Source: Tricharina praecox
Lineage: Eukaryota
Reading direction: 5' to 3'
Assembly: GCF_024521635.1 (NCBI RefSeq)
Contig: NW_026250414.1
Span: 1 to 64,000, forward strand
Length of the DNA stretch: 64,000 nt
This document shows, piece by piece, positions 1-64,000 of this stretch; position 1 is the first letter of the stretch, and each line of letters begins with the position of its first letter. The position numbers were made by a program, and so were the translations under genes. Below the pieces are notes generated by a model that did no database searches, had not been told where the DNA came from, and worked only from the letters and a program-made list of their open reading frames with translations.

Positions 1-1135
1 CCAAGTCCGTCTGGCAGTGAGATTGACACTGCAGCTGCAGCCTTGGTAGTATTTTCTTCTCCGCTCACGTACAATGTGAACATGATTTGGTCGAATGTCT
101 TCATCTTCCTTGGTATTTTGAATTGTCTCTGGAGTCTGGTATTGTCTCTCCTCCTTGCTTTCATGTTTCCATTCTCTCTAGAGTCTTGACTCTAGTATTA
201 TCTCTCCTCCTTGCTTTCACGTTCCTACATGTGAAATGGACCTATCTTGCCGGGCCGTTAGTCTTTGTAAAGTCTCCTAATATCACGCACGCTCCGCCTT
301 AAAATCGTACCTTTCGTGTTTTGCCCCACGTCTTCCATCCGTAAGGTCACCGAACTTCCCCACGCCCAAGAACAATCAGAACACACATCCTGATAGCACG
401 TGGACGAGGCGTAATTGATGATGACAGACAGATACCGGTACAAGTATCTTGATAGCTGTTGAAAGTGGTTTTGCGAGCGGTTCATGGGCCAACACGGACC
501 TGGGGATCTAAGAAGAAAGTACAAACAGAGAAAAAGAGAAGGATTGAGGGTTAATCGGATATCTGGATGATGGTGATGATGAAAAGAATAGAAAAAAGAA
601 AAAGAAGAAGAAGATGAAGAAATAGAAGAAGCCGACGGCTAAGAAAGCACACGGCACCGCTGGACCCCTCACCGCTGGTGCTGCTCCTTTCCGCCGAAAT
701 CTATGATCTATCTACTTCCGCCGACATCTATCTCTTTCCGCCGGCATCTCTCCCATCGCTCTGTCACAGTGGGTCTTGAAGTAGATATGTGTACTGGTGG
801 ATTGAAGGATACTAGAGCACTTGTTGTTTGCCACTCGGGTAAAAAGATGGGTTGTGAAGGGTTGAAGGACTTGGATACGGTGATGTCGCTTCTACAGGAT
901 TCGGCGGGGTTCTGATCGGCCAGCCACATGATGATAGTTTGACCCGCGGGTTTCCGTGGGATTCCGATTTGCTAGTTGCTACTGTAGTCACATGTTTCGA
1001 CCCCGAAATTTCAGAAACTGACAGTCGAAAGCATGTATCGTGCTGATAAAGGTAGCGGTGGGGATAGTACGGCAGTAGTGGGGTCGTTGGGATGTCGAGG
1101 ATATATGGCACGCGAAATGGTACAGGAAGGGCCCC

Positions 1136-1629
1136 TGAGGAGCGATTGAGAGTAGGACACACATCACTTGGCGATTTGACGTCTCATCGACCATGATCGA
1201 TGTGGGGCTTCAAAATTACCACGTTCTCTAGAACACCCATAAATACCAGAGCGCTGGCTCCCGATCTCTATCTTCTTTCTACATCGATCTCTCGAAGAAC
1301 TCAACTTCATCGCAACTACACAATTCAAAAACTGTAAATCCTCTCGCCCCCCCGTCCCCCTCCGCTCTCCACAACACATACACGACCCCGCACAGCAACC
1401 ATCCTCGCATATACTTCATCTACAATTATTGTTTGCAAACCGCGCTCACAGTCAAATAGATGGTAGCACCATCTACTCCTTCTGCCCACGGGCACCTCCT
1501 CCGCGACCGCGCAACCATCAGAGCGCCGGTCAAGGTAAGCCAATTCCTCTTCCCTCACCACCAATCAATGCATCATCCACTCACCCGATCTACACACAGC
1601 TTTCCCCGAGCTTCGTCACGAGGAAGAAG
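1136..1629 (+). pseudogene. 5' half of a small basic-protein gene (family copy), truncated by a LINE fragment
   Basis: Colinear with 33097-33605. ATG at 1460, exon MVAPSTPSAHGHLLRDRATIRAPVK, GTAAGC..CAG intron 1535-1599, exon LSPSFVTRKK, then LINE sequence from about 1630. Confidence 0.6.
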
Positions 1630-2221
1630 GGCACACCCTCACGGCGACGTACCTGAAGTGAACAAGAAGCGGGATGACGGCCATTGCAGGTGGTACAACA
1701 GGCCTATCAAGCAGTCCCTCAAGCACCTACCTATTCAAAAACTGCTCACGGAGTTACGGTGGAGAAGGCAACAGAAACCCTTGTGGGCAAAGGTCGGGAA
1801 GGACTCGACGGAGAGAAGGAAAGAGAGGTGGTCGATAACTAGCGGAGTTGTTCGCCGACTCGCCGACTGGCTGTGCAGCGAGGCAATCCTAGAGTTTCTA
1901 GAAAAGCTCCACCAGACTTGGAGGAGGAGGATGGGGAGGATGCAAGTATCGCATCGGGGGCAGAGCAGGAGTGTCCAGCAGGGTACTGAATTTGCGGCCG
2001 GTGAGACGAAGTAGGAGATGAGGATGTGCGGTGATATTTTCTTGGTGCGATTTCATTTATTATTTGTTTGGCAGGCAGCGGGGCCACATCGTGCTAGCTG
2101 ATAACGGGGCCCCAACACCCGGCCGGCCAGAGTGGGCAGGAAAGGAGTGCGACGGTTCGCCATAGTCAAGATAGCCTGCATGCGAGAAAAAAAAACAGGA
2201 AGATCTCTCTCTCTCTCTCTC
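1630..2221 (+). mobile_element. 5'-truncated, degenerate non-LTR retrotransposon (Tad1-like LINE), subfamily A with (CT)n tail
   Basis: Translates to GHTLTATYLK..HCRW..WRRQQKPLWAKV..RRLADWLCSEAILEFL, a degenerate C-terminal Zn-knuckle region of fungal LINE Pol. Ends in AAAACAGGAAGA(TC)n, as do copies at 12.3, 45.4 and 47.4 kb. Confidence 0.75.
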
Positions 2222-2484
2222 GACAAGCGTCAAACAGACCCAGACCCCGGGGCATTGAAGCACAGAGGCCGAGGGGCCCTCCAGGCAACATTAAAAATAA
2301 AAAAATAAGTAAAAAGTCAACAACACCGCCCGAGCGAACAGGAACGATCAAAACAAAGCAAAAGTGTGCAGGCAAAACAAGCAAGGCTGAACAGAGTCGC
2401 AGACGGCCCACGGGTCCACACCTGTTCCTAATATCTTGGCATCAAGACAATCCAAAGTTCGCAGCCAAGGATCGAAAACCATCG

Positions 2485-2929
2485 AAAGGACAGCATCTTT
2501 TCAAAAATTTCCCTAAATGGAAAAGTCAGCAAAATAAACATTATGGTCAGAGACCCGAAAGAAGACAACAAGGGGCAAAGACCGCTTCCAAATGTGGATG
2601 AGGCGAGAGGAGGAGGAGGAGGCGAGAGGAGGAAGAGGATGCTGAGGTCGAGGAGCCGGGGTCACACCTGCTGTTCCTTTCCACACTTTCTTTCATGGCA
2701 TCTCCTGTTGAAGAGGCAGCGGACGATGAGCGAACTGTTCTTTCGTAGCTTTATTTCTTTGGCGAGCTCAAATATTGTCGGGACAGGCTGCGGCGAGGGC
2801 AGAGAATGCTTCATCGGCCGCACAATGTAAGTCGCGTTGGACAGTGGCTTGGAATCGGGGGTCGATGATACTGCCATGATCTACATAGGTCGCATGCAAT
2901 TAATGGGTAAACAAAAAAACAAAAAAAAA
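2485..2929 (+). mobile_element. LINE 3' fragment, subfamily B with A-rich tail
   Basis: QHLFKNFPKWKSQQ motif. 3' end GCCATGATCTACATAGGTCGCATGCAATTAATG plus A-rich tail, shared with 9.0, 46.15 and 53.15 kb. Confidence 0.7.
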
Positions 2930-4155
2930 CGCAAGTCTCACCTCTCAACGGCGATTCAGTTCCAAGCACCTCGTGCGGTTTGTCTTCCCTCCCCTCCCTT
3001 CCTTCTCTCTCGCTCCCTTCTCGCTCCTTCCTTCTCGCTCGCTCGCTTCCCTCTCCCTCGCTCGCTTCTCTCTCCCTCCCTTCTCGCTCCTTCCCTTCTC
3101 TCCGAGTCTCTCCCTCCGTTCTTTATAAGAAGAACCCTTTCCTCCCCCATCTTCTTCCTTCCCTTCTTCCTCCCCCATCTTCTTCCTTCCCTTCTTCCTC
3201 CCCCATCTTCTTCCCTCCCATCTTCCTCCTCCTTCTTCTTCCCCACCTTCTTCTTCCCCCTTCTTCTTCCCCCTTCTTCTTCTTCTTCTTCTTCTTCGGC
3301 GTCACCTTCCTCCGACACCATCAACTATACAATCCACTCACCGCTCATCGCTCCGCAAGTTAGAATCAATTCGAACCCCCCAACCACCATCCACCGAGCC
3401 ACAGAAATCATGGGTTTTACGATTAACCCCCTCCCCACCTCCACCCCAAACGAGATTCGCGAGGAGGAAATTACCGACGAAGAAGCCAGCCGATGGAAAT
3501 TGGGGAGGAGGGTAAGGACAATATGCACAAGGATGGGAAGGAAGATGTCGTCGAGGGTCGACTAGGAGGAGTTTTCAAGGCTGAGGGAGCTATGTTTCTT
3601 TTCTTTTTCTTTTTCGGTTTTATGGCGAATAGGGAAGATGGAGGAGGATAGAGATGGAGATGAGAAATGCGAGGATGGAGATGAGAAATCTCCGCATGAA
3701 CGAAGAACGAGGGTGCGGACGAGGAGTAGTAGTCTTAATGCTGAGGGGGCTATTTTCTTTTTGTTTTTCAGTTTAATCGCGAATATGTTTTTCTTTTCTT
3801 TTCCAGTTTTATGGCGAACATGTTTTTCTTTTCTTTTCCAGTCTGATCGCGAAAATATAACTGCATTTCCAATGAGGATGGAGATGAGAACTATGAGGGA
3901 CGCGGAGGAGGAGGAGTCTTAATGCTTCGCTCGCTATTTTTTGTTTTCATTTTCATTTGCCATTCAATTATATCACAAATAACTGCATCCAGACTCCCCA
4001 ATGATTTTGAATCACTTCGAGCTCATCGCGACGCATCCCGGTCCCAGTTACGTAGAGTACCAGATGCCTACAAGTAGTAGTAGTACGTACCATGTCATGT
4101 CGTTTCCCCGTTACTCGCGGATAAATCATCAGAAGCCGCAGAATCGGGTGTGGGG
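2930..4155 (+). repeat. Acidic-ORF module, copy 1 (degenerate)
   Basis: Homologous to 46187-47237 (+) and 52055-53120 (-): CT-rich tract, TATA-like TTTATAAG, ORF remnant MGFTINPLPTSTPNEIREEEITDEEA, T-rich 3' repeats, shared end near CGGGTGTG. Confidence 0.7.
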
Positions 4156-4159
4156 GAGG

Positions 4160-4675
4160 ATGATCATTACTGGTGGCGCAACAGGCCTACCAGACAATCC
4201 CGCGAGCACCTATTCAACACTGCTCACGGAGTTACGGTGGAGAAGGCAACAGAAAGCCTTGTGGGAAAAGGTCGGGGAGGAGACGGAGAGAAGAAGAGAG
4301 AGGTGGTCGATAACTAGCGGAGTTGTTCGCCGACTCGCTGACGAGCAGTGCAGCAATGCAATGCTGGAGTTTCTAGGAACAACGGACGTGGGGAGAAAAG
4401 CTCCACCAGACAGGCCTGGAGGAGGAGGAGGAGGAGGAGGAGGAGGAGGCAAGCATCACATCGGGGGCAAAGCAAGAGTGCCCAGTAGGGTGTTGCGTCT
4501 GCGGCCGGTGCGATGAAGTAGGAGATCCGGATTCCCAGTGATGATGTTTGGAGCGGAAGCGGAAGACGGGGGAGAGAGGCGAGGGGGCCGCAGGAGGAGC
4601 GGGCATGTAGGCCCATACCGGTTTTTACTGTCAATATACGTTTTGCTTGTGTCGGTCCGAGGCAAATGGGTAGGG
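4160..4675 (+). mobile_element. LINE subfamily A fragment
   Basis: LLTELRWRRQQKALWEKVGEET..LADEQCSNAMLEFLGTTDVGRKAPPD; closely similar to 1740-2020 and 47520-47850. Confidence 0.75.
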
Positions 4676-4839
4676 GAAAACATCATGGACGATCACTCAT
4701 CGTCCATTGTTTTGACTTGTCATGATTGGCTGGAATGGACTGGGTATCTTTGTCGATATCATACAACGGGCCAAACGGGCGTCACGACTCCCTTGGACTC
4801 GGGCTCTGGCTTGTAGGAGGGTTTGTCGGGGCACAGTAC

Positions 4840-5278
4840 CAGTGTTCTACATAGACCAGACCGGTCGGCCGACCGGACGGGTCGGTCGGGATATAACCCG
4901 ACCCGACCATGGCTTTGGCCGGTCGGGATATAACCCGACCGACTGGACCTGATTTTTTTCTGGTCGGGATATATCCCGACCGACCCGGCCTTGCTAGCCT
5001 CGGTCGGCCGATGTCGGGTTAACTGTTAATTCTACCAGCCGCAAATATTTTTGTTAGTTTCTGGCAGTCTCAGAGCATTTCCGACGTCAAATGTTATTTC
5101 TTAACCCGACTAAACCCGACCTATGTCTGGTCGGTCGGGATATATCCCGACCCGACTTGAAAATTTATGGTGGGGATAAAGCCGACCGACCAGACCAGCG
5201 GTTTTTTTTAGTCAGGATATATCCCGACCGACCCGACCATACCTAAATTTGGTCGGGACTGGTCTATGTAGAACACTG
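4840..5278. mobile_element. Non-autonomous hAT-type MITE, family 1
   Basis: Perfect 20-bp TIRs CAGTGTTCTACATAGACCAG (4840-4859 and 5259-5278). Flanking 8-mers CACAGTAC / CACATTAC match 7/8 as a TSD. About 6 internal palindromic GGTCGGGATATA(T/A)CCCGACC motifs. Confidence 0.9.
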
Positions 5279-5853
5279 CACATTACTGAGTAAAGGATAG
5301 CTAAGTGGGCTTGGGCTATCGTTACGTAATGGAGCCCGAGCTTCACTATACAGAAACTTGTTCTTGAATCCACTGAAAGTCTGGAAGGTCTCTGTTTTAA
5401 CTTTTCGCATGGTGACCGATCATCCATTCGTTGTCACGGCCGATGGTTCTGCCAGCCGGTTCCTCCTCGTCTTCCTCCGCTTCCGCTTCTTCTTCCCGTT
5501 GCTTCTCCTGCTGCTGCTGCTGCTGCTGCTGCTTCTTCTCTTAGGGCCTGTTCGGTTTCCAGCTGTATTTTCAAATTCGTGGTTTTGACCACTTGAATGT
5601 TACCAAAGCTGCAACTCCAAACTCTCAACTCCCCTGATGACCTGTTTGTCAAGCCAGATATTCAACGGCACGCCACGGCTTTTATGTGTATTGTGGCTCG
5701 CGGCTTAGTTGACATTATGTAGTTTCTCAAATTATTCACTTAGGGTGGTGTGCCGAACGGTCACCCAGCGCCTGGACACTGAGGGTTTCAAACTGTATCT
5801 CAATTTTGTGTGGTATATATTTTTCAAAAAGCAGCTAACAACCGAGAAGGCCC

Positions 5854-6641
5854 TTATTCCTCCTCCTCCACCTCCTGCATCTTCTCCTCGTCTTCTTCTT
5901 TCTGCTCCTCGTCTTCTTCGTTCTGATTCACGTCTTCTTCGTTCTGGTCCTCGTCTTCTTCGTTATCCTTCTCGTCTTCTTCGTTCTGGTCCTGCTCTTG
6001 ATCCTGCTGTTCTTCCATCTCCTCGTCGTCTACTTCATTCTGCTCCTCATGGGTTTCTTCCATCTCCTCCTGCTCTTGATTCTGCTCTTAATCCTGCTCT
6101 TGATCCTACTCTTGATCCTGCTCCTGATCATCTTCATCCTTCTCCTGCTCATCGTCTTCCATTTCCTCGTCTTCTTCTTCCTTCCCGTCCTCCTGCTACT
6201 GCGCTTCCCCCCTGACCGCCTCCCAATCCATCTCCTCGAAGTCCAGCTCCACCGGCCACTGGGCGTCGACCCCAGCGGGCACGGTGGCGACCATGGACAC
6301 CACGCCGCTTGGGGCACGCTTCTTGCCTCCAGGCTGAAGGTAGAAACGCGGACCCTGCACGAGCGTGGTGTGAACGTCAAACTCCATGTCCGCGAGCCGC
6401 GCCATGGCGCTGGGCTTCAGTACATAGACGTACTTCTTGGAGGTGGACTTGGAGAGGCCGCTGGCGGCTTTGGGGATCTGCAAGAGCTGTGTTAGATGCA
6501 GTGCAGTGCGATAGGAGTGCGGGTCGTGCTTACCTTGGGTGCCTTGCGGCCAGGCTTGACGGCAGAAGCAGCGGGCTTCGTGGCGCGCTTGCGAAGGTCG
6601 TATCTTTTCGGAGACATCTCTGGTAGATATCGTGTTGGCAT
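5854..6641 (-). pseudogene. Gene with basic N-terminus and long D/E/Q-rich tail, interrupted by three in-frame stops
   Basis: Exon MSPKRYDLRKRATKPAASAVKPGRKAPK, GTAAGC..CTAACACAG intron (about 6533-6487), then one frame to 5854 with TAG 6196, TAG 6106 and TAA 6088; the last two lie at Gln positions of a QDQE repeat. Confidence 0.55.
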
Positions 6642-7199
6642 TCATTCTTGCGACTGAGTTTGTGTGATATGACGGACCTACTTACTGAAAGTTTGGTTTT
6701 CGAATGGCGTTGGGGTTGGTTCAGAGAGTTGTGTCAACTTGCGATGTGTGATGAAGAGAAGAAGAGAAGAAGAAGAGAGGTGGGTGGGCGTGGGGTTTTG
6801 TAGGTGTGGTGGTGAAGCTTCAACACCTGAGGCTGGCGAGACACAATCGCAGATGGTGAGGGTAGGTCTAGTAGTAGCCTCGCGGGGCTATTGAACCTCA
6901 CCGACCGGCGATACCGCTTGCGCCGTCCGGATCTCTGATCAGATCTCACGCTTTGGCCGCATGCCCGCACGCTTGCTTCGCCGCTCATCATACGTGTTCA
7001 CTGCCCTGGCATGTTCGTTCCCTTAGTTCTGAAGTTCTCTTGATTATAACCCTTTCCCTCAGCATGCACAGCAATGCCGGAAAGATACATGTACTACCTA
7101 CTTGAAGTACAATCAAAACAGTAAAAACAAATCATATAAAACACTAGACCAGGATAGTCACCAACTTCTCCCAGAAGAAGCCACAGTCGCTAGATGACC

Positions 7200-9036
7200 A
7201 CAGAAGCATCCGGCTCCGTCTCCTACCACGACACACTGCTGAGCAAACCGCCTATCAAAGCCGAAATTCCTCAGGCACACAAAGATGTCCCGTCCCTGGA
7301 ACCGAGAAGGCGGACGGGACGAATGGGCCAAACTGGCAGCCCACAACCCTATGTACCACTCGCGGAGTGGAAGGGACCCGGCGACCCGCTACCTACATGC
7401 ACCAGTATGGCACCAGACCTCTGCCACTCCCATCGCTTGCCTATCCGAAGCGTGCCATCTCGGAAGCCAAGTGGAAGGTTCAAGGAAGTGAAGGCAAGGC
7501 CGGACAGCAAAGTCACTCACAAGCAGTATATCTGCACAGCCGGAAATCTGGCCAGAGCAGGCCTGGGAATAGTCTGTCCGGACGGAAGACTATTGGGGCC
7601 CGGCGGTGTCGTCCCGTCTGGGGCGAGGATCTGGCCGGACGAGTCGGGCTGCGTCCCAGGTCCAAAAAGCCCGGGCCCGGAAGTTTTTAGTGCGGAAGCG
7701 GCTGGCCACTAAGAAAAGTTTGGCCGGTGAACGTTTTGCATCCGATCGGATACGGGATTGAACAGCGAGCAACGGACATGCACATAGTGTAATATTTGCC
7801 AGCAGAGGCGTCTCCTTAGCCGTCTACTCCTCGCCGTGCTGCCAACTCCTTGGCGTCATTCGGAATTCCTGCCTGCTGCGCCACTGCGCCACTGTCCAAG
7901 GCTAGTACTAGCGCCACAATTTCCAGGCCCGAATGGGGCCCCAGTCGTCCTCCCGCTTGCCCGGAGCCCTGTAGTCCTTGAGATTCCGGGCCCGACAAAT
8001 TCCGTCTCGTCCGGGGCATAGCCTCGGACGTACGGGACGGACGATTTCCAGGCCTGGGCCAGAGACCTGACGCGACCCAATTTCCAACTCCCGAGATGGC
8101 CCCAAGTTCCAAAGGTCTCAAGCGGCTGGCCTTAAAGATCAACATTCTACCAACTGAAGACAGGACACAGTCTCACCGGCCAGTATCTCCAATGCACGCA
8201 GAAACGCCCCCAATGCCCGAGGCTATGGCTGGTGCCGGTACCGGTACAAAACTCAGACCCGGGAATTTGAATACCTCTTCGAAGCAAACACTGCCCTGAA
8301 TGGAAAAGTCAGCAAGCTGCAAAAGACACTGGTTATGGGCATTGGGCAGAAGTTAATAAGCAGACAAGGAGGGGCAAACTTCCAAGAACGCTTCAAAGAC
8401 CGCTTCAAAACCCGGGCCCTCTTTGAAGTTTGCAGACGAGCGGTGCAGACGAGCGGTGCTGCGAAGCCATCCTCAACTCGAATTCATTTCCTCCACTGCA
8501 GTATGCTGTGGGAAGGCGGATCCCACAGACTTATGGGGAAGGTGCAGCAAGTGAGCCTTGAGGTGTCGGAGTGCGAGCTGAGGGAGCGGGAAGAGAGTGC
8601 GGAGAGAGCGGAGCTGAGGCGACTCGTGTAGGGAGAGGGGGATGGGGAGGACGGTGCTGAATTTGAGGAGTCGGGCGATGTAGAATAGCGGACCGGGACG
8701 TGTGGCGGAGGTGGGAAGACTCGAGGGCTTGGAGGGCGCGAGGGGTCGCGGGTGCGGGTGCGGGGCGAACAGTGGAGATGGACGTGGCGAGTAGGAACAA
8801 TTGTTGCCTGTTCCTGTTCGTGGCTCTGACTCTGCTTTGTGAGCTCATTTACGTTCTGGAAAGGCCAGGGCGGAGAGGGCAGGGAAAGACACATCGATGA
8901 TCTGGTCGCGCAATGAAAGCTGGGCAAGACAGTAACGGGGAAAGGGGGGAGGGGGGGTAAACGGGATGAAGAGGTGATATTGCCATGATCTAGATAGGTC
9001 CTATGCAATTACTGATGAAACAAAAAACAAACAAAG
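7200..9036 (+). mobile_element. LINE subfamily B fragment (RNase H C-terminus, Zn-knuckle, 3' tail) interrupted by a MITE
   Basis: AHKDVP..EKAD..EWAKLAA (RNase H end), PLPLPSLAYPKRAISEAKW, FYQLKTGHSLTGQYLQ..CPEWKSQQ, A-rich tail at about 9015-9036. Confidence 0.75.
7558..8056. mobile_element. Non-autonomous hAT-type MITE, family 2
   Basis: 22-bp TIRs CAGGCCTGG(G/A)AAT(A/C)GTC(T/C)GTCC with 19/22 match. Perfect 8-bp TSD GGCCAGAG at 7550-7557 and 8057-8064. LINE homology resumes on both sides. Confidence 0.88.
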
Positions 9037-9601
9037 CGGATAGTGCGTGAGGCAGTGCATGAGACGATGATGTTGCTGTCGGTGATGAGTACTGTGCCAG
9101 GGACGGTAACGGTGACGGGTACATACGATGTGTGAAACCGGTGAACAAGAGAAGGTGGTGATCGGTGAGAGCGGATACGATGGCGTGAGGGGATGGTGGT
9201 CATCGCGGGTTCCTATGTAGATGGTCGTCGAAGAGGCGAAGAGTAGAGTACAACTTTGGTAGAGCCGCTGATTGTCGACGATCTTGAAATTGCTTGCGCG
9301 ATGAGGTGATGTCTAGCTTTGAGCGAGGTGGCTTCACGTGGATACGGTTAAACACCGGCTGTCACTCGGCCTCTAGCCCTTGGCTTGGAAACAACGCCGC
9401 CTCGAGCAGCTGATGACCTTAAGCGATAAACACCGCTTCACCTCTCCTTCAGCCTCTCCTCTTCCTCTCTTCACATCATCTCTCTTCCCATGCACCACAA
9501 CCTCCCAACTCCTGCTTCCACCACCACACATCTTCTGAAACCACCACACATCTTTCTCACCACTGCACGCTTCAGTTACTGGTAGCTAGCCACGACGAAC
9601 G

Positions 9602-11623
9602 ATGGATAAAGCACGCAGCATGGAGATGAGTAAATGCGGTGCAGACAGCGGAAACACCAGCGAGAAACAACCGAAAGCTGCTACGCGTTCCCCACTCGCG
9701 TCAGTAACTAACAACGTCGTCCCACTGAAGACCAAGCCCACTGCCATTCCCTTGCCGAGATATGGTATGGGATCTGGGTCGGGATCTGACACCCTTCGGT
9801 TGAAGAAACGGAGACGCGGTACCGTCGACGCGAAGAACATAGTAGACACAAACTTGAACACTCCATCTCCTGAAGGACCGAGTAGTCGTAGGGTGCGATT
9901 GACGAACGATGCCCCAGACATTCCTGCCCCAGCCACCGAGAAGCAGTTCAGGGATTCGAACCAGACCAAGGAGTCCAAGGAGTCCAATGAATCGAAGGAG
10001 GCGAGGGACTCCAAGGAGTCGAATGATTTGAACGAGAAGAAGGAGTCCAACGAGACGGAGGATTCGACCGAGAAGAAGGAGTCCAACGAGAAGACGTCGA
10101 CCGAGACGACGGACCTAAAGGAGCTCAAGGAGAGGATATCACGGCTATCGGGGAAGCTCATGGCACGCGGGCGCAGCCCTAGCACGGGTGCACAGGGTTT
10201 CAACATGCCGATTGAAACACAGAGGCGGCGCTGGTCCGGGGGGATGGTGGGACCCGAACGGAACCGTGACATAGACAGTTTTAAGACGAGTCTCGGTGCA
10301 TTCAGGGAGAGGCTCGATGACAGGTTTGATAAGAAGGGATGGCGGAAATCCGAGAAGGTGAATGATGCCCCACTTGGTAGTCCATCCACAGCCACTGATC
10401 TGAATATCGCTACAAAGTCGAAGGAGACGGAGAAGAGCGAGCCGGAGGAAGTGAAGGCCGGGAGGGAGTCGATAGCACGGTTATCCGAGAAGCTTCTGGT
10501 ACGTGAACGCAACCCTGGCACGGATGTATTTCAGCTGACATTCGATAAGAATATTGAAACTCAGAGACGGCGCCGCTCGGAGGATCTGGTGGTAGTTGCA
10601 CGCAGGCATAGCATGGATTCATATAAGACGGGACTCAATGATTTCAGGGCCAGACTCAACGAGAAGGTTGAGCAGCAGAAGAAGCGAACCGAGGAGCTGT
10701 TGCGAGCTCAACGTAGGCGGAGCTTAGACTCCTATAAGACGAGACTCAATGTTTTTCGGAAGAGACTGAATTCGAAGGTTGAGGGTATGAGGCGGCAGCG
10801 ATTCGAGAGGAGGAAGGATGTTGCAACGAAGAACGCCGAGGGAAAATCGGAATGGCTGATAACGAAGGACAGGGAAGGAAGATTGGGCCTAGAGAGGAAG
10901 ACGGTGTTGTCTTCCAGCACGAGACAGAGCTTGAGCTCGCAGGCCACATTCGTGGATGCAGCGGAGACCGAAACCGTCGACGACTGCAGAAGAGGAAAGA
11001 GAGTTACACCTTCACCGCCAGCGCTAGCAACCAATCCAGTCCTCGCATTGAGAGCAACGCCCGCTATCCTCCCACCGAGATTTGGCTTGGGGTCCGCCGA
11101 CTTCAGTCTGTCGAGGAAACGCCGACGGAGCAGCTCCGACTCCACAGGCTCTCTAGTGGAGCCGGATAATCGACGAGTACGATTTCCGAACGATGACGAC
11201 GCACCCGCACCCGCTCGGCGTCCGAAGCCCTCACCCTCGTACACGCGGATGCTGACCTCGCGCACCTACGTCCCGCCGCCCGCGCACACCCAGCCAGCGA
11301 AAGGTCGCCTCCGGGCCCCGGCGGTTTTCGACTCTGCGCCGGACACCCGCACCTCTCCGAACCGGTTTCAGCGTTCGGATGCGAAATCCCCGCTTCTTAC
11401 CCTCACGAGGGAGGACAGGCGCAGAATCAGCAAGCTGCAGGAGTTGAAGGCGGAGTTTGACTTGGCTAGGGCTATATCTAGGTCGATCGTCCATCAGGCG
11501 GAGGTGATTATGGAGGATTTCTCCCCTAGGTTGAGGGAGGAGGTCGAGAGCATGGGGGTCGGCCCGGATCCGACGCAGGGGCTGGGCTTCGACGAGGACG
11601 AAAATGATAACGAGGAGTATTAA
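9602..11623 (+). CDS. Hypothetical 673-aa basic, internally repeated protein
   Basis: Long single ORF with pyrimidine-rich leader, internal duplications, (ESKESNE)-like repeats and Arg/Lys clusters. No family recognised. Confidence 0.7.
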   Translation: MDKARSMEMSKCGADSGNTSEKQPKAATRSPLASVTNNVVPLKTKPTAIPLPRYGMGSGSGSDTLRLKKRRRGTVDAKNIVDTNLNTPSPEGPSSRRVRLTNDAPDIPAPATEKQFRDSNQTKESKESNESKEARDSKESNDLNEKKESNETEDSTEKKESNEKTSTETTDLKELKERISRLSGKLMARGRSPSTGAQGFNMPIETQRRRWSGGMVGPERNRDIDSFKTSLGAFRERLDDRFDKKGWRKSEKVNDAPLGSPSTATDLNIATKSKETEKSEPEEVKAGRESIARLSEKLLVRERNPGTDVFQLTFDKNIETQRRRRSEDLVVVARRHSMDSYKTGLNDFRARLNEKVEQQKKRTEELLRAQRRRSLDSYKTRLNVFRKRLNSKVEGMRRQRFERRKDVATKNAEGKSEWLITKDREGRLGLERKTVLSSSTRQSLSSQATFVDAAETETVDDCRRGKRVTPSPPALATNPVLALRATPAILPPRFGLGSADFSLSRKRRRSSSDSTGSLVEPDNRRVRFPNDDDAPAPARRPKPSPSYTRMLTSRTYVPPPAHTQPAKGRLRAPAVFDSAPDTRTSPNRFQRSDAKSPLLTLTREDRRRISKLQELKAEFDLARAISRSIVHQAEVIMEDFSPRLREEVESMGVGPDPTQGLGFDEDENDNEEY

Positions 11624-12064
11624 TAGCCAGGAAGAGAGTAGTAATAATGCATAGCTATTGTGGGGAGCTTATATTTTACGGGGACGTTGATCCAGTTATT
11701 TTTTTGTATGGACAAGGTTGATCCACATTATTACGCGCAGCAGTATCAATAAGAATACAAGAGAGAGAACATCATTAATTGATTGTCGTTTGCAGCATTA
11801 TTAGACTATACAACGTAAGACTTCCGCGGAGAGTAACAGTGCCTACCTCATGTATGCTCCTTTCTGCACGTAGAGGCATAATGGCCTATGCCTATGCATG
11901 TTGAGCAGCGGGGTGAGGCACGATCTGGGATATCTATTTCATCAGGCGGCCCGATGCGGCTTTCCCTGCTCCCCCTATGTTGAAGCTACTGTCGACGCAC
12001 ATGCACATGGTCTCACTCACCTATCGAGTGATGCAGCGTGACGAGACACATGTGACACATGAGG

Positions 12065-12330
12065 CTGTGGGGGAGAGAGGCGAGGGGGCCGCAGGAGGAG
12101 CGGGCATGTAGGCCCATACCGGTCTATACTGTCAATTTACGTTTTGCTTTCTACTTGCGTCGATCCGAGGCGAATGGGCAGGGGAGGTGGGTCACCGCAT
12201 CGGACTGGTCGGTGCTGGGGCTTTCACCTCGACTCGCTATGGGGGGCAGGAAAAGGAGTTCGTTGGTTCGCCATAGTCTAGATAGGCTGCATGCGGGAAA
12301 AAAAACAGGAAGATCTCTCTCTCTCTCTCC
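12065..12330 (+). mobile_element. LINE subfamily A 3' end with (CT)n tail
   Basis: Matches 4568-4675 and the reverse complement of 47404-47660; ends in GGAAGATCTCTCTCTCTCTCTCC. Confidence 0.75.
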
Positions 12331-12560
12331 CGAGGAAGAAGCACCTTCGCCCCAAGAAGGCCAGCCCCAAGAAGGCCAACCCCTCGGCCAATTGGGGCGA
12401 AGGCTACCAAGACCCCGCTCGCCAAGGTACGTAACATCTATTCATGCTGCTCCATCTTTGTATCTATATCTCTAACCATCCCCAGAGAGCCACCGCCACC
12501 GCCACCGGGGCCGCCGTCAAGGAACCGTCCAAGGCGATCACGTAGAGAGGCACCTCTAGT
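12331..12560 (+). pseudogene. 3' half of the small basic-protein gene
   Basis: Colinear with 33615-33850 (RPKKASPKKANPS, GTACGT..CTAAC..CAG intron). Starts with CGAGGAAGAAG, the same 11-mer that ends the 5' half at 1619-1629. Confidence 0.6.
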
Positions 12561-12899
12561 AGCAAGCTAGCAGCCCGCGACTGACGGCCCTTGGGATCGA
12601 ACTTTTATCCGCCATTCCACTCCACTATCATACACACCGTACAGCCTAGAGTCCAGCTGCACTGCGGCGAAGAATGTTGAGAGAGTGGCGGTCGGCGAGT
12701 AGAAGAGAGAAACATGGATCATACATCGGGAGTATGGGTTAGGGATGGACCTGCTGATGGAATACAAGGATAGCGTTTGGAGAGGAGAGCAAGAGGCTCG
12801 TCTTGCAGACATCACCGATTTTGTAAAGAAATGGGTGTCACGGGGTATCACGACTGACAAAAATTGCAACTAAAAAGACAGAAACAGGTAGACAGGCCC

Positions 12900-13160
12900 A
12901 TTGCCACGGGAAAGATTGTGAAGAGACGGGAACAAGAAGAAATATATGAAAAAACAAAGGACGAAAGAAGAAAAAACACACAAATGCCACCACCCATTGC
13001 CTCAACTCATCGGAACCTTGCGCTATAACATCGCCACGGGAAAGATGGTGGAGAGATGGGTAAAACAAATAACATGAAGAAACAAAGGACGAAACAAAAA
13101 AAACAAAAACACACAAACGCCACCCCTCATTCCCTCAACTCATCAGAACCTAGCGCGAAA
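12900..13160. repeat. Diverged tandem duplication of about 130 bp
   Basis: Two units GCCACGGGAAAGAT..ACAAAGGACGAAA..CCTCAACTCATC(G/A)GAACCT. Confidence 0.75.
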
Positions 13161-13245
13161 CCTCTCGTAAAGACAGGAAAACAAGAGATAGTGACTTTAA
13201 CTGCCAACAGGTCCGCACTCTCCGATGTATTGTAGTGTAGATCCA

Positions 13246-14992
13246 TCAAGCGCGAGCCTTCTGAATCTGTTCGACAAACTCCCGAAGGGCGCGCTTACCA
13301 AGCTTTGACTCAAGCTGGACCCTTAATAAGCCCTCCGACTTCTGGTTGATCTTGTAAAGCAAGCCACGCGTTGGGCGGGACCAGTCGTAAGCCTTCCAAG
13401 GCGATTCGGCGAATTCTCCCTGCTCTCTCATCTTTTCCCCCTGAAGAACCTGCACTCTCGACTTGAAGACCTCAAGGAAAAGGCCGTTCTCGTTTTGGAG
13501 ATCCCAACCCCACCTGAAGTAGTGCACGTCCCTGATGCTCATGGAAAGCTGACCGAGGTTCGGGATGTAGAGGCAAAGCAGGTTATCCTCGGTAAGCCTG
13601 ATAGTGAGTGGCAGGAGGAACTCCTGCTGGTAGGGTTGAGGACTGTCAATCACCGTAACTTCTCCATCGTCGTAGAGGATCGCTTTGCGAAGTTTGAGAA
13701 CGAGAGGGTTCGTATTGACGTTGTTGATCGGCTCCGGTGGAGACACTGACGGGAAGCGACAAAGCGTCGCAGGTGACATCCTGTCGGGGTCCATCTGCTC
13801 GGCCGTTACACTTCTGCTCATAGGGTGGTCAGCGTGAGGAGAAGGCTTGCGTCGACCGCCTTCGTCATAAACATTCCGGGCTCGCTTGTTGACGGTCGCG
13901 CCCGTATCGTGAGCGTTGCCTTCGGTGGGAGCATGCCGCTTCACTCCAATGTTGCTGGTATTGATCTCCTGACCCGGCTTCTCTTGCTTTTCCCTCAGCT
14001 CGGCATCCTGGCCATGAGCTCCAACTTGGAACGGGTTCCCCATGCGAGGCCTAATCACGACGTCAGGGTAGGGTGGAATACCGATTGGTTGTGGTGCGGG
14101 ACGTGCGGGCAGTGGGTGTTTTCCCTGCGCGTCTGGTTGAGTTCTCGACTGCAAAGAAGCAGCTTGGACTGCCGGTCTCTGAGGTAGCGGCATTGCATCG
14201 AGCGGCGAAGGTAAAACTGGCGTTGAGCTCGGACCCGGCACCAACTGCTGGGCCTTCCTTCTGCAGAACTTGAAAAGTGTCAGTATTGGACGTCATTCTG
14301 AATTTGCAAACACATGATTATTTTAAGGACATACCTCTTTGTGGAAGGAGCTCCACTTCTCCCACATGTCATCTGCTCTCCGCAGCTGACAAATAGCCTT
14401 CATAGAATGACGAACAACCCACTCACCCAACCGTCCGGATTTGGGCTTCATCACGGCAGACGAAATTCTACCTACACCAGGGCTTATAACGAACTCAATT
14501 TTCCCATATTTCTCATTGATCGTGACGTCCTTCAGCCCGTTAACCGCATACACAACCATTCGGGCCGTGCGTGATGGTCGGCCGGCGTAGATATAGTCGC
14601 CGAAAAAGGCGATGCTGATAAAGTCAGCGCCCTGGATGTTCGTCATTTCCAGCACGGGCTGGCTGAGCTGGAAAGTTCCTTCGGGGTGGAACTGAGCAGC
14701 TTCCGCTGCCCTAGGACCGTGGATGCTCTCGAATTCGAAACTGTACGACACGGGTACAGCCGAGCCCAGAGAAGATGCCGGGCCTCCAGATGGCCACGAG
14801 GGCAAACTATCCCTGGGCTGCTGAAGGTCAGAGACGTCCTCCAATGAGAAATGGTTTAGGTGGCGAGGATGGATGATGGAACAGGCTTACCTCGCTTTGC
14901 TGTTCCGGAACCGAGGAGACCATTTTGTCTCCCTTCTCTTCGAGATCCTGTGCTGATAGAGGCGAGCGGTTGCAGCGTGGCGCTGTAATCAT
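13246..14992 (-). CDS. Hypothetical protein, three exons
   Basis: ORFs 14828-15364 (from MITAPR), 14323-14844 and 13246-14244 join in frame through GTAAGC..AG and GTATGT..CTGAC..AAG introns (EQQSE|DVSDL; FHKE|FCRRK). Confidence 0.65.
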
Positions 14993-16316
14993 CTTGGTAG
15001 ATGGTTGAAGTGGCACGGCCGTAGGAAGGATCACTTTCCGCAAGTGATGAGGAGAAGGGGCAGCAGACTCGTCAAGCAGGAGTGCTTTCGGAAGGATGAG
15101 TGCAGTGGGGCATTGGGAGGATTGGACGGGGGCGGGGCGGGACTGACGAAGGATTATGGGGGAGACCAAGTACCAGGCAGATGTCAGTGAAAGCGAGTGT
15201 GAATGGCAGAGAGTCGTAGGTGGGGGAGGGGGGGGAGGGGCAGACTTTATAGCAGAGGGGGTGATGGGAAGACTGCAGTGACAAGGATCAATTGTTTGTG
15301 GACAGTCGTAGCTTGGTGGGCTGTTGCCTTCTGTTCCGTTCGAACGAGCCAGCTTGAACGTCACGCAATGCGGCCTTTTCTACGGGCTTGCAGGGAGAAG
15401 AAGGTGGTGATGGTTGTGTTCGCTCGCAAACATCGACAGCACGGAACATGCAGGGGGGGGAAAGCTACATGTACCTGGTGTGTATACTGATTATGGTCAT
15501 CGGACAGACCGATCAAGTCCTCTCTGCTCCTCAAGTGCGTGCTCGTCACCGGTACTGGCGGTACGATCGAAGCAGCGTTCCTCCGATTTTTTGTCCAGGT
15601 CGCATATGGTCGCATCGGGTGCGGGCTTGATGGTAATTCCCAGGTGCGTCTAGCCTTTGTCTACATCTGAGAGACTCTCCAAGAGTGTTTGACGAGCCTT
15701 GTCGGCTTGGTCGACCCGGCATCGAGGGCGAATCGACCTCTGTACGCAGCTGAAAATATAAAAAAATAAAACTGGCTCAGAGGATTTCTAGGAAATAAGG
15801 ATAGAGCAGACGAAGACGCTGGGAGGCTCTCCTGCAGCTACACGTCATCATGGACAAGGTGCGTCGAGAATGATGATAGGCCTGCTGGTCGACGATCACG
15901 ACGACGATGAAGAAGCTCACATCCACTGCAGGCAAGGGATGCGGTACGAAAACAAACCGGATCAGTGCAGCTACCTACCCTCATGACGGGATCGAAGTTT
16001 GCTGGGCCACCTGTGTTGTAACATCACCGAAAGAATGTTCCTGAAGGCGGCCCAGTGGATACAGACCCGCATGAGAAAGCACCTGGCCCATGGTTGGGAC
16101 TGCTTGCGAGTGCAGGCAGATCGTGTTTACATGATTGTTTGCAGAATGTAGTGGGCGGAAACAGATGGGTACAATGATCGGAAAAATAAAAGAAGGAAAT
16201 CATTTATTGGCGCTGATGAAATTTCGAAAAAGAAACATCTCATACACCAAGGCCCGCAACTCCCAAGATCCCAACGACACCTCATCTCACCCCTCCATCG
16301 TGGCCACTTCCCGTCT

Positions 16317-16568
16317 TCAGTCCATGTCGGCATCATCCTCAAACAACGCAAACACCGTAGCTAGCCACATGCCACCAGCCCCCACGCCGAGGCACCCAAG
16401 ACCGAAGACGTTCACCCAGAAGTCGTCCATAGCAGTGCGCTTCGGATTGGTGTGGACGTGCGAGAGCAGCTCGACCAGGAGCTTCGTAAGGCTGGGAAGT
16501 AGGTAGTAGCCACCGACGACCAGGCTCGAGAAGAAGACGAGCGGCTCGAGCTGGTTCCTGTCTGGCAT
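16317..16568 (-). CDS. Possible small protein with two hydrophobic segments
   Basis: 83-aa ATG ORF with two hydrophobic stretches and an upstream TATAAATA; no homology recognised. Confidence 0.3.
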   Translation of the reverse strand: MPDRNQLEPLVFFSSLVVGGYYLLPSLTKLLVELLSHVHTNPKRTAMDDFWVNVFGLGCLGVGAGGMWLATVFALFEDDADMD

Positions 16569-17436
16569 GGCTAGATGGAATGTTAGTAGAGGAGGTGACG
16601 GAGGAGTGACGATTGCTGTAGGTGGAGAAGGAGGCGTACCGATCGGTTGTTTGGAGACTTGGGTGCGCAGTGGGTAGAGAATACGATGTGTAGGTCGTAG
16701 TATGTGGCGGGCGATGTACGGTGTACGGTGTGTATGTCGTATGCAATGAGCATTGTATTTATAGTGCAGGAGGTTTGTTTTGCTCTCGGTGTGTGCAGTT
16801 GTAGAAGACAGAGTGGTGCTATGGCGACAGACTCGTCCGCATTCGGCCGATTCGCGTCACCGTCCAGTTTTCGATGGGTTGCGTGCTTATATGAGTATTC
16901 CGACGGTCCGCCTTGGACGGGCTGCGTACTAGCATGAGTACGAAATACTCATGGCTGTATCCGAGGAAGTGTTTCGCAGGCCTCTGACAATTGGATGGCC
17001 CGGTCTTTACACTACTCTACTCGTACCTGCTGATTTTTTCACGCCCACAAAGCTCTTCGTAGATGAAAACGAATCACCTACTCCCGTACAGAGATGAAGG
17101 GTGCTGATCGATCTATAATAGAGCAAGAATAGATCTATTTCTGTTCGAATCTTCAGTGTCGTATCGTGGGAATGGAAGACATGACGTTGATAACCCCTAA
17201 CCCCAGACGAGAGTGAGAACTTATGACAGTGTTATTACGCACACGTGACTACGACCAGGTATCATGTCCTATCTCGGATGTTCGATTACCATCTCTATCT
17301 CCTAGATCGAATACGGATGAGTTACATGAAGTGATCCACTCTTCGCATCCCCACCACCACGCCTCCACCACCACGCCTCCACTTTTCCCATCCCCACCAC
17401 GCCCTCACCAATAGGCGCACCCGCCCGTCCACCATC

Positions 17437-18054
17437 ATGCCCAGCTTCCTGCACCTCCCCATCGAGCTTATCATCCAAATCACGACCTACATATCCAGTT
17501 TCAAGACTCTCGCGGCGCTTATATGTACGCACAGCTACTTCTCCACCCACCTCACCGAGCGGCTCTACCTCCTCGCGTTATCCGAAATCCGCGCGATCAT
17601 TCCCACTTACCGTCGCCCGATCCGGCTGCAGACACTTTCGCACCTCCCGCAATCGCCCATCTTCCTAATACCCGGTAATGGGCGCGCCTCGATCCCTGGT
17701 TGGGCGATCCTCTACGGGCCTGACACACTCATGCGGCGACTTCTCAGGACCGAGGGTGGACTCTCGCCGAGAGCGCTATTCACCCACTGGTGGGCTGGCA
17801 TGCACCACGTCCCGATCCTCAGCGTCGCGGTGATACATTTGCGTCTCGAGGTGGCAGCCGTGCTGCTGGAGGCGGGAGCCCGGCCGAGTATGCGTGAATC
17901 GGTCATGTGGGCTCCGCTTAGGTATGCTAGTACGGAGGTGGAGCATGTCAAGTGGAACAGGATAGTAGTGTTGGAGAATCAAATAAGAAACTGGACTGAA
18001 GAGGAGGTGGAGATGGGGAGGTTGTTGGTTACTTACAATGCGATCGGGAGGTAG
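17437..18054 (+). CDS. F-box protein with ankyrin-like repeat
   Basis: N-terminal FLHLPIELIIQITTYI..LAALICT (F-box-like); PILSVAVIHLRLEVAAVLLEAGA (ankyrin-like). Confidence 0.7.
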   Translation: MPSFLHLPIELIIQITTYISSFKTLAALICTHSYFSTHLTERLYLLALSEIRAIIPTYRRPIRLQTLSHLPQSPIFLIPGNGRASIPGWAILYGPDTLMRRLLRTEGGLSPRALFTHWWAGMHHVPILSVAVIHLRLEVAAVLLEAGARPSMRESVMWAPLRYASTEVEHVKWNRIVVLENQIRNWTEEEVEMGRLLVTYNAIGR

Positions 18055-19639
18055 GATTGTTGAACAGTGTCATGGGTACCGGAGAGACGGATTAGCCGGC
18101 TGTGGAGGCTAGGTATATGCTGTACAGTGACGAGTTTGAGTTGGAGATGATAACTCAAGCGATCGTGTTGTGTGTATGAGCACGTAATTATCAATTCAAT
18201 GTACGACAAACCGTCCTGAGGAACCGTGACGCGCCCGAGATACGTATGATACTTGTCTTCACACTAGATTGGATGATACATAGGCGTCCCCAACCATATA
18301 TCCGAGATCTAGTGGCGCACCTTATTCCACCGTCACTCAAATACCTGTCTTCTGGTTCGCCGCTCATCGTGTTTTACAAGCCTACTTTGCACATGGATAT
18401 ACTGCCACGCCCGACTCAAGACAAAGTGTGGAGTGAAAAGGTGGTCCCTGTAACTAACAGTCGGAAGGGCCCTTAAGGAGCACCGGTGACGTCACGTGAG
18501 TATTACGTCACAATATCCGAAACAGACTGGTCGGTGGGTAGGTCTCATCCTCCGAATCCTAAGTTCCTAACAATAGCCTCTCTCGTGTCTCCCACATGTC
18601 CCTCACGTTTGCGTCATGTGCCCCTCACGTGCCTGTCGTGTGCCTTTCATGTGAATATCCCGTACCCATCCCGTGCCCATCATGAGCCGGTCATATGGCC
18701 TTCACGTGACGACTCTTCTCCTAGGTTCCCTCTCTCGTAACGGCACGCAATACACCTACACGCAACCACCTCCCACACCACGTGAGTCCCATCGCAACAC
18801 TCCACCTCCCTCAACATAGTCAATCAACCCAACTATTATGATTCGCATCTTTCCCTAGACGTACCTTATTCCATCCGATCCGACCCTCCGACAGCGCGCA
18901 AAGTACCTGCAGCCTTCTCGGCTTATTTGCAACCTTCCTCGAGCGTCGACCGACTATTAAATCCGGCTGGATCTTGCCCCGAGGGGATATAGATCCTTTA
19001 GAATACTGGAGGCTGGTATCAGTGCGCCGGTGACGGACCACGGTAGTTGCCATACTGCAGCAGAAATCCAGACTGCGCACGAGGCTCCTCCTGCTGTGTA
19101 CTTCCGCGTGGATCCGCGCGATGGCTAATGAGCTCCAGGCTGGATGCGAAGAAGACCGTGACTACCGTCCACCACGTGCTTGAGTACGCTGAACCGGGGA
19201 ACAAACCAGCACGAACACCGGCGTGCAAGCTGCGGTTCCTGCCCACGAACGACGAATTCACGGCCAGCTCCTGCCACTCGCGATTCTCATTGCCCTCACT
19301 TACAACGGAGATCTCTCGACGTTGGGTTCTTCGACATTCCTAACGCTGATTTAGGTAGTAAAGCGCACTCCTCCTGCCGGAGTATCGGGCCTTGATTGAG
19401 GAAGGAGAAGGTGGCACCGTCGCTGCCATCCACGGCACGGGACATCAAGAGAGATCGCCTCTTACAGGAACATTAAATTGCCCGTACTGCTTGCCACAGT
19501 CTGGTACTAGAGTACGTCCTACCTGTGGTTCTGTCCTACTCGCTGTGCTATAAGTGTAATTAACGTCCAAATGGCTGAGCAGTAGATCGAACCACCTACT
19601 TGACATTTCCCTTCACCGAGCTGCTTTCTGTGATACTCA

Positions 19640-20370
19640 TACCTGTCCGATCGGTATAAGACGAGCGCACCAAGGAAATACACTAGGAAAATACATCTTA
19701 CGTTTCCTCTCCTTCCTCCGCCTCGCCTCCTGCCTTTTCAACGAGAAATGCCACGAAGGAGGGTGCGGGACGGAACACCGGAAGTGATCCTGGCTCCCCA
19801 ACCTCAGTACCCTCTTCTCCTCTCGCCACAGCCCCGCTTCCCTTTCTGCCAGCTCCCTGAGTTCCAACTCGGACACCTCACTTGCTACATCTTCCTCAGC
19901 GGCTTCTAGGATTCGTTTGCCCAGATCATCGGTGTAGGATAGGAAGTCTACGATAGCCTGGCGGCATCACTCGTCGGCTGATAGGACGCGGATATCAAGA
20001 CGATCTTTTCCTTCCCCGTCTCCTTCCGAACCTCTGCCGACAGTGTTTTCTACTGACTTTTACATCTCGACAGGACTTGAGCAGGTGCTCGCGGGTCGCG
20101 GTTTTGTACCTGCACCATCTGTAGCGGTCGTCTGGGCAGCTCTTCGCCCACTGGAGGTACTGGCCAGTGGCGCAGTGCCCTGTCTTCAGCTGGTAGAACC
20201 TTGCGGCTAGGCGCTTGGGGGCAATGGCTAGGATCGGGATTCGGGTCCGGTTGCTGGCCAGATTTTCGGCTATAGCCTATACCGGTACTTCTTGTTTGTG
20301 ACTTCGGCGTCAGTCCATGCGTTGGCTTCTTTCCACCTGGATTCTGTGATCCCGTGCATCCGGTAGGCAA
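19640..20370 (-). mobile_element. LINE subfamily B fragment
   Basis: RFYQLKTGHCATGQYLQWAK..WCRYKTATREHLLKSC..SQ*KTLSAEVRKETG..CRQAIVDFL..SEVSELELRE, with stops and frameshifts. Confidence 0.75.
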
Positions 20371-21397
20371 GCGATGGAGGTGGTAGTGTCCGGGTGCCGT
20401 ACTCGTTCAGCTAGCGAGGGGCCTCCAGTCCGCGAGCAGTGGGGTCGTGGGCAGCCAGCTTGATGAGATAGCAAAGAACCACCGCCGACCTGGGGGGCGC
20501 GGCTACATCCGAGCCTGGATACCGTAGATGGAGCGGGTAGGCGTTAGAGCTTGGGATATGGCCCTGCCATTGGAAGGAATTGCACCCCTGATCCTTCCCG
20601 TCTATGTAACTGAGTAAGTACGTGCCCGCTGGTTGATCCATCCGTATATCGTTTGCGATTCATCACCGTGTAAATAGAAACCGCCTTTCAAAGATGCTGA
20701 GAATGATAGGAGGATTGGTAGGAAGATAGAACTGTTTTGTTGCTAGCTTCTTCTCCTCTGGGTCGGTGCCCTTCTATAGATAAAGAATATGTCGGCTGTG
20801 GGAGACAGACCCGCCGGCGTGACCAGACACCAGAACACATCTCCCCCTCCGGATATAGTTCACATGAACGAGTCCTTGACTCACTCCGGATACAGTTCGT
20901 ATGACCGAGCCCTTGGCTCCTTCAAAAACAGTGCTTCTTGGAACTTCGCCATCACCCCACAGCAGCGATGAGGAGAGATCTTTCATGTACTCCGAGCGCC
21001 GTCATCTGACATGTATGTACTAGCTACTGTCACCTAGTTGTTCAGCGTGTGCGAGGACGCGGAGATGGGTCTCAGCTCCGGCTGCACCCGCAACCCCCGC
21101 TGGACCAGGCCGCACCAGCCGCGCCCTGCTTTCTTATAAAAGACTCTTCTCTCTCTCATCTCCGCTCTCTCTCCTCTCTCTCTCCTCAACACAGGCATCA
21201 ACATCGACATCAACGCCCGACAAACCCCTCGGTAGGTGTCCACCTACAACCATCCTCTCCCCACGAGGGCAGTTATACGCAGCCGCAGCCGCGGCACGAC
21301 ACGATGATATTTGCCGGCAACACGCCGGGCATCGTACCCAGCACAGCGGGAGGAATAATTTCCCCCCGCGCCGTCGAACACTTCCCCGATATCAACC

Positions 21398-22589
21398 ATG
21401 TCGAACCCCCCACTTCCCTCGACCCCAGCCGCACCCTTGACCGAGCCATCCCAAGAACCCACGACATCTGCCAGCTCGTCTACCGCACTCCCCTCGATAT
21501 CCACATGGAACTTCAGCCCACTGCTGTCCATCAGTGCCTTCGCCGCACCAGCCCCAGTTCCAATCTGGCCCGACGCCCCACGACGTTCGACATCACCCGC
21601 GCGCTTCACCACACCGCCGCCGAAACCAACCCTGACGCTCCTGGCGTTCGCCAATGAGATACTCTACAATATCCTCGAGTTTCTCGTCCCAGTCGACGTC
21701 AAAAACATCCGCTCGCATCCATTCGTAGCTCTCTCCAGCTCGTGCCGGCTCCTATACCACTTAATAGAGACTCGCTGTTTCCGCGTCCTCAGGAATGCAG
21801 CCGAAGATCCCAGGGTCCGTAACTCTCCCTTATAACCATTCAGGACGGCTCGAGACAACTGTTTCCGGAATGTACTTATCCGCTGGCTCGTAAGGCGGTG
21901 CAGATACTGCCTCATCCCGTAGTCGCGGCTTGCGGCGATGGACGAGAGCGTCTGCTGCTGCCGCCCCTGCGACAAGAGGCTGCACAAGCTGTACGACATG
22001 ACTGACGTTCGCTCGGCCGAAGAGATGTGGGGGGTGCGAGAGAGCGAGCTGCTCGAAAATCTCCCCCATGGGCCATGGCCCTCACGGTGATCTGAGGAGA
22101 TCCCTAGTGCAGGCCTACATCGAGCGAAAGTTCGGGTTCGACGCCGATCTCATCTGTGCGGCTAGAAGGGCCCAGATACTGGCCAGGCCGGTCGTTGCCA
22201 TGGACGCGAAAAATTCGGCGCAGAGCCGCGAGCAGGCGGCCAGGACGTTCTGGGCCGACATGCGCCAGGACTGGGATGTGGTGTACGCTCAAACGGGGTT
22301 GGTGCTTAAGCGGCCCACCGACGAGCTGCTGGACCTGACCGAGGCGAGCCTCTAGAAGGCCTTTCACGCCAAGGAGGCGAAAAGAAAGTGGTGCAGAATG
22401 CAGCGCGAGAATGTCGCCGCCATCGACGTCATACTGGAGATCGAGGAGAACGCGGATATGAGGTGCAAGTGGTACAATGAGGTCGCGGGGAATAATCCCG
22501 CTGTCATGCTTGGCAAGGTCAAGCATGAAGACGAGGTCCGGAAGTTGACGGACAAGTACGAGGAACGCCAGGCACGCAAGGGTGTTTGA
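21398..22589 (+). pseudogene. F-box protein with Cys-rich (CxxC..CCxxC) region, disrupted
   Basis: LLAFANEILYNILEFL F-box. The frame continues past TAA 21833 and TAG 21920 (RCRYC..CCCRPCD), shifts near 22067, and continues past TAG 22353 to TGA 22589. Confidence 0.6.
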
Positions 22590-23589
22590 TTTTCTCGGGT
22601 TTTTTTCACGGGGGTTTTAATTCCTTCAGAGTGCTCATGTCTTTGCCGTTATGTGGCCTGCCATCTTTTTGTTTGCGTTTAAAATCTATATCTTTTTCAT
22701 GTTCACTTAAACCTGTTTTTTTGTTTTTGCTGGCTCATGAAGTGAGCCGCATCTGTTTTGTCGTGGTCGAAGCTGATGCAGTTCTTGGCCGCCCATTCTA
22801 GAGATGCCTGCGCTACTTCCTCGAATTTCTCAGACTGTCTTCTTTGTCCTTACCTTCCGCCCACTATCTAGGCCAGTTTGTCTAGCAAGGAAGGGGCTTT
22901 GATTCCGCGACACTTCTTCTCCACTTCCTCAAAGATACCTGAAAGCTATATGAAGAAGAGCATTGATGTCTCGGGTGAGCCTTGGCGAACTCTGGTATCC
23001 ACGTGGTGAGAAAGCACTTCTTCTTCGTTCAAAACCAGCTTGCTCTCCATAGAACAGCGTACCAAAAATTGCCGTGTTGCGATTCTCATTCTGGTCTCGT
23101 TCTCGATGAAAAGCCATCGTCGTCACTCGTCCAATATATTGCACATTTGTCAGATTGGTCTTTTGCGCCTTTTGCGCCATCTCGAATGCGCCTCGAATGC
23201 GCCTCGACAATCTTGTTTACTCTCATACTTGCTTCTGTCTGGTATGTCTGGCTGATCATCCGCTGCTTCTGCGAATGAATCAAGCAACCGAATAATATCA
23301 ATCTCACTTGTATTCTCAACATGCCGTCGACATCGAAGGGCGAGTGAGATCCTGTGACACCTCCCCTGCGAAAGTTCGAGTGAGAGCCCTAGACCCCTCA
23401 CTCGCAAAACCGTGAGTGCGGGCATTGTTGAATATTGCCCTATCATCTTGCAAGTAGCGTCCCCCGCACGGACCAATTGAACTGTGAGTAGCTAGTGTAT
23501 TTTCAAAATAAAACCTCCGGATCGCGAGCGTCGAACTTTGCTTCACCGTGAATCCGAGATACCTTCCTCACCTTTACGACCCAAAGTCG

Positions 23590-25423
23590 ATGGACTCCAG
23601 TAAGTACACCCCACTAGCCCATCCGATAGCTGGTAATCACCAAGTTAATCTCGTCCTCTAGTGGATTACCAACTCGCCCCGCCGATGAGTGGTATCACCA
23701 ACCAGCTAGGTCACATCCCTCAGCCAAACCCTTGTCTCCAGCCGCAGGTAGTAGCTGGTCAAGATCGCGCTCGCCGCAACTCTACTCCCGCTCCGGAGAG
23801 CTGGCGCAAGCGCCGGTTCGACGATTTGTATGACGCCGAGGAAGACGAGTCCTCTTCCCCGTACGTCCGATCCAAGCCTATAGAGTACATCGAGAACGAA
23901 GTCCGCCGCGGCTACATCTTCACCAAGCGTACGGCTGCGCTTTTCAAACATGTGCGTAACCCCATGGCGCATTCACCCATGCGAGTGATAACTGCTGACT
24001 GTCTCCCGAGGCAAACGAAATGTCAGTCCTCACCGGCTGTCAGTACATGCTGTGTGTTGTGATGGGCACGCGGATCTACCGTCACACGTCGCCCAAGCTC
24101 ACGCCCATGCTGTTTGGAAAAAAGGCAGAGTGGAATCTCCTGGTAAGTTGAGCCACGATACTCGAGGAATGAGGCTGACCCACCGCCGCTGCAAAGGACA
24201 CCATTGGCGCAGCAGACGGGATCTACCTGGATCTAACGAACGAACACGAGGAGGTTGCACCGGGAGCCAAAACCGAGCCCCCGAACGACAGTCTTCTCGC
24301 TGATAATCCGCCTTTCCCCCCTGGCTATGAAGACCGCGCTGTTGGGGCTCCTGGTGCCGGAGCCTCTGGTTTTAGAGCTTCTTGCCCTGATGCCTATGGC
24401 CCTGGTATCTATGGCCCTGGTATCTATGGTCCTGGTACATATGGCCCTGGTGCGTCTGGTCCTGGTGCCTATGGTCCTGGTACCTATGCTACCCCTGCCC
24501 ATGGTCCTGCTGCCTATGGTCCTGGTGCGACTTGCCCTGGTCATTATGGTCCTGCCCCCCATGGTCCTGGTACCTATGGTCCTGCCAGTAACTATGGTCC
24601 TGGTGCTTCTGGTACTGCTGCACATGGTCCTGGTGCGACTGGCCCTGGTGGCACTGGCCCTGGTGCCTATGGTCCTGGTGCTTATGATTCTCGTGCCTCT
24701 GGCCCTGGTGCGTCTGGTCCTGCTGCCTATGGTCCTGGTACCTATGTTCCTGGTGCCTCTGGTACTTTTGCCCCTGGTTGGTCTGGTCCTGGTACCTATG
24801 GTCCTGGTGCTTCTGGTACTGCTGCCCATGGTACTGCTGCCCATGGTCGTGTTGCCTCTGTCCCTGGTGCGACTGGGCCTGGCGCTGCTGTTCCTGATGC
24901 GTCTGCTCCTCGTGCCAGAGCCCCTCGTGCTCCTAGAGCCCCGTCTGTTAAAGCCACTGGTGCCTCTGGCCCTGGTGCCTCTGGCCCTGGTGCGATTGGC
25001 GCTGGTGCGACTGCTCCTCGTACCAGAGCCCCTCGTGCTCCTAAAGCCACCGGTTCTAAAGCCACTGGTTCCAAAGCTACTCGTGCCAGAGCCCCTCGTG
25101 CTCCTAAAGCCACTGGCTCCAAAGCCTCTGGCGTTGGACGCGCCGGTAGTACTGGAGTCTCTGACTCCGACTTTGGACCCGCTGGCAGTGGACCTGCTGG
25201 CAGTAGACCCGCTGTCAGTGGACCCTCCTGGCTCGGACCCATTCAGTCTGGAGGCTCTGACTTTAGCCCCGCTGGTACTGCTGGAGCCCGTGACTTTGGA
25301 CCCGCTGATAGTGGACCCTCTTGGCTTGGAACCCTTCCGACTGGACGCTCGGGCGTTGCACCCCCTGGTACTGGAGGCTGGATCCCAAATCCGAGTGATA
25401 AAGGCTCTGAGGGTGGACTCTAG
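23590..25423 (+). CDS. Divergent SRF/Mcm1-type MADS-box protein with silk-like (GPGxY)n low-complexity tail; join(23590..23599,23662..23951,24011..24142,24197..25423), 552 aa
   Basis: Spliced frame gives RSKPIEYIENEVRRGYIFTKRTAALFKHANEMSVLTGCQYMLCVVMGTRIYRHTSPKL, which aligns by eye to the Mcm1 MADS box. The last exon is open for 408 sense codons with YGPGI/YGPGT/SGPGA pentapeptides. Introns 2 and 3 use the less common GAG and AAG acceptors, each behind a CTGAC branch site. Confidence 0.8.
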
Positions 25424-26080
25424 CTACATAGCTTCTGAGATCAAAATGCGATGATCCGTCACTTTCTGTCGCCTAAAAATAAATGTGCATTCAAATTACG
25501 ACTTGGGCGGACTATTCTTGTGCTGTCCTCCATTTCATAGTTGTGACTCAGAAAGTACCAACACTGCTCAGTTCAAGGTACCTCACGACAAGATATAGCA
25601 GGACTTGGTTGAAAAAAGTGACGCCGTTCAGTCTGTAACCGCGTGATATCGCATGATTTGTGTAGCACGTGATACTAACATCTGGCATCCGAATGCGGCC
25701 GAGTCAAGTCAGTTCCGCAAACGGTTGATCCGCTCTAATATGTTTTGGAGCCTGTGGGATAGCTTACAAATACAGCAGTTGCTCGCAGATGTTCCGTTCG
25801 GCCGAAGCTGGCAAGGCATTTGTAAGTAAGTACACTTAAAACGTCTCGGGATTAAGTCGGCGATAGCGGAGCTCGAGTCGGCCTCAGCGTGGGTTCAGTG
25901 GAGCGCTTCGGGCGAGCAACGCCGGGCGAGTAGATATAAACTCTACTGCTTTTCTACTGAGAAAGAGAAGATCACCTCGATCCCTACATCCACACGCACT
26001 CCGATCCAGCCCGCTGCCCAACCCATCACACCCACGCACCACCCCACACTTCAACTCCACCTACCCAAACCCCCACCACA

Positions 26081-26968
26081 ATGGTGCACATCGCCATCGC
26101 CGGTGCCTCCAGCGGCCTGGGCGACTCCATATCCCGCGCCGTCCTCTCCAATCCCGACAACAAGCTCACAGTTCTCACTCGGGGCCGGCAACCCCAGCTC
26201 ACCTCCCTCGGCGCCAACGTCATGGTGGTCGACTACACCTCGATGCCCTCGCTGACCGCGGCGCTCAGCGGCGTGCACACGCTGATCTCGTGCGTGTGGG
26301 CTCCGGGCAGCAACCTCGCTGTCACACAGTCGCTGCTTGCGGCCTGCAAAGCCGCCGGCGTAAAGCGCTACGCGCCCAGCGAGTTCGCGACGGCCGGGCT
26401 GGCTAATAAGAGCATCGCCTTGTATGCGCAGAAGGATGATGTGTGGAAGCTGGTCCGGGAGAGTGGCCTCGAGTACACCGCGTTCCGCCTGGGTGTGTTC
26501 ATGAACTACCTCAGTGCTGGCGCACCGGGGGCGGAGCAGCAGGCGCTGAAGTTGTTTCCCGTCGTGGTGGATGTGAAGGCGCGCACGGCGACGATTCCGG
26601 GGACCGGAGAGGATAGGGTCAGTTTCACGGCTATCGAGGATGTGGGACGGTTTGTGGAGGCGGCGTGTCAGCTGGAGAAGTGGGGGGTGGAGAGTACTAT
26701 GTTCGGTGAGACGTGGAGTTATAAGGAGGTTGTGAAGCTGGCTGAGGAGGTCACTGGGGAGACGTTTGATGTGAAGTATCTATCTAGGGAGGAGATCAGC
26801 GGCAGGATTGAGGAGAAGAAGGATGACGTGATGGGGAAGTTCTACGAGGAGGTGCTGGTGGCTATTGTGGATGGTCTTGGTGAGGTCAAGGGGGAGCTGA
26901 ATGAGCTCACCGATGTCAAGCCGATTGGTGTCAAGGCTTTCTTGGAGAAGTGGTGGGGCAAGAAGTAG
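26081..26968 (+). CDS. NmrA-like / isoflavone-reductase-like NAD(P)-binding oxidoreductase
   Basis: IAIAGASSGLG Rossmann motif, AGVKRYAPSEF, GLEYT..G.FMNY, SFTAIEDVGRFV; TATATAAA upstream. Confidence 0.9.
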   Translation: MVHIAIAGASSGLGDSISRAVLSNPDNKLTVLTRGRQPQLTSLGANVMVVDYTSMPSLTAALSGVHTLISCVWAPGSNLAVTQSLLAACKAAGVKRYAPSEFATAGLANKSIALYAQKDDVWKLVRESGLEYTAFRLGVFMNYLSAGAPGAEQQALKLFPVVVDVKARTATIPGTGEDRVSFTAIEDVGRFVEAACQLEKWGVESTMFGETWSYKEVVKLAEEVTGETFDVKYLSREEISGRIEEKKDDVMGKFYEEVLVAIVDGLGEVKGELNELTDVKPIGVKAFLEKWWGKK

Positions 26969-27315
26969 GGACTGAAAGTCTGGATATATGAACATGTAGG
27001 CAGGTCTTCCGCTGGACAATATCATCTACTGTGAATAAGTTAAATTCAAGGACTGGGATCATCGCTGTGAGTCACTGAGTCTGCGAGATTGGAGTAGGGA
27101 AAGTATAATAGCAAGGCTAGGTTCTGGTCGAATCTCCTCACATGAAGTTCTATCTCCTGATGACAAGGCGGCCTTCCCAGTGACGGCGTATCGCACGTGT
27201 CTTCCACCACCACGTACACTGTATCATGAAAGTAGGGGCATACTCGCGAATCTATACCTCGTTAAGTCACAAGTATGCTTGGATAATAAAGCTTACATAC
27301 AAATACCAGTATTAA

Positions 27316-27388
27316 GCTCTCGTAGCTCAGGGGTTAGAGCGGTCGATTGCAGATCGACAGGTCCCTCGTTCAAATCGGGGTGAGAGCT
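27316..27388 (+). tRNA. tRNA-Cys(GCA), intronless
   Basis: Acceptor stem GCTCTCG/TGAGAGC, D arm TAGCTCAG..AGAGC, anticodon stem GTCGA-TTGCAGA-TCGAC, T loop GTTCAAATC, U73 discriminator, downstream T5. Confidence 0.95.
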
Positions 27389-27515
27389 TAAATTTTTGGA
27401 TTTTCCAGTGATCACATCTGGACAACGGAAACCGAAATTTCTTACATGCGTGATTATGGCTTTACAAGTCATCATGCTTCGCTCATTCTTTTACAGTAAT
27501 ATTAAGGCCTCTTCT

Positions 27516-28310
27516 CTACTTGAAGTCAGGCATCCGTCCCAATCCTCCGATGTCTGCCTTTGACGCCTCCCTTCCCTTCCTGACTTCCACATGATTCCTG
27601 ATCATCTTCAAAACCCCACTATCCCTCCATCTCCTCGGCGGAGGCCTATACGGCTCCCTATTCCTCCCTATTGTCTGTGCCCACTCGCCCGGCGCCTGCC
27701 CGCCAAACTCCGTAACACCAGCCTCCTTCTTTTCAATTTCGCCTGCCTTCCCACTCTTCTCATCCTTCACAGTAGGACTGGCATCATCTGGCCCGGCGCC
27801 CCTCACACCTGCATCCGCGCCGCCCCCAAGCGGCGAGCTGCCCCCCTCCGCGTACTCCACACTCGTCGGCGGCGCCTGCTGGGTAGCCCAGTAGTAGATA
27901 TCCCAATCATTCTCGTCGAGGAAGCGATCATACTGATCTAGCATGATCCTGTCCATGCCGTTCAGATGTTCGTTCGCGAACGTGCTCAGCAGCAGGTCGG
28001 TCTCAAGGATCCCGCGCTTGCGCGACTGGTACACGAGACGCGCGCGCATCGTTTTGAGGTCTTCGCCTACGCGACGTAAGGGCTCGACCCGGAATTGTCC
28101 CGACAGGATCTCGCCAACGTCGAGTTCGTGCGCGGTGTCGCCGAAGGAGCCGGCGAGGCCGGGGTGGGTTGGGGCGGAGGAGATGGGGTCGCGAGGGGCA
28201 TTGGGGGTGACGGCGGAGGAGGCAGGCGTGGATGGCTTGGAGTTGGAGGCGTAGGTACGGAGCGGGGTTAGCACCCGCGGGCGGAGGAGGTGGGAGAGTG
28301 GGCGGAGCAT
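27516..28310 (-). CDS. SDH5: Succinate dehydrogenase assembly factor 2 (flavinator), mitochondrial
   Basis: [41 protein letters not shown] signature; Arg/Leu/Ser-rich presequence. Confidence 0.95.
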
Positions 28311-29166
28311 TGTTGTTTTGCCGATGGTAGGGAGGATGGAGGTGGGGTGGAAAGGGCAGTTCGAGATGCCGTCGTGTTCTCGGGAGTCGGCTCGGCTATC
28401 GCGGACTGTGCTAACTATCGCTGGGCCGAGAATGGTGGGCCAAGATCGCTAAATCACGTGCTCCGGGTTTCGCCTCCCTTCAACGTGCTTCGGCACTGCT
28501 CTTCTGGAAGGTACGGATGCGAGGATTCATATCCGTTTGCTGTGTAATTTGAATGCGACCCAACTGGATCATCGCGATACGGAAGGTTCATAAACACTCC
28601 ATTTCATATATATGCGATGCCTATTTTAGACGCCGTGCCGTTTCAGCTTCGCGTGATATCCCATGTCTCGGAACCAGCTTCCCTGCACAGCCACAATAGT
28701 TCGCCGCCAGTAGGCCACCCCTGCCACACTCATCCATTCAGCTCACCGCCATGCCAGCACTGCATGAAGAACCATGCTAAGGCGTTCTACAGATACCCAC
28801 TCAGACATCGAACAGCACACTGCACACGTACTCTTGCTCCCTCTCCCCTTCTGCCCACTCACTCCAACGAAACAACTCCTCCACCAACTCATTCGGTTCG
28901 CTCGTCCCGTCCCCGCGAATCACCTCCCGTCGCTTGAACCCACCCGACCCCCGTTTCAGCAAGCCAGCCAGCCACCGTCGCCTCCTCCTCCCTTGCGCTC
29001 TCGGCTGCGTGGAAACCCGGCGGCATTCACTCGCAGATAGACTCGCTGCAGAGATTGGTGCGACACAGCAGAGTACAAAACTCTGTCGCTTCCCCGCCCA
29101 CCGCAAGGCATAGCTCTCTCCACCTCACACCTACCTTTCCCCACGAACGAACGACGAAAAGAAACC

Positions 29167-30073
29167 ATGTCGTTCAACCAAGTAGCTTACCAGAACCGCG
29201 CGATCCGCTCCATCCAAAATGTACAGCAGTGAAGAAGCGGCCCCCTCCGATCGCCTCGGTCGCAGTCGCTAACATCTCATTCCAGGAGCTCGATTTCCTC
29301 GTCGAAACCGGCGTCCTCACCTCCTCGCAGATGTCGCAGATCCTCAACATCCTCCCGAACCCATCCGGCGTAACCGCTACCTTGCGCGCACAGACTCCCG
29401 CCACGATGGCGCCGGCCCAGTCCGCCACACCCGCCGTCCCGCATATGGGTTTCACACCGCCCATGTCGCCTCCTGCGTCGACCAAAACGCCAGCCCACGA
29501 GAAAGCGATGCAGCCCATCTCCGGCCCCACGCCGCCGCAGCCGCCGCCACCGAGCTACACCGCATCAGCGGGGATCCTGTCGCGCGCCGAGGCGATGTGG
29601 GCGTTCAACGGCTCCGAAGCCGGCGATCTGTCGTTCCAGGCGGGCGAGACGATCGAGGTCATCGAGAAGATCAAGGACGACTGGTGGCGCGGACGGGTCA
29701 TGGGGCAGATTGAGATTGGACTCTTCCCGAGCTCGTATGTGAAGGAGACGCAGGTGCTGGGGAACGGCGCGGGGAAATTGCCGGGTCTGCCGCCGAGGAA
29801 GGAGACGGGATACTCGGCGTACGGACCCGGTGGGAACATGATGACTGATGTCACCCATGGATCTGGGAGTGGGGAGTACCAGAATGAGGAGAAGAAGGGT
29901 GCGCTGGGAAAGAACGGGGAGAAGTTTGGGAAGAAGCTGGGAAATGGTTTGTCATCACCCCCTGAGTTATGCCGCTTAGCGGTCGGCTATCGGTTACTAA
30001 CGCCACCCTTTCAGCTGCGATCTTCGGTGCCGGTGCAACAATCGGCGGCAAGATTGTTAACGGCATTTTCTAA
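29167..30073 (+). CDS. SH3-domain protein of the Lsb1/Pin3 family, two introns
   Basis: Spliced MSFNQVAYQNRAIRSIQN|ELDFL; SH3 AEAMWAF..GDLSF..DDWWRG..GLFPSSYV; C-terminus KFGKKLGNAAIFGAGATIGGKIVNGIF typical of Lsb1/Pin3. Confidence 0.88.
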
Positions 30074-30554
30074 GCGATTGGCGAGAGACGTTGCTTCTGT
30101 ATTGGTTTGTGCGGCTCTTCGGGTTTCTTAGCTTCTTTCTGTGTGCGCTATGCGTTCCTCATGTTTGTATTTTCCAGTCTTTTCTACGATAACGTACGAC
30201 AGTGTGCTGGTTTGCGGTTGCTTATGACGATTGATGTCTTTTTTTTGCGTTCTGAAGACTTTGATATTGATGTGTATATTTCTTACTGTAGAAGTGCCGA
30301 CTGCTAAATCGAGCTTCCATGTGCTTTCGTTTCCATAGCGCTCGTAGCTGCAATGGAGCATGCGCGAAGTCATTTCGAGTGGCACTATGGCAAGGCTTGT
30401 GTGATACAGACCAGCCATATGGACCTGCTGCTCCCCTCCCGCTCCCTCCCCGCTCCACGATACAACGCACCTCACTGCCAGAGTACTCGGATTTTTTGTT
30501 TACTACCACCACAGCACACACGAGTTTTCTTTTCCGTTCCGTTCCTGATTCACG

Positions 30555-32843
30555 ATGAAACCTCTCCCGTCTCTCGTCCTCGTGCATGCACTTTTCTGGT
30601 GCGTCTGTGCACTTCCGGCCAGTCATAGCAACGTTGAGAGAGACCCTGGAGCACCTCTGGGATCGGGCCTAAACGGCGAACTCGTCCAGCAGGATGCGGA
30701 CGGATTGTTGTTCATGAGGGCTGTGGGAAGTGCGCTTGCCAGTGCCCCGTTGGTGAATAGGCGGCAGATGGAGGGTGGGGATGTGGTTGAGATGGACCCG
30801 GCGGTAGGGGCTGTGGCTCAGGGTGATGGGGCAGTACAGACTGTTGTTGAGTCCACTGTCGACGATGGAAACGGAAACGATGAGGACGGAGATGCAAACA
30901 GAGATGAGGACGGCAAGTCTGACGAAGAAAATTCCGACCTACAACCTCCCGCCCAGGCCACCCCAAGCCTGTCTGACAAAGAAAATGCCGACCTGCCACC
31001 TCCCTTAAGCGTTGAACTCGTCGAGCAGGATGCGGAGGGTGGGGGCGTGGCTGAGATGGACCGGGTGGTAGAGGTGGGGGTTCAGGGAGATGGAGCAGTA
31101 CAGGCAGTTGTTGAGTCTACTATCGACGATGGGAACGGGAACGATGAGGACTGGAACTATGAGGTCTGGAACGATGAGGACTGGAACAATGAGGACTGGA
31201 ACGATGAGGACTGGAATTATGAGGTCTGGAACGATGAGGACCGGAACGATGAGGACTGGAACGATGAGGGCGGAGATGCAAACAGCGATCCGGACGACAA
31301 GTCTGACGAAGACGACTCCGACCTGCCACCTCCCTCCCAGCCCACTCCAAACGAGCTTCCTCTCTGGACACCCGATGTAATCGCCACGACTCTGATCCTG
31401 ATCCCCGTAGTTCTCGCCATCACCATAATCATCATCCTCTTCTTGTTTCTGCTTCTGCACTGTTGTACCCCTCGCAAGATCGCCCACGTCACGCACAGCA
31501 CCTACACTCGGCAATACCTAGGTCGACAACCTGGCGGCAACGATGCACCAATGGATCCCGAAGGAATGCTTGCAGCGGCGAATGTGCCCGAGATCACTCC
31601 TCCGCCGCCCAGCGCAGCCGCACCCTCCTCCTCCTCCGCCCAACCGGAAACTACCAGACCCGGCGGCAGCAGCCCCAGTAGCGCCCTCTACATCCCGCAC
31701 TATCCGCGGCGCCACTTCGACCCGACGGATCTCGACGGCACCGTTGCCCCAACAAAGTGGCACCACGGGCTCCTCGACCTTGGCGGCGGCGTGTCACCAC
31801 GCCCAGGCAGCTTCTTTCGCACCTTCATTCCCTCCTCCCTCCGTAGTGATGCCGAGAGCCCCCCGGGGAACAAGGACCCAACAGCACATAACCTCCGTGA
31901 GGCGACGAGGAGACTCGAAGACGCCGCCACTGTGCACCTCGAGGGTCCATCGGCTTCCCTTGCCACAGGATTGCAGGACTCCTCCTATGGTCGTGAAACG
32001 CTACGGGATCGCAGAAAGGGCATGAGGGACAGCTGGCTGGACAGCATCTTTACCGACCGAGCCCCGGGCACCGAGAACCTCGCTATCCTGAAACAACGCG
32101 ACGGCGTGTTGTGCGGGGCGTCCATAGGCGGTGCTATCGACCCAAACACGATCGTTATCGATTCCACCTCTACTTCCACATCCACATCCACTTCCTCCGC
32201 ACCAAGGAAGCCCATCGCTGCAATCCACACAGCCACGGACAACATCAAGTCCGAAAAACAACCGCTGCGGACATACCGCGTGGCCGAGTATAGCTCTACG
32301 GGTTCGTCGACGGGGTACGAGGCCAGTCAGTCGGATCTCTCAGATGGCAGGGAAAAGGAAAATGTCTCCCCGCCGCCCCCGCCGCCGCCGGTTAAGATAC
32401 AGTTCCAGGCTGTTCCGTCGGGTCAGGTGGTTGGATTATTCGCGGTGAAGGGTGATGTGGATGGAGAGCAACAGGAGCCGGAGCAGGGGTTGGCAGTGGC
32501 TAGTCTGGATGGGCCTGCTGATGTTCATGAGCGGCTGAAGGAGAGGGATGTAAAGGAGGAGGATGGAATGGAAGGCGAGGAGCCAGAGTCAGAGTCAGAG
32601 TTGGCAATGGCTAGCTTGGATGGCGCTGCTGACGTTTACGAGCCGCAGATGGGGGAGGGGGGTGTAAAGGAGGTGGAGGGGGAGGAGACGAAGTTGAAAG
32701 AAGAGGAGAGTGATGTGGAGGCGGAGGAGAAGGATGTGGAGGTCGAGGAGAAGAAAGTGAAGGCGAAGGAGGAGGAGCGGGAGTCGTTGTGGGAGGAGAG
32801 CGAACAGGGAGGAGTTTTGCTTTGTGATGACGTTCAACTATGA
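30555..32843 (+). CDS. Predicted single-pass membrane protein with acidic repeat ectodomain
   Basis: Signal-peptide-like N-terminus, duplicated acidic block with WNDED-type pentapeptides, hydrophobic helix (LILIPVVLAITIIIILFLFLLL) followed by HCC, long low-complexity tail. Confidence 0.8.
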   Translation: MKPLPSLVLVHALFWCVCALPASHSNVERDPGAPLGSGLNGELVQQDADGLLFMRAVGSALASAPLVNRRQMEGGDVVEMDPAVGAVAQGDGAVQTVVESTVDDGNGNDEDGDANRDEDGKSDEENSDLQPPAQATPSLSDKENADLPPPLSVELVEQDAEGGGVAEMDRVVEVGVQGDGAVQAVVESTIDDGNGNDEDWNYEVWNDEDWNNEDWNDEDWNYEVWNDEDRNDEDWNDEGGDANSDPDDKSDEDDSDLPPPSQPTPNELPLWTPDVIATTLILIPVVLAITIIIILFLFLLLHCCTPRKIAHVTHSTYTRQYLGRQPGGNDAPMDPEGMLAAANVPEITPPPPSAAAPSSSSAQPETTRPGGSSPSSALYIPHYPRRHFDPTDLDGTVAPTKWHHGLLDLGGGVSPRPGSFFRTFIPSSLRSDAESPPGNKDPTAHNLREATRRLEDAATVHLEGPSASLATGLQDSSYGRETLRDRRKGMRDSWLDSIFTDRAPGTENLAILKQRDGVLCGASIGGAIDPNTIVIDSTSTSTSTSTSSAPRKPIAAIHTATDNIKSEKQPLRTYRVAEYSSTGSSTGYEASQSDLSDGREKENVSPPPPPPPVKIQFQAVPSGQVVGLFAVKGDVDGEQQEPEQGLAVASLDGPADVHERLKERDVKEEDGMEGEEPESESELAMASLDGAADVYEPQMGEGGVKEVEGEETKLKEEESDVEAEEKDVEVEEKKVKAKEEERESLWEESEQGGVLLCDDVQL

Positions 32844-33096
32844 ACGGATGAAGAGTAAGAGGTGGCTGTATTATAAGACTGACGGGCGGATTATTACTCG
32901 ACTTTGCTTACACTAGGTATCATCCATTATAGCTATGGGGTTGGGTGGGGTTGGATGGTATTGTATTGTAGGTTTCAGATTGTACTTCTAGTTGTTGATG
33001 GATGGGGGGATTGATGAAATGGATTATGGGAGAGAATTCGGTTGTGGCCTCTGTTTTTCGAAGTGAAACTACGGTCTGCTTTGCCAGAAAGTCTAC

Positions 33097-33870
33097 TGAG
33101 GAGCTATTGAGAGTAGATCACACATCAGTTGGCGATCTGAGTCTGACGTCTCATTGACCGTGACGTGGCTTCAAAAGTACCAAGTTCTCTAGAACTACGA
33201 ACACCCATGAATATCAGCTCCATGGCTGCCACTCTCTCCCACCTTTCTACATCCATCTCCCGAAGAACTCAACTTCATCGCAACTACACAATTCAACAAT
33301 TGTAAGTCCCCCCCATCTCCCCTCCGCTCTCCACAACATACACACACACGACCAGACACACAACCCGTCACTCGCATATACTCCATCCAGCTGTATTCGT
33401 TGTTCACGAACTGCGCTCACAGTAGAATAGATGGTTGCACCATCTACTCCCACCGCGCACGGACACCTCCTTCGCGACCGCGCGACTATCAAGGCCGCAG
33501 GCGCCGGTGAAGGTAAGCTGATCCCTCTTCTCTCGCGAGTCGCCACCAATTAATGCATCACTCACTCGATTTGTACAGCTTTCGCCGGGCTTCGACTCGC
33601 GGAAGCGGACTCGGACCCTTCGCCGCAAGAAGGCCAGCCCCCAGCCAACTTGGGCTGGGGCGAAGGCTACCAAGATGCGGCGGAGCAGGGTACGTTTGTT
33701 AATTCATGCTGCCCTATATTTGTATCTATGTCTCTAACATTACAATACACAGAGAGCCGCCACCATCACCACCACCACCAGCACCGCCACCAGCACCACT
33801 GCCGTTACAAAGAGTCGTCCCAAGGCGATCAAGTACCGAAGGGACCTCTATCGCGCTGGCCGCTGACGGG
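33097..33870 (+). pseudogene. Uninterrupted copy of the small basic-protein gene (probably frameshifted)
   Basis: ATG 33431 MVAPSTPTAHGHLLRDRATIK, two introns, RKRTRTLRRKKASP..GAKATK. A 7-nt insertion in exon 1 relative to the 1460 copy shifts the phase. Confidence 0.55.
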
Positions 33871-34993
33871 AGGACGAGAATCGTCCAGGTCGCCGAGGAT
33901 GCGGAGGTGCGGAGGTGTCTGCGGACGCGGTCTCGGTCGAGATCGTGGTCTCGGCTAAGCAACGGTTCTTGGACTGGATGGTGGTCGCGAGACTGGAAGG
34001 GGAGGGGGAGGGCGAAGGGAAGGGGCAGGGCGAAGGGGAGGATGAGGATGCGGAATAGCGGGCTATTCCTCGGAAATAAAAGTACATTTTTGCAAGTCAG
34101 ACTTCTCGTGAACCGTCCAGACGGACGGACTATTCCCAGCCCTGCTTAGGTAAGTCCTATGTGCATACACGGATCAGCAAGTAGGTCGTAAAAACGAGGG
34201 TTCAACTCGCGGGGTGCTGAGCTAAATGATGCTTTTGTGTCTTGTGGCTTTTTTGGCTTTTATTTCTTACCCGAGTGCGATATTGTGACTGTTTTTATCT
34301 TCTTTTTCTGGCCTTTGCCACGGCTGAGGATTACGCTGTGCTCATGTGTCCATGGTAGCTCACTCGTTTTTTTCGTGCCGGATCTGCTTGGTCGGCCAGC
34401 CACGTGACTGGTACACTCTTGCCGAATACCTATCGCGGTAGTCTAACTACGGTACATACATTGATTGTTGTTACTTACAAAAAACAAAAACCCCCGCCAA
34501 TCGAATAAAAGCCCGCCGGGAACTTTCTGGCTACATACCTGCCTGGCTACTACCGGGTATGCTACATACGCACGAGGACGGGGTCACACTAATTCCCCAG
34601 TACCGGATGATATTGCATGATGGCCGCGTCCGTTCATCTATGGTGTCTCGGGTGTAATGGCGTGTTCGTATTATACTAGATCGGCCATCTGCGAAATCTT
34701 AAATCTGTTTCGGTCGGTCGGGCGGATGGAGGGAAGGATGGCATGCAGGCTCGGATGTCAACGTTACTCGGTATTCGCCACGTTTTTAACCTTGATACCG
34801 AAGGCTGAAGCGAGGTGTTTATAGATTTCACGGGGAACATCGAACACGTGATTGTTTAACATTGTCACGGCACTTTACAAAGGCAACATCTCGAGATCTG
34901 ATCCGAGCGCAAAGATTCAATTCGTTTCAATTCCTCAATCCACCACCTCCGTTTTCCTCCAACCAAAAAGTACATCGCCCGGCCCGCAGGCCA

Positions 34994-36879
34994 CTATTTC
35001 CCCCCAACTGTTGCTTTTTCGTCCCCCAAGGCCTGGGCGGTAGTAACGCGCTCGACCATCTCGAGCTCCGCCTCACCCGCCTCGAGCTGTTTCGTCTTCT
35101 CGTCAGTCCCAGCGTCTCCGGCGGCCTTGGCCAGCTCAAAGTGCGATCCCCTCTGCTCATTTCCGCAGGCAGTCCAGATGAGCAGGAGGACAAAAATGAC
35201 GCTCATCATAGCGGCCTGGGTGATGCCGTAGTTGGGCCTGTGCTCGCCGTCGACAACGATGACCAGGCTCTCGGAGATGGCGGAGGTAAGTTGCGCCGCC
35301 GGCGCGGAAATCATGTTGCCGAGCTGGTAGCAGATACCCGGGAATGACGAGCGGAATTGCGGTGGCGACAGCTCGTTCAGGTGGATTGGCACGACGCCCC
35401 AGGCTCCCTGCACCATGAATTGGATCAGGAACGCGCCGGCGGTGAGAGTGCCCCAGGAGGTCGGAAGGACCCAGAGCGGGATCAGAGCGGCACCGAAGGC
35501 GCACGCGACGATGATGGTGGCGCGGCGACCGAAGAATTGACTGTAATACCCGCAGAAGGTGCCGCCCACGACGGCGCCGGTCTTGGCAATCATGGTGGCT
35601 TTGGAGGACATTTGGCTCGAGAAGCCTTTGGTCTGTTGCATGTAGGTAGGGTACATGTCCTGACTTGTGTGCGACATCTGTAGGGGACAGGTTAGTCAGC
35701 TGAGGTATGATGTCGTCGGGCTGGGGGGGATGGTTACGTAGTTGAACAGCGCCATCAAGATGATGGCGTAGACCATCCGCTTCCAGTACTCCCTGAGGAT
35801 TTTCTTCGCGTCGGTCATGAACAAGCGGATCTTTACTTTCCCGGTGACCTCGCTGTTCTTCTTAGCATCGATGAACTGCTGAGACTCGGCAAAGAAGAGA
35901 CGCGCGACGGCCACGGCGGCGGTGAGTCCTGCTCCGAGCCAGTAAAGCATCTTGAAGCTGTGTTTCGACGCGGGAACGATGCTCATGTTGAAACCGGCCG
36001 CGATGAGGTAGCCGAGGGCGTATCCTTGCTGCAGGATTCCCGAGAACAGACCACGGGCTTCCATAGGCATGTCTAATGTGGCGTCAGTTACTGTGGCGTC
36101 CGTGATCGAAGAGCACTTGGTTCTCCTTACTCTCAAGTGCCATGGATGCGGACAGTCCCCAGATTCCGCCCATTCCGATACCGAAAAGCGCCCGCACACC
36201 AAGGAACGTCTCGAAAGTCTCGCAGTACGCGGTCGCCAGTTGCAGAACGGCGATAATGAGCAGATTGACGATCTAGCCCTCCCACGTCGGTAGTTAGCAC
36301 ATGGTGTCAAACGGTCCCGCAGACTGTGTTTCTACATACCATCGGCCATTTTCTGCCGTACAAATCTCCCGCAAGACCAAAGATGACTGCACCGACGGAA
36401 CGGAAGAGAAGCGTCAAGGTGATGGAAATACTGATGCTCTCCCGCTCTGTTTCGTGTGTCGTTCGTTAGAAAGGCTGGGGTCACACCATCGACAGCGGTG
36501 GAGACAAACCATGTTCGTAGTATGTCGCTAATTTCGATATGGAGAGCGATACGGAGTGGAAATCGTATCCTGTTTCGGTTAGCGAATATACCGCCGGAAC
36601 GGGGGAGCCTTTGAAACAAACCATCCATAGTCCAGGCCATCCATCCAACCATGAAATAAACATAGTCTATGATTATTAGCTCTGCGCGCTCAAAGGAATA
36701 CAGGAGGATCCGGAAGACGCACTCATCAAGGTAGGCCGGCGGATGGTCGTGAGCGGATTCTCCACCTTGACACGAGGCAACTTTCCGTAGACGGTTTCTC
36801 CATGCTCGTTGATGTAGTAACCCTGGCCGGTAGTGAAGATCTCCTTGAGATGGATACCGATTCTCTGGAGGCGACCCAT
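34994..36879 (-). CDS. JEN1: MFS carboxylic acid transporter, multi-exon
   Basis: GWMAWTMDG/YDFHSVSLS, MPMEARGLFSGILQQGYALGYLIAA, FN..SHTSQDMYPT, VQGAWGVVPIHLNELSPPQFRSSFPGICYQLGNMISAP: Jen1-family motifs. Confidence 0.88.
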
Positions 36880-39800
36880 GATTGGCGATGTCTCTGATCG
36901 GTAAATGCGGGGGTGGGTGAAGTAACAAGGGAAGTTGATGGAATGTCCGGACTCAAAGATGAGCGGACAGGGTGAACTTTAAGTAGTGATGCCGTGTGCG
37001 CGCCAGATATTAGGTGCCGAGGGCGAGGGCCTGCACCGAGTTGGAGACAATCGGATGGATGGAGGTTGTGTATGTCGGAAGGCGAGACAAGAAGCGCGTG
37101 AGCATCGTGTGCTTGCCTTGCCACCATTAGGCCTGTAGGTGCGGTTGGTTTCACCATACTGACCACCAGAAGAGTTGCAGCTGGATTCCTACCGGGTGCG
37201 GGGAAGAAGCGGAAGTACCGTGGATTGGCAAGTTGGAGTCGATAGCAGAGTGTCGATACCGAGTACACCACGTTTGGGTATAGTGCATAGTTCGTAACTG
37301 GACGTTGCGGAATCGGCCGTCGTTCTGACGATGTTTTTTTGCTTTTGCTTTTAGTTTCCGGCGCTACCCAGGCACCATCGACATGCGGCCGAAAGAGGAG
37401 GGCGGCGCTGCTGCGCATCGAGGGTTCTCCAGTGGCATCGAATTGTATGCCGAGATTTCAAGATGTTGCCGTAAGACGAGGACCAAAAAGCTGCTCACGC
37501 TGACACTTGCATCATGCGGAATGGGGAAGTTGGTACCATGCCGTCACGACTGCCCGCGTACGGGTCTCCACCAGAAGTCGGTCGTCCGGTTGTTCCCACG
37601 TTGGACCGTTGACTGATTAGTGTTCGTTTTGCACGGCAGGTGTGTGTAGAGAAGAGATGACAGCCGGTACGCGATAAAGTCGACATGTCGATTAGGGGGC
37701 TGGAAAGCAGACTTGAAAATAGAGTGCAATCGATATGCACGGTCCAGCGCCTATTCAGGATGTTTCTCCGGACACGGGTCGAGGCTACAGATGTACCCCG
37801 CCCCGGCATTCTCCATGAACCTAATCCTCCAGGCTCCAGATGTACCACCCCACCCCCGCCATGACATTCTCCATGTAATCCTCCAGGCTCCAGGTGATAC
37901 GCTGACGCACCAAGATATGTATGTAGTAGTCGGAACTCTGCCCGGTGCGCATCGATGGGTGCCATGGTTTGAATGCAGCTTCCCGAAGACGCCACAAGCA
38001 TGCCGATCGCTTTCCGTTCGTTCATCACAGCAACAGATGTGGATCTGGAGAGTTTTTGGGCAACCGTCTGTCTGACCGAATATCACAGTAATAGATGTGG
38101 AGCTGGAGGGTTGTGAGCGCCCGTCTGTCCGACCGAGTTATCGAGAAAGACAGGGAAGACCGCTTGATTTGCGTAGATGGGGGCACGGCTGATCCAGGGG
38201 GGGCGTCTTGCGCGATAAGTCGTTCGATGCGCGATAACTGTAATTGTCGAACCATGTGGGGATAAACTATTCGGCTGTGCATGATCAGCAGCTGGCACCG
38301 TGGAGAGTGGAGTATGTAGGTAGGTAGGTATCTAGGGTACATTGCGAGGATACAGGCGGGGATAATCCGTGAAACACCCAGGATCATGGGAGCGTGATCG
38401 ATAGCGTCGGTGAAAGTGGAGATGGAACCTAAGGTGTGCACTCTAGGCACATACGTAGCACCGTAGCAGCCTCGTTTCCGGAACAGTTCCGGGGCGGCTC
38501 TCCACGGCGGAATGTCTTTGAAAGGTAGGTCCCGGTATGCCGAAGCGTATTGTGGGGACGTGAAGAAGCAGAATTCGGTACCGATACATGTTGTCGGTGA
38601 GGCCGCGAGACTCGACGTCGCGTGCCAAGTTTGAAGGCGTAAACAAGCATTGCCCAGCCCCGCCCGGCTATGCCGATGGTGTGTAACGGTGCGAGACGAT
38701 AACTACCGTAGTCACCAGTAGAGCCTCGTCGCCTTGGCATACATACGCCTCGGAAGGCGCTTCGGCGTGTGATTGGTGGGGTACTGCTCGGAGACTCGGT
38801 TAGTCCTGCGGAAACATGGAGGAAGGTGGTTCTGCTGTCGGCGCCATTCCGGGCTGCGCTCTTGTCTTCCCGACCGTCACGATCACGACTTCCTCATCGG
38901 CCATTCTCCAAGGCGCCAGAGCAGAGCTAGTTAGTGAGACTAACTAACAAGAAAGCTTCGCGGAAGAGGCGTCGGGGCGTCAGGGATCCTGCGGTCGGCG
39001 CAATGCTCGCGGCCAACAGGCTTTTCCGACGAGCTTTCCGGCCGTAAAAACCGAACCTCCGAAGTACTTGCCGTCGCGCCTTGCTATGTATCTGTGCAAG
39101 CTCGATACATACCGGTACGTAGCAATCGCGAACGCCCCTGCCCACGAGCCGATAACTGACCGTATGTATATCGCGCAAGCATCACGCCCCGAGTCCCTCC
39201 GACGCACCTGCGCCAAGTGACGGATTCGCGCTGGGTGGGTGAGCGACGCCTCCGGCCAGTTCCCCGCATCTCCCCACTGCGTCAGCAGAGCGCCGTCGCA
39301 CACTCCGCCCTAGTGTATTCGCCTATCAACGGGACCGTTAGCGATGCATATACTCTATTCGCACCCTGCTTATGCGTGCAGTGGGCGGAACAGCCGTGTG
39401 CTTACATATTTGGTATGCGGACCTCCGTGGCGGGGCCGGCAAAGCATTGTGGATCGGCGCAGGCCAAGAGTCCAAGACCACGGCCGTGGAGTGCGGAGAG
39501 GATCCGCGGCAGTAGTGGCGTTCCCCTCGGTCTTCACCGACCCGAGTGCTCGATGCCCCGACGCGAGTGATCCACCGTGTGTTGCTTGCCATTTCTGAAT
39601 CAGTCAGGCTCTCCTAGAATCGTTTCTCAGGTGCAAATCTAAGTGAAGTGATTGGTCCCGCATGCCAGCAGAGAGGCCGGTCTATCCCCGGATTCTGCGG
39701 CCAAGAAGTGGAAGTTGCTGCCCTCGCATTGGCTTGGAATTGATCGTCCTGTCTCCTAACTCGACACCGTTATACTTCAGCCCCACAGCACATGGTTCGC

Positions 39801-40070
39801 ATAAATCACTCGCCTGGCGCATTTGACAGCTTCCCCATACCGCTAGCCGAATAGGCATCATGTAGAATCCCGACTGCTGCTGCGGAAGATGCCATCGGCA
39901 CCTGCGAGAACATTGGCATCGTTGAGTGAGTGACACGTCGCTAGGGCTGAAAATTTGCGGAGAAAGTCGGGAGAGAGAATTCGGCATGTACTCGCTGTCT
40001 CAAAGCATTTGTTAGATCGTCGGAAGTCCGGAATCTGCCACAGTTGGACGTCTGGAATGTGCCGAAGACG

Positions 40071-40165
40071 ACGGCAGCAACGCCGACAGACGGCAGCAAC
40101 GCCGACAGACGGCAGCAACGCCGACAGACGGCAGCAACGCCGACAGACGGCAGGAATGCTGACAG
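40071..40165. repeat. 19-bp minisatellite ACGGCAGCAACGCCGACAG x4 plus one degenerate unit
   Basis: Read directly from the sequence. Confidence 0.9.
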
Positions 40166-40948
40166 ACGATGTATCAGCGCGGGTCGTCATCGGCCAGCCT
40201 CGTATTCGGCACATCACATATCAACGGCATGCTATCGTGACGAATGGGATTGAGAGCTTCTCTACAATAAATATACCGACATATACCGTATCATCTCGGA
40301 AAACAGTCCGCTTCTTGAGGATGATTAGCGACGTTACACGCAGGCTTCGGGAGGCTTGACGCCACTGAAATCAAGGTTTGCTTTTTCTATTGCTGCGGGA
40401 AAGAAGACCTCTATGTATCCCTTCTGGATAGTAACCATCACCTCCATTACCGACTCTTTCTATACCCGGTTCCACCCGCACTGCCTGTGTGCGGACTACA
40501 GCACATCCGGGCCTCGTATTTGAGGGTTGCTGCTGACAAGAAGTGGGCTGCTGTTTCGCTACATACCGAGGGAGCGCGGAGGCAGAGGGCTTGGGACCGT
40601 TGGCGGGCGCCGGAGTGAGAAGACCTTATCAAGACCTGGTGAGACCTGATCCAGATCGCTGCGGTCATCCAAACGTTTACCTGTCTCTGTTATCACTACT
40701 TCTGTTTTCCTGTCGTTGTTCTCAGTTCATCATCCGTCTTCACTATTTCTCTCTTCATCAGTCTTCATCAGTTCATCAGTTCAGCAGTTCAGCAGTTCAT
40801 CACCTTGTATCAGTATCGATATTTTACGTTTTCTGTGAAGTATTCTGTTCCACTGCTCTTTTCTAAATTGATCAATTCCTCTTCTCTATAACCAGGGCCC
40901 TCAATACCCAGCTGCGATGCTAGCTAGACCCATACCTCGTCCGTGCGG

Positions 40949-41035
40949 GCCTCAAGCCACTCCCGCGTTAGCCTCAAGCCACTCCCGCGCTAGCCTCCTC
41001 ACGCCACTCCCGCGCCAGCCTCAAGCCACTCCCGC
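40949..41035. repeat. Minisatellite of about 22 bp, GCCTCAAGCCACTCCCGCG(T/C)(T/C)A x4
   Basis: Read directly from the sequence. Confidence 0.85.
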
Positions 41036-41839
41036 CGGTACCAAGCGTAAGGAGGACTGGCCATGTATGAGAATACATATCTAGGCTTAGCGGGGGGGCG
41101 AGGGGATATTTGTTTTCACTGTCGCTACACTTGGTACTAATCCCATGGTATCTCTGTGCACCTTGAAAGGATCCGCTGCCAGAGGTGATGAAAAGCGGTG
41201 GATAGTATGTTGCATTGTCTAACGTCTAACGGGCAGAACGGTAATGAGGCTGGAGAGATTGTACGAGAGATGCATAAGGAACCTCAGTGTGTCGAGGAAG
41301 GGGCCGTGCGCCGCATACGGCTATGTAAGCAACAGCGGGTGATGCAAACAACAAGATCGTCGATATTCTCATTCCCGTGATTCTCACTGCTATCCACGAT
41401 CTTGGGGATACGGCGATGCGGGGTGTGCATGGCATGGCCGACAACGTAAAGTGCTGGCTCCCGAAACCAACTCCTACCTATCCCTCGTGGAACCCTCCCA
41501 CCGTGCGAAACCAACACCGTAACCGCGTATGGATGTGCCAACGAGCAGTCGAAATCCTCGGTTTTGTAATTTCATTCGTGAGTATAGCTATTCGGGTAGC
41601 TACTACTGTGCGTATGTGCTGTATCGTGAGTGCGTGAGATGTTGGAAGCGAGATGACTCGGGGACTGTCGTGATTATTGCATGGGTGAGGCTCTGTCTGC
41701 CCTACGTAAAAGGCTCACGACAAATGCGGCGAGTCACGAAAGAACGAAATGTAAAGCGCCAGTAGTTTTTTATTTTCCCACCGTCACTCCTCCACCCCTT
41801 TTATTGCCGCCATCCTGCCAGCTTTTCATCCCCGACCAT

Positions 41840-42376
41840 CTAATAAACGATTACCGTGAGCGCCGTCATTCCGCCAGGAAACTCAAACTTGCCGCCAGCA
41901 CGTCCAATCTGGTCGTTACCGCACTCGAAGCGGATCTTCCAGGCCGCCCAGTGGATCCACTTGCAGCTCATGTCGAGCAAGTGCATGCCGCAGATGCCGA
42001 CCTGGCCTCCCTTGTACTTGCCGAGCGTCGAGCACTTAGACCCCGCGGAGTTCTTCTGCACGCACTTGGCGGCCGCCGAGTTGGACACACGCGCAATCGC
42101 TTGGCCGATCTCGAAGTACGTCGGCGACGCGTGAGACGTCTCGCAAGTCAGATGGCCGTCCTCCGGAACCATGTTGTCGGGCGACTCCAGCGTGTTGTTG
42201 GTGGGCGGGAGCATGGTCGGCATCGCCGGGTGCGAGCTGGCCTTGAAGAGGAACTCGGGCTCGAGCTCGGCGAGCGAGGTGGTGCCAGTCGAGCTGTGGT
42301 CCGCAGCTGGGGCTCCGTAGACGAGTCCGACGGTTGCGACCATCGCGATAAGCTGGAAAATGTTGGAGACGCGCAT
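41840..42376 (-). CDS. Small secreted cysteine-rich protein, Ecp2/KP4-like effector fold suspected
   Basis: Signal peptide MRVSNIFQLIAMVATVGLVYG, pro-region, six Cys in the pattern CETS..SP..C..N..GSKC..L..G..ICG..C..I..C..RAGG. The upstream part of the listed ORF is a 5' CCT/CCA repeat. Confidence 0.75.
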   Translation of the reverse strand: MRVSNIFQLIAMVATVGLVYGAPAADHSSTGTTSLAELEPEFLFKASSHPAMPTMLPPTNNTLESPDNMVPEDGHLTCETSHASPTYFEIGQAIARVSNSAAAKCVQKNSAGSKCSTLGKYKGGQVGICGMHLLDMSCKWIHWAAWKIRFECGNDQIGRAGGKFEFPGGMTALTVIVY

Positions 42377-43352
42377 AATGTTGTATGGATATAAGTCGGT
42401 TGGAAGTAAGTCGGGTGGAGGAGGAAGTTGGGTGGAGGAGGAGGTTGGGTGGAGGAGGAAGTTGGGTGGAGGAGGTTGGGTGGAGGAGGAGGTTGGGTGG
42501 GGGATAAGATTTTGTTCGAGTCCGTGGGGTGGAGGTGAAAGGGAAGCAAAAGGAAGTAGCGGAGCGAGGGGTTTTGAGGGCAAACTGAAGCCTTTTGCTG
42601 CTCTGGTTAGTGTGGAAATGTGATATCGAGTGAGCGACAGTGAACCCCTGGTTTTCATTCTATGTACCCCGCTAATAAAGAAAGCAGTTAACACAAACAA
42701 ACCCTCATATGTTTAGTCACTCTTCTTACTATTTGTTCAACCGTTGTCACCTGGAAAAGTTCTAGGTCATTCGTTGTTAGTACAACACTTCCAGAGAGTG
42801 AAACTACTCCTGCGACGGCACTGTTTTTGTTGGCATTCTCCAAGCTATGTGCATGGCGAGTTTGTAATTGACGGCTGTTTAGATGGCTGACACAGAGCAA
42901 AGTAGGAGTTTGACGATACAAACCAATCCCGACATATGTCAGATCACTGCGCGATCACTCGACACGGATTTGATGGTCAACGTTCGTCCAACCAGCACTC
43001 GACGCCAGTCAAGCTACACACATCTAGGTCAGCATCAAGCATGATTTCGATGCCGACTGATCATGTTCAACTTGCAATATTCTCAATGTGTCTGCACACA
43101 TGTCACATTGCAACATTTCTACCACCGCCCGGAGGTGGCCAAACACTATACGTCACTCGTCCACGGGATTGGTGCCCTCAAATTGTGGATGAGATCCAGC
43201 ATAAGTAGCATATAAACGCAGCTTTCTTTGCGTCAAGAACCTCCAAACCAAGATCTTCTCCATTGGTGATCCAATGGCTACATAACTGATCATACTATAG
43301 ATATCAACGACATGAATGCGCCCCCACCCCTCTCCCGCACCCCCGCGCGCGC

Positions 43353-43943
43353 TCACAACACCCCCTCCAACGGATCCGCCCTAAGCATCGCCCTCTTCCT
43401 GGTCCACACCGTCTTCCCATGCGCTAGCACTAGACCTCTACGCTCATACGCGCGCCTCACGCGCTTATGTCTGTTGCGCAGACCCGGCGTAGCGAGCATG
43501 ACAAACACTCGCGGGTTTATCACGAGGTCGACGTATATAAGCACCGCGGCGGGACTGCAGGTGCCCACGTGCGCCCACGCGACGTAGTGCGGGAAGTCCC
43601 TGTGCCGGTCGTCGGGGATGGGCTGGTTAGACGAGTGGTGGGGCATGCGGCTGCGAGAGATGGAAGTTAGTGATCGCGGGACGGGACTGGTAGTGGAATG
43701 GAATAGAAGGAAGGGAAAGGGGACAAACATCACCACAAGCCGCTGGACGACGGTGCCAAGGTACCGGTTGAGCTTGTCGATGGCACTCCGCAGAATGTTC
43801 CCGCCGGGATTGGTGGCGGTTCGGCTCCTCCGCGTGTATTTAAGGTCCTTCCTCCGCGCGCCGGTGGAGAAGGTGATCTTTGCTGGCTCGGGACACGCGC
43901 CGGTGGAGGAGGTAGGATCCGGGATTGGATGGGGATGGGACAT
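43353..43943 (-). CDS. Hypothetical basic protein, probable in-frame 78-nt intron
   Basis: ATG ORF with upstream TATA-like sequence; GTTTGT..ACTAAC..CAG intron. Confidence 0.45.
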   Translation of the reverse strand: MSHPHPIPDPTSSTGACPEPAKITFSTGARRKDLKYTRRSRTATNPGGNILRSAIDKLNRYLGTVVQRLVVMFVPFPFLLFHSTTSPVPRSLTSISRSRMPHHSSNQPIPDDRHRDFPHYVAWAHVGTCSPAAVLIYVDLVINPRVFVMLATPGLRNRHKRVRRAYERRGLVLAHGKTVWTRKRAMLRADPLEGVL

Positions 43944-45094
43944 CGTGCTGCAGTGTGGAAGGTGGAAACTGCGGAGGAGCGGTGGGGACGGATGGCTGAG
44001 ACTTTCTTATCTATTATACCGGGCTGGCCGCTGGCGAACTACAAAAGGGCAGTGGACTGTGGAATGTGCAGGAGATGGATTATTGTTCCGAGATGCTGGC
44101 TCTGCAGAAGCTGTTAGGAACGATCGTGAAGGAGCTGGCTTTCGGTGGAGACTTATATGCTTAATTTCACAGCCCGGCGACGCCTCAGGTAGAAGTGAAG
44201 ACGAATGATGAATCATTGAAGGCTCGGGACAGGTGAAAACGCATGGGCGGATACGCATTATCGTGGTTCGTGAAGCAGATTGGAAGACGAGCTGGCTGCA
44301 TCCAGTCTCTGGAAGTCCGGCCTGGTTTTGAGGGTGACATTATGTGAAACAGTCTTCAAGCTGAACGCTCGTCTTGAGCCGGACTACAATCAGGCCTTTG
44401 CGCTGGCCAACATGACTCAGTGGCTGAGCGCCACATCAAGTGAAACCTTATGTACCTTGAGGTTGAATACTCTGTCTTCACGCAGATTTGTAGCAGATAT
44501 CTGCACGGACCGACATGGCGATATCGCAGATGCGGCATTGTTTTAGCGAAGTTGCAGGGGTTACGTTCGGCAAGATGTTGCGGTGTTGTGTGAGTTCGGA
44601 AAATGCTAGCTCCGCCGGTGTTTAGCAACCACAAGGACGAACAGGTGACGACCTGGGCCCGAAGTTGATCAGCATGAATGAGTCCGCACTTCAACACATC
44701 ACCGCTGACATTAATGCTAAAACTCTTGAAGCGAGGGTATCATAGCAGCACGCATTGTCAGGTGCAAGGACGTTAAAAACAGTCTATGAGTGATATTTCG
44801 TGACATTTCTACCATCTGGATCATATGTAGCAGTATCCATTGCCAAGCGGGGCTAGTGGTTGACGACGGTCGAACACGTAGCTAGTGGCAGTACTGCGGC
44901 TAGAGATGTCGCCAATGCTGTAGCTGGTCCTTTTCACCGACTAATGGGTTATCACAATCGGATTCTGAATCCAAGCTGTTGTGAGATCGTCACTGCCCAT
45001 GGCTCCTTGGTTCTCAGGCGGCTCGTCACAGGGGATCACTCTACTCGCGAGTGACATCGCATGCCTGGACAGAAGCCACAAACCTCAAGAGAAG

Positions 45095-46186
45095 TCAACA
45101 GAAAGCCTTGTGGGCGAAGGTCGGGAAGGAGACGGAGAGAAGAAAGAGAGGTGGTCGATAGCGGAGTTGTTCGCCGACGAGCGGTGCAGCGAGGCAATCC
45201 TAAAGTTTCAGGGAACGACGGATGTGGGAAGGAAAGCTCCACCAGACCTGGAGGAGGAGGGTGAGGAGGAGGCAACTTGCAAGCATCGCATCGGAAGCAG
45301 AGCAAGAGTTCCCAGCAAGATACTGTGTCTGCGGCTGACCAGAGTAGGCAGGGAAGGAGTGCGACGGTTCGCCATAGTCAAGATAGGCTGCATGCGAAAT
45401 AAAACAGGAAGATCTCTCTCTCTCTCTCTCCACAAGCCTTAAACAGACCCCAGATCCGAGGGCACTGAAGCACAGAGGCCGAGGGGCCCTCCAGGCAACA
45501 TTAAAAATAAAAAAATAAGTAAAAATTCAAGACAAATTCAAGAAAGGTAGAGAGCGGTCGAACGAGAAAGGAACTCCTGTGGAAATGGCGGAGGTCCAGT
45601 CAACCTCGCTAGACCGATGCGGTGACGTTAGCACAATCGACCGACACAACACCACCCAAACGAACAGGAACGATCAAAACAAAGCAAAAGTGTGCAGGCA
45701 AAACAAGCAATGCTCAACAGAGTCGCACCCGGGTCCACACTGCAAAAAGTCCGTCCAAAGTTCGCAGCCAAGGATCGAAAACCGTCGACAAGACGTCAGT
45801 TCCAGCTGCGTCCCACAGCACCTTTTCAAAAATTTCCCCAAATGGAAAAGTCAGAAAAAGATATTATGGTCAGACGCCTGACAGAAGGCAATGAGGGGCA
45901 AAGACCGCTTCAAAATCCGTGGGAGGCGAGAGGAGGAGGAGGCGAGAGGAGGAGGAGGCGAGAGGAGGAGGAGGTGAGAGGAGGAGGAGGATGATGAGGT
46001 CGAGGAGCCGGGGTCACACCCGCTGTTGCTTCCCACACTTTCTTTCATGGAATCTCCTGTTGTAGAGGCAGGTGGCGAGGCGGGGCGAGAAGGGAACTTT
46101 TCTTTCGTAGCTTTATTTCTTTGGCGAGCTCATCAGAGCTCATGTAGGTCGCATGCAATTAATGAATAAACAAAAAAAAAAAAAAC
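45095..46186 (+). mobile_element. LINE-A fragment, spacer and LINE-B fragment, colinear with 1760-2929
   Basis: LFADERCSEAILKFQGTTDVGRKAPPD, (CT)n tail at about 45414-45431, the same post-tail spacer, QHLFKNFPKWKSQK and an A tail. Confidence 0.75.
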
Positions 46187-47237
46187 AACCCTCACCTCTC
46201 AACGGCGATTCAGTTCCAAGCACCTCGTGAGGCTTCGCTTCTCTTCTCTTCCCTCAAGTCCTCGCTTTCTCTCTCCCTCCCTTCTCTCTCTCTTCCCTCC
46301 CCTCCCTTCTATTTAAGAACGCTTCCCTCTCCCCTTCTTCTTCCCTCCCTTCTTCCTCCATTCCCTTCCTCCCACATTATCAACCACACAGTCAATCCAT
46401 CTCTTTCATCTCACGATCCACCAAACTCGCAAACACAAACCATCGAACGACAAAAACCATGGGGGCTACAATTAGCACCCCACCTGCCCCCTCCCTGCCT
46501 TCTTCCTCCCCCTTCTTCCTCCATCTCCTTCCTCCTACACCATCAATCACATCATTCACTCACCACTACACCCACCGCCACACCCACCGCTACAGAGTTT
46601 TAATTAAAAACAAACGAGACACAGTTTACCATCAACGAAGCTGCAACTCAAAACAACTGAACACCGGCAACAATGGGTTTGACAATTAACCCCCCACCTC
46701 CACCCTTTGAATGAGATTCCCGAGGAGGAAATTCCCGCCGAGGAGGCCGCCTACGCGGACTACCTCCAGATTGTGGCCTTAACGGCCTTGTATCTCCTCG
46801 CAATCTCCGAGGAGAAGGACGGAGCCGCCGCTGAAGCCGACGCCGCCGACGAGCAGCAGATGGAGATCGACGAAGAGGACACTGAGGGGGACGAGATAGA
46901 CATTGACGAGGACGAAGATGAGGGATATTAGAAAGGCAGAGAGGAGGGTTTAGATGAGGAGGAGCTTTAAGGCTCAGGGTGCTGGGTTTCTTTTCTTTTT
47001 CAGTTTTATCGCGAATATATTTTTCTTTTCTTTTCCAGTTTTATCGCGAATATGTAACTGCATCCCCAAATTCCAATGACTTTGCATCATTTCGAGCTCG
47101 TCGCGACGCATCTCAGCCCCAGGTAGGTACCAGATTCCTACGAGTAGTACCTAGCACGTACCATACAGTGCTGGTTCCCCATTACATACCTACTGTACGG
47201 GGATAAGAAGTCGCGGAAACTTCAAACGGGTGTGAGG
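46187..47237 (+). pseudogene. Acidic-ORF module, copy 2
   Basis: NSKQLNTGNNGFDN* then NEIPEEE..YADYLQIVALTALYLLA..MEIDEED..DEDEDEGY. It has a stop at 46687 (CAA in copy 3) and a frameshift. Confidence 0.65.
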
Positions 47238-47403
47238 CTGAATCGCTTGAGATCGAAGATTTACGGAAGTTCGCGATAGTCTAGTCTAGCTGCTTTGCGG
47301 AAGTGTTTGATCAGATTCCGGCCGAGTGGTACTAGGGACGAAGTATCGGCATACATGGCGGTGGAGGTGCAGGCAGGCCCATGGGTCCGCCAGCCACGCC
47401 GGC

Positions 47404-47852
47404 GAGAGAGAGAGATCTTCCTGTTTTATTTCGAATGCAGCCTATCTAGACTATGGCGAACCCACGGAATCCGTTTCCTGCCCGCCCTGGCCAGTCGAGG
47501 CGAAAGCTCCGGTACCGACCAGTCCGATGCGGCGCCCACTTCCCCTACCCCTCCACCTCGGGCCGACACAAGCAAAACTCAGAATGTAGATTGACAGTAA
47601 GGACCGGTATGGGCCTACATGCCCACTCCTCATGCTGCCCCTCGCCTCTCTCCCCCGTCTTCCGCTTCCGCTCCACAACCTATCACGGCGTATCGTCCTC
47701 CCCGACTTCCTCGCAGCGACCGCAGACACAGTACTCTGCCTGCTGGGCACTCTTGCTCTGCCCCCGATGCGATGCTCTCCTTCTCTTCCTCCTCCTTTTC
47801 CTCCTAGGCTCCTCCTCCAGGTCTGCTGCTGCTTTCCTCCCCACATCCGTCG
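47404..47852 (-). mobile_element. LINE subfamily A 3' fragment with (CT)n tail
   Basis: TTDVGRKAAADLEEE; 3' UTR shared with 4.5 and 12.1 kb. Confidence 0.75.
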
Positions 47853-48327
47853 TTAGCAAAAGATCATTGCGGTGGTAAGGTTTAGCGAAGCACACCGACC
47901 AGCCGCTAAACCGGAAGACCACCGGTAGAGTCGACGGGAATGGTGTGAGATGTGTGAGATGGGTAGATGATCTGGAGACTGGAGACGAGCGGAATAATGG
48001 AGGCGGAATAGGTTGTGTATGGATGTATCATGGCAATAGCTTCGACTCATTTTCATCATAAACTCCTAATAAACAGGCTCCTTCACCGGCAGCTCGTGCG
48101 GCAGAGCTAATTTCAAAACTGAAAGTGTGGCGGTGTAAACATTTTACGAAAAACATCACATACGATAACGGTACTCGCTAGAGAGGTTTGAGTTCGGAAA
48201 GCAGAAGACAGCACCGATACGGAGGCGCAATTCTTGGTGAAGTCAATTGTGCAGTCAATTGTACCCAGTAAATCACGAGCTCAACGAAAATCACCGCAAC
48301 CCTCCGATGCTCCACTTCCCACACGCA

Positions 48328-51300
48328 CTAGTCGTCGGCCATTACTCCCTGCAAAACCCTCTCCAACTTCGCCCTGACACTTTCCCCTCCACTCGCACCC
48401 CCGCCGTCTCCACCCCCATCCCCCTCTTCCTCCTCGACATCAAACTCCTCTACAAACCTCCTCGCCGCGGCCTCAGCGACCTCCAACTCCCCCACCTCGC
48501 CCTCACTCAGCTGTACACAAGCGGAGACCAAGTCCTCACCCCTAGCCGCAAGCTGTATAATATCAATCGCGCGATCGACCGTCTCTTTATCGATGCCATT
48601 GAGCGTCGCACACACGGTCCCCAGGGAATCCAGTGTCCTCCCCGGCTTCAGCACGTACAGATACGTCACCTGGTCCTCTACCTCTTCCGCGTCACTATCG
48701 ATGGCGACGCTCATCTGGCCGCACCAGAGGTGGGCATGCGACAGGAGGAACGAGGACTCGAAGAGCTCGTGGTAGTGAGTTGAAGCGGCGACTTTGGGGC
48801 GCTGTGCGGAGGGGAGGTTCAACAGGTGCTCGAATACGGCGCACGCGAGACCCGCGCCGTCGGAGGCCGTCGTGCCTTTGCCGAATTCGTCGATTATCAA
48901 CAGGCTCCGGCTGGTCGCGAGGCGGAAGGATAGCGCGATCTGCTGCAGGTCGATCATGAAGGCGCTTTGTAGCTGGTCTATTTTAGAAATTTGCGGAGGT
49001 AAGGCAAATGAGAGGAGATACGTACTCGCGAGACACTCTCCCGCGTCTGGATACGCGTCAGGATCTTGTCCGTGATACCGATGATGGCGCTCTCTGCGGG
49101 AACGAAGCTGCCAATGTGTGCCATGTAGGTTATGAGTGCTATCTGCTTCAGGTAGACGCTTTTGCCAGAGAAATTCGGACCGGTAAGAAGGATCATGCTC
49201 GGCTCGTCGGATTCCCCGCTGGTCTCAGTGTCCGTTTCCGCGGTATCCCTTCCGCCAACCAGGTAACAATCGTTCGGAACATAAGAAGCAACGCATAGTT
49301 CTTGTAGAGGATGTCGGCCCTGCTTTATCTCCACGATGTTTTCCTCGGTGATTGTTGGGCATATGTACTTGTATTTGGCGGCACTTTCCGCAAGGGACAT
49401 AAGACTGATATCTGTCAATGCCATCTCCATCACTTTGAGTTGGGTAATAACATACCAGTCAAGCTCGGCGCACACCCTGACACACTCAATCAGCACATCT
49501 TCGCGCTCCAGAACGAGCATCTGCAGATCATAAATGAGCTCGATCTCACGATCTGATTCATCAGCAATCATTGACCTCCGAGCCCATTAGCAGGAGCATC
49601 TTACCTCCTATCATTCCCTCCACATCACCGTAGTCATTATCAAGCCCATCCATCTCCGGACTCTTGAAGTACGCGGCCCCATCCGAGCCGAACTCGTAGC
49701 GGTACCCCTCCTCCGACAACATCTCGGCAAACCCAAATGGCACCGACAAGAGGTATCCGTAGGTAGGGTACCAACCGACATTCACGTCACTCCAGATGTC
49801 CCTTGGCAGTCCCATGTTCGTTGCTACATCCACGGCCACCACCCGCAAGAAATCGGGCATGCCCGCCCACCGGTGTTTCAGATTGTCCAACGTGTCGTCG
49901 ACATGCCGCTTTACGGCAACACAGTTGAAGGCGGCTGACTCCTCAAAGTCGACCGTGTCGTAGATGAGCTGGCGTACCGCGTGTAGGCTGTTGACATCGA
50001 ATGTGTTCATGATCTAGGAATCTGTGAGCGAGTGATGATTATGGAGCAAGTAGTAGCAGACAAACCTTGTTGAAAATCGGAGTCCTCTGCTCGCCCACAA
50101 CATCCTGAATTATGGAGCGAATATTGAGCGCTTCGGTCGTGAATGTGAGCAGCGATGCGTACTCGCCGCCTCTCTGGCCGCTCCCCTTGCCTCTCTTCAA
50201 CTGTCCCAAAATCTTGGGAATGTTTTTGACCATCTTCAAACTCTTCTCAAGGGTTTTGAGAACATCCGAATTATCGTCTCGCAAAAGAATCGCCACGCCG
50301 GCTTGTCGTTCTCTGATCACGTCGATCGACAAGGATGGACGGAGGAACCATTGCTTCAGTAATCTCTGTCCCATCGGCGACCGGGTCGAGTTGATGATTC
50401 CTTCCAATCGTCAGTCGCGAGTAGTCTCCTGCCATGGAGATGGCATACCGAATAGTGAAAGGCCCTCTTTCCCTCGACCTCCCTTGCCCTGCATGTGAAA
50501 ATTCGGGTGGGATTCATTCTCGAATATCTGCAGACTGCAAATCGTGTCCGCGTTGACGAACCTAGCTCACCTGTCATTAGCGCTCCCGAGACACGGCCAT
50601 GACTCGCAGTACAACTCACATAACATCCGCCAACGAGAACAACTCGATACTGCGAATATGCAGCCCATCTCCACCATCACTGCCCTCCTCATTCGCCTTC
50701 CTCCTCTTGAGGTACGAGAGCACAGCTCCGGCACATCCGACACTAATCTTGCTATTCAGATCGATCCACGACGCCAGCTTCAACAGCTTTCCCTTCGACT
50801 GGCCCTGCGCGGAAACATCGTGGTGGTCGGTGGGAACAATTATCTCCGGCCCGTATTCCTGGCCGATATGCAGCGCCACCAACTTTCGCCGCCCACCGTC
50901 GTACGCGAACTCGCCGGCGGCACGGACTAGCACCCGGTATGGCTTCTCGGGCTCTTCCTCGTCGCCGTCTTCGCCCGTGGCGAGAGGCGCACGCTCAATG
51001 TCGTCCATGCGCGAGGAGAGGAGGAGGACGGTCGGGTTGACTTGGAATTTCACTATTTGCGGCCGCCGTCGTCGTCAGCTACGGTACCATCTACCCACCC
51101 ATCCACCCACCCACCCACAGATCGAGAGTCAACGTACGAGCATCAAAGCAGTCCGCCGACGGCAATTCCACATCCTCCATGAAACTCAGGGTCTCATCGG
51201 CAGCGGTATAATACGCGCACCCCATTTTCGAGCCTCGCTGGTCGACCGCCATGATGATGTGGTCAGAGCCGTCATCGCTGTCGCTGTCATTTTCGTCGTC

Positions 51301-51444
51301 GTCGGTCGTAGGGACGAGAGCGGTGCTGCCGCTGCGGTCGAGTGTCGCCCTGTTGCTTCCGCCCGTGCTCCCGCCCGTGCTGCTGGCCGCCCGCGAAAGC
51401 GAGCGGGAGTGGTCGAACCAGACGGAGTCTTCGCGGTAGGACAT
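48328..51444 (-). CDS. MSH5: MutS homolog 5 (meiotic crossover factor), multi-exon
   Basis: SLQIFENESHPN..KEGLSLFGI, QWFLRPS, Walker A TGPNFSGKSVYLKQIALITYMAHIGSFVPA, SAFMIDLQQI, IDEFGKGT..DG. Exons join without internal stops. Confidence 0.93.
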
Positions 51445-52637
51445 GGTGATGAGATGGCGATGGGTGTGGGCGGGCGAGAGGTGGAATAATAGGCGGGGCA
51501 TGGTTGCAATATGCGAGATCGGCTCGATCAGGATATGAGTTCTGGAAATGGCCACGAGCATGGATGGATTGCTTGAATTGACTGAGCAGCCGACAAGAAG
51601 ACTTAAGGCAATGGAATAAAATGAGAGCTGAGCGCCTCTATGGAAGAGAAGATTGGTTTGCTGATTTCATTCCGCCCACAATGCTATGGAGCTTGATTCG
51701 ATTGGGCTCGCTGAGTCATCGCCTCGGTACTCCCCAATATTGCTAACGAATACCATGCCATATACACTCTGTTACAACAAACCGCTCTCCATCAGTATCG
51801 TAAGGTTCACCTTTCACCGACATTGCAGGACGGCCTGATACTTACTTAGCCCCACCTAGCACCTTCTCCGGCCCAAACGCATCCGGCACGGAATAAACGT
51901 CCAATCTCCTTCTCCTCCCCAGCTCAGCCACCGAGACCAGTCGTCCGTGGGGACGCCGGGAACCTCGAGTGAATGCCCCCATGATGGAATGAGTACTGAC
52001 TCTACTCCATCACTCGTGCCGAAGACATAGATATCGTCGCGCGATGCAGGCGCTCACACCCGTTTCTGCGACTCCTTATCCGTGTGTAATAGGGAGCCGG
52101 CATAGCATGTACTACTATATACTTTTTCACTAGCCCTTTCTTCCATAGCGGTCTCAGAAGAGTGCCTGGCAGAGGGCTGCTGATGTCGAGGAACTTGTAG
52201 CTTCTACGTTCCATGTAGTGCCACCGGCATCGAGAGCGGGATCGCGAGCTTGGTCTCATGTATCATACATCGAGCGCCGTAGCTACGGCTCAAAAGTATG
52301 CCCGTCGGGCGGACATTGGCATCAGCCTGTGCCCACGAAGTCTCGAAGATGTGTTCGTGAAGGACTCCCGACGTATGTATGCAGCCATCTAGTATGTCAC
52401 TGGGATGCCTCGCGACGAGCTCGAAAGGATACGATATCATTGAAAATGCAGGTACATGTTCGTGATAAGAATGAAAAAGAAAAGGAAAAAGATATGCGCC
52501 ATAAAACTGATAAACAAAACCCCCCGTATTCGCGATGAAAGAAAAGAAGAAAAAAAAAGATATTCACCATAAAACTGGGGAAAAAACCCCCCCATATTCG
52601 CAATAAAAATGGAAAGAAAAAAACAGCTCCCTGAGCC

Positions 52638-52973
52638 TTAAGACTCCCCGCCTGCACCCTCCTCTTCATCCATATCGTCCTCTCCGCCTTCCACATATCC
52701 CTCGTCTTCATCCTCGTCAATCTCCATCTCGTCCCCCTCTTCGTCCTCTTCGTCACTGTCATCGTCACTGTCATCGTCCTCCTCTTCGCCGGCGGCTTCA
52801 GCGGAGCGGGCCAGAAGATATAAGGCCATTAAGGCCACAATCTGGAGATAGTCCACATATGCAACCTCCTCCTTGGGAATCTCGTTTGGGGGGGAGGTGG
52901 GGGGTTGATGGTGAAACCCATGTTTCCCGCTGTTCGGTTGTTTTGAGTTGCGGCTTTGGTTGGTTGTAGTCAT
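52638..52973 (-). CDS. Acidic-ORF module, copy 3: intact 111-aa protein with a hydrophobic helix and D/E tail
   Basis: MTTTNQSRNSKQPNSGKHGFHHQPPTSPPNEIPKEEVAYVDYLQIVALMALYLLARS..EEEDDDSDDD..DEDEDEGY; lies in a repeat homologous to 2835-4155 and 46140-47237. Confidence 0.5.
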   Translation of the reverse strand: MTTTNQSRNSKQPNSGKHGFHHQPPTSPPNEIPKEEVAYVDYLQIVALMALYLLARSAEAAGEEEDDDSDDDSDEEDEEGDEMEIDEDEDEGYVEGGEDDMDEEEGAGGES

Positions 52974-54375
52974 GGGTTCGGTGGTTTGATTCTGAGGTTG
53001 ACAGTGTGGAGGGAGGGGATGGAGGAAGAAGGGAGGGAAGAAGGGAAGGAGGAAGAAGGTGGAGAGGGGACTCACGAGGTGGTTGGAGCTGAGGTCATGG
53101 AGCTGAATCGCTATCGAGGCCTGTTTCTTGTGCTCGTTTTTGTTCATTCGTTAATCGCATGCGGCCTATGTAGATTATGGCAACATCACCACGTTTACCG
53201 TCCTGCCCTCTAAGCCACTGTCCAACCCAACTCTCATCATCAGGGGGCCCAATCCGGCTTTGCCTGCCCCCGCGATATCGACGCTGGTGACTACTGTCAA
53301 CGCACATGATCTCACTCACCTATAGAGTGATGCGGCGAGACGTGTCTGAGGACCAAGCAGGTGTGGGCAGTTACATCTTACGACAGCTTCGATTCAGAGC
53401 CCGATTGTGATGGCCCATTGGTCGGCGAGGAGGGATCAGCCATAGCAATGGCCACCTCTCTAGCCGCAGAACCGCCACTAGCGGCTGTCGCAACCTGGAT
53501 CCGCGCGCACAATATTGGAGTTCTTTCTGAGCATTTCCCGTAAAATAGTTCCAACGAAGCCTCCCACCCGTCATTTGCCTCTCGCCCTACATTTGCCGCC
53601 CACTCACCACGGACACGCTGCAGAATCTGTTATCTTGGTGTTTATACACGGTGAGTGCCGCATTTCTGTGAGCCGGCTAACGCCACAATCTAAGATCTCT
53701 TAAGCGCGGCTAACGTCAATGGCTGCTGCAGCACCGCATCCACCGAATCGATCGAGCAGCCCGTGTGTACTGTACTAGTACGCACGAGAAAGAATGGGAG
53801 GAGAACTGGCGCTAGTTATGTAGAATAGCTCCCCCTGCTCCGCCACCTGCACCTCCTCCTCCTCTGACGTCGACGACAGCGAGCGAGCCTTGTGCATTCG
53901 ACTGTGACAGCGCATGGTATGCGCTTCCGTTACGCTCAAGTCTAGTCCTGCCCCGCCCCCTCCCCCCCCCCCCTTCCGCCCCTCACCCCTCACCCCTCCC
54001 CCCTGTCGTAATCTACAACATTCGAAGCCACACACACACTTTGGTCCCGTGGGAACGAGTATGTTTCTGTGAGTAGTCACTCCCTGGTCAGTCAACTAGC
54101 CGTAAGGAAGATCGGTTGTGGGTGCGTCGGCTAGGGGGGCGAGAGAAGTATACGTGCAGGAGGCTGAATGAGGCTGGTGGCTGTCGAGATGTGATCGGTG
54201 TAGGTACAGCAGCACCAAAGTACTATCACATTCAGCGGAGGTGACGGGAGGTGGACTTCCAAGTCTACATGCGCCAGTCGCTCTGAGTAACGTCGGTGCA
54301 GTAGGTAGCAACATCACTAGCCATCACACATCACCAGCCGCCTTTACATACTCATTTTTAAACACATCCCCTTCC

Positions 54376-55524
54376 CTACACCTCCGAAAACACCAAAAAC
54401 CGAACCTCGATACTCCTCCTCGGCACTGTGCCCTCTCTATGCGGCAGTGCATGCGTGAACGCGCCATGGGGGACACACTTTGCGGGCACAGCCGCATCGC
54501 TATCGAACACCTTGAACACGCAGCACTCGCCATCCGTCATGCGGCTCTGGTAGTAGAACTCAAACTTGTCCGAGTACATCGCCATGTAGTTGCGCCGCAC
54601 TACCGTGCGGTCCACGAACTCCACCTCGAGGAAGTCCGCCCGGCAAGAGGTGCGTGCGTCGCACACTGTCAGGCTCACGTCTTCGACGAGCGGGGTGATG
54701 GGGCGCCAGACGCTGGGGTGAGGTGTTAGCTCGTGGGGAGGGGAGGGGAGGCGGGGCGTGGGAGACGAACGTAAATAGCCGCACCCGGTACTTCGCGATC
54801 AGCGAGTCGACGTCCTGCAGGTTCCGATGCATCCAGCCGAGGACGCCGGCGGGGCTCTGGTCTGGGATGCGAGGGTCAGTACTACCGTAGCAGCGCGAGG
54901 GAGAGAGGGATGGAGGGAGAGGTACTCTACATACCGGCATGAATCACCGGCACGGGCGGAATCACCGCCATGTAGTTGTGCACGTCGGGGTTCCCGTAGT
55001 CTTTCAGCGTCGCGTCTCGCATCTGCACGGCTTGCTCGTTAGAACGTGAGGTCTTGGTCTTGAACATTGCCCGCGCTCGCTGCTGCTAATTCCAATGTCC
55101 TCCCTGCCATCATTCCCCCATCGCTACATCTGCGTTCCCGAACGAACCTTCCGCCCGCAGCACCCGCCCCCCCTCTCCCGAGACTCACCCTAAAATCAAA
55201 AACCTCCGCCCTAACCACCTGCCCCCCCAGCAGATCCTTCAACCACCCCTCCACCACCGGAAAATACTTCTTCCTCAGCGCCTCCTCATCCCCATAATCA
55301 ATCCCGCTCGGCGGCTGGAAAGGCTTGTAAACGAAGCCATGCGTATCAAGCCCGAACTCTTCCTCTCGACCGCGCACGTCGCGGATCAGCTGCGGCGGGC
55401 CGAGCGTGTACTCGATATTGGTGTACGGATACCCAGGCGGCAGCTTCTCGAACACGTAGTAGGGGATCTCGCGCGTGTAGAGGGGGAGCGAGGAGATGTA
55501 TAGGAGGCGGGTGGATTCGTCCAT
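54376..55524 (-). CDS. AsaB/CmcJ-like hydroxylase/desaturase family protein, three introns
   Basis: IRDVRGREEEFGLDTHGF, spliced HAD (HxD) motif, VWRPI..LTVCDART, PHGAF..RRSIEVR. Confidence 0.85.
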
Positions 55525-56881
55525 TGTCGCTGGCGTTAAGGGATGGGAGATGGGAGAGGCGGACTGCTCTGGAATGTTGCGGATTTGCAGGGCGGCGGAG
55601 ATGGTGGCGAGTGATATTCTCTGAACCGCATGAGCGGGGAGGGGGGTGCGGGCGGGGCGCCGGAACACCGATTATGCAACGGGCGAGAGGGGAACGGGGG
55701 GGGACAAGGCCCAACCCGACTGTAGGCGGATGTGCTTTAGATCATATGTCGCTGGATTACGACGGCCTAATGGTAGTTCGTGCGAGTGATCCCTGCAGCG
55801 CGTCTTCGGAGCAGTAGGTCGGAGCAGTGGAGGGGCTTGCAGGGCACCCTGCAGCTGTCAGATGCCCACTACGGTCCCGTGCCCTTCCCCGCCGTACAGA
55901 TGATGGGGCTCATGGATGCTGGCTCGCGCGGGGGGTTTTACGGTGTATTGGCATGCAGCGTTTGTTGCTCAAGCCTCAATGGCAGGCGGAGAGGAGGCGA
56001 GAGGAGGAGGATGAATAGGAGCAGTAGGGCAGTGAGGTTGATGGGCCTAGCTGACCCCCGCTGTTCCTCCCCCTCCTCAGAATCGGACATGGAAACGGAG
56101 GGTGTGCGTGTACTAGCACCAGTATTGCCATGATCCCGACAGAGAGTCGCATGCAATCGATGATCGATGATTGAAGCAAAAAGAAAGTTCTACCCACCTA
56201 GTATATAGGCCAACTAGGAGCTGCAGAATTTTATGCTAGTTTACGTCTTCGACGTTTGATACGGATGTGCGTATGATACGCACTCTATATACAAGCACAG
56301 TGCGTAGCCCGCAACCCCCCCACTACCGGTATCTATTCTAACTCGCTTCTTCCGCTCTCACTCCCGCTATTCCCGTGCAAGCAAGCAGTGTTTCCAGACG
56401 CAATTCAACTTTAGGAGGCAGTCTAGGTAGTGCTTCTACGATGGCCGCCTCTACCGGCGATGCAGTGTTGACTACCCCGCCTCTCATCGTTTCCACCACC
56501 CCGCCCCACCCCCACGAGCTGGTGCGGGGCTACGTACGGCCTGCTAGCTGATCGCCGCCGTCACGAGCGATCCATGCTTATCAAACCTTCCGCAGTTGTC
56601 GCGCACACTACTGGTATATGTATAGACTACCAGAAACTGACATTCTTCTGCAGGGCGCAGGATATAAAGTCCACGCATACTCCCTGCCAGTCGATCACTG
56701 CACCGCACCGCCTGCACTTTTTGCGCCGCACAGGAAACCTCGCGAAACCTCTCGCTTCGCAAGTGTGTTGCCCCCCCCCCCCCCCCGGTCCACAGATAGA
56801 GGTACCTACAGCCCGCTCACCTCCCTGTAGCTCCCCAGCTGCCCCATCACCACCACCACAACCACCCCAGCAACAGCAACC

Positions 56882-57208
56882 ATGGCCGACACCGACAAAC
56901 CCGCCGACAAACCCGCCGCCGACGCCCCGAAGCAACCCACCCCGGCCTCAAAACAACTCACCTCCGCTTCGAACCTAACCTACACCACCGCCGCCGCCAC
57001 CGACGAGGCACAGAAAGCATTCGGCATCACCAAGCATGACATACGCGCACGGCCGTACAAGAACCTCCCGGTCGACACCGAAGCTAGCGAGGCCGCAGAG
57101 TGCGCGGAGAATAAGGGGAGCAAGGCCGAGGCCGAGGACGAGAACAAGGACGATCCCGGCCACGGACCTGGGCCGGTGCCGAGGCCGCCGCCCGCGACGG
57201 GGTTTTGA
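56882..57208 (+). CDS. Hypothetical 108-aa hydrophilic protein
   Basis: ATG in CAACCATGG context, TATAAA at about 56663, GC3-rich codons, AATAAA after the stop. Confidence 0.55.
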   Translation: MADTDKPADKPAADAPKQPTPASKQLTSASNLTYTTAAATDEAQKAFGITKHDIRARPYKNLPVDTEASEAAECAENKGSKAEAEDENKDDPGHGPGPVPRPPPATGF

Positions 57209-57757
57209 ATGGGGGATGCGGGAGATGGGGGGGATGGGATAAATAAATAAATGTCTATGATCAGTGTCGAGACTGGGTTTGGTGAAGTGCTAATGTGTTA
57301 TCGCGGATGTCGAGTAATCTCCGTTAGGTAAGTACTATCTAGATGATGGCATACGCAGATTCGGTCATTGTAGTTGCAGTGCCAAGTTCTTCGCATCATC
57401 AAAAGGATATACCCCCAATGAAACGACATATCGTTCCAAAACTCCGTCCCAAACATTGTCCTAAAACCCCATCCCAAAATTCTATCCCAAAACGTCGTGC
57501 CAAAACGCTACCCCCTTCATCCCCTCTCTATAGCTAAGTACCGCCTACTATCCATTACGACATGAGTGATAAACACGGCCCTCCAAAACTCGTATTAATG
57601 TACAAGCCAAGGAAAAATCCACTTCATCAGACCCAGCATCCACGATCTCATATATGCCAGTGAACCGCCAGTTTGTTACAGCCCACTACTCCATTGCTAC
57701 CCTATCATGCACCAGTGGGAGTGATCGGGAGTTTACCGCCCCCCCCCCCCCCCCCCC

Positions 57758-60700
57758 TCAATCAAGCCCAATCCCAAAACTCCCCTCCTCCGGCATCACC
57801 CCGGGCATCAACTTCAGCAACCCAACCATCACCGCAGGCGAAACAATCATGTCCCCCGCATCCCCCGGCACCTCCCCAAACCTCCCCATCAACAGTTCAC
57901 ACACACGCATAACCTTCAGCGGGCTGAGCTTGCCAGCGGGAATCCCGCCGCTTATCCCACCGACGCCCAGCGCGTGCCGCCCCGCCTCCATCGGGACTAG
58001 ATGGTCGAACCGCGCTTCTTCGGACATGGCCGCGGCGGTGGACGGGGGGAGGTAGGTGGTGTGTGTGCGCCAGAGGTTGGAGAGTGTTTTGCGCGCGGTG
58101 GATTGGAGGGTGTGTGCTTCTAGGTGGCGGGAGGTGGGGGTGGTGGGGGTGAGGATTGGGCTTGGGGGTGGAGAAGGTGGACCGGACGTGGAGGGGCCAA
58201 CGGCGGTATTAGTACTGCTGCCGCTCTTGGAGTCCCGCAGAAGGATTAGTTGGCCGAGACGGAACTCGGCGCGGATTCGGCTCTCGAGTGGCCACTCGTC
58301 GGGTTGGGAGAGTGACTGCCGGAGGTGGGTTCTGGTGGTGGGATTAGCTGGTTTTCTAGGTAAATGGCAGACTCGACAGTGGGACTCATTGGAGGGGGGG
58401 ACAAACTCAGCCTCCTCAAATTTTCCACGCTTCTGTTCCAGCATCGCGAGAAGATAATACGTATCCAGCGTGCATCTGGCCGATGGGCCAAACAGCTTGA
58501 CACGATTATCCAGCGTGTACAGCAGCCTCTCATGCGCATCCTCTATGTGATCCGCACTCAACCAGATATTCGCCCAGAGGAAGTGAAAGATCTGGAACGC
58601 CACGAAGTATTTCCCATCCTGCGGCATATCCTCCATCTTTGGTATGAGCTCCATCGCTTCCGGGTATCGTCCCGCCGCGGCGAGAGCCACAGCAACGTTC
58701 CGCACGTTTTCGCAGCTGGGGAGCTCATGCTCGTCGCCGAGGAGCCGGCGTCGGATAGCGATGGCGAGCTCACTCACTGCGTGTACATCATCCCAGGCCT
58801 CGAAGTCGATGAGGGCTAGACCAAGGTTCCCCCAAGCGGCGGCATAATTGAGCACATCGTCGAGGGTGACCTCGTTCGGCTCGACAGTATTGATCCAGTG
58901 CTGACGCAGAGCCAGGGCCTTCTGGAAGCGGTGGAGGTTTCCCACACGCCCGGCAATGCCGGAGTTGCAGCGCACCGACGCCGCAATCGTGTGCACGTTT
59001 GCGCGCTGCATCTCGTGTCCACTGGTGCGTGAGAGCAGGCCGCAGATCGACTCCGCGGTGTCGCTCGCTCGCAGACCGTCGGAGAACAGGTTGCGCTCCC
59101 AGAAGTAGTTGCTGCAGTCGCTGAGCATCGTCGCGAAGTCGATGCAGGGCGGAGGCGGCCGCGCGGTGCTGGTGTACACGGCGCGAAGCGTCATTACGTG
59201 AGAGGAGTACCGCTCGCATTGGTCCCAGATGTCGTTCTGCGGAAGTTGGATGTTGGAGCCCCGTGGGAAGACGGCTCGGATCAGGAGGAAGGCCGTCATG
59301 AACGTCTGCCGGAAACGCTCGGGATCGTTGTCGAGTCGGTGCAGTAAACTGCGTTGCAGCGAACGGTGCATCACTAGGTGTTTGGTTCCGCCGATGTACA
59401 CGCGGTCCACCAGGTGCCGTGTGAGCAGAGACCGAAGCATCTCCTGGAAGCTATACCGTATAGTTTAGTATTGTCCTCAGCGAATGGCCGGACCACGTAC
59501 CAAGCACATAAGACGGGACGGGGGAGAACGGTACCGCATCAGGTCCGGAGCAGCCAGAAATGCAAGCTCCGGCTCGGTGTGCACACCGTAGAGCATACCC
59601 TCGGGTACTCCGTCCGGATTCAACATGCTCAACGTCTGCACCAGTCTCAGTGCATCGGGATTCTGTCGCTCGAGCCTGTTCAATGCCAGGTCCCAGACCA
59701 CGCCGAGTCTTTTCTCGTATTGGAAAGTGCTCATGTTTCCCTCACTGGCAAAGATATGCGCGCTGTTGCTCCGCTCCTGAAACAGCAGCAGAAAGTCTTC
59801 AAACCCAGCCTTGCTCTCGTAGATGTATCCGGCGACGTGTGCGATCGCAAGCGGCAGTCCGCCTAACTCATCTGCGATCCGATTCGCCTGTCCACTGGCG
59901 TCCGCGGGGGCGTCGACATTGACATGATGGTTCAACTTGAGCAGCAATCGGCCACCCTCCGCCTTCGGGAACGGCTGCAGGCGCACCTCTGAGCGTGTGA
60001 CCTGCGCCAGACTCGCATTCTGACTCGTCAGCAACAGGGCCCCCCCACGCGACGGCCAGTACGGCTTCAGCGAGGCCCAGTCCTCAGCATTGTCGAAGAT
60101 CAGCAGCCACCGGCGCTCGCACGCCTCGAGCCACTGCTTGACCATCTCCGACAGCGCGCGGCTCAGTCCGGCGGTGCCGGCGTCGAGCCGCAGTGCCCGC
60201 GCCAGCGCCGCCACGCTGTCAGACAGCTCCGCATCCGTCTCCGCCCGGATCCAGAATATGTAGTCGTACGCGAAGCGGTAGCGGTGCGTGTACTCGATCG
60301 CGACCTGTGTTTTCCCCAGCCCGCCGATTCCGTGCACCACGGTCGCGCGCTGCCCGTGAACATCCCCGCCCGCAACTTCGCTGTTGAGTTGGCTGTGCAG
60401 CAGCTCCAGTGCGTCGTCGCGCCCGCAGAAGTAGGGGTTCCGCTGGTACGGCACCATGTACAGACTCTCGGGGACCCGGGGAGCTATGGTCACGTGTGGC
60501 AGCGCGGCGTCGATGCGCTCTTTGACTTCCTGGACGGTGCGCGCTCCCCGCACTACCTCTTGGTCGACCGCCAGCTGCCGCTGCCGTTCGAAACGTGAAA
60601 CGTGGCTCTTGATGTTCGCTTTCGAGGTTCGGAATTTGCGCTCGACTGTGCTCCAGAAAATCCGCAGGAGATTGTCTACCGTACGTACACACCGGCGTCA

Positions 60701-61535
60701 GTCACCCCAATTTCCCCGCAAATCTTGTTCTTTTTCTTCTTCATCGCAGTCAGTGGAGAAAAAGAAACATACGGATGGGAAACCTCATAAAGAACTTGAG
60801 CGCGGTGATGCAAAACCCGACATAGTCATCGATCAGCGCACGCATACAGACACGCAGGGCGGCATCGCCGGGAAATAGATCGATATATCTCGACAGCTGA
60901 TCGAGCGTGAGCGTGAGGTCACTGAACATATCGACAATCATCTCCATGATATCCGAGAACTTGCTCGCGACGACGATGAGGGCCATGAGCACGCCCCAGA
61001 CAAAGCTAGCGACACTACCACTCGCCTGCATTATCGTCGTCGTGCTGAGCAGGAACGTATTGAGCCGGTCGAGCACGGGCGTGAGCAACAGCACATGCCG
61101 TGCTATGTTCCGGTCGCCGTACCGCTCCTGCTCTGTCGCCAGCGTGCTCCGGAAGTTGTGGTACGACAGCAGCTGCGGCAGCACCGCTGAGTACTTGCGC
61201 CGTGACAGTCGGTGCCGCTGCCGCCGCAGCGCCTCATCCCAGTCCGCCTCGATTCCGTCGGCTGCGCCCCCCAGTGGGGGCGCGCCGTACGAAAGGAACG
61301 GTAGGTGCGACGTTGCGGCAAGGTACGGTCTCTTGAGGGACAGCATGGTTGGGTCGGAGGTGGTAGTAGGTGGTGGCGGAGCGACTGCTATGGGGGTTAT
61401 TGTGTCGCTGTGCTTTCCGGTGCGTGATCGCTCGTGGTTTTCATTGATTGAGTTCGGTGCAGGCTTACAGGGGGGGATTTCTTCCATGAGATGTGTGTTT
61501 ACGGTGGCGTCTTCCTTATCAATCGCAGGTGCCAT
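57758..61535 (-). CDS. Fungal NLR (STAND) protein: helical N-terminal domain, NB-ARC, TPR; three introns
   Basis: N-terminal ASFVWGVL..YIDLFP helical domain, VPYQRNPYFCGR, Walker A GIGGLGKT, Walker B WLLIFDNAE, GGLPLAI, then TPR-like helices. Introns join in frame; the start Met is uncertain. Confidence 0.88.
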
Positions 61536-63290
61536 TGCAAGAAGGGACCACGCGTATCCTGAGCCTCATCATGAGCTGGGTGGTGCGTTCCTTCCTTTAA
61601 CCAATGATCCCGCTCAGCATGTCATCCCTCGTGTTTTTTTCCCTTTCTTTCCATAGACCTGTCTGTGGTGGCATCGATGGTGACGACGACGGGGATTGGA
61701 ACGTCGAGAGAAGCAGGCTCGGATCATGGTACGTCTTTGCTCCGTATCGCCCGCCCCGCTCTTCCCGTTCATTGGGGACAGCTGTAGTGGGTGAGGCTGG
61801 CCCCCAGCACTGTGGCATGCGCTGCGTGCAGATACGTCTGATACGTGGCGGCGAACTAGCGCGCACTTCCAGCTCACCAATTCGCGGAGTCGTGGTGGAT
61901 GTGGGAAGTGGTATTGGCTGCCGGTGTGGTTCATCCCGCTACGCCGACAAGGCTCGAGCAAGGTGCTTCAAGCTGAATCTTGAGTCTCCAAGAGTCCGAA
62001 GGGCGGAGGGCGGAGAGATGTGAATTGAGCTGTCCGAAACGATGGATTGAAAATACGGTACTAACTATATGCTGGAACAGAGAGAACTGCGGTCGTCCGA
62101 GAATCGGTACAGATCAGCGTCACCACCATCCCTTGAGTATTACGCAGAGCACTTACTTCACTCTCGGGTAGCCTGGCGGAGATGGAGGTGGGAGACAGGC
62201 TGGCACTACATAAGTCTTGCATCGGACCATCGGCTGAATACGAGGACATGTAACCAAAGAAGAAGCAAAAAAAAGATGCCGATGTATATAGGACCGATCA
62301 TCCTTCAGGAGCTTTAGTAAGTAACCCAAACATGAAGAATCAGCGTGGGGTATGTAATGCCATCCCCTCACGCATGAGGGGCTTTCGTGCTTGGCCGTCA
62401 ACCACCCGCCGCATCAAAGAGGCAAGCTGCAAACAGCAAACCGAACAGTGGATAGAACGGAGGAGGCTGGAGAAAGTGACGCAGCGGCAGTGAGAGCGCC
62501 TGCGACGTTGAGGGGAAGGCTTGGGTTACGAATACCGCATTCGTGATTTCAGCTCTATCCAAAGCTTCATCGTTGTTTGCAGACAGCCAATCCTCAGCTC
62601 GTTTGAACCCGGCCCACAGCTAGTAGTTATGCAGGTGCTCGTTGGCCGGAAATCCTAGAAGCACTTCAATTATACCCCACATATATAGCGTCTTTGCGTG
62701 ATCTCCTCGCCTCATACATATATAGAATAGAATTTTCCCACTCGCCCCGCTTCGGTGGACCCTGTTCCAAAGGCTTGTTGTGAAATGCGAGGGCTATATA
62801 TCTTGGTAATATGTATGAGGACGACTCGATCTGCGGGATTTCACAGCAAGGTTCGAGAGAACAGCTCCGTGCCTTCGACTGGAATGGCGGACATTCCCAT
62901 GATTCCCACTTGTATACACACGTGACCGCTTCGACCATTGTACTCTACACACGTGACGGCTTCAGCCATTGTACACAGCCGGTTCGGTTCGGACCGGGGG
63001 GGCTGGCGGACGGCTGGCTGAACAGTGGACCGCACCAACCACCAAAAAATATCATGCGGACCATACCGTCGGCGCGTCGCCTTCCTCCTGCAACAACCCA
63101 CATCCGGTGGTGCCGGGTTTCACCAACATCTGGCGGGCCCGAAGGCTTGGCTGTGTTGATCCCCGGAGACATGGTCCCAGGCGGGCCATATCTCCATTGA
63201 ATGCACATGACCACCCGCGCTATTCATGTCCATGCTGCTGATATTATTCTTCGCGTTCCCCGTCTCCTTCCTCGAGCTACAACATGAAAA

Positions 63291-64000
63291 ATGTAAGTCT
63301 ACCTCGTCCTCCAGCAGTCCAAATTGCCTAAAGCCGTCTAATATCTCCTCCCCGTCCACAAAGGCTACTCGCTCGCCTCGAAGCGCTCGGTCCGATCATC
63401 TCGACTCTCATATCAATATCGGGCACACCAGGCCTTAGTCTCGGCGTATTGCACCCATCCCTCCCTCCGTTGAACAGCTCACAGGAAGCGCACGTCTACA
63501 CCGCCAACTTCGGCTACCGCGACGTTTCGGCGCGCCAACCACCAACCGAGAACACGACGTACGTGATCGGGTCGCTGACGAAAGGCATAACCGCGGCGCT
63601 GCTTGGCCAACTCGTCGATGCCGACGCCGTGAGCTGGAGCACGCAGCTGCACACGCTGGTGCCATACACGCGCGATGCCGACGATCCCGCCGCGAACATC
63701 ACGCTCGAAGACCTGCTCAGCCACCGCTCGGGGCTGCCCGGCTACAATGCCTACTGGCTGCAGTCAGGGAATACTCCCGTGCTGCCGCGGAGGGAGGCCG
63801 TGCGGATCCTGAGCGCTGTGCCCGCCGCGGCACCGGTGCGCACCGCATTTGTGTACAACAATCTCGCCTACGAGGTCGCGGGCCAGGTGCTCGAGCGACT
63901 GGCCGGGGCGCCGTACGCGAAGGTGTTGGCGCGAGTGACGGACGCGTTGGGAATGCGCAATACGTGGTTGGGTGAAGACCTCGGACGGCATGTCGACACA
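63291..64000 (+). CDS. Beta-lactamase/PBP-fold serine hydrolase, runs off the window
   Basis: GTPGLSLGVLH, FGYRDV, IGSLTK (SxxK), LLSHRSG, YNN (YxN). The ORF track misses it; the start may be split by a GTAAGT intron (63293-63363). Confidence 0.85.

Follow-up and report, generated by a model that had tools for sequence, protein, structure and literature searches.

The 64-kb stretch of DNA that we analysed (hereafter the window) probably harbours a real, orphan MADS-box gene. Judging from the sequence, we consider it somewhat likely that positions 23590-25423 of the + strand correspond to a real, unannotated four-exon fungal gene coding for a 552-residue, highly divergent SRF/Mcm1-type MADS protein with a long repeat tail.

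Gene model and coding potential

In the gene model, four exons are separated by three introns, which measure 62, 59 and 54 nt and all have GT..AG borders (Table 1). Everything that the initial annotation described is present in the DNA at the positions that it gave. The joined exons amount to 1659 nt, or 552 codons, and the only stop is the terminal one. The introns are short, in the style of those of Pezizomycotina, and two of the three harbour a CTGAC branch site 12-18 nt ahead of the first AG. No match to a CTRAY branch point was found between 23600 and 23661, i.e. in intron 1. Exon 1 is the weakest part of the model, with an in-frame ATG at 23685, within exon 2, as a possible alternative start. 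The GAG acceptor of intron 2, which is the rarest acceptor form, is a point against the four-exon model. In exon 2, the region that precedes the MADS box harbours a basic cluster, SWRKRRF, and an acidic/Ser-rich patch, DDLYDAEEDESSS.

The first AG past the intron-3 branch point sets exon 4 in a frame that codes for Gly-Pro-Gly repeats (hereafter the GPG frame), which is the only frame open from 24179 on. The GC content is 0.55-0.66 from 23700 to the stop codon (about 0.61 there) and 0.41 right after. We count the tail as part of the gene because the GPG frame follows this first AG, because all register changes and indels seen in the repeat array are multiples of 3, and because the GC content and the AATAAA motif mark an end at 25423.

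Table 1 Features of the putative MADS-box locus, with positions in the window
Feature	Positions	Strand	Description
Putative exon 1	23590..23599	+	ATG GAC TCC A, Met-Asp-Ser-; join in frame
Putative intron 1	23600..23661	+	62 nt, GTAAGT...TAG
Exon 2	23662..23951	+	N-terminal region, then first MADS-box half
First MADS-box half, end of exon 2	about 23874-23951	+	KPIEYIENEVRRGYIFTKRTAALFKH
Intron 2	23952..24010	+	59 nt, GTGCGT...CTGAC...GAG
Exon 3	24011..24142	+	Second MADS-box half and start of C-terminal extension: ANEMSVLTGCQYMLCVVMGTRIYRHTSPKLTPMLFGKKAEWNLL
Intron 3	24143..24196	+	54 nt, GTAAGT...GCTGAC...AAG
Exon 4	24197..25423	+	408 codons and TAG stop; low-complexity tail
15-bp minisatellite	24386..24870	+	32.5 copies, 72% matches, 3% indels, score 341 (Tandem Repeats Finder)
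Basic Ala/Pro/Arg/Lys block	24905..25129	+	APRARAPRAPRAP..., PKATGSKATGSKAT...; 108-bp and 63-bp duplications
Two DFGPA...SGPSWLG motifs	25169-25237 and 25292-25330	+	Within 15/30-bp GGACCCGCTGGCAGT repeat (25169..25330)
AATAAA	25478..25483	+	55 nt past the stop

Exon 2 has a single stop-free frame among six. Neither exon 2 nor exon 3 is compositionally biased, and their other frames hold one to five stops. Their codon-use scores (+0.10 and +0.15, respectively) compare with a range of +0.05 to +0.30 among eight ORFs of the vicinity, scored in frame as a reference. The two flanking genes are present in the NCBI-derived protein collection, in which no protein containing exon 2, 3 or 4 was found. 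The gene is thus hidden, as the initial annotation had put it, with annotated neighbours, and the locus illustrates that annotation pipelines can drop repeat-rich genes. Three soil metatranscriptome runs yielded a single 45-nt contig piece matching 24813-24847, which is uninformative on expression either way.

A divergent, intron-split MADS box

Each half of the MADS box is matched weakly on its own. In Pfam, where the exons were scored separately, exon 2 matched SRF-TF (PF00319) alone, over profile positions 1-21 of 48 and residues 75-95 (E 0.022); exon 3 gave no SRF-TF row. At E<=10, the three PDB matches of exon 3 are all MADS proteins, namely MCM1 (1mnm, E 0.018, residues 48-83) and SRF (1hbx and 1k6o, E 0.22 and 0.28, residues 42-78), and the single match of the 31-residue tail of exon 2 is SRF again (1hbx, residues 17-39). 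Individually, the two halves fall below significance, at 14.6 bits for exon 2 against a gathering cut-off of 26 bits in Pfam and at E values of 0.018 to 1.3 in the PDB, the highest being that of the exon-2 tail. A rough sum of bits against the SRF chain 1hbx is 12.6 + 15.2 for the exon-2 tail and exon 3.

Intron 2 interrupts the MADS box in phase 0, with His and Ala as the flanking residues, and its removal restores the exact SRF register. In SRF numbering, the segments 17-39 and 42-78 flank the splice, and positions 40-41 correspond to the two junction residues, without any gap. The printed alignments with SRF and MCM1 contain one 1-residue gap, and the register is continuous over the splice. 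The MADS core, which spans approximately residues 75-140 after splicing, is thereby intact, collinear and in register. These data bear out the earlier proposal of a MADS box of the SRF/Mcm1 type, split here by an intron. No MEF2 chain was present among the PDB matches of exon 3 or of the exon-2 tail at E<=10. By its sequence, the MADS box is SRF-like (type I) and not MEF2-like (type II), with weak scores.

The collinear signature of helix alpha-I and the beta-sheet is present, with RR, F-S/T-KR, K-x-A-x-E-L-SVLTG-x-Q, a hydrophobic strand and S/T-PK..P. The likeness to Mcm1 and SRF extends to order and spacing, in the form IEN..RR...F-T/S-KR.....K-x-A-x-E-x-SVLTG-x-Q..L.VV...T..Y...S/T-PK-L/F-x-P. 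Identity to SRF amounts to 23 of 59 aligned positions (9/23 in the exon-2 tail and 14/36 in exon 3) and identity to MCM1 to 15 of 35; by comparison, the orthologues of canonical Mcm1 among fungi share 80-84% identity according to passages of PMC10819945.

In the DNA-contact helix, several otherwise conserved basic or small residues have changed. The usual KRK-x-G-xx-KK is replaced by KRT-A-A-LF-KH, as had been noticed earlier and can be read in the exon-2 translation, and IENK by IENE. We take the replaced positions to be DNA contacts in the SRF and MCM1 structures. The window contains no CC(A/T)6GG site (2.28 expected), a count that has no bearing on binding.

A search for relatives and second copies

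Comparisons with longer proteins yielded 25 scored candidates for exon 2, none of which passed, and no candidate with three common words for exon 3. For exon 4, none of 8000 scored candidates of near-equal length passed. JGI metagenome scans with exon 2 and with exon 3 gave no match. The sole match of exon 3 in an exhaustive phmmer search of 1.84 billion representatives, P0004, is a 1658-residue, bacterial-style tandem-repeat protein with no matched stretch and was considered spurious. In the ESM Atlas, the best score for exon 3 was 0.76, to an unnamed cluster that was not usable, and exon 4 gave no usable match. Two PDB matches were attributed to chance, that of whole exon 2 to RPB3, in which the acidic N-terminal region is aligned (E 0.3), and that of exon 4 to Antigen 85B (E 0.051), the only match of this exon. 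None of the proteins returned by the protein-collection, phmmer or ESM Atlas searches combines a MADS box with GPG repeats.

A tblastn search with the three exons revealed no second MADS copy in the 64-kb window. Weak matches of exon 4 between 59.9 and 61.4 kb (E 2e-4 to 1e-3, with no composition correction) were dismissed as low-complexity noise.

A putative minisatellite-encoded tail

In the exon-4 frame, the 15-bp array codes for X-G-P-G-X-like pentapeptides, with TAT GGT CCT GGT GCC (YGPGA) as the unit consensus. The initial annotation had described some 35 pentapeptides with about 20 GPG, followed by a basic block and duplicated DFGPA/SGPSWLG motifs. We parsed 35 units and counted 20 GPG in the spliced protein, including 10 YGPG and 5 SGPG; the basic block is present in the exon-4 translation downstream of the GPG array, where it reads APRARAPRAPRAPSVKATGA and TAPRTRAPRAPKATGSKATGSKATRARAPRAPKATGSKAS with APRAPK/ATGSK repeats, and exon 4 contains two copies of the motifs. 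No Pfam family matched exon 4 at E<=10, and a single-sequence AlphaFold2 model of it has a mean pLDDT of 38.9 and no secondary structure.

Variation in the array looks neutral. Within the array, pN/pS equals 1.00 for the GPG frame and 0.91 and 0.88 for the two remaining + frames, i.e. near 1 for all, and the mismatches are distributed over codon positions 1, 2 and 3 as 37/40/34; the substitution patterns do not single out any coding frame. The GPG frame of exon 4 uses the genome's least-favoured codons, with scores of -0.08 to -0.34 and T at 75% of the third codon positions of the array. The scores of a Leu/Val frame over exon 4 are above these, at +0.09 to +0.22, a preference that we discounted for the array because the latter is effectively one five-codon founder unit copied approximately 35 times. 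Besides the GPG frame, this Leu/Val frame (24237-25454) and one on the minus strand (24233-25423) are open over almost the same 1.2 kb. Exon 4 contains only 13% A, a scarcity that may account for the few stop codons in any of its frames. The neutral-looking repeats, the atypical codon use and the extra open frames count against translation of the tail.

Alternative explanations

These observations would fit a decaying or silent MADS duplicate, i.e. a young pseudogene or relic, beside an expanding minisatellite, with an open exon 4 as a by-product of A-poor repeats. The within-array pN/pS of about 1, the codon use of exon 4 and its three open frames all speak for such decay, as do the loss of several conserved basic MADS positions, the lack of annotation of the locus and the fact that no relatives were found in the protein and metagenome searches. 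However, the model runs over 552 codons without a stop or a frameshift and with three intact sets of splice sites, exons 2 and 3 are open with normal codon use and unbiased composition, and the indels seen all have lengths divisible by 3. We regard the decaying duplicate as unlikely.

The locus might instead code for a short, MADS-only protein, if intron 3 were retained or if the tail were untranslated 3' sequence with a non-coding minisatellite. Without splicing of intron 3, a stop is encountered 7 nt into the intron (24149-24151), which would give a MADS-only protein of approximately 146 residues, and a MADS core with a short extension is enough for Mcm1 function. The tail without purifying selection and with unfavoured codons is also consistent with this explanation. 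Against it, the consensus of intron 3 is better than that of the other two introns (GTAAGT, and GCTGAC with the first AG after 18 nt), there is no A/T-rich 3'-end signal downstream of 24151, both AATAAA and the drop in GC are found only past 25423, and the GPG frame is open over 408 codons, including flanks outside the 15-bp repeat. A MADS-only product therefore appears doubtful to us. Finally, a chance resemblance to MADS proteins, or a product from another frame (a 375-residue Leu/Val/Met/Pro ORF at 24327-25454 or the Arg/Thr/Ser-rich minus frame at 24233-25423), is very improbable despite the weakness of the individual MADS half-matches and codon-use scores of both frames above that of the GPG frame, since three independent searches returned only MADS proteins, collinear and in register, no Pfam family matched either frame at E<=1, the NCBI-derived protein collection lacks the Leu/Val ORF that runs from ATG to stop, the minus frame has no upstream start inside the ORF bounds, and a protein with ~70% Leu/Val/Met/Pro and no membrane-segment periodicity was judged implausible.

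Comparison with known systems

The putative protein resembles Mcm1 in that both have a low-complexity region behind the DNA-binding core. The tail of canonical Mcm1 is Gln-rich, whereas that of the putative protein is a 15-bp minisatellite. The putative protein is also much longer, with 552 residues versus 221-226 for the Mcm1 proteins of Podospora and Sclerotinia described in passages of PMC10819945 and PMC4057718. Most filamentous ascomycetes have just two MADS-box factors, Mcm1 and RlmA/Mig1, according to sections of PMC4057718; the relevant passages of PMC5415576 list the MADS family without counts. In Talaromyces marneffei, excerpts of PMC12282165 report 15 MADS-box genes, mads1-15, including madsA/mads7 and mads9. 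The extra genes are divergent products of duplication, at least two of which bind chromatin and regulate morphogenesis; in the same excerpts, lineage-specific extra MADS copies are described as studied so far mainly in Talaromyces. Like the putative gene, the Talaromyces genes are MADS genes beyond the usual pair of Mcm1 and RlmA, and the excerpted text of PMC12282165 mentions no repeat tail for them. As extra lineage-specific MADS genes of ascomycetes are already published, in the parts of PMC12282165 considered here, an extra Mcm1-like paralog is not new in kind.

The initial annotation had called the tail spider-silk-like. Tandem pentapeptides with a Gly-Pro-Gly core are indeed shared with the flagelliform and MaSp2 silks, with GPG in 20 of the 35 units here, and the array is built from a short DNA repeat whose wobble positions are biased towards A/T, as in silk repeat genes. 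The differences are that exon 4 has no spidroin N- or C-terminal domain (Pfam, E<=10), that the putative N-terminus is a MADS box, that the units are degenerate, with 72% DNA matches, and that exon 4 has no significant PDB match. The repeat follows a nuclear DNA-binding domain, and thus there is no signal peptide context, unlike in silk. The pentapeptides stand, and the likeness to silk, with no spidroin domain, Pfam family or significant PDB match, is a resemblance of motif only.

The tail also resembles the SYGQ-type domains of EWS and FUS and the CTD of Pol II in having regularly spaced Tyr residues in a structure-less, Gly/Ser/Pro-rich repeat tied to a DNA-bound factor. Low-complexity domains with spaced Tyr residues activate transcription and self-associate, according to passages of PMC12107149, PMC10519987 and PMC13642991. 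There is no sequence homology to these domains, the unit here being the pentapeptide (Y/S/H/T)-G-P-G-(A/T), and self-association and activation would apply to the tail by analogy only.

Possible functions and implications

If the protein is produced, its MADS core would be expected to dimerise and contact DNA in the manner of MADS proteins. The changes of IENK to IENE, of KRK to KRT, of Gly to Ala and of KK to KH suggest that its affinity or specificity for DNA is probably weakened or altered; with such an altered contact, the main role of the protein may be that of a partner for canonical Mcm1. Nuclear import could be served by the SWRKRRF cluster. The tail of approximately 400 residues is predicted to be an intrinsically disordered, minisatellite-encoded effector region, in which regularly spaced Tyr and His residues in a Gly-Pro-Ala matrix might establish multivalent weak contacts and confer activation or hub behaviour. 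The Ala/Pro/Lys/Arg repeats might add a non-specific affinity for DNA resembling that of histone H1 tails. As the tail is a 15-bp array, its length could change in frame by slippage.

An elaborate but rather improbable extension of these ideas is that of an orphan, fast-evolving regulator with a self-associating, VNTR-like activation or hub tail, acting through its altered DNA-contact helix as a modulator or dominant-negative partner of the essential canonical Mcm1, in which differences in repeat length between strains would tune a developmental regulon. Condensate formation and length tuning are put forward by analogy with other systems.

If the locus is silent, it would represent an ordinary decaying duplicate beside a minisatellite. 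If it is expressed, it would be an extreme case among MADS proteins, with a core approximately 40% identical to Mcm1/SRF and no relatives found in the searches made, and its Tyr/Gly/Pro tail could serve to test the function of low-complexity domains on a natural DNA-binding scaffold.

Gene model and MADS domain

The three introns proposed in the initial annotation are present in the sequence as GT..AG introns, and joining the predicted exons from their coordinates by script yields a frame of 1659 nt (552 codons) without internal stops. In filamentous ascomycetes, introns are expected to be short, with a GTRNGT donor and a CTRAY branch site. Among the three introns here, intron 3 fits the splice consensus best. 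Intron 1 is the least secure element of the four-exon model, because it harbours no CTRAY branch site, would follow a first coding exon of 10 nt and has an alternative downstream, the in-frame ATG at 23685, which might be the true start instead of exon 1.

Features of the putative MADS-box gene and of its neighbourhood
Feature	Position	Strand	Remarks
ORF in protein collection	9602-11623	+	673 aa; exact collection entry given as 9602-11620; no Pfam family
F-box / F-box-like candidate ORFs	17335-18054, 21359-21835	+	sub-threshold, E 0.04-0.05, ~14 bits; upstream of MADS gene
Two short tandem duplications	23160-23210	+	~400 bp upstream of putative ATG
Putative exon 1	23590-23599	+	10 nt if first coding exon
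Putative intron 1	between exons 1 and 2	+	62 nt, GTAAGT..TAG
Exon 2	23662-23951	+	MADS first half at 3' end
Intron 2	between exons 2 and 3	+	59 nt, GTGCGT..CTGAC..GAG
Exon 3	24011-24142	+	MADS second half
Intron 3	between exons 3 and 4	+	54 nt, GTAAGT..GCTGAC..AAG
Exon 4	24197-25423	+	TAG at end
15-bp array	24386-24870	+	Tandem Repeats Finder: 32.5 copies, 72% matches, 3% indels
NmrA-like ORF in protein collection	26081-26968	+	exact collection entry given as 26081-26965; Pfam NmrA, E 4e-24
SH3 ORF	28938-30131	+	SH3_1 E 7e-13; ~3.5 kb downstream of MADS gene
TPR_10/TPR_12 ORF	57758-59464	-	Pfam matches
NB-ARC/AAA ORF	59477-60697	-	NB-ARC E 6.8e-10

Searched separately, each half of the MADS domain scores weakly. 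Exon 2, whose C-terminal end reads KPIEYIENEVRRGYIFTKRTAALFKH, gives SRF-TF as its sole Pfam row at E<=10 (14.6 bits, below the family cut-off of 26 bits; E 0.022), with residues 75-95 aligned to profile positions 1-21 of 48; exon 3 has no SRF-TF row in Pfam. Against 177,635 PDB sequences (E<=10), exon 3 has three matches in total: its residues 2-36 align with residues 48-83 of MCM1 (1mnm; E 0.018), and its residues 2-37 with residues 42-78 of two SRF chains (E 0.22 and 0.28). When the 31 C-terminal residues of exon 2 serve as query, SRF (1hbx; E 1.3) is the single PDB match at E<=10, with query positions 8-30 aligned to its residues 17-39. SRF numbering over the splice runs from 17-39 in exon 2 through 40-41, occupied by the last residue of exon 2 (His) and the first of exon 3 (Ala), to 42-78 in exon 3, and excision of the canonical GT..AG intron 2 therefore restores the domain in exact register. 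As these three independent searches retrieved type I (SRF/Mcm1-like) MADS proteins alone, collinear and in register, the proposed SRF/Mcm1-type MADS identity is well supported; no MEF2 chain is present among the PDB matches of the two halves (E<=10). By signature, the predicted protein would belong to the type I family and work like it.

Counted as identical letters in the alignments, identity amounts to 23/59 aligned positions with SRF and 15/35 with MCM1; canonical fungal Mcm1 proteins share 80-84% mutual identity (PMC10819945). Relative to SRF/MCM1, the predicted protein has kept RR, F-T-KR, K-x-A-x-E-x-SVLTG-x-Q, the L.VV strand, a Tyr and S-PK-L-x-P, whereas IENK is replaced by IENE, KRK by KRT, Gly by Ala and KK by KH, which bears out the initial annotation's reading of KRTAALFKH for the usual KRKxGxxKK; the conserved basic motif of the MADS family is not found in it. 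Since the changed positions sit on the DNA-contact helix of SRF/MCM1, DNA binding is probably altered or weakened.

Repeat-encoded tail

Read in the exon-4 frame that gives X-G-P-G-X-like pentapeptides (GPG frame), the 15-bp array comprises 35 units of consensus YGPGA, and the whole predicted protein contains 20 GPG, in agreement with the initial annotation. Tandem Repeats Finder identified further duplications of 108, 63 and 54 bp and a second 15/30-bp repeat close to the 3' end. The basic block and duplicated motifs described earlier correspond to Ala/Pro/Arg/Lys repeats downstream of the array, followed by two DFGPA..SGPSWLG motifs. Gly, Ala and Pro represent 18%, 15% and 13% of the 552-codon product, which has 24 Tyr. 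The proposed likeness to spider silk holds for the GPG pentapeptide motif but not for homology, exon 4 having no Pfam family and no significant PDB match. Its single-sequence AlphaFold2 model (mean pLDDT 38.9, no secondary structure) weakly suggests a disordered tail.

Exon 4 is A-poor (13% A overall, 6-12% in the array), and G occupies 4-8% of third codon positions in the GPG frame, even beyond the array. This frame-locked composition is unlike that of exons 2-3.

Absence from the annotation and search for relatives

Two ORFs in the neighbourhood are exact entries of an NCBI/UniRef-derived protein collection, so the genome was annotated. In word-indexed searches of that collection, none of exons 2, 3 and 4 was found in any protein: the gene is indeed hidden, being unannotated and an orphan within reach of the searches made here. 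Metagenome scans yielded no relatives of exons 2 and 3, and the 64-kb window contains no second copy of the gene. Canonical MADS proteins were absent from the large searches, as expected, because a query of 44 residues is too short for them to reach a sufficient score.

When 1.84 billion representatives were searched exhaustively with exon 3 by phmmer, the one match was a bacterial-style tandem-repeat protein without a matched stretch, discarded as spurious. Both collection ORFs are sole members of their own 90% clusters, and close relatives of the source genome that have been sequenced are few in the collection.

Coding character and alternative readings

We lean towards a real gene that annotation missed, coding for a very divergent MADS protein of SRF/Mcm1 type whose tail is disordered and encoded by a minisatellite. 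Exons 2 and 3 have the look of coding sequence: a single one of the six frames of exon 2 is open, synonymous-codon scores are +0.10 and +0.15, respectively (eight local reference ORFs score +0.05 to +0.30 in frame and mostly negative out of frame), and GC3 is 0.66 and 0.73. That the locus is a duplicate, silent or in decay, next to a minisatellite is conceivable but unlikely.

Mismatches to the consensus unit number 37, 40 and 34 at codon positions 1, 2 and 3, and Nei-Gojobori pN/pS, calculated against a consensus array, is 1.00 for the GPG frame, compared with 0.91 and 0.88 for the other forward frames. This lack of apparent constraint at the amino-acid level argues against translation of the tail. 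So do, in the GPG frame, the 75% T at codon position 3 of the array, its use of the genome's least-favoured codons (GGT, CCT, TAT, TCT and ACT) and exon-4 codon scores of -0.08 to -0.34, versus +0.09 to +0.22 in the open Leu/Val frame. Silk genes have an A/T wobble bias. The codon test is discounted for the array itself, because one five-codon founder unit was copied many times; despite this discount, the atypical codon use stands as evidence against translation. In favour of translation, the first AG past the intron-3 branch point sets exon 4 in the GPG frame, which is open from 24179 (Leu/Val frame, from 24237; minus-strand frame, from 24233), visible register shifts in the array are all multiples of 3, GC content is 0.55-0.66 until the stop at 25423 and 0.41 immediately past it, and AATAAA lies 55 nt 3' of this stop. 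Nothing comparable to this GC drop or AATAAA follows the alternative stop at 24149-24151, reached when intron 3 is retained, and it seems improbable that the product is MADS-only and the tail untranslated. It is very improbable that the MADS resemblance arose by chance or that another frame gives the product; the alternative exon-4 frames match no Pfam family, and the ATG-to-stop Leu/Val ORF is absent from the protein collection.

Neighbourhood

The adjoining long ORFs at 57758-60697 (-), with NB-ARC/AAA and TPR matches, look like a fungal NLR-type (NB-ARC + TPR) gene, possibly a single one interrupted by an intron or frameshift. The F-box candidates may represent a small duplicated gene pair. 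One of the duplications at 23160-23210 has a 9-10-bp T-rich unit with GCGCC at its end, the other a 12-bp unit containing GAATGCGCC; they may be promoter elements. Neither strand of the 64-kb window has a CC(A/T)6GG (CArG) site (2.28 expected from shuffles; not significant).

Predicted function and significance

As a MADS protein, the product would dimerise and contact DNA in MADS style with changed affinity, possibly pairing with canonical Mcm1, and would be imported into the nucleus through its SWRKRRF cluster. The Tyr-spaced Gly/Pro/Ala array, viewed as an analogue of the low-complexity domain of EWS and the CTD of Pol II (PMC12107149, PMC10519987, PMC13642991), might provide multivalent contacts as an activation domain or hub, and the H1-tail-like basic repeats would add non-specific DNA affinity. 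The usual number of MADS-box genes is given as two (PMC4057718); extra ones have been published in filamentous ascomycetes (15 in T. marneffei, 7 in T. stipitatus), two of those in Talaromyces having functions with ChIP-seq support (PMC12282165). The significance of the candidate gene is moderate and hinges on its expression. We rate it as a putative member of a known DNA-binding family, here extremely divergent and with an apparently unreported repeat tail.
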